From contig CAYRPF010000045.1 in NCBI GenBank assembly GCA_964426185.1, positions 1 to 24,568 on the forward strand: 24,568 nt of DNA. Direction: 5' to 3'. Source of the DNA: an uncultured archaeon (lineage in GTDB: Archaea; Asgardarchaeota; Lokiarchaeia; Sigyniarchaeales; Promethearchaeaceae). Each line of letters begins with the position of its first letter. Position 1 is the first letter of the stretch. The notes beneath the pieces are model-generated. The model was not told the DNA's origin and made no database searches. It was given only the letters and a program-made list of their open reading frames with translations. This document shows, piece by piece, positions 1 through 24,568 of the stretch. The position numbers and the translations under genes were made by a program.

Positions 1-96
1 GGAATATATTTAGGGAATTATCGCCGAAATCTCAAGGATTTTACGGTTCGTTTATATAATTCGGAAAAAAAGATGAAAAGTTGGATAAATTTCCGC

Positions 97-1641
97 TTAA
101 ATTCGCTCAATAGTCATTCCGCCTAAAATTTGAGGTTTGTGTTCATGATAATATGCCACAGCTTCTGCCAACTTTTCCTCGCTATCCGAAAAGATTTGAA
201 ATAATAAGTCACCTTTACTTATTTGTGAACCTATTTTTTTATGAATGATAATTCCTGCTTTTTTCGCGGCTGGACAACCGGCAATTTTTGCGATATGATT
301 GATATAGGCGTTTTCCACTTCGGTTACATATCCATCTTCCTCAGCGAATAAATCGGTATGATACTGTCCAATTTTGATTTCTTCAGGTTTAATTTCTGGA
401 TTACCTCCTTGAGCTTTGATTATTCTTTTCATAGCTTGATAAGCTTGACCTGATTTCAAAATTTCCTTGGCTAACTTTTTACCTTCGCCCAATTTTGCCT
501 TACCAGCCATCTCCAACAGAATTCCCGCCAATTCACAAGATTTATTCATCAAACTGGCTGGTCCTGCGGAATAATCTCGCAATAGTCGTAATCCTTCTTG
601 GGCTTCTAATGCGGGGCCAACAGCATGCCCTATTGGTTGATTAGCGGAAGTTAGCAAACAAACCGTCTTAATTCCCACTTTTTCGGCTACACGTTTAAAA
701 CGCTCAGCAAATTTTCGGCCGTGTTCTGGAGTAGGAAATTTTGTACCTTTACCACATGGTATATCGAGTACAAGTTTTTTAACACCCATACTCATTTTCT
801 TACAGATAATTGAAGCAATCATAATTGGAAATGGATCCATAGATAGAGGTTTTTCCACCCGAATAAATGTATTATCCGCTGGAGCCGAATCTAAGGCGCC
901 ACCCCAAAGAATTCCTGCTTTTTCCTTTTTCAAAATTTCGAGGACATGCTCTTTTGAAAATGCTACTGGAGCCAACACTTCAAAACTATCCGCCGTTCCA
1001 GATGGGCTGGTAATTGCTCTCGTAGAAGTTTTAGGAATAAATAAATCTGCAGCTGCAATAATGGGAACGATAATAAGAGTGACTTTATTACCTGGCACAC
1101 CTCCTGTAGAATGTTTATCAAACACTTCGGGGCCAAAATCTAAAATTTCACCTGAATGAGCCATCGCTAAGGTTAAATTCACTACTTCTTCATCACTTAA
1201 TCCACGAACTTCCAGACCCGTAATGAATGCGGCGATTTCAATGGGAAGAAGGTTACCTTGGGTGGCATCTTTTACGATTTCATCAATTTCTTCTTTTGAA
1301 AGGGTTTTTCCTTTAATTTTTGCCCGAATAAATTCAAAAGATTTCGGTTTAGAGGAGAGCTGCAATTCTACTTCATCAACCTTAGATTGATGAGCTACTT
1401 CTAAGATTTTCTGGTGAACTTCATCATAAAGACCAATTTCTCCATGTTGAATTAACCCTTCTCCAGTTGCGTGATCTACAACCGCGATTATCGGATTGCT
1501 AACGTACCCTTCTATATCTTTGGTAAATATTTTGACACGATCACCTAATTTTGCTCCCATAGCAAAGGCGTCTTCATCATCCATTAGCACGATGGGAACG
1601 GTTCCTGTGGCAATGCCCAATTTCTTTATTTTAAACAACAT
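97..1641 (-). CDS. deoA: AMP phosphorylase (archaeal NMP phosphorylase, thymidine phosphorylase family), paralog 1
   Basis: 514 aa with the extra ~95-aa N-terminal domain typical of AMP phosphorylases. Motifs DKHSTGGVPGNK, PKTSTRAITSPSGTAD, SMDP, DIPCGKGTK, QPIGHAVGPALEA, IIKAQGGNP and GCPAAKKAG. Confidence 0.93.
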   Translation of the reverse strand: MLFKIKKLGIATGTVPIVLMDDEDAFAMGAKLGDRVKIFTKDIEGYVSNPIIAVVDHATGEGLIQHGEIGLYDEVHQKILEVAHQSKVDEVELQLSSKPKSFEFIRAKIKGKTLSKEEIDEIVKDATQGNLLPIEIAAFITGLEVRGLSDEEVVNLTLAMAHSGEILDFGPEVFDKHSTGGVPGNKVTLIIVPIIAAADLFIPKTSTRAITSPSGTADSFEVLAPVAFSKEHVLEILKKEKAGILWGGALDSAPADNTFIRVEKPLSMDPFPIMIASIICKKMSMGVKKLVLDIPCGKGTKFPTPEHGRKFAERFKRVAEKVGIKTVCLLTSANQPIGHAVGPALEAQEGLRLLRDYSAGPASLMNKSCELAGILLEMAGKAKLGEGKKLAKEILKSGQAYQAMKRIIKAQGGNPEIKPEEIKIGQYHTDLFAEEDGYVTEVENAYINHIAKIAGCPAAKKAGIIIHKKIGSQISKGDLLFQIFSDSEEKLAEAVAYYHEHKPQILGGMTIERI

Positions 1642-1661
1642 TGTAATATCACTACTAAAAG

Positions 1662-1683
1662 ATGATGTAAGATCTTAAATCAT
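1662..1683. promoter_or_regulatory. 22-bp near-perfect palindrome in the divergent promoter region (candidate operator)
   Basis: ATGAT-G-TAAGATCTTA-A-ATCAT with one mismatched pair. It overlaps a minus-strand TTTAAG TATA-like box about 33 nt upstream of the ATG at 1641. Confidence 0.4.
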
Positions 1684-1743
1684 TTACGGGCGAAAGGTAT
1701 TATCGAAGATTTTTTTTCAAATTTTACCTTTATTTCTTCCATA

Positions 1744-2727
1744 GTGAAAAGAATTACCGAAATTTCTAATATCTCTGATGGTAGCAGTAATGATTATGTT
1801 GAAGTTCAAACTCCCGGCCGGATTTGTTTATTGGGGGATAAAATTGATTTGGCAGAGTTACCGGTCATTGGATGCGCAGTAAATTGCTTATCTACCATAA
1901 AAATTCGGAAAATTCCTGATTCAACTGTTAGAATTTTTACCAATACTTATCAAAGCGGGTTAGAGTACAAATTGGGCGAAAAAGGAGATTTTAATCATTT
2001 GTTGAAATATTGGTGCGCTATTATTTACAGACTTGGCGATCGAATTGAAGGTTTTGAAGCGATCCTTTCATCAGATATTCCCGTTGGTAGTGGGCTTTCT
2101 TCTTCCGCGGCAATTTCCGTAGGATTAATTAGTGCGTTGAATAAATTATTTGAATTAGGCATGAATAATTATGAAATTGCTGAGTTGGCATATATTACCG
2201 AGCATGATGATTTAGGGATAATGTGTGGGCGTTTAGATCAGTATTCGATTACGTTCGGTGGTGTTTCATTCATTCACACAAACTCACCTCCTAAAGTAAC
2301 TCATGTTCCTATCCAATCTTTACCCATTGTGTTGGCTGATTCAGGAGATTCTCGAAAAGCCCAAGATGTATTAATACGGATAAAAAATAAACTAAAAGCG
2401 GGAGATGCTCAAGTTCATGAATCTTTTCATAAAATTCATCAAGCAGTAATTGAATGCCATCAAGCTCTTCAGCAAAATGATTACAATAAAATTGGAGCTT
2501 TGATGAATTTACAACAAATACAAGAAAAAAAAATGGAAACCACTACTCCAAAAATTGATCTCCTTTGTAGAACCGCTTTAGAACATGGTGCGTTGGGTGC
2601 CAAACAAATCGGCGCGGGTGGCGGAGGATGCATGATTGCATTATGTCCAGAACATTCTGAAGAGGTTAGTAAAGAATTGCAACGAATAGGCGGAAAAGTT
2701 TACAAATTCAATATCTATAATTATTAG
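1744..2727 (+). CDS. GHMP-family kinase (galactokinase/mevalonate kinase-like; substrate uncertain)
   Basis: GTG start. PGRICLLGDKID (motif I), IPVGSGLSSSAA (GHMP ATP loop), CGRLDQ and GAKQIGAGGGGC (motif III). Confidence 0.9.
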   Translation: MKRITEISNISDGSSNDYVEVQTPGRICLLGDKIDLAELPVIGCAVNCLSTIKIRKIPDSTVRIFTNTYQSGLEYKLGEKGDFNHLLKYWCAIIYRLGDRIEGFEAILSSDIPVGSGLSSSAAISVGLISALNKLFELGMNNYEIAELAYITEHDDLGIMCGRLDQYSITFGGVSFIHTNSPPKVTHVPIQSLPIVLADSGDSRKAQDVLIRIKNKLKAGDAQVHESFHKIHQAVIECHQALQQNDYNKIGALMNLQQIQEKKMETTTPKIDLLCRTALEHGALGAKQIGAGGGGCMIALCPEHSEEVSKELQRIGGKVYKFNIYNY

Positions 2728-4268
2728 ATCTTTTCGATTGTCATACTCCCTAATCCAATAGGTGGGTGAGAATTGTAATATTCTACCGCTTTGTTTAATG
2801 AAGCTTGGCTGTTTGCATAAATTCGGAAAACTACATCTCCAGGATGAATTTTTGCCCCAATTTTTTTTTCAATCTCAATACCCGCTTTTTGATCTCCAGG
2901 ACAACCTGCTATTTTTGCGATTTGATTTATGCTTTTATTATTAATAGATGCCACAATACCTCCTTTATCGGCCTTTAATTCCCTCATAAATGATCCAACC
3001 TTAATTTCATTCGGGTTTATATTAGGATTTCCACCTTGAGCTTTGATAATTGCTTGCATTTTTCTTAATGCTCGGCCTGAATTTAGAATTTCTAAAGCCA
3101 ATTCTTTTCCGCGGGATTCAGGGGCCTTACCCGCCATTTCTAAAAGAATTCCTGCAATATCTGTTGCTTTATTTAGTAGGCTTGATGGACCTTTTTCTGG
3201 ATTCCATAATAAACGGAGTGCTTCTCGAGCTTCAAGGGCAGGACCTACTGCATGACCAATAGGTTGATCGGCAGAAGTTAATACGCAAACGCTTTCAATT
3301 CCAACTCTCTTAGCAATTTCTTTGAATCGGAAAGCAAATTTTCGACCTTTTTCTTGTGTAGGAAATTTTGTACCTGCACCAATTGGAATATCCAAAACTA
3401 GTTTTTTTATACCGTTTGCTAACTTTTTCGAGAGAATTGAAGCGATCATCAAATCTAGGGGATCTATATTTAAAATTTTTTGAATTTCGATTAAACCATC
3501 TGCTGCTGGGCTTGAATTCATAGCACCAGCCCAAAAAATTCCTGCATTTTCTTTTTCCAGAATGTTTAGCACTTCTTCCTTTGAAAATATTACATTTGCT
3601 AATACTTCCATACTGTCTGCCGTGCCCGATGGGCTGGTAATTGCTCGTGTCGATGTTTTAGGAATAAATATCCCCGAGGCTGCCAGAATCGGGACGATAA
3701 TTAAAGAGATCTTATTACCAGGAACACCACCAGTTGAATGTTTATCATAGCAATTCGCGCCGAAATCGAAAATTTCTCCCGATTTGGCAAAATTATGAGT
3801 TAAATCTACAACTTCATCATCGTTAAGTCCGCGAATATGAACTCCGATAATAAATGCGGCTAGTTCAACATTTAACAGTTTTTCTTCAGCGCAATCTCTT
3901 ACGATTTCTATGATTTCGTTGGTGGATAATGCTTTTCCTTCAATTTTTTTCTTGATAGCTGCGAAAGATAATGGGTGTGATGCCTTTCGAATTTCAACTA
4001 ATGATGAATTGGTAATTTCTTTAATTTTATCACCGATTTCATCATAGAGACCGATTGTCCCGGGTGAAATTAATTGTTCATTGGTGGCAATATCCACAAT
4101 TGCAATAATTCCTGGCTCATGAAGTATATCAGATTTTTTAACTGCAAAAACTCTAATACGATCTCCAGGTTTAACTCCTAGATTAAATGCATCTATTCGA
4201 TGGATAACTACAATTTTAACTCCGCCCGTAGCCACTCCCAGAATTTTGGTTTTAAATCTCATTATCAT
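2724..4268 (-). CDS. deoA: AMP phosphorylase, paralog 2
   Basis: 514 aa (start may be the second Met at 4262). Motifs DKHSTGGVPGNK, PKTSTRAITSPSGTAD, NIDP, DIPIGAGTK and QPIGHAVGPALEA. Its 3' end overlaps the convergent kinase gene by 4 nt. Confidence 0.93.
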   Translation of the reverse strand: MIMRFKTKILGVATGGVKIVVIHRIDAFNLGVKPGDRIRVFAVKKSDILHEPGIIAIVDIATNEQLISPGTIGLYDEIGDKIKEITNSSLVEIRKASHPLSFAAIKKKIEGKALSTNEIIEIVRDCAEEKLLNVELAAFIIGVHIRGLNDDEVVDLTHNFAKSGEIFDFGANCYDKHSTGGVPGNKISLIIVPILAASGIFIPKTSTRAITSPSGTADSMEVLANVIFSKEEVLNILEKENAGIFWAGAMNSSPAADGLIEIQKILNIDPLDLMIASILSKKLANGIKKLVLDIPIGAGTKFPTQEKGRKFAFRFKEIAKRVGIESVCVLTSADQPIGHAVGPALEAREALRLLWNPEKGPSSLLNKATDIAGILLEMAGKAPESRGKELALEILNSGRALRKMQAIIKAQGGNPNINPNEIKVGSFMRELKADKGGIVASINNKSINQIAKIAGCPGDQKAGIEIEKKIGAKIHPGDVVFRIYANSQASLNKAVEYYNSHPPIGLGSMTIEKI

Positions 4269-4311
4269 AATATATCATTGCGTTCTTAAAAAAGCGCACG
4301 CCTTGAGTTGG

Positions 4312-4364
4312 AAAAATAGAAGCAAAAATAGAAGCATAGAAAGAAGCAAAATTAAAAAAGAAGT
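4312..4364 (-). terminator. Oligo-T terminator region built from a degenerate 12-bp tandem repeat
   Basis: Plus strand reads AAAAATAGAAGC x2 then ATAGAAAGAAGC. It is T-rich on the minus strand directly after the stop of the 4379..5695 gene. Confidence 0.5.
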
Positions 4365-4378
4365 ATTGGTTGATCGAT

Positions 4379-5695
4379 TTACAAATTGATTGTTAAGGGA
4401 ATTTCTGCGGTAAACGGTCCTTTGAGGTTTCCATCTTCATCTTTAAAGCTAACAATGGTTTTTATGGGAAATTCTCCCACATCAAAAGCTTTCACTAAAA
4501 TTTGCCAGTGAAGCTGCTCGTTGGGGCTAAGAGAATAAATATTTTTCTTAAAAGTCCCGCGCATCATCTTCAAATCTTCTGGAAATTCAAATTCAACTTC
4601 GATTTCCATTGCATTTCCATCACTTTGATTGGAAATTAAGACTTGAACTGGAAACGACTGATTAATTACAGGTGTTTTTTCTGGGGTGAGTACAATACCT
4701 AACACGGCATCAGGAGAAGTGATGGTAATGTCCTTTCGTTCTGATTGCAGAGTAAAATTGAATTTATCATCTACATTCATGGTCAATACAATAGGGCCGA
4801 TAAAGGAAGACCCCGGAATATTAGAGCGAAAAACAAAATCTAAAGTTTCCTTCTTAAAATTGGATAAATCAAGGGTAATAGGTAATTCTGGACGTTCTTT
4901 TATGGTAAGGTTATCTCCCAATTTAATATGCATATCCACTACGTTAAATACTGTAAATTCATGGGGTAGAATTTTATAATTCTTGAATTCTTGAAGACGG
5001 GTGGTATCAATAATCGGGTGCAATTCAATAAGCGAATCTCGCTCAAATTCCGTCTCTTCCAAGGGAACTTCCAAAGACACCATTAATGAACTTAGTGCCA
5101 CCACCAAAGATTCCTTAATTAGAAGGTTCTCCATTTCACTGTAATTGAATAAAGAATAATTGTCAATCAATTCATCAATTAAATTTTCATTTTTGTTAAA
5201 AACAGCATTGGTAATATGTTGCGCTATTAGTAGTAGAAGATTGGATTCAAACAATTCATGTCTCATTTTAGCTTTAAATCTTTTCACGTAATTAATTCCT
5301 TCTTGATATTTTCCTTGTACAAAATAGCACAAAAATGCAAACCCAATATTTTCTGCGGCAAAGTCTTCCAATTTTGTTTTTTCTGCCTTCATGATAGATT
5401 TCGCTGCGACATCAAAGTAATCACGTGCTTTTTGATAATCCAATATACGAAGAGCATCATTAGCGGCTTCACGTTCTACTAAAGCGGCTTGATGATATTT
5501 GCCTAAATGAGTTAGGTTTTTTGAAGCATAGAAAAAACATTGTTCTGCGACTTTCCATTCTTCCAATTCATTAAACATTTCCCCGGCTTTTTTAAAATTT
5601 GAAGCGGATTTTTTATACTCATCGTTATCCAGCAAAATTTCTGCTTTATTTAAGGTGATTTTAGCTTTTTTGCGGAGTTTTTCTTCACTGACCAT
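4379..5695 (-). CDS. Hypothetical protein with N-terminal SNAP/TPR-like helical repeats and C-terminal Ig-like beta-sandwich domain(s)
   Basis: Helical repeats YKKSASNFKKAGEMF, WKVAEQCFFYAS, YHQAALVEREAA and YQKARDYFDVAA. Alternating beta strands at the C-terminus (FPVQVLISNQSDGNAMEIEVEFEFP...LSPNEQLHWQILVKAFDVGEFPIKTIVSFKD). No signal peptide. ATG at 5695 preferred over TTG at 5710. Confidence 0.7.
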   Translation of the reverse strand: MVSEEKLRKKAKITLNKAEILLDNDEYKKSASNFKKAGEMFNELEEWKVAEQCFFYASKNLTHLGKYHQAALVEREAANDALRILDYQKARDYFDVAAKSIMKAEKTKLEDFAAENIGFAFLCYFVQGKYQEGINYVKRFKAKMRHELFESNLLLLIAQHITNAVFNKNENLIDELIDNYSLFNYSEMENLLIKESLVVALSSLMVSLEVPLEETEFERDSLIELHPIIDTTRLQEFKNYKILPHEFTVFNVVDMHIKLGDNLTIKERPELPITLDLSNFKKETLDFVFRSNIPGSSFIGPIVLTMNVDDKFNFTLQSERKDITITSPDAVLGIVLTPEKTPVINQSFPVQVLISNQSDGNAMEIEVEFEFPEDLKMMRGTFKKNIYSLSPNEQLHWQILVKAFDVGEFPIKTIVSFKDEDGNLKGPFTAEIPLTINL

Positions 5696-5853
5696 CTTAA
5701 TGAAATTCAATCCGAAGTATTTCTAAAACCTTTTGGAATTTTTCGAATATAATTTCTGGAAAGGGTAGAAAAGAGTTGGAAGAAATTTCCATGTTCAAAA
5801 CGTTTGATATAGTAAAAATCTTTTTAAGGAAATTTCAAAGATTATAAACTGTA

Positions 5854-7617
5854 ATGAAATGTAAAAATTCATCCTCGCACTTAGTCATCCAAATTGTTTT
5901 AATTATTACTCTAACTTGTCTAATCACCTTTTTTTCCCCAAATTTTGCCCAATTTAAGCATGTAAGCAAAAATTCCTTAGAAATTTCATTTGATCACAAT
6001 ATACCTAGTCAGCTATCAACCACAGATGTCGAATCAATCAAACTCAATTGGAGTGATTACTTAAAAATCAATTCAACTGTGATAAGCGGGTTAGATAGTG
6101 ACAAAGCCATGGGGTTTCATTGGGTAAATTATAGCTTTGTATCTGGTTTTGGAACTGAAATGGATCCATATATTATCTCAAATGTTGCCTTTTCTGGTGA
6201 AAATGCGTCTTATGCATTGCGCATTCAATATTCCAATGCATTTTGTATCTTCTCGAATTGTTTTTTTTACAATACGAGTGAATATTCATTGGACTCTGGT
6301 GCTTTACTGATTGAGTATAGTGGAAATATCACGTTTTTCAACTGTAGGTTTATTAATAATTCTGCAAATGGAGTCATTATAGATCACAGCCATCATCTCT
6401 CTTTTCAAAGCAGTACTTTTGCAGAGATTATGGGGATTGGACTACGTATTATAGGATCTGGGGAAATCCAAATTGCTAATTCTAACTTTTATCAAATCTT
6501 ATATGATCACATAGAATTCTATTATTCAGAAACGATTATTCATTCAAGCAACATCCACATGCTGAACGATTCTCGAGGTTTCTCTGCTATTGGATCAGAA
6601 AATATATATTTATCAACAAACTCGTTTATAGCCTTAGAAGAAAATCATCAAGGATTAATTACAATTGAGTTAGATAATGAATCTTCCCTGAACAATAATA
6701 TCACAATTATAGAGAATACTATCATGGATGGATATTCTGGAATCCATCTTGCAATTAATAATCCAAATAAGTCTTTATTGATAGATAATGTATTCATCTC
6801 GGATAATTTAATTAACTGCATATATGAAGGAATGCATTTAGAGGATGTTTTCGAACCCAATGTTACCCATAATATAATTTCTTCACTCCAAACTGGAGTT
6901 CTTCTTTATAATTCCCAAGATGCTTATTTATCAGATAATTTTATCCAAGCCGAATACAATGAAGCATTGTTAATATGGAGCTGTAATAACACTGAGGTTA
7001 TTTCTAATTCATTATCTTCGACTGGGTCATTCTTAGTTCACGTTATTGGTCCTGGGACCACCATACTTGAAAACAATGACCTATTATTTCTCGAATCTCC
7101 TTGGTTATTTGAAGAAAATGACCCAATTATGATTCTCATCAACAACTTTCTTAATAGAGGTTCTCAAGATGTGCCTACTACACCAATTTGGCATTCACAA
7201 TCTGCTACAGGCGACTGGAATCTTGTCCATGTTGAATGGATTCCATCACAGAATGCCCAGTGGTATGTACTGTATGTGAATGGGCAGCTAATCGCTAACA
7301 CTACACAGACTTATGTTAAGGTAGTAGTAAATCGAGAGGGTGTCTATCAATTTCAAGTTTTAGCTGGAAATGAATACGGCATATCACCACTCTCCACCAT
7401 CTTAACTATCACCATCCAATATAATGATGGAAATGATAATAGTTCATCTGCATCAAATGAAGATGATGAAACTTCGGAACCATTTGATTGGAATTTGTTA
7501 GGTAATAAAGAGTTTTCTATCTCATTTGGTTCATTTCCTTTAACGCTTACCGTTTTTTTGGCGGCAAGTTTTATTCTCTCACGATATTTTCGAAAAAAGT
7601 CACACCTATTCGGTTAA
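5854..7617 (+). CDS. Membrane-anchored cell-surface protein: right-handed parallel beta-helix (NosD/PbH1) + fibronectin type III domain
   Basis: N-terminal hydrophobic signal, GFGTEMDPYIISN motif and Asn/Ile-rich beta-helix repeats. FN3 signature (VEW...Y.LY.NG...Y.FQV.AGN.YG.S..S), acidic linker, then a C-terminal TM helix and basic tail (ISFG...YFRKK). Many N-x-S/T sequons. Confidence 0.8.
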   Translation: MKCKNSSSHLVIQIVLIITLTCLITFFSPNFAQFKHVSKNSLEISFDHNIPSQLSTTDVESIKLNWSDYLKINSTVISGLDSDKAMGFHWVNYSFVSGFGTEMDPYIISNVAFSGENASYALRIQYSNAFCIFSNCFFYNTSEYSLDSGALLIEYSGNITFFNCRFINNSANGVIIDHSHHLSFQSSTFAEIMGIGLRIIGSGEIQIANSNFYQILYDHIEFYYSETIIHSSNIHMLNDSRGFSAIGSENIYLSTNSFIALEENHQGLITIELDNESSLNNNITIIENTIMDGYSGIHLAINNPNKSLLIDNVFISDNLINCIYEGMHLEDVFEPNVTHNIISSLQTGVLLYNSQDAYLSDNFIQAEYNEALLIWSCNNTEVISNSLSSTGSFLVHVIGPGTTILENNDLLFLESPWLFEENDPIMILINNFLNRGSQDVPTTPIWHSQSATGDWNLVHVEWIPSQNAQWYVLYVNGQLIANTTQTYVKVVVNREGVYQFQVLAGNEYGISPLSTILTITIQYNDGNDNSSSASNEDDETSEPFDWNLLGNKEFSISFGSFPLTLTVFLAASFILSRYFRKKSHLFG

Positions 7618-7639
7618 GTAATTGCACCCGACTATCATA

Positions 7640-8497
7640 TTATCCCTTTAAATCTTGCTTAGATGGGATATAAGCTCCCGGAAAAAAGGTCTTTAACTCT
7701 TTTAGAGTGGGTTGTCGACCATATTCACTTATCTCAAATGCTTCTCCATATTGAATTTTTCTTCCTGGAAATCCTTTATTCCATAGTTCTTGATAATCGA
7801 TCAGAATGTGGGAAAACATCATCGTTATAATCATTTCAACCATTTTCTTACGAATATTATCATCAAACTCTTTGGGGATTAGGTGTTCGAGTTTTTGCGT
7901 CCAAGGTAGCCACTCCATCATTTGGCTCTTATGGCAAATCAAAGCTTTGGCTTTTTGGTCAAAAACATCCGTTATATCCAGCAATATATTTGGAATAAAG
8001 GGGTATGGTTTTAGAAAATGGTCGTATAAATAGCAAATCACCGGCTGTTTCCGCGTTTTTGAGATAGGAGTATCTGGACAATAATGGGGAACAATAAGCA
8101 TATTATTTGCATCCATTACCAGTTGACCACAATAGCGGTGATCTCGATGATAATCGTTTACTCGATGCGTTAATATTAAATCGGGATCATAATTGCGAAT
8201 AATCCTAACTATTTTTTCAGTCAGCTCTCGATTTACATAAATATGACCATCGTTTACATTTAGAGAAGTATATTCTGTCCCTAGTATTTTGGCAGAGTTT
8301 AGTGCTTCTTTTTGCCGAGTTTTAGCGGTTTCAAGGGGATTCATTTTGTGATGGCCGAGATTTCCATTAGTAACTGAAATAAATTTGACTTGATGATTAT
8401 GAGATATCAATTTTATGGCTAAACCGCCGGCTAAAAGTTCTGCATCATCGGGGTGTGCACAAATAACCATAATTTTTATGCGAGTTTTTACGTTCAT
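7640..8497 (-). CDS. PIG-L/LmbE (BshB/MshB-like) family deacetylase
   Basis: AHPDDAE metal motif, VTNG, R.KEA..SA..LG, DYHRDH, KAL.CHKSQ and EAF. Confidence 0.9.
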   Translation of the reverse strand: MNVKTRIKIMVICAHPDDAELLAGGLAIKLISHNHQVKFISVTNGNLGHHKMNPLETAKTRQKEALNSAKILGTEYTSLNVNDGHIYVNRELTEKIVRIIRNYDPDLILTHRVNDYHRDHRYCGQLVMDANNMLIVPHYCPDTPISKTRKQPVICYLYDHFLKPYPFIPNILLDITDVFDQKAKALICHKSQMMEWLPWTQKLEHLIPKEFDDNIRKKMVEMIITMMFSHILIDYQELWNKGFPGRKIQYGEAFEISEYGRQPTLKELKTFFPGAYIPSKQDLKG

Positions 8498-8530
8498 TAA
8501 TTATAATTAGGCAGAAGAAAAATAAAATAT

Positions 8531-8567
8531 TTTAAAAATAAAAAAACTAAAAAAACTAAATTAAAAA
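8531..8567 (-). terminator. Oligo-T terminator downstream of the SCP2 gene (may double as the deacetylase promoter region)
   Basis: Plus strand AAAAAAACT-AAAAAAACT-AAATTAAAAA gives repeated T tracts on the minus strand just after the stop at 8571. Confidence 0.45.
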
Positions 8568-8570
8568 GGA

Positions 8571-8972
8571 TCAGTCTTCCATTTCTTCTCGAACTAATTC
8601 GGTTAATGTTCTAAATTTAACTGCATCTGGCAAAGGTCCGATAATTTTCAAATCTCCACTCATATAAGCAGAGGTTGCATCGATTTCACCAGTAAAAACA
8701 CCTGCAGCTGTTTCACCATTCATTTCTAAAGTAACATCTGGCTCTTCTATTTCACCCATGCCATAATCAAATTTGCCATCTTCAATTTTAAACCAGAAAT
8801 TATCCGCATCTGACATGTTAATTTGGAACTTTCGATCCCAATCTTCAACTTCTTCAGCAACATCTTCAGATTCATTACAAGTTTCTTTGAAAACTGCTAA
8901 AAATTCGGGTAAATCATCGATTGAAAAATCACCATCTTCAATCTTTTCAATAAGTTTTTCTTTATCAGCCAT
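8571..8972 (-). CDS. SCP2 sterol/lipid-binding domain protein
   Basis: 133 aa, acidic. Motif PDVTLEM...VFTGEIDATSAYMSGDLKIIG.L..A.KF is typical of SCP2. Confidence 0.88.
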   Translation of the reverse strand: MADKEKLIEKIEDGDFSIDDLPEFLAVFKETCNESEDVAEEVEDWDRKFQINMSDADNFWFKIEDGKFDYGMGEIEEPDVTLEMNGETAAGVFTGEIDATSAYMSGDLKIIGPLPDAVKFRTLTELVREEMED

Positions 8973-9148
8973 CTTGCATATCTCTCCGATTTTTTCAGAA
9001 AAATCTTATGATAAAATATATCACCTTATAATAAAAAGCTAATGCTTCGATTATACTGTAAAATTGTTAAAAATCCGCCTATAAGAGTAATTGTTTTGAC
9101 GGATCGGTAAAAATTAAAGTTAAAAAAAGAATAATCTATAATTATAAA

Positions 9149-9820
9149 TCATTCTTCCATTTCAAGAACTACTACGCGAACATCGGGCAGTTTATTTTTC
9201 AGTTTTATCCTATCCTCTAAACTTCCAATTCCCCGACCTACATGCATGGGAATAACGATTTCAGGTTTAATTACTTTTACGGCTTCTGCACATTCAGCTA
9301 CATCCATAACATAGGTTCCACTAACTGGTAATAAAGCAATGTTTGATTGAAGGTTTTCCATTTCAGGGATTTTATCAGTATCACCTGCATGATAAATCGA
9401 AATATCATCGATATGCAAGATGGTTCCAATATGTCCGGATTCTTTCGGGTGGAAAGGATTGCCAGGAGATCGAAACCTGTGCGTATTATAGGCTGGAATG
9501 GCGGAGATTAGTAATCCCTTGACGGTAACCTTTTCATGAGGTTTGAGAGAAACGACCTCTTTTTTCTGCTTGATTTGATTATTTAAGGTGTCATAGGTGA
9601 TGGGCGGTCCCACAAGAACTGTATCTGGAGTACTAACCAGGTTAATAGAATCGGGATGGCAGTGATCGAAATGTTCGTGAGAAGTAATAACAATATCTGC
9701 TTTCGGTAGTTGCGTGTTTGTGATTTCGTATGGATCCAGGTAGATATTTAGACCTTTGCCTTGAATGAGAAAACTATCGTGTCCTAACCATTTGATATTG
9801 ACATTTTTATAGGTGAACAT
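9149..9820 (-). CDS. Metallo-beta-lactamase fold hydrolase (UlaG/UPF0173-like)
   Basis: WLGHDSF, DPY, SHEHFDH (HxHxDH), IYHAGDT, LLPVSG.Y.M and IPMH. Confidence 0.9.
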   Translation of the reverse strand: MFTYKNVNIKWLGHDSFLIQGKGLNIYLDPYEITNTQLPKADIVITSHEHFDHCHPDSINLVSTPDTVLVGPPITYDTLNNQIKQKKEVVSLKPHEKVTVKGLLISAIPAYNTHRFRSPGNPFHPKESGHIGTILHIDDISIYHAGDTDKIPEMENLQSNIALLPVSGTYVMDVAECAEAVKVIKPEIVIPMHVGRGIGSLEDRIKLKNKLPDVRVVVLEMEE

Positions 9821-9843
9821 GGTTATCAGTTATATATGGGGGA

Positions 9844-9870
9844 AACACCCAATTAAATTTTTTCGGTGTT
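9844..9870. promoter_or_regulatory. Inverted repeat AACACC-N15-GGTGTT enclosing a BRE/TATA-like element in a divergent promoter
   Basis: Minus strand reads aacaccGAAAAAATTTAATtgggtgtt about 30-40 nt upstream of the MBL ATG at 9820. Confidence 0.3.
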
Positions 9871-9922
9871 AAAGGGTAAATTAAAGGGGAGCGGAGTGTT
9901 AATTAATATGAGGTTATAAATT

Positions 9923-10465
9923 GTGGATTTCACCGAAGTAATCAACCACCGAAGAAGCATCCGTAAATATTTAAACAAACCAGTTCCAAGTGAAAGCGTT
10001 AAGAAAATTTTGTTTGCTGCTCAAAAAGCACCATCTTGGGCGCACAAACAAGGTGCACGGGTTATTGTGGTGGAAGATGCGGAAAAAATGGAGCAATTAA
10101 GGGATGCCATCGGACAAAAATGGGTGGAAAGCGTTCCCATGTTTATAGTGGTAATTATCGATCCAGAACAATCAGGAATTGCTCCAAATAAGATGGAATA
10201 TTATCCCGTGGATGCCACAATCGTAATGGAACATATTATTTTAGCTGCAACCAATGAAGGGTTGGGCACATGTTGGATCGGTTGGTTCAATGAAGAAGAT
10301 GTAAAGAAATGCCTTTCAATTCCTCCCAGATTTCGAGTTATAGGATTAACACCCCTTGGTTATCCTGAGAAATACCCAGAACCGAAAGAACGGCATGAAT
10401 TGTCGGATTTCTGCTATTTAGATATGTATGGGGATGCCATTTCATTCGATAAATTTAACGGTTGA
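9923..10465 (+). CDS. Nitroreductase family (FMN-dependent) protein
   Basis: GTG start. RRSIRKY, AQKAPS, D..I.MEH..LAA..EGLGTCWIG and PLGYP motifs. Confidence 0.92.
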   Translation: MDFTEVINHRRSIRKYLNKPVPSESVKKILFAAQKAPSWAHKQGARVIVVEDAEKMEQLRDAIGQKWVESVPMFIVVIIDPEQSGIAPNKMEYYPVDATIVMEHIILAATNEGLGTCWIGWFNEEDVKKCLSIPPRFRVIGLTPLGYPEKYPEPKERHELSDFCYLDMYGDAISFDKFNG

Positions 10466-10597
10466 ATTTTTTCTTTGGATTATTTCCACAACTTCTCTAA
10501 CTTCCCTATCTTAAAACATGATATTTTACTACTAAGTATACTTCTCGGTGGATTTCTATGCAATTCTTTTTATATAACATAAATTAAAAATTAATTA

Positions 10598-11980
10598 ATG
10601 AACAGCAAAAATTCTGATGATTCATTAGAGAAGTTGGATAAACACAAATCCGTCACTCCACTTCCAATTCAAACATGGCTTGTGATCACTTTTCTGGGAA
10701 TAGCTGGTCAAATTGCATGGGCTGTTGAAAATTCTTGGTTTAATGTTTTTGTTTACGATGAGATTACTGAAGATCCCAGCCCAGTAGCTTGGATGGTGGC
10801 TGTTAGTGCAGTCACAGCTACTGTTACCACAATTTTGATTGGTGCTCTCAGCGATAGAACTCGATCTAAAATGGGAAAGCGAAAACCATATATTTTATTT
10901 GGATACATATTATGGGGTATTATTACTGCTTTATATCCGATGGTAGAACTAATTCAAAAACTGAGTGTGGCTGTTTTTATGGTTATTTTGATGGATGCCA
11001 TCATGACTTTTTTTGGATCTACGGCGAACGATGCATGTTTTAATGCTTGGATCACCGATATAACCGATCATTCAAATCGAGGTCGAGTTCAAGGGATACT
11101 TATGATGACCACTTTGGTGGCAAACTTAATTGCCATTGGAGCGTCTGGTTTTATTATAGAAAAATATGGTTATTTTGTCTTCTTTTATGTATTAGGAGGA
11201 TTTGTTTCCATTGCAGGGCTAATTGCAGGTCTACAAGTAAAGGAACCCCCACAAAATTATCCAATGCAGAAATTATTAAGTGATTCTGCGCCTGAATCTC
11301 CCATTCCTCCGAAAAAACCTTTTTGGCAAGACGTTATTTATGCTTTTCGACCAAGCACAATTCGTAAGAATCCATTACTTTATATTTTGCTTGCTTGCAT
11401 GGCCTTGATAAATATTGGAGGTCAAGTTTCCGCTCCTTACCTTTTTGTGTATTTGGAAAATTACTTAGAATTTTCAAAGGGTGAAGTAAGTATTATCGGA
11501 GGAGTGGTTATTCTAATTGCGGCCATCGTTTCTGTGCTATATGGATTGATCAGTCATCGAGTACCTCGAAAATGGGTGTTGGTGTTAACAATTCTGTTTA
11601 ATTGTTTATTTTCAATAGTATTCATGTGGTTACGAAAGATGATACCCATTATTTTGATGTATGCTGTAGTTCTTTCTCTTCAAATGATGAATAGTATTGC
11701 TTTAGAATCATGGATTCAGGATCTATATCCAGCCAGTGATCGGGGAAAATTTCAAGGTGCACGGATGGTGGCATTTGTGGCAATTCCTATGATATTTGGC
11801 CCTATTATTGGAAATTCAGTAATAAAATCTTATGGAATTCCCAGTGCGACTCAAGAAAATGGTTTCATTCCTACACCAGAGATTTTTCTATTTGGAGGTA
11901 TTGTTGGTATACTCGCCTTAATACCGGCTATTATTATTATGTTTTACGAAAAATCATTGCGCAACTATCCCAAATCCTAA
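10598..11980 (+). CDS. MFS transporter (GPH/sugar-cation symporter-like)
   Basis: About 12 hydrophobic segments. G.LSDRTRSKMGKRKPYIL loop motif, AWITDIT...RGR and WIQDLYP..RGKFQG. Confidence 0.9.
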   Translation: MNSKNSDDSLEKLDKHKSVTPLPIQTWLVITFLGIAGQIAWAVENSWFNVFVYDEITEDPSPVAWMVAVSAVTATVTTILIGALSDRTRSKMGKRKPYILFGYILWGIITALYPMVELIQKLSVAVFMVILMDAIMTFFGSTANDACFNAWITDITDHSNRGRVQGILMMTTLVANLIAIGASGFIIEKYGYFVFFYVLGGFVSIAGLIAGLQVKEPPQNYPMQKLLSDSAPESPIPPKKPFWQDVIYAFRPSTIRKNPLLYILLACMALINIGGQVSAPYLFVYLENYLEFSKGEVSIIGGVVILIAAIVSVLYGLISHRVPRKWVLVLTILFNCLFSIVFMWLRKMIPIILMYAVVLSLQMMNSIALESWIQDLYPASDRGKFQGARMVAFVAIPMIFGPIIGNSVIKSYGIPSATQENGFIPTPEIFLFGGIVGILALIPAIIIMFYEKSLRNYPKS

Positions 11981-12006
11981 CTATTACCTAATCAAGGTTG
12001 CTGAAT

Positions 12007-12040
12007 TATTTTTCTGTTTTTCTGTTTTCATTTTTTCTTA
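12007..12040 (+). terminator. Oligo-T terminator after the MFS gene
   Basis: TTATTTTTCTGTTTTTCTGTTTTCATTTTTTCTTA, between convergent genes. Confidence 0.5.
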
Positions 12041-12046
12041 TATACT

Positions 12047-14566
12047 TTACAAAAATTCCTTAAAGACTTCTTGCAAAATCTCGGTAGCATCATAAAAGGG
12101 AGAAACATCACCCGACCAATTAACTAGCAGATGTCCATACTTATTTCCAAACTGTGTTAGGAAATTTTTCAAAGCCCTACGTACTTGACCGGTTTCTCGA
12201 TCAGCAAATATCGCTCCAAATATCGGTAAACTAGTGCTATATTCCAATATCACTTTTTTATCCCCAGAATCAATGCTTCGGAGTAAATCTGCAGAATTAG
12301 TAACTTCCTTTACGAAACTGGTAATGGCGCTAAACATTCCAGAAACAAGAGATGGCATATAATTTTTCTTTAATTCTTGTTTTTCAAGATCATCTTCTGT
12401 TGATAATTCATTTTCTGGTTCTTTTGTTTCGGTAATCTGATAATAAAATAAATTTCTTCCATCTTTATAGAGCAAGTAGATTGAGTCAATTTGTGCTCTT
12501 TCAATAATGCAAGAAAATTCAGGAATCCACAAAAATAATAGATGCTGGTTTAATTGTGAAATTAACCACGCTTTAAATTTCGGATCTGTCAAAAGTGTCT
12601 GGGGAATAGATTTCAGCGGATAATCATTTTGTTGTTGTAATTGGTAACGAATTTCTTCTGCTTGAGGTTCATTAAAATCTAGATCCTGCAAATCTACATC
12701 CGATTTTCGCTCAATCGATGCAAGAGGATGTGTTTTAAAAAAAACCTGAAGATCTGTAACATTTTCGGGGTTTACAAGCGAATAGGTAACCCTTTCAACA
12801 TAGTTTCGCCCTTTATCAATTGATTTAACCTTAAAATTACGATTTATGAAGTAGAAAAGAAATCCCCACAAAATAAACAAGCAAAAAGGATTGAACAAGT
12901 AAAATGGGATGGTTAATGCCCTCAAAATCATGTTTCCAGAAAAGCTAGCTGTTAAAAATCCCGTTCGGACAGTATAAAAGGTAAAGTGATTTTGGGACAA
13001 ATAAACCGGGACACCTGTTATCCAACTCGTTTCTTCTGTAAAAGATAGTGGAATGATTAAGTCAGAGTTTAGAAGAATCGAAAATAGAATTGTGAAAATT
13101 AGCAAAGTCCCACCATAGATTCCAATAACTGTGGAAATATGCTGTTTTGTTCGCATAGCAAGATTGAAAAAGAAAGCCAGAACGATTACTCGAAAAACAA
13201 GTTCAATTGAATGAAGAGTAACAGAAATTTCGGATATCAGAGTTTCTGAATAACTTGGAGAAGCAGCTGCTGCTGATATTTGAGTGATATCAGTCCCTGT
13301 GGGTAGAAATAAACTACCGATTAGATTAAAGATTAGAAAAATGGTAACGCTAATAAAAGTGGCAATGAAGCCATATAATATAATAATTGAGAAATGTTTT
13401 AGAAGTGGTCGTGAAGTTGAAAGCTGAATTGATTCAATTGTTTGCTCATTTTCAAAATTTTCAGGTAAATTCTTTTGCAGTGTATTTTCAATTGTAGGAA
13501 GAGAAGCAGATTCATCTGCTGGGTTCGTCGAGTTCGCTGAAGTTTCTGAAGTTTCCGAAAGATTCTCAGAATCCAGTTGCTGTTGACTTCTTCTTCTGAA
13601 ATGTTTTCTAAAACGTTTTCGAGAAGCCCAGAACTTCCATGATTTGCGGTAATTGATAATTTTTAGCAATATTAGAATGCTAATTGGTTCAAAAATACGC
13701 ATAAATAAAATGAATGTAAAGGCAGCCATTAAAAAATAGCCAAATATATAAATAAATAGTAAAAGACTATCGGTTTGTTGTATTACAAAAAGTATGATAC
13801 TTAAAATTGCAATTGGGGTTCCCACTTCTTTTAAACTAGTAAAAAATCGCGCCTCAATTTGCTCTCCAATAAATTTCCCCCGAAATGCCAGGCGAGACGC
13901 TTTAATAAGTTGATAGCCATAAAGAAAGGTGGCAATGTACACAAAGAAGATTTCAATCAACATCCCAATAGCTGTGCTGCTTTTATTCAGATTTACCGGT
14001 TCTAAACCTGAAATATCAAGAATTACTGCTAATAAGTAAATTGCAATAGGCATTACAATTAAAAATGCTTTAAACATCTCTTTTTCCTTGGACCAATCGT
14101 TTTTACGCAATGCTTTCTTAATCATTTCTTTAGGTGAAGCGATATATTCATAATGAATTTCTTGAAAAAGGTCGATTTCGCCATTTTTCTCTTCTTTTCG
14201 AATTCTCAAATAAAGTATAAGCAGGGAAATAAAGGGCGAAATCACGAATATTAAGGGTAATAAAACAAATGGATATTGAGCATAGGTTGAGATCAAACTT
14301 AAAGAACGTAAGATTAAGTAAATAGGCACTAAGCTTGAAGTTTTAGAAGATGATTCATCTTCTGATAAAGGTTTTACATCGAATTGTAAAAGTGCAGGTA
14401 AAATCCAATAAACTGCGAAAAAGAAGCAAAGTCCATAATATAGTCTTAGGTAAAAAGCGCGCTTTGCAGTTTTTCGTTTAAAAAATGGAATTGGGATGGC
14501 AAAAATTAGTAATGGAATCAGATTCAGTAAGAGACTAAAGATCACATCCTCTATCGCAATAACCAT
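12047..14566 (-). CDS. Polytopic membrane protein (about a dozen TM helices) with a C-terminal longin/roadblock-like domain
   Basis: Two blocks of hydrophobic helices separated by a basic and S/T/E/N-rich linker. The last ~150 aa (IDSIYLLYKDGRNLF...LVSGMFSAITSFVKEV...LRSIDSGDKKVILEY...L..F...F..KY...L.NWSGDVSPF) match the pattern of Asgard longin-like domains. Confidence 0.75.
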   Translation of the reverse strand: MVIAIEDVIFSLLLNLIPLLIFAIPIPFFKRKTAKRAFYLRLYYGLCFFFAVYWILPALLQFDVKPLSEDESSSKTSSLVPIYLILRSLSLISTYAQYPFVLLPLIFVISPFISLLILYLRIRKEEKNGEIDLFQEIHYEYIASPKEMIKKALRKNDWSKEKEMFKAFLIVMPIAIYLLAVILDISGLEPVNLNKSSTAIGMLIEIFFVYIATFLYGYQLIKASRLAFRGKFIGEQIEARFFTSLKEVGTPIAILSIILFVIQQTDSLLLFIYIFGYFLMAAFTFILFMRIFEPISILILLKIINYRKSWKFWASRKRFRKHFRRRSQQQLDSENLSETSETSANSTNPADESASLPTIENTLQKNLPENFENEQTIESIQLSTSRPLLKHFSIIILYGFIATFISVTIFLIFNLIGSLFLPTGTDITQISAAAASPSYSETLISEISVTLHSIELVFRVIVLAFFFNLAMRTKQHISTVIGIYGGTLLIFTILFSILLNSDLIIPLSFTEETSWITGVPVYLSQNHFTFYTVRTGFLTASFSGNMILRALTIPFYLFNPFCLFILWGFLFYFINRNFKVKSIDKGRNYVERVTYSLVNPENVTDLQVFFKTHPLASIERKSDVDLQDLDFNEPQAEEIRYQLQQQNDYPLKSIPQTLLTDPKFKAWLISQLNQHLLFLWIPEFSCIIERAQIDSIYLLYKDGRNLFYYQITETKEPENELSTEDDLEKQELKKNYMPSLVSGMFSAITSFVKEVTNSADLLRSIDSGDKKVILEYSTSLPIFGAIFADRETGQVRRALKNFLTQFGNKYGHLLVNWSGDVSPFYDATEILQEVFKEFL

Positions 14567-14722
14567 ATTATGATAGTATTAGAAGTCTGAATTAATTTTC
14601 TTTTGCTATTTTAAGTTATGATTCTTTGTAAGAATGCTTACTTTTAAATAGGAGTTCCCTAAAATATTTTCAATATATGCAATTTTGTAGTTAACTCACA
14701 AATTATGGGTAAATTGTGACAA

Positions 14723-14730
14723 AAGGAGGA
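14723..14730 (+). promoter_or_regulatory. Shine-Dalgarno sequence
   Basis: AAGGAGGA, 7 nt before the in-frame ATC at 14738. Confidence 0.6.
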
Positions 14731-14737
14731 TTAAAAG

Positions 14738-15784
14738 ATCTCTAAAGAAAATAAGAATCGAGTTGGAATACCCCGTGCGTTATATTACTATATCTATAAA
14801 CCTATGTGGGTGAAATTTTTTGAAAAAATTGGGGCTCAAGTGATAATTTCACCTAAAACGAATAATACCATCAAAACATTAGGAGTGCGTTTTGCCCCAG
14901 ATGAAGATTGTTACAACAGTAAGCTTTATTATGGTCATGTTATTTCCTTAAAAAAGAAAGTAGATTATCTTTTTATCCCCAGGTTAGGCTCCGATCATCC
15001 CGTTCATGTGGGTTGCCCGAAATTCATCTCGTTGGCTGAAGTTATTCATTCCATGTATCCGGAATTACCAGAATTAATTAACCCTTATTATTCTCAAGCA
15101 AAGGCAAATCATGGGAAATTACGACTATTAATGATTGCTTTTCAAGTAGGTTGGAAATTTACTAAAAATCCCCTTAAAATTCTTCTGGCGCTTCGATTGG
15201 CCGTTCGTTCTCAAAGAATTTTCCGAAAGAAAACACACTTTTCAATAGAAAAACTACATGATTGGGAACAAGGAAAAATCTCCGAAATTTCAACATTATC
15301 TGATTTGAACTTTAAAATTGAGAAGAAACCTTTGAAAGTGGCGTTAGCCGCGCATAGATATGTGATTCATGATGATTTTGCTTCTCTAAATATTTATAAT
15401 AAATTGAGAGAGCGCGGAATTGAAATAATTACATCCGAACAAATGCCACGCGAAATCATTCAAGATGAAATGGCTAAGCTGGATTACAACTTCTATTTTG
15501 AGTATGAACGGGAAATTCTCGGCACTATACTCTATTTTTTGCGACATAAAACCGTTGATGGTATTATTCAAATTAATACTTTTTCCTGCGGACCGGACAG
15601 TATTGCGGGAGAAGTTGCCTCTCAATATTCCAAACGCTTAAAATCTGTTACATTATTGCAGCTTACATTTGATGAATTAACCGGAGAAGCTGGTTTGAAT
15701 ACCCGATTAGAGGCTTTTGTTGATATGCTAGAAAGGAAGCGAAAAAAAAAATGCCCATCACATTTCCCCACTTTGGTAGCCTGA
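14738..15784 (+). CDS. DUF2229 / acyl-CoA dehydratase activase-related Fe-S protein (PlsA C-terminal-like)
   Basis: The conserved VGIPRAL motif lies upstream of the first ATG (14804), so the start is extended to ATC 14738. Motifs EDCYNSKLYYGHV, DYLFIPR, GCPKF, FSCGPD and FDELTGEAGLNTRLEAFVD. Confidence 0.82.
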   Translation: MSKENKNRVGIPRALYYYIYKPMWVKFFEKIGAQVIISPKTNNTIKTLGVRFAPDEDCYNSKLYYGHVISLKKKVDYLFIPRLGSDHPVHVGCPKFISLAEVIHSMYPELPELINPYYSQAKANHGKLRLLMIAFQVGWKFTKNPLKILLALRLAVRSQRIFRKKTHFSIEKLHDWEQGKISEISTLSDLNFKIEKKPLKVALAAHRYVIHDDFASLNIYNKLRERGIEIITSEQMPREIIQDEMAKLDYNFYFEYEREILGTILYFLRHKTVDGIIQINTFSCGPDSIAGEVASQYSKRLKSVTLLQLTFDELTGEAGLNTRLEAFVDMLERKRKKKCPSHFPTLVA

Positions 15785-16899
15785 CCTATGTATTTGAATC
15801 ATTAGTTAAAGAATTAGGTCGGACAGATGTAATATTACCCAAACCTCCTAGTCGTAAGACGGCTCAGTTAGGAGCACGATATGGCCCAGAATACATTTGT
15901 ACCCCTTTCAAAATGACTTTAGGTACCTTTATAGAATCCTTAGAGAAGGGAGCTGATGAATTAGCGATAGGGGGGTGCCAAGCCTACTGCCGATTTGGAT
16001 ATTACTGGCCGGTGCAGAAATTAATTTTGGAAGATTTAGGCTACAAATTTAGGTTTATACATATCGATTATGACCACCCTTTGGAAATTTTACGAACTTT
16101 GAAGAAGGAAATCAGTAATAATTATTCCTATGCGCAGACTTTGCGGGCCGCCCGAATCACTTGGTTGAAAAATCGGCTCACTGATTTGGTAGATGAATTA
16201 CTCTATAAATACCGGGCTTTAGAAGTGGAAAAAGGGCTTGCAGAGCGGGTAGCTCATAAATGTTATCGGAAAATCGTAGCTTTAGAGGGAGCGAAAGCCA
16301 TTCGGAAATACCAAAAAATACTTCCGGATATTTTCGTAAGTGAAATCGAAATTAGGAATGAATCAAATCCACTCCGCGTGATGATTAATGGCGAAATATA
16401 CGTAGTGCTTGAACCTTCTTTAAATGTTAATGTTCATAAGCGGATGAATGAACTAGGGGTTGTTACGAAAAGCCCAACCACACTTCGCCGTTTTTATGAT
16501 TTGGGACAGAAATGGAATCCATTCAAATTGATGGATTATAAAATCGCCGATAAAATGGCGAAACCCTACATTGCCCATCGCTGTGGAGGTGAAGCTCAAG
16601 AAGCCATCGGAGAGACGATTATTTACAAAAAGCAAGGATTTGACGGAGTAATACATTTATATCCCTTCACGTGTTTGCCTCATATTGCCTCTAAAAATAT
16701 CTTACCGCAGATCAGCAGGTTGTATGACATTCCCGTGCTGTCGTTGGTGGTGGATGAACAAACAGGTGAAGCTGGTTTTCAAACCAGATTGGAAGCTTTT
16801 GTAGATTTGCTTGCTCGTAAAAGAAAATATCCCTCCAGGAAAGGGAAAGATCTTATGCCTGAAACAATGCAAAATAATCCGGTTTCTTTGGTGAAATAA
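15751..16899 (+). CDS. 2-hydroxyacyl-CoA dehydratase/reductase-like Fe-S subunit (PlsR-like)
   Basis: G..YGPEYICTPFK.TLG, CRFGYY, GEIYV, CGGE, YPFTCLPH and DEQTGEAGFQTRLEAFVD. Confidence 0.82.
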   Translation: MPITFPHFGSLTYVFESLVKELGRTDVILPKPPSRKTAQLGARYGPEYICTPFKMTLGTFIESLEKGADELAIGGCQAYCRFGYYWPVQKLILEDLGYKFRFIHIDYDHPLEILRTLKKEISNNYSYAQTLRAARITWLKNRLTDLVDELLYKYRALEVEKGLAERVAHKCYRKIVALEGAKAIRKYQKILPDIFVSEIEIRNESNPLRVMINGEIYVVLEPSLNVNVHKRMNELGVVTKSPTTLRRFYDLGQKWNPFKLMDYKIADKMAKPYIAHRCGGEAQEAIGETIIYKKQGFDGVIHLYPFTCLPHIASKNILPQISRLYDIPVLSLVVDEQTGEAGFQTRLEAFVDLLARKRKYPSRKGKDLMPETMQNNPVSLVK

Positions 16900-16900
16900 T

Positions 16901-17938
16901 ATGATTAAAGTTGAAAATGGAAAAAAATATTATCTTGGTGTTGATGTCGGTTCAATAAGCACCAACGTTGCAGTTATCGATGAATCTAGAAAAGTAATTG
17001 AATCAGTTTATATCCGAACTGAAGGAAAGCCCATTCAAGCGGTACAAAATGGTATTCGCATAATGCGGAATAAATTAGGGGTAGATCTTCCAATCCACGG
17101 AGCTGGTGCTACTGGTTCTGCGCGACAACTAACCGGAGTGCTGATCGGAGCTGACATTGTGAAAAACGAGATTACCGCACATGCTCTGGCTGCCATACAG
17201 TATCGACCGGATGTTCAAACTGTTCTTGAAATAGGAGGCCAAGATAGCAAAATTATCATCCTACGAGATGGTGTTGCAATCGATTTTGCTATGAATACTG
17301 TTTGTGCGGCTGGAACCGGGAGTTTTTTGGACCAGCAAGCTCGCCGCATAAAAATTCCCATCGAAAGTTTCGGAAATTTCGCTTTAAAGTCAAATAATCC
17401 CGTTTCAATTGCAGGCCGATGCACAGTTTTTGCTGAATCCGACATGATCCACAATCAACAGCTAGGTTATCCTGAGAAAGATATTATTCGCGGCTTGTGT
17501 GAGGCTTTAGTGCGGAATTATCTCAATAACGTAGGAAAAGGGAAAGAAATACGGCCTCCTATCATGTTTCAAGGGGGTGTTGCGGCGAATAAAGGAATTC
17601 GGAAGGCGTTTGCGGAAAGTTTAGGCTATGAAATCATTGTTCCCGAGCATTATGATGTGATGGGTGCCATTGGAGCGGCTATTCTGGCGCAAGAAGAGAT
17701 GGAGAAGGAACCACGCCCATCTAATTTTCTGGATTGGGACATTCCCCAATTGCAATTCCGAACAACTGGTTTTGAATGCGCGGACTGTCCAAATATGTGT
17801 GAGATTGTAGAAATAATCAAAAATGAAAAATTGATTGCACGCTGGGGAAGCAAATGTGGTAAGTGGGATGATTTAACCGTGGAACGGCGGACGCATATGG
17901 AGAAAAAGGACGATTTTAGCCAAATTTTGGCAGAATAA
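16901..17938 (+). CDS. ATP-dependent acyl-CoA dehydratase activase (BcrAD/BadFG/HgdC family) with a C-terminal Cys cluster
   Basis: YLGVDVGSIST, ATGSAR, NEITAHA, EIGGQDSK, MNTVCAAGTGSFL, CTVFAESD, FQGGVAAN and MGAIGAA. Extension CADCPNMC...GSKC. Confidence 0.92.
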   Translation: MIKVENGKKYYLGVDVGSISTNVAVIDESRKVIESVYIRTEGKPIQAVQNGIRIMRNKLGVDLPIHGAGATGSARQLTGVLIGADIVKNEITAHALAAIQYRPDVQTVLEIGGQDSKIIILRDGVAIDFAMNTVCAAGTGSFLDQQARRIKIPIESFGNFALKSNNPVSIAGRCTVFAESDMIHNQQLGYPEKDIIRGLCEALVRNYLNNVGKGKEIRPPIMFQGGVAANKGIRKAFAESLGYEIIVPEHYDVMGAIGAAILAQEEMEKEPRPSNFLDWDIPQLQFRTTGFECADCPNMCEIVEIIKNEKLIARWGSKCGKWDDLTVERRTHMEKKDDFSQILAE

Positions 17939-17951
17939 TTTATCTGGGTGA

Positions 17952-18611
17952 TTATTTTTGGAGAGGTGGATTTACTCCGTCACCGAAGGTCCGATAAATT
18001 TGTAACCGCCTTATTAGTTCAGCAAATGCGGGATATACATTCTGTTGAATATCGTAAAGTGCTATGGATTCATAAATTATAGGATTCCAAAGACTCCAGG
18101 GATTTTCTCGGGAATAAAACAAGTCTTCTTCCTCCAAAATCTTCTGAACTTCACCTTTTTGCATGGCATCGGGCAAATCTTGCTTGTTCACCATGATTAG
18201 TAAAGGAATCTTTTTAATCAGATTTCGCTCAGAAACATTTTTCAATTCCTTTAAAGAATCTATGTTGGCTTTTAAGCGGGAAGGTTGAGCATCAAAGACA
18301 AAAATCACCCCATTTGTTCCTGCAAAGACTTTCTTTCGCACTGGTGCGAAATTGACCTGTCCCGCTACAGTATAAACGTGAAACTGCATTGTACGTTCTT
18401 TTTTTGATAAAAATATACCTCGGTCAAAATACAGCGTAGCCCCGTCTTTCTGGGCGATTTTTTTAATTTCACCTTCGGGTTCAAATTGTTCAGTGTATTT
18501 TTCCTTAGTAAGTTTATATAAACTATCGATAATGGTGGTCTTTCCCGATAGTGCGCAACCCCAATATACGATTTTGGCAAGAAATTTATGGGATGAATTT
18601 TCATTTTGCAT
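17952..18611 (-). CDS. Small GTPase, MglA-like (Arf/Ras superfamily)
   Basis: KIVYWGCALSGKTT (G1), TLYFD (G2), YTVAGQ (MglA-type G3 without Asp), NKQD (G4) and ESIA (G5). Confidence 0.88.
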   Translation of the reverse strand: MQNENSSHKFLAKIVYWGCALSGKTTIIDSLYKLTKEKYTEQFEPEGEIKKIAQKDGATLYFDRGIFLSKKERTMQFHVYTVAGQVNFAPVRKKVFAGTNGVIFVFDAQPSRLKANIDSLKELKNVSERNLIKKIPLLIMVNKQDLPDAMQKGEVQKILEEEDLFYSRENPWSLWNPIIYESIALYDIQQNVYPAFAELIRRLQIYRTFGDGVNPPLQK

Positions 18612-18871
18612 TGTTGATCTTACTCTAATTTAGTATTTTAACTTATTTGTATTTTAATGTACGCTTTGTTCAACTAAGGAAAATATGGTGATTATGGATA
18701 ACGTGAAGAGAAAAAGAGGAATTTCCCCATAGGTTTCCCAAAATACTAGCATTTTAATAGAATCCAAAGAAAATGTTAAACAATAAGTATCCATTTCCTC
18801 TATTCTAATTATGGAGAGCGATACATTTCATTTCTGCATAAATTGAGCATAAAAGCAGGTTTTGAGAAAAT

Positions 18872-20956
18872 ATGACACTCAAAGAGATAAAATCTCACCC
18901 TATTCTCACACCTCCATCTCGAAAGGAGGTTAATTTTACATTTAACGGAAAAAGCCTTGTCGGCTATGAAAATATGATGATATCTTCTGTTCTTTTTCTC
19001 CACGGAATAAAGATTTTCGGGCATCATCCTAAAGATAATTCACCGCAAGGTATTTTCTGTGCTAATGGTCAATGTGCGCAATGCACTGTATTGGTTGATG
19101 AAAAACCCATGAAATCTTGCATGACTCCTCTTAAAGAGGGAATGCGGATAGAAAGCTGCGAAGGTCTTCCAAGTCTACCTGAAGATGATGTATCTATAAC
19201 TATTGGAAATCCAAAGGTGTTAGAAAAGGAAGTTCTAATAATAGGCGCTGGTCCTGCTGGTTTATCTGCCGCCAAAGTTTTAGGTGGAAAAGGAATCGAA
19301 GTTTTATTAATTGATGATAAAGATCGAACCGGTGGCAAGTTGGTACTGCAAACTCATAAATTTTTCGGTTCCCAGAAAGATGTTTATGCAGGAAAACGTG
19401 GAATTGAAATCGGAGAAATTCTAGGTAATGAAGTCAGACAACTGAAAAATGTTGAAATATGGCTAAATTCAACCGCTTTAGCAGTATTTCGGGATGGTTT
19501 GATTGGGATTTTACGTGATAACCACAAATATATATTGGTTCGCCCTAAACGTTTGCTTGTGGCTACTGGTGCCCGCGAAAAGATGTTAATTTTTCCAGGC
19601 GATACTCTTCCGGGTGTTTACGGTGCGGGCGCATTTCAAACCCTTATTAATCGCGATTTAGTTAAAGCATCCGAGCGAATTTTCATCGTTGGCGGGGGAA
19701 ATGTGGGTTTAATAGCGGGATATCACGCCATTCAAGCTGGGATTGAAGTTGTGGGTTTAATTGAAGCATTACCTCGGTGCGGTGGCTATGCTGTGCACGA
19801 AACTAAACTAAGACGATTGGGTGTGCCTATCTATACCCACCATACCATTGTTTCAGCCAACGGTAATGATCAAGTGGAGTCTATTACTATAGCACAGATA
19901 GATGACAATTGGAATACCATTCCCGGAACCGAAAAGACCTTTGAATGTGATACTATTTTGATTGCAGTGGGTTTAAATCCGGTCAATGAGTTTTATCAAA
20001 AAGCCGTTCATTATAATATTCCAGCATGGGTTGCAGGAGATGCACAAGAGATTGCTGAAGCTTCAGCAGCTATATTTACCGGAAAAATTGAAGCCGTCAA
20101 AATTCTTAAAAATATGGGTATGGGCTATCCTGAAAATATTAAAGAATTGGAACGAAAGGCTGAGATTATGAAAGCCCGACCTCCCCTGCCTAAAAATCGA
20201 GAAATTCCGGATAAATTTGAAGGTATTTTCCCTGTATTCCATTGTAATCAAGAAATTCCATGTAATCCATGTACAACAGTTTGTCCTCAAGGACAAATAG
20301 AAACAGAAACAGAAATGATTACATCCTTGCCTTATTTTAAAGGAGAAAAGAATTGCACCGGATGCGGGCGCTGTGTAGCGGTTTGTCCCGGTTTGGCAAT
20401 TACTTTGGTGGATTTCCGTAAAAACCCAGAATTGCCTCGAGTAACTCTTCCTTACGAGATTGCCACGGAAGTGCTTAAAAAGGGAGAAATTGTAACTATT
20501 ATGGATGATTCTGGAGTTTTAGGGGAATATGAAGTAAAAAGAGCACGTGTTCTCCCAGAATATCCACATACTCAATTAATAACGATTGAACTTCCGAAAG
20601 AAATTGCTAAACAAGCCATTGGTGTGCGAACTTGGCGAGAACATAAAGTTGAACCTGTAGAAATGTATAATAAGGCACCTTTACCAGATAGTGCCATAGT
20701 ATGTCGCTGTGAGCGGGTTACTGCCGGCGAAATTAGAAAATGGATTCGGGCTGGGGTAACAGACATGAATCAGTTGAAGGCAATAACTCGTGCAGGAATG
20801 GGCGCGTGTGGTGGTAAGACTTGTACCTCTTTGATAGAGCGCTTGTTTCGAGATGAAGGATTATCTACCGATAAAATCACAGCGGCGACAAAACGCCCCC
20901 TTTTCGTAGAAGTTCCTTTGGGATATTTCGCACAAGGAGAACCTAAGGAGGAATAA
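18872..20956 (+). CDS. Sarcosine oxidase alpha / dye-linked L-proline dehydrogenase electron-transfer subunit: [2Fe-2S] + FAD/NAD oxidoreductase + 2[4Fe-4S] + BFD-like domains
   Basis: GIFCANGQCAQC...SC; IIGAGPAG, ATGARE, VGGGNVG and AGDA; CNPCTTVCP and CTGCGRCVAVCP; C-terminal CRCE...GMGACGGKTC. Confidence 0.88.
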   Translation: MTLKEIKSHPILTPPSRKEVNFTFNGKSLVGYENMMISSVLFLHGIKIFGHHPKDNSPQGIFCANGQCAQCTVLVDEKPMKSCMTPLKEGMRIESCEGLPSLPEDDVSITIGNPKVLEKEVLIIGAGPAGLSAAKVLGGKGIEVLLIDDKDRTGGKLVLQTHKFFGSQKDVYAGKRGIEIGEILGNEVRQLKNVEIWLNSTALAVFRDGLIGILRDNHKYILVRPKRLLVATGAREKMLIFPGDTLPGVYGAGAFQTLINRDLVKASERIFIVGGGNVGLIAGYHAIQAGIEVVGLIEALPRCGGYAVHETKLRRLGVPIYTHHTIVSANGNDQVESITIAQIDDNWNTIPGTEKTFECDTILIAVGLNPVNEFYQKAVHYNIPAWVAGDAQEIAEASAAIFTGKIEAVKILKNMGMGYPENIKELERKAEIMKARPPLPKNREIPDKFEGIFPVFHCNQEIPCNPCTTVCPQGQIETETEMITSLPYFKGEKNCTGCGRCVAVCPGLAITLVDFRKNPELPRVTLPYEIATEVLKKGEIVTIMDDSGVLGEYEVKRARVLPEYPHTQLITIELPKEIAKQAIGVRTWREHKVEPVEMYNKAPLPDSAIVCRCERVTAGEIRKWIRAGVTDMNQLKAITRAGMGACGGKTCTSLIERLFRDEGLSTDKITAATKRPLFVEVPLGYFAQGEPKEE
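20945..20952 (+). promoter_or_regulatory. Shine-Dalgarno sequence for the beta subunit
   Basis: AAGGAGGA, 7 nt before ATG 20960. Confidence 0.65.
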
Positions 20957-20959
20957 AAA

Positions 20960-22129
20960 ATGGCTGAAAAATATGATGTAATTGTTATTGGAGCGGGAAG
21001 TGTGGGGATTCCAATTGCTCAATATTGCGCTCGTGATGGATTAAAGGTTTTAGTCTTAGAAAAAGCACCTTCGGTATCACAAGGTGATAATAAACATGCA
21101 ATTGGTGGAATACGCGCCACTCACACTCAGCGGGCAAAAATTTTCTTAGGCTTGAGAAGTATTGAGATTTTTTCCACTTGGAAAGATAAACACGGTGATG
21201 ATATTGGATGGGTTGAAGGAGGTTACTGTTATGTAGCTTATACCCCCGAACACGCAGAATTATTTAAAAACAACATCAATCTTCAAAAAAAATTAGGTTT
21301 AAACATAGATTTTCATACTCCTGAGAAAATCCGCGAATTAGTGCCTGGAATAAATTTAGATGGTTTACTGGGAGGTACTTTTAGTCCAAATGACGGTAGC
21401 GCTTCACCTCTTTTAGCTGCAAATGCATTTTATCAAGATGCTCTTTCTCATGAAGCCGAATTTCATTTTAATGAAAAAGTCGTTTCTCTCGAGAAAGATG
21501 GGAACCAAATTACAAGTATTAAAACGAATAGAGGAAAATATGAAGCTAAATGGGTTATAAATGCCGCTGGTGGTTATGCTAAGGAAGTTGGGCAAATGAT
21601 TGGGTTAGATATACCTGTTTCACCCACAAGTCACGAAGCAGGAATTACTGAACCGGTGAAACATTTTCTTAAACCGATGGTAGTCGATATTCGACCATGT
21701 GAAGATCCTACTTTTGGAAATTCAAAAAACTTCTATTTCTATCAGAATAATGAAGGTCAGTTGATTTTCTGTATCACTCCTGATCCCCCAATTTATGGGC
21801 ACGATCGGGAAGAAACGAGTCAATTCTTACCTCAAATTGCTAAACGTATGGTTGATTTAGTACCACGCTTGAAAAACCTTAAAGTGCGACGAACTTGGCG
21901 GGGGCTTTATCCCGATACACCCGACGGTGCGCCTATTATTGGTAAAGTAAAAGAAATAGAAAATTTAATCAATGCAGTGGGTATGTGTGGCCAAGGTTTT
22001 ATGCTCGGTCCAGGGATTGGAGAAGTAATTTCCCGATTAATCCGTGATGTTCTTACAGAGGATGATAAAATCATACTCGAAGAACTTTCGCTTTATCGGG
22101 ATTTCGGGCAAGTAGAAATGTTGAAATAA
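20960..22129 (+). CDS. FAD-dependent oxidoreductase, DAO family (sarcosine oxidase beta / L-proline dehydrogenase catalytic subunit)
   Basis: DVIVIGAGSVG, VINAAGGYA, R.W.GLY..TPDG.PIIG and GMCGQGFMLGPGIG. Operonic with the upstream gene (3-nt gap). Confidence 0.9.
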   Translation: MAEKYDVIVIGAGSVGIPIAQYCARDGLKVLVLEKAPSVSQGDNKHAIGGIRATHTQRAKIFLGLRSIEIFSTWKDKHGDDIGWVEGGYCYVAYTPEHAELFKNNINLQKKLGLNIDFHTPEKIRELVPGINLDGLLGGTFSPNDGSASPLLAANAFYQDALSHEAEFHFNEKVVSLEKDGNQITSIKTNRGKYEAKWVINAAGGYAKEVGQMIGLDIPVSPTSHEAGITEPVKHFLKPMVVDIRPCEDPTFGNSKNFYFYQNNEGQLIFCITPDPPIYGHDREETSQFLPQIAKRMVDLVPRLKNLKVRRTWRGLYPDTPDGAPIIGKVKEIENLINAVGMCGQGFMLGPGIGEVISRLIRDVLTEDDKIILEELSLYRDFGQVEMLK

Positions 22130-22131
22130 CC

Positions 22132-22170
22132 TTTTTTCCCCGTTTCGTTTCTTTTTCATTTCTTTTTCTT
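22132..22170 (+). terminator. Oligo-T terminator
   Basis: Pyrimidine/T tracts (TTTTTTCCCCGTTTCGTTTCTTTTTCATTTCTTTTTCTT) immediately after the stop at 22129. Confidence 0.55.
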
Positions 22171-22318
22171 ATATATATTGATTTTTCCACAAAAATTCTT
22201 TATCATAAATTAAAAAATTGATCAGAGTCAATCCTTTTAATAGTGAATTGATAATAAAAAAAACTTGTGAAATATTACTCCATTTCTTTAATCTGAAGCA
22301 ATTATAAGAGAACTGATA

Positions 22319-24568
22319 ATGCCCGACATAATTCAAAAAACTATTGCTCATCCATTGTTGCGCCCTAATCTGATTGCAGGAAGGGATTACCAAATTAATA
22401 TTGCTCAAACGGCTTCTAATCACAATACTCTTGTGGTTCTACCGACCAGTTTGGGAAAAACTATTATAGCGATTTTAACCATTGCAAATACCTTACAAAC
22501 TGCCCCCGAATCAAAAATTTTAGTTATGGCGCCTACCCGTCCTTTAGTTCAGCAACATTATGATACATTTTGTCGATTTTTCAAGTCTTCTGTTCGATTA
22601 TGCACGTTTACTGCTGGTTTGTCACCTACCAATCGGGCTTTAAGCATAAATGATGCCGATATAATATTTTCCACTCCACAAATCATAAAAAATGATTTAG
22701 AAGCAGATTTGTATTCTTTACAAGGATTTGGGCATATAATTTTTGACGAGGTGCATAAAGCTAGAAAAAGATATAATTATGTAAATGTAGCTGCTCATTA
22801 CTTGGCCGATTGTGCCCATCCTTTAATATTGGGATTAACTGCCAGCCCTGGTAAGGATCTTTATCGCATAAATGAATTATGTGAAAATCTACAAATCGAG
22901 CAAATTGTTTTCAGAAATCAAGAAAGTCACGATGTTACGAAATATGTTTATCCAATCAACACCATTATCCGTAAAATTGATCTTCCCATGCAAATAACCC
23001 AAGCAAAAGCCATTTTAGAAACAGCTATCAGGAAAATTCAAGATTATTTATGCGAGAGAGAGATTTTGCCACGTAGGCGTTATTCCTCAAAATTTCAATA
23101 CATTCAACTGGTACAAGATTTAAAATATGTGGATGTTTTATGCGATCCATACTTGTCTGAGGACCAAAAAAGAGTAATTTTGCAAAATAAGGGATATCGT
23201 GGCCTGAATTATCCTCATTTGGCCGAATTATTCGATGAAACCAAAGACTCAAATGAACCAAGAAATTCCAATACTGCTAAAGAAGGAAGCAATAATTTTT
23301 CCAGATGTGATAAAAAAAAGCCGAATAAAGCAGCTACCATGGGATATGCGGTTAATGCTATATATTTGGAACATTTGAAGGAAATTTTGACTACTCAAGA
23401 TATACGGATGTATTATACTTACATAAATAAATTAAAAGAAAGAGCAAAATCTGGAAATTCTCATTTAAAACGTTTCTTAAATTCCAAATACATTAAAGGA
23501 GTTAATAAAATTCTGGAAACAACAAAAAATTCCCCGAAATTAGATGCATTGTTCAATATCATACGAGAAGAAATTAAACAAGATGCTAAAGCGAAGTTAA
23601 TTGTCTTTACCCAATATCGCGAAATGGGGCGGTATATCGAACAAGAATTAAATGCAAAATTTGTAAAGGGCATCTCAACTAAGTTTGCTAATCGGTTTGT
23701 GGGACAAGCATCAAAAATTGATGATCCTGGGCTTTCGCAAGCAGATCAAAAACAATTAATCCGACAATTTGCAGAAGGTGAATTTCAAATTATGATTGCG
23801 ACTTCTGTGGCAGAAGAAGGATTAGATATACCGAATGTGAATGCTGTGATTTTCTACGATTCAGTGCCAAGTGAAATTCGTTTAATTCAGCGGAGAGGCC
23901 GAACAGGAAGGCATTCGCTTGGAAGATGCTATTGTTTAGTGTCCGATGGAACTTTAGATGAAGTATATCATAATGTTTCGCATTTTAAAGAAAATAAGAT
24001 GCAAAAATTGCTTCAACATCCAGAAAAAATAAATACTGTGAAAGAATTTCCGCGTTCAAGTCAAAAGCCAAAATATTTCTCTCTGTCGTTGGAGGAAATA
24101 GAGAAAAAAAGGCAGATCTATAAGGATCAGAAGGAACTAAGAAAATTAGAAGAAATTAAAATCCAGCTGGCAAACCACCCGAAAAACCACCCGAAAAATA
24201 TTCAGAGTTCGGCTAGTTTACCTGTATCTAACTCTGAATCAGCATTTTCTCTCATTAATGATATGACTTTGAGCATATCCTCCATGGGGCAAGATCGTTT
24301 TTTGAAAAATCAAAAAAATTTGGAATCTTCGCGCCAAAAAGCGAAACTTCTTTCTTCGCATGGAATTACTAAGAAAATCTTTAATTGGCTCATTTCTACC
24401 ATGGAAATTTCAGGTGAAATAAAAGGTAATTATTTGTACTGTGATTTGGATACTCTTTTTAAAGAAGCCAACAAGGAAAAAATCGATCCAATAAAAATTG
24501 AACTAACTGTAGATAGATGCATAAAAGCGGGAATTTTTCAAACCTCTGGAGCATTATTAACCTATTGT
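22319..24568 (+). CDS. hef: Hef/FANCM/Mph1-like SF2 DEAH helicase (3' end beyond the window; not in the ORF track)
   Basis: Manual translation from ATG 22319, open to the window end: HPLLRPNLI..RDYQ, LVVLPTSLGKT, FDEVHKA, GLTASPG, IVFTQYR, RFVGQA, IATSVAEEGLDIP and IQRRGRTGR. Confidence 0.92.
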   Translation, partial: MPDIIQKTIAHPLLRPNLIAGRDYQINIAQTASNHNTLVVLPTSLGKTIIAILTIANTLQTAPESKILVMAPTRPLVQQHYDTFCRFFKSSVRLCTFTAGLSPTNRALSINDADIIFSTPQIIKNDLEADLYSLQGFGHIIFDEVHKARKRYNYVNVAAHYLADCAHPLILGLTASPGKDLYRINELCENLQIEQIVFRNQESHDVTKYVYPINTIIRKIDLPMQITQAKAILETAIRKIQDYLCEREILPRRRYSSKFQYIQLVQDLKYVDVLCDPYLSEDQKRVILQNKGYRGLNYPHLAELFDETKDSNEPRNSNTAKEGSNNFSRCDKKKPNKAATMGYAVNAIYLEHLKEILTTQDIRMYYTYINKLKERAKSGNSHLKRFLNSKYIKGVNKILETTKNSPKLDALFNIIREEIKQDAKAKLIVFTQYREMGRYIEQELNAKFVKGISTKFANRFVGQASKIDDPGLSQADQKQLIRQFAEGEFQIMIATSVAEEGLDIPNVNAVIFYDSVPSEIRLIQRRGRTGRHSLGRCYCLVSDGTLDEVYHNVSHFKENKMQKLLQHPEKINTVKEFPRSSQKPKYFSLSLEEIEKKRQIYKDQKELRKLEEIKIQLANHPKNHPKNIQSSASLPVSNSESAFSLINDMTLSISSMGQDRFLKNQKNLESSRQKAKLLSSHGITKKIFNWLISTMEISGEIKGNYLYCDLDTLFKEANKEKIDPIKIELTVDRCIKAGIFQTSGALLTYC
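24173..24196 (+). repeat. In-frame 12-bp tandem duplication (NHPK-NHPK) in the helicase linker
   Basis: AACCACCCGAAA x2. Confidence 0.8.

Follow-up and report, generated by a model that had tools for sequence, protein, structure and literature searches.

Organization of the operon and domains of its products

The window, by which we mean the whole stretch of 24,568 nucleotides analysed here, comes from the genome of an uncultured archaeon of the Lokiarchaeia. Its Asgard origin, which had been proposed from the DNA letters, is supported: the best matches were named Promethearchaeota, Lokiarchaeum or Heimdallarchaeota, and an Arf-family GTPase and Hef, both encoded in the window, were counted toward the same origin. 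Three tightly packed genes in the same orientation, hereafter Red1, Red2 and the activase gene, form the operon under study. The 34-nt overlap of Red1 and Red2 (Red2 starts at 15751 and Red1 ends at 15784) and the 1-nt gap between Red2 and the activase gene agree with the original prediction in both ORF coordinates and spacing. The features of the locus are as follows.

14643..14651, + strand: TATA-box-like TTTTAAATA, an inferred promoter element
14725..14729, + strand: GGAGG ribosome-binding site, 8 nt 5' of the ATC start
14738..15784, + strand: Red1, DUF2229 subunit of 348 aa, probable ATC start
14909-14911, 15014-15016 and 15587-15589, + strand: three-Cys triad of Red1 (C58, C93 and C284)
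15751..16899, + strand: Red2, paralogue of Red1, 382 aa, counterpart of PlsR
15898-15900, 15988-15990 and 16672-16674, + strand: conserved Cys residues of Red2 (C50, C80 and C308)
16901..17938, + strand: activase, single ASKHA ATPase domain, 345 aa
17303-17305 and 17420-17422, + strand: conserved cluster-bridging Cys residues of the activase (Cys135 and Cys174)
17777..17857, + strand: C-terminal CxxCxNxC...GxxC module of the activase (residues 293-319), located by a regex scan

The start codon of Red1 at 14738 is ATC, not ATG, GTG or TTG. The first ATG of the frame is found at 14804, and a start there would remove the family-conserved VGIPRAL motif, which lies at least two residues past the start in every homologue. 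The ATC start is therefore favoured. A TAA at 14732-14734 closes the frame upstream. The TTTTAAATA element sits within the 171-nt divergent intergenic region upstream of the operon; it was identified by direct reading of the sequence.

Analysis with Pfam showed a DUF2229 domain (114 bits) in Red1, followed by a weak HGD-D tail (19.5 bits against a cut-off of 28.4). In Red2, a DUF2229 N-terminus (29.2 bits) was found together with an HGD-D match (29.1 bits) that covers the C-terminal half only. Red1 and Red2 are 28% identical (E 3e-21) and are thus paralogues. The activase matched BcrAD_BadFG (PF01869) with 158 bits and TIGR00241 with 179.7 bits (cut-off, 125.4). These matches confirmed the initial assignment of a DUF2229 subunit, a paralogous subunit and a BcrAD/BadFG activase. 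In a 50-sequence alignment of Red1, the residues C58, C93, C284, K62, Y208, D312 and R323 were invariant, as are the corresponding columns of fused PlsA/Ger-type domains. Of the Red2 regions compared, all 8 fused ones and at least 19 of the 20 split ones retain the three Cys residues of Red2.

Single-sequence PDB searches with Red1 and Red2 returned nothing at E values up to 10. The AF2 model of Red1 (pLDDT 93) matched DCCP (7YYL), HadC (3O3M_B), BzdO (8S02_B) and MbdO (9GAI_B) in Foldseek with a TM of about 0.5, and all of the top matches fall within the BCR/HAD radical-enzyme superfamily. The activase showed E values of about 1e-36 to HadI (4EHT), MbdQ (9GAI; 1.7e-36) and HgdC (1HUX). In the alignment with HadI, the two cluster Cys residues, Cys135 and Cys174, fall on conserved Cys residues of that protein. 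As in other members of the superfamily, an ASKHA-type activase is accompanied by two related catalytic subunits of the HgdAB/HadBC fold with three Cys residues each. The CxxCxNxC...GxxC extension that had been noticed in the activase is present as CADCPNMC...GSKC. It also occurs in the paralogous split activase of the same genome and after the second activase domain of the fused protein of this genome, and 29 of the 30 fused PlsA/Ger-type proteins examined by a regex scan carry it as well. Activases of known structure (243-276 aa) stop short of this module.

Relationship to PlsA/PlsR and Ger

The combination of BcrAD_BadFG, DUF2229 and HGD-D-like domains is the domain set of lipid ester reductases (PMC13159169), and the only characterised DUF2229 enzymes are those acting on glycerolipid esters (PMC13159169; PMC12838417). 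The operon carries this set on separate genes. The original prediction had recognized the set of PlsA, PlsR and Ger, distinct from that of the classical HgdAB/HgdC enzymes, and the Pfam analysis supports this view. The anaerobic plasmalogen synthase PlsA/PlsR of Clostridium perfringens (CPE1194/1195) and the glycerol ester reductase Ger of Thermotoga maritima (Tmari_0479) share with the operon the BcrAD_BadFG and DUF2229 domains, the HGD-D-like tail, the three-Cys triads in both reductase parts and the Lys, Tyr, Asp and Arg columns of Red1. The CxxCxNxC...GxxC module after the activase and the presumed ATP-driven ketyl chemistry are also common to them. In an hhalign comparison, the profiles of split and fused Red1 matched with a probability of 100 (E 2e-66), and the invariant Cys, Lys, Tyr, Asp and Arg columns coincided. 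By these sequence similarities, the operon falls within the same DUF2229 branch as PlsA/PlsR and Ger.

Two tandem activase domains joined to the first reductase domain (BBD) are conserved in all ether-lipid producers (PMC13159169). This fusion is absent from the operon, which encodes one free-standing activase domain against the two fused domains of PlsA and Ger, as had been pointed out from the start. The gene order is Red1-Red2-Act, in contrast to Act-Act-Red1(-Red2) in PlsA/Ger. The identity between the operon and the PlsA/Ger type is 22-28%: Red1 has 22.7% identity with the fused Red1 domain of its own genome and no more than 28% with the fused forms found. No 1400-aa protein was present among the best 150 representatives.

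A subunit phylogeny had been suggested together with the original prediction. Two trees were built, and in both of them Red1 fell outside the fused clade, which is defined by architecture, the sequences of C. perfringens, T. maritima and E. faecalis not being among the tree rows. The fused proteins were monophyletic (support 100 and 99 in the two trees), and the separate clade that contains the Red1 of the window had support of 98 and 95. Both control genomes, those of T. maritima and L. lactis, gave matches to the PF09989 profile. When the trees were rooted with the paralogue, the window clade was located outside the clade holding both lipid-linked groups (support 71 and 91). Because of this position, a lipid function is not carried to the window clade by parsimony. 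On this phylogeny, the operon is a deep-branching paralogue of PlsA/PlsR and Ger, and not their orthologue.

Besides Asgard sequences, the window clade contains two MAG proteins, one labelled Zixibacteria and the other Bathyarchaeia. The "Zixibacteria" locus shares downstream genes with a Heimdall locus. On the basis of this composition and these shared genes, we rejected the horizontal acquisition from Firmicutes that had been considered at the outset. Similar three-gene clusters, which had been attributed to Firmicutes, were seen in Clostridia and other anaerobes.

Distribution and gene neighbourhood

The genome contains two other DUF2229 systems, each encoded on a contig other than that of the window. 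One is a fused Act-Act-DUF2229-HGD-D protein of 1454 aa. The other is a second split operon, located directly downstream of two PlsC-type acyltransferase genes. This acyltransferase-linked operon has the same layout of Red1, Red2 and a single activase, and the two activases are 51% identical, but its Red1 and Red2 share only 31% identity with those of the window (31.5% for Red1). In 12 genomes it was found behind a PlsC-type acyltransferase gene. While this type always stands behind one or two such genes, the window type never does. All three types, namely the fused, the acyltransferase-linked split and the window type, are present together in the genomes of Promethearchaeum syntrophicum and Lokiarchaeum ossiferum. 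As a candidate for a lipid enzyme, the acyltransferase-linked split operon is better than the operon of the window.

A window-type operon was found in 7 of the 121 genomes of the phylum sample. Within this sample, the two split types were seen in different families: the window type in the genome of the window and family f5, and the acyltransferase-linked type in families f1, f2 and f16. Neither a genome of the same genus (87% complete) nor any of 16 genomes of the sister family showed the window type. A glycerolipid acyltransferase family is present in every window-type genome tested, being of the PlsC type here and of the PlsY type in family f5.

The flanks of the window-type operon differ in every lineage examined, and no conserved neighbours were found. 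The genes around the stand-alone three-gene module also vary across archaea, Clostridia, Omnitrophota and Chloroflexota. In P. syntrophicum the operon is immediately preceded by an SCP2 lipid-carrier gene, and in the window such a gene is found 5.8 kb upstream. The identity between these two genes is only 21%, so this link may be due to chance. For the upstream 839-aa gene of the window, the ESM Atlas gives only an Asgard hypothetical cluster at 0.84. Downstream, a proline-dehydrogenase-like oxidoreductase pair (18872-22129) lies 0.9 kb from the operon; a joint operon with this pair was rejected because a gene on the opposite strand intervenes.

Proposed reaction, alternative readings and implications

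The three gene products would constitute one self-contained radical enzyme of the BCR/HAD superfamily, in its DUF2229 branch. For the oligomeric state, the clusters, the electron path and the class of the substrate, we infer the following. Two activase subunits would form a homodimer, with one [4Fe-4S] cluster bound between them by Cys135 and Cys174 of each, and this homodimer would be reduced by ferredoxin or flavodoxin. Hydrolysis of ATP would then deliver an electron of very low potential from the activase into a heterodimer of Red1 and Red2. Each of these subunits would carry a [4Fe-4S] cluster on its three cysteines, with one iron left free for the substrate. The electron would turn a bound carbonyl into a ketyl radical, and an otherwise very hard reduction or elimination would thereby be allowed. 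To judge from the activase matches, the conserved ligands and the fold of the Red1 model, this class of mechanism, namely ATP-driven electron injection into a two-cluster heterodimer, is very probably correct.

The original prediction had read the operon as a possible split PlsA/Ger. As a functional PlsA/PlsR or Ger, it would convert the sn-1 ester of acyl-glycerolipids into a vinyl or alkyl ether and so contribute to mixed membranes in Asgard archaea. The domain set, the ligands of Red1 and Red2 and the activase Cys module are indeed common to both, and the validated C. perfringens PlsA/PlsR already shows the split between Red1 and Red2 (PMC12838417). A search of the genome for PlsC/PlsY and glycerol-3-phosphate dehydrogenase, which had been suggested as a check, revealed three PlsC-type acyltransferases and a strong GpsA-type match. 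The genome, however, already possesses a true fused protein and the acyltransferase-linked split operon, and the Red1 of the window, about 23% identical to the fused domain, was placed apart from the fused clade by both trees. Across 8 orthologous loci, the operon has no conserved lipid gene beside it. Furthermore, P. syntrophicum carries an orthologue of the operon, yet the reported products of ether cleavage were phytane and biphytanes only, with no non-isoprenoid chains among them (PMC7015854). We therefore regard this reading as unlikely.

A 2-hydroxyacyl-CoA dehydratase, or another CoA-thioester enzyme of amino-acid fermentation, would fit the superfamily, the closeness of the activase to HadI and HgdC and the NCBI subunit name "acyl-CoA dehydratase activase-related". 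Amino-acid fermentation is the known lifestyle of cultured Asgard archaea. The orthologous locus of P. syntrophicum has genes for an acyl-CoA synthetase, an aldehyde:ferredoxin oxidoreductase and an Fe-alcohol dehydrogenase within 6 kb, and the proline-dehydrogenase-like pair of the window might be read in the same sense, although it is set off by the opposite-strand gene. (R)-2-Hydroxyisocaproyl-CoA dehydratase (HadBC with its activator HadI; PDB 3O3M, 4EHT) and 2-hydroxyglutaryl-CoA dehydratase (HgdAB/HgdC) resemble the products of the operon in the three-component logic, the activase fold, the cluster Cys residues and the fold of the catalytic subunits. A sequence match to HadBC or HgdAB, on the other hand, was undetectable in single-sequence PDB searches, and the family profile covers the last 70 residues only. 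The full-length, above-cut-off HGD-D match of both subunits that characterizes the classical dehydratases is not observed, the score of Red1 lying below the cut-off. The operon differs from them also in the DUF2229 N-terminal half, in the extra Cys module of the activase and in its neighbours: no CoA-transferase or 2-hydroxyacid dehydrogenase gene is found in the window or in 10 related loci, which makes 11 loci compared. Our literature search found no paper on Asgard archaea together with 2-hydroxyglutaryl-CoA dehydratase. Such an enzyme seems quite improbable here. Class I benzoyl-CoA reductases (BzdNOPQ, 8S02; MbdONPQ, 9GAI) belong to the same superfamily and were matched by Red1 (BzdO and MbdO) and by the activase (MbdQ), but their two ATPase subunits differ from each other and their substrates are aromatic CoA thioesters. 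The window has no aromatic-degradation genes near the operon.

The operon might instead encode an ATP-driven reductase of a non-lipid substrate, in the manner of the double-cubane cluster protein DCCP, whose partner DCCP-R is an ATP-dependent reductase (PDB 6ENO, 7YYL). In both structure and profile comparisons, Red1 matched DCCP best; the operon is a stand-alone module among varying neighbours, and its clade is separate from the lipid-linked clades. The match is, however, weak (TM of about 0.5 and 12-14% identity). DCCP is a homodimer in which six conserved Cys residues per subunit are required for the double-cubane [Fe8S9] cluster, whereas the operon encodes a presumed heterodimer with three conserved Cys residues per subunit. 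In addition, the invariant residues of Red1 are those of the PlsA/Ger-type domains. This reading is possible but doubtful, and we consider it somewhat better than the two preceding ones.

Our own reading is that of a PlsA/Ger paralogue with a substrate of its own. Since the operon is kept alongside the fused PlsA/Ger-type gene and the acyltransferase-linked operon, its substrate would most likely be separate from those of the other two systems. The best single guess, which is tentative, is a lipid ester; the site of reduction would be the ester carbonyl of a hydrophobic, lipid-like molecule rather than a CoA thioester. The lean toward a lipid draws on the glycerolipid esters used by the characterised DUF2229 enzymes, the acyltransferase genes ahead of the paralogous split operon, the lack of CoA-transferase and 2-hydroxyacid dehydrogenase neighbours, the SCP2 genes and the glycerolipid acyltransferase families of the window-type genomes tested. 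The position of the window clade under paralogue rooting, the changing neighbours, the patchy distribution and the ether-cleavage products of P. syntrophicum speak against it. The statement as a whole, that the operon encodes a DUF2229-branch radical enzyme, paralogous to PlsA/Ger, with its own substrate, perhaps a lipid ester, has in our estimation an even chance of being right.

Lokiarchaeia make isoprenoid ether lipids. The canonical geranylgeranylglyceryl-phosphate synthase was reported to be missing from the complete genome of P. syntrophicum (PMC7015854), and it was not found in the genome of the window (92% complete). One of the three DUF2229 systems, possibly the archaea-specific one of the window, might conceivably form an ether by reducing a glycerolipid with an ester-linked acyl or isoprenoyl chain, but this is a very long shot. 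If true, it would mean an ester-first route to ether lipids in Asgard archaea, crossing the lipid divide. Among known organisms, Asgard archaea stand closest to the eukaryotic host lineage, which makes them relevant to the question of how ester membranes came to replace archaeal ether membranes.

Published work on Asgard archaea only mentions "Ger homologs". Three parallel PlsA/Ger-like systems are kept in Lokiarchaeia, both cultured species included, and that of the window is the least understood. For ether-lipid synthesis, the acyltransferase-linked operon and the fused gene rank ahead of the operon of the window, which would represent a separate enzyme with a possibly new substrate. As an early branch of the DUF2229 family under paralogue rooting, the window group may help explain the origin of the fused bacterial enzymes.

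Gene layout and domains of the operon

The window lies on contig C45 of an Asgard genome (3.26 Mb, 92% complete). Besides the operon it carries genes for an Arf-family GTPase and Hef, together with AMP-phosphorylase-like genes. The original prediction described three tightly coupled genes in the same direction (14738-17938), and their orientation, overlap, gap and expected domains were all confirmed:

14738-15784, plus strand, Red1, the DUF2229 subunit
15751-16899, plus strand, Red2, the paralogous subunit, overlapping Red1 by 34 nt
16901-17938, plus strand, the activase, after a 1-nt gap

The Red1 frame is closed upstream by a TAA at 14732, and no ATG, GTG or TTG lies between this TAA and the VGIPRAL motif, which is located just downstream of the start in all Red1 homologues. 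Since a start at the first ATG (14804) would lose this family-wide motif, the start is most likely the non-canonical ATC at 14738. A GGAGG lies 8 nt upstream of this ATC. The apparent ATC could be a sequencing error in which ATG was misread. The database gene call for Red1 (338 aa) seems to begin at ATA 14768. Directly 5' of the Red2 start codon, within the Red1-Red2 overlap region, there is a run of ten A (15741-15750). Red1-Red2 fusions of about 720 aa are known among the relatives, and this junction may therefore be prone to frameshift or fusion.

In Pfam, the DUF2229 match of Red1 scored 114 bits, with weak HGD-D similarity at the tail; Red2 matched the N-terminal part of DUF2229 and, in its C-terminal half, HGD-D, both with about 29 bits. 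The two are paralogues (28% identity), and the third protein is a clear BcrAD_BadFG/TIGR00241 activase. C58, K62, C93, Y208, C284, D312 and R323 of Red1 were invariant in a 50-sequence alignment of relatives; C50, C80 and C308 of Red2 were kept in at least 19 of the 20 split and all eight fused relatives examined. Three cysteines per subunit are the superfamily pattern for a [4Fe-4S] cluster with one open iron, which is predicted here. A double-cubane cluster was rejected, because it needs six cysteines and each subunit keeps three.

The Red1 model was predicted with confidence (pLDDT 93). Its best structural matches were the solved relatives DCCP, HadC, BzdO and MbdO (TM about 0.5, 10-15% identity); single-protein sequence searches matched no solved structure, and with the Red1 family profile the match to DCCP and HadC was confined to their last 70 residues. 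The activase matched HadI, MbdQ and HgdC at E about 1e-36, with both cluster-bridging cysteines conserved. Its C-terminus carries a CxxCxNxC...GxxC module that is not found in these shorter solved activases. The paralogous split activase has the module too, as do 29 of 30 fused PlsA/Ger-type proteins; in the genome's own fused protein it follows the second activase domain. It is a mark of the DUF2229 branch.

Three DUF2229 systems and their relation to PlsA/PlsR and Ger

Ger consists of two activase domains followed by DUF2229 and HGD-D-like pieces (PMC13159169). The window's genome contains three DUF2229 systems: the window operon, a fused protein (contig C31) and another split operon (contig C6). 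The fused protein (1454 aa; L008:7630-11994, minus strand) has exactly the Ger/PlsA architecture, Act-Act-DUF2229-HGD-D. Nine further genomes in the phylum sample have orthologues of it (54-63% identity), and three genes of this type are present in L. ossiferum. The C31 gene is flanked by a class-III aminotransferase gene and a methyltransferase gene. The C6 operon (L009:6913-12307, minus strand) has five genes, in the order PlsC-type acyltransferase, second acyltransferase, Red1, Red2 and activase, its split module lying directly downstream of two PlsC-type genes. This acyltransferase-linked operon is a better ether-lipid candidate than the window operon. Window Red1 is 31.5% identical to C6 Red1 and 22.7% to the fused Red1 domain; for the activase these values are 51% and 36%.

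A search run exhaustively over 1.84 billion representatives gave 2376 relatives. The best 150 of these were all split proteins (roughly 300-400 aa, apart from a few fragments below that size) or fusions of Red1 with Red2 (about 700 aa), and the 1400-aa fused type appeared at 22-28% identity only. Comparison of the split and fused Red1 profiles (probability 100, E 2e-66, 22% identity), whose invariant columns coincide, confirmed homology. Two trees were built (FastTree, 220 rows; IQ-TREE, 66 rows), in which the fused clade was defined by architecture, validated PlsA and Ger sequences being absent. The fused proteins grouped as a single clade (support 100 and 99); window-type sequences made up an Asgard clade with support of 98 and 95, and those of the C6 type a third clade (99). 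With Red2 as the root, the window clade was sister to all others (71 and 91), and split forms enclosed the fused clade.

Since these clades are separate and well supported, and branch in this order under the Red2 root, the window operon is a member of the wider DUF2229 family and not an orthologue of the characterised enzymes, the fused clade being set by architecture. The proposed likeness to PlsA/Ger thus held for family membership (profile match, shared invariant columns, cysteine module), but not for orthology (separate clade, low identity).

Ger homologues have been published for Lokiarchaeota, including P. syntrophicum, and Heimdallarchaeota (PMC13159169). NCBI names the Red subunits 'acyl-CoA dehydratase activase-related'. 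Our literature search for DUF2229 gave, besides that study and its preprint, an unrelated mention only; no description of three parallel systems in Lokiarchaeia, or of the early branching of the split window clade by paralogue rooting, was found.

Distribution and genomic neighbourhood

Of the 121 phylum genomes sampled, seven were found to contain the window type, namely the window's genome and six of the nine genomes of family f5; searches of the same-genus genome and of 16 sister-family genomes did not find it. The C6 type occurred in 18 (43-100% identity) and the fused type in ten, with distant forms (about 33% identity) in two more. P. syntrophicum and L. ossiferum each keep all three, which argues that the systems are not redundant. 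In some sister-family genomes the split module is duplicated, the second copy lying next to the one linked to acyltransferases (L046 in G109:C38; L052 in G104:C104); the Red1 of this copy lies in long frames of 599-846 aa with an in-frame TGA. Proteins of about 980 aa with an activase domain adjoin the module in L046 and in L048 (G008, another genome).

The original prediction had proposed looking for PlsC/PlsY and G3P dehydrogenase in the genome. Three PlsC-type genes and a strong GpsA-type match were found in the window's genome; PlsY and GGGPS (PcrB) matches were not found in this 92% complete assembly. No PlsC-type gene was found in five f5 genomes carrying the window type, and in each of the four searched for PlsY (G003, G045, G097, G115) two or three strong PlsY-type genes were present. 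Glycerol acyltransferases of bacterial type therefore vary between Asgard lineages. One is available in every window-type carrier tested, which permits a lipid substrate without showing one.

The C6-type operon was preceded by a PlsC-type gene in every genome examined (ten from the same genus as the window and its sister family, and both cultured Lokiarchaeia, P. syntrophicum and L. ossiferum; L149, L150). No such partner was found at the window-type loci looked at. The neighbours in L. ossiferum are a divergently placed short-chain dehydrogenase and an acyltransferase of the 2-oxoacid-dehydrogenase type. In P. syntrophicum the gene immediately upstream encodes SCP2, and MoxR/VWA genes follow downstream. 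Heimdall-type loci have either a pyridine-nucleotide-disulfide oxidoreductase and an amidohydrolase on the downstream side or unrelated genes. Bacterial split modules are just as self-contained as the window type.

Other genes surround the operon in the window:

97-4268, two paralogous 514-aa AMP-phosphorylase-like genes (minus) on either side of a GHMP-kinase gene (plus); a gene of this family also lies near the orthologous L. ossiferum operon (L010:1-331)
8571-8972, minus strand, the one strong SCP2 (lipid-carrier) gene in the genome, at a distance of 5.8 kb on the operon's upstream side
12047-14566, minus strand, an 839-aa protein divergent from the operon, with no Pfam or NCBIfam match; its sole lead, an ESM Atlas match (score 0.84), is a hypothetical cluster specific to Asgard archaea
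18872-22129, plus strand, a pair like the alpha/beta subunits of heterotetrameric sarcosine oxidase or archaeal proline dehydrogenase; 2Fe-2S, Pyr_redox_2, 4Fe-4S dicluster and BFD-like domains share a single chain in the 694-aa alpha-like protein, and the 389-aa partner is a DAO-family flavoprotein

Proposed mechanism and substrate

The predicted mechanism class, ATP-driven Fe-S ketyl chemistry, is well supported by homology. The dimeric activase would receive an electron from ferredoxin or flavodoxin and spend ATP to drive it into the Red1-Red2 heterodimer, where a carbonyl bound at the open iron would turn into a ketyl radical.

We tentatively take a lipid ester as the leading single candidate for the substrate, at less than even odds. 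The characterised DUF2229 enzymes all act on glycerolipids, a paralogue lies in an operon with acyltransferases, the loci lack a CoA-pathway context, and SCP2 (lipid-carrier) genes recur nearby. The window clade, however, branches outside both lipid-linked groups, its neighbour genes vary, and only phytane and biphytanes were obtained from P. syntrophicum after ether cleavage (PMC7015854). Since the window and P. syntrophicum (L012:8361-8771) SCP2 genes are only 21% identical, their proximity to the operon may be chance. Within the lipid-ester reading, the canonical PlsA/Ger reaction itself is unlikely. A CoA-thioester dehydratase is more improbable still: no CoA-transferase or 2-hydroxyacid dehydrogenase gene was found at any split-operon locus looked at. 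Some other substrate takes up the remaining probability.

Because better candidates for Asgard ether-lipid chemistry sit elsewhere in the same genome, the window operon itself is of moderate interest.
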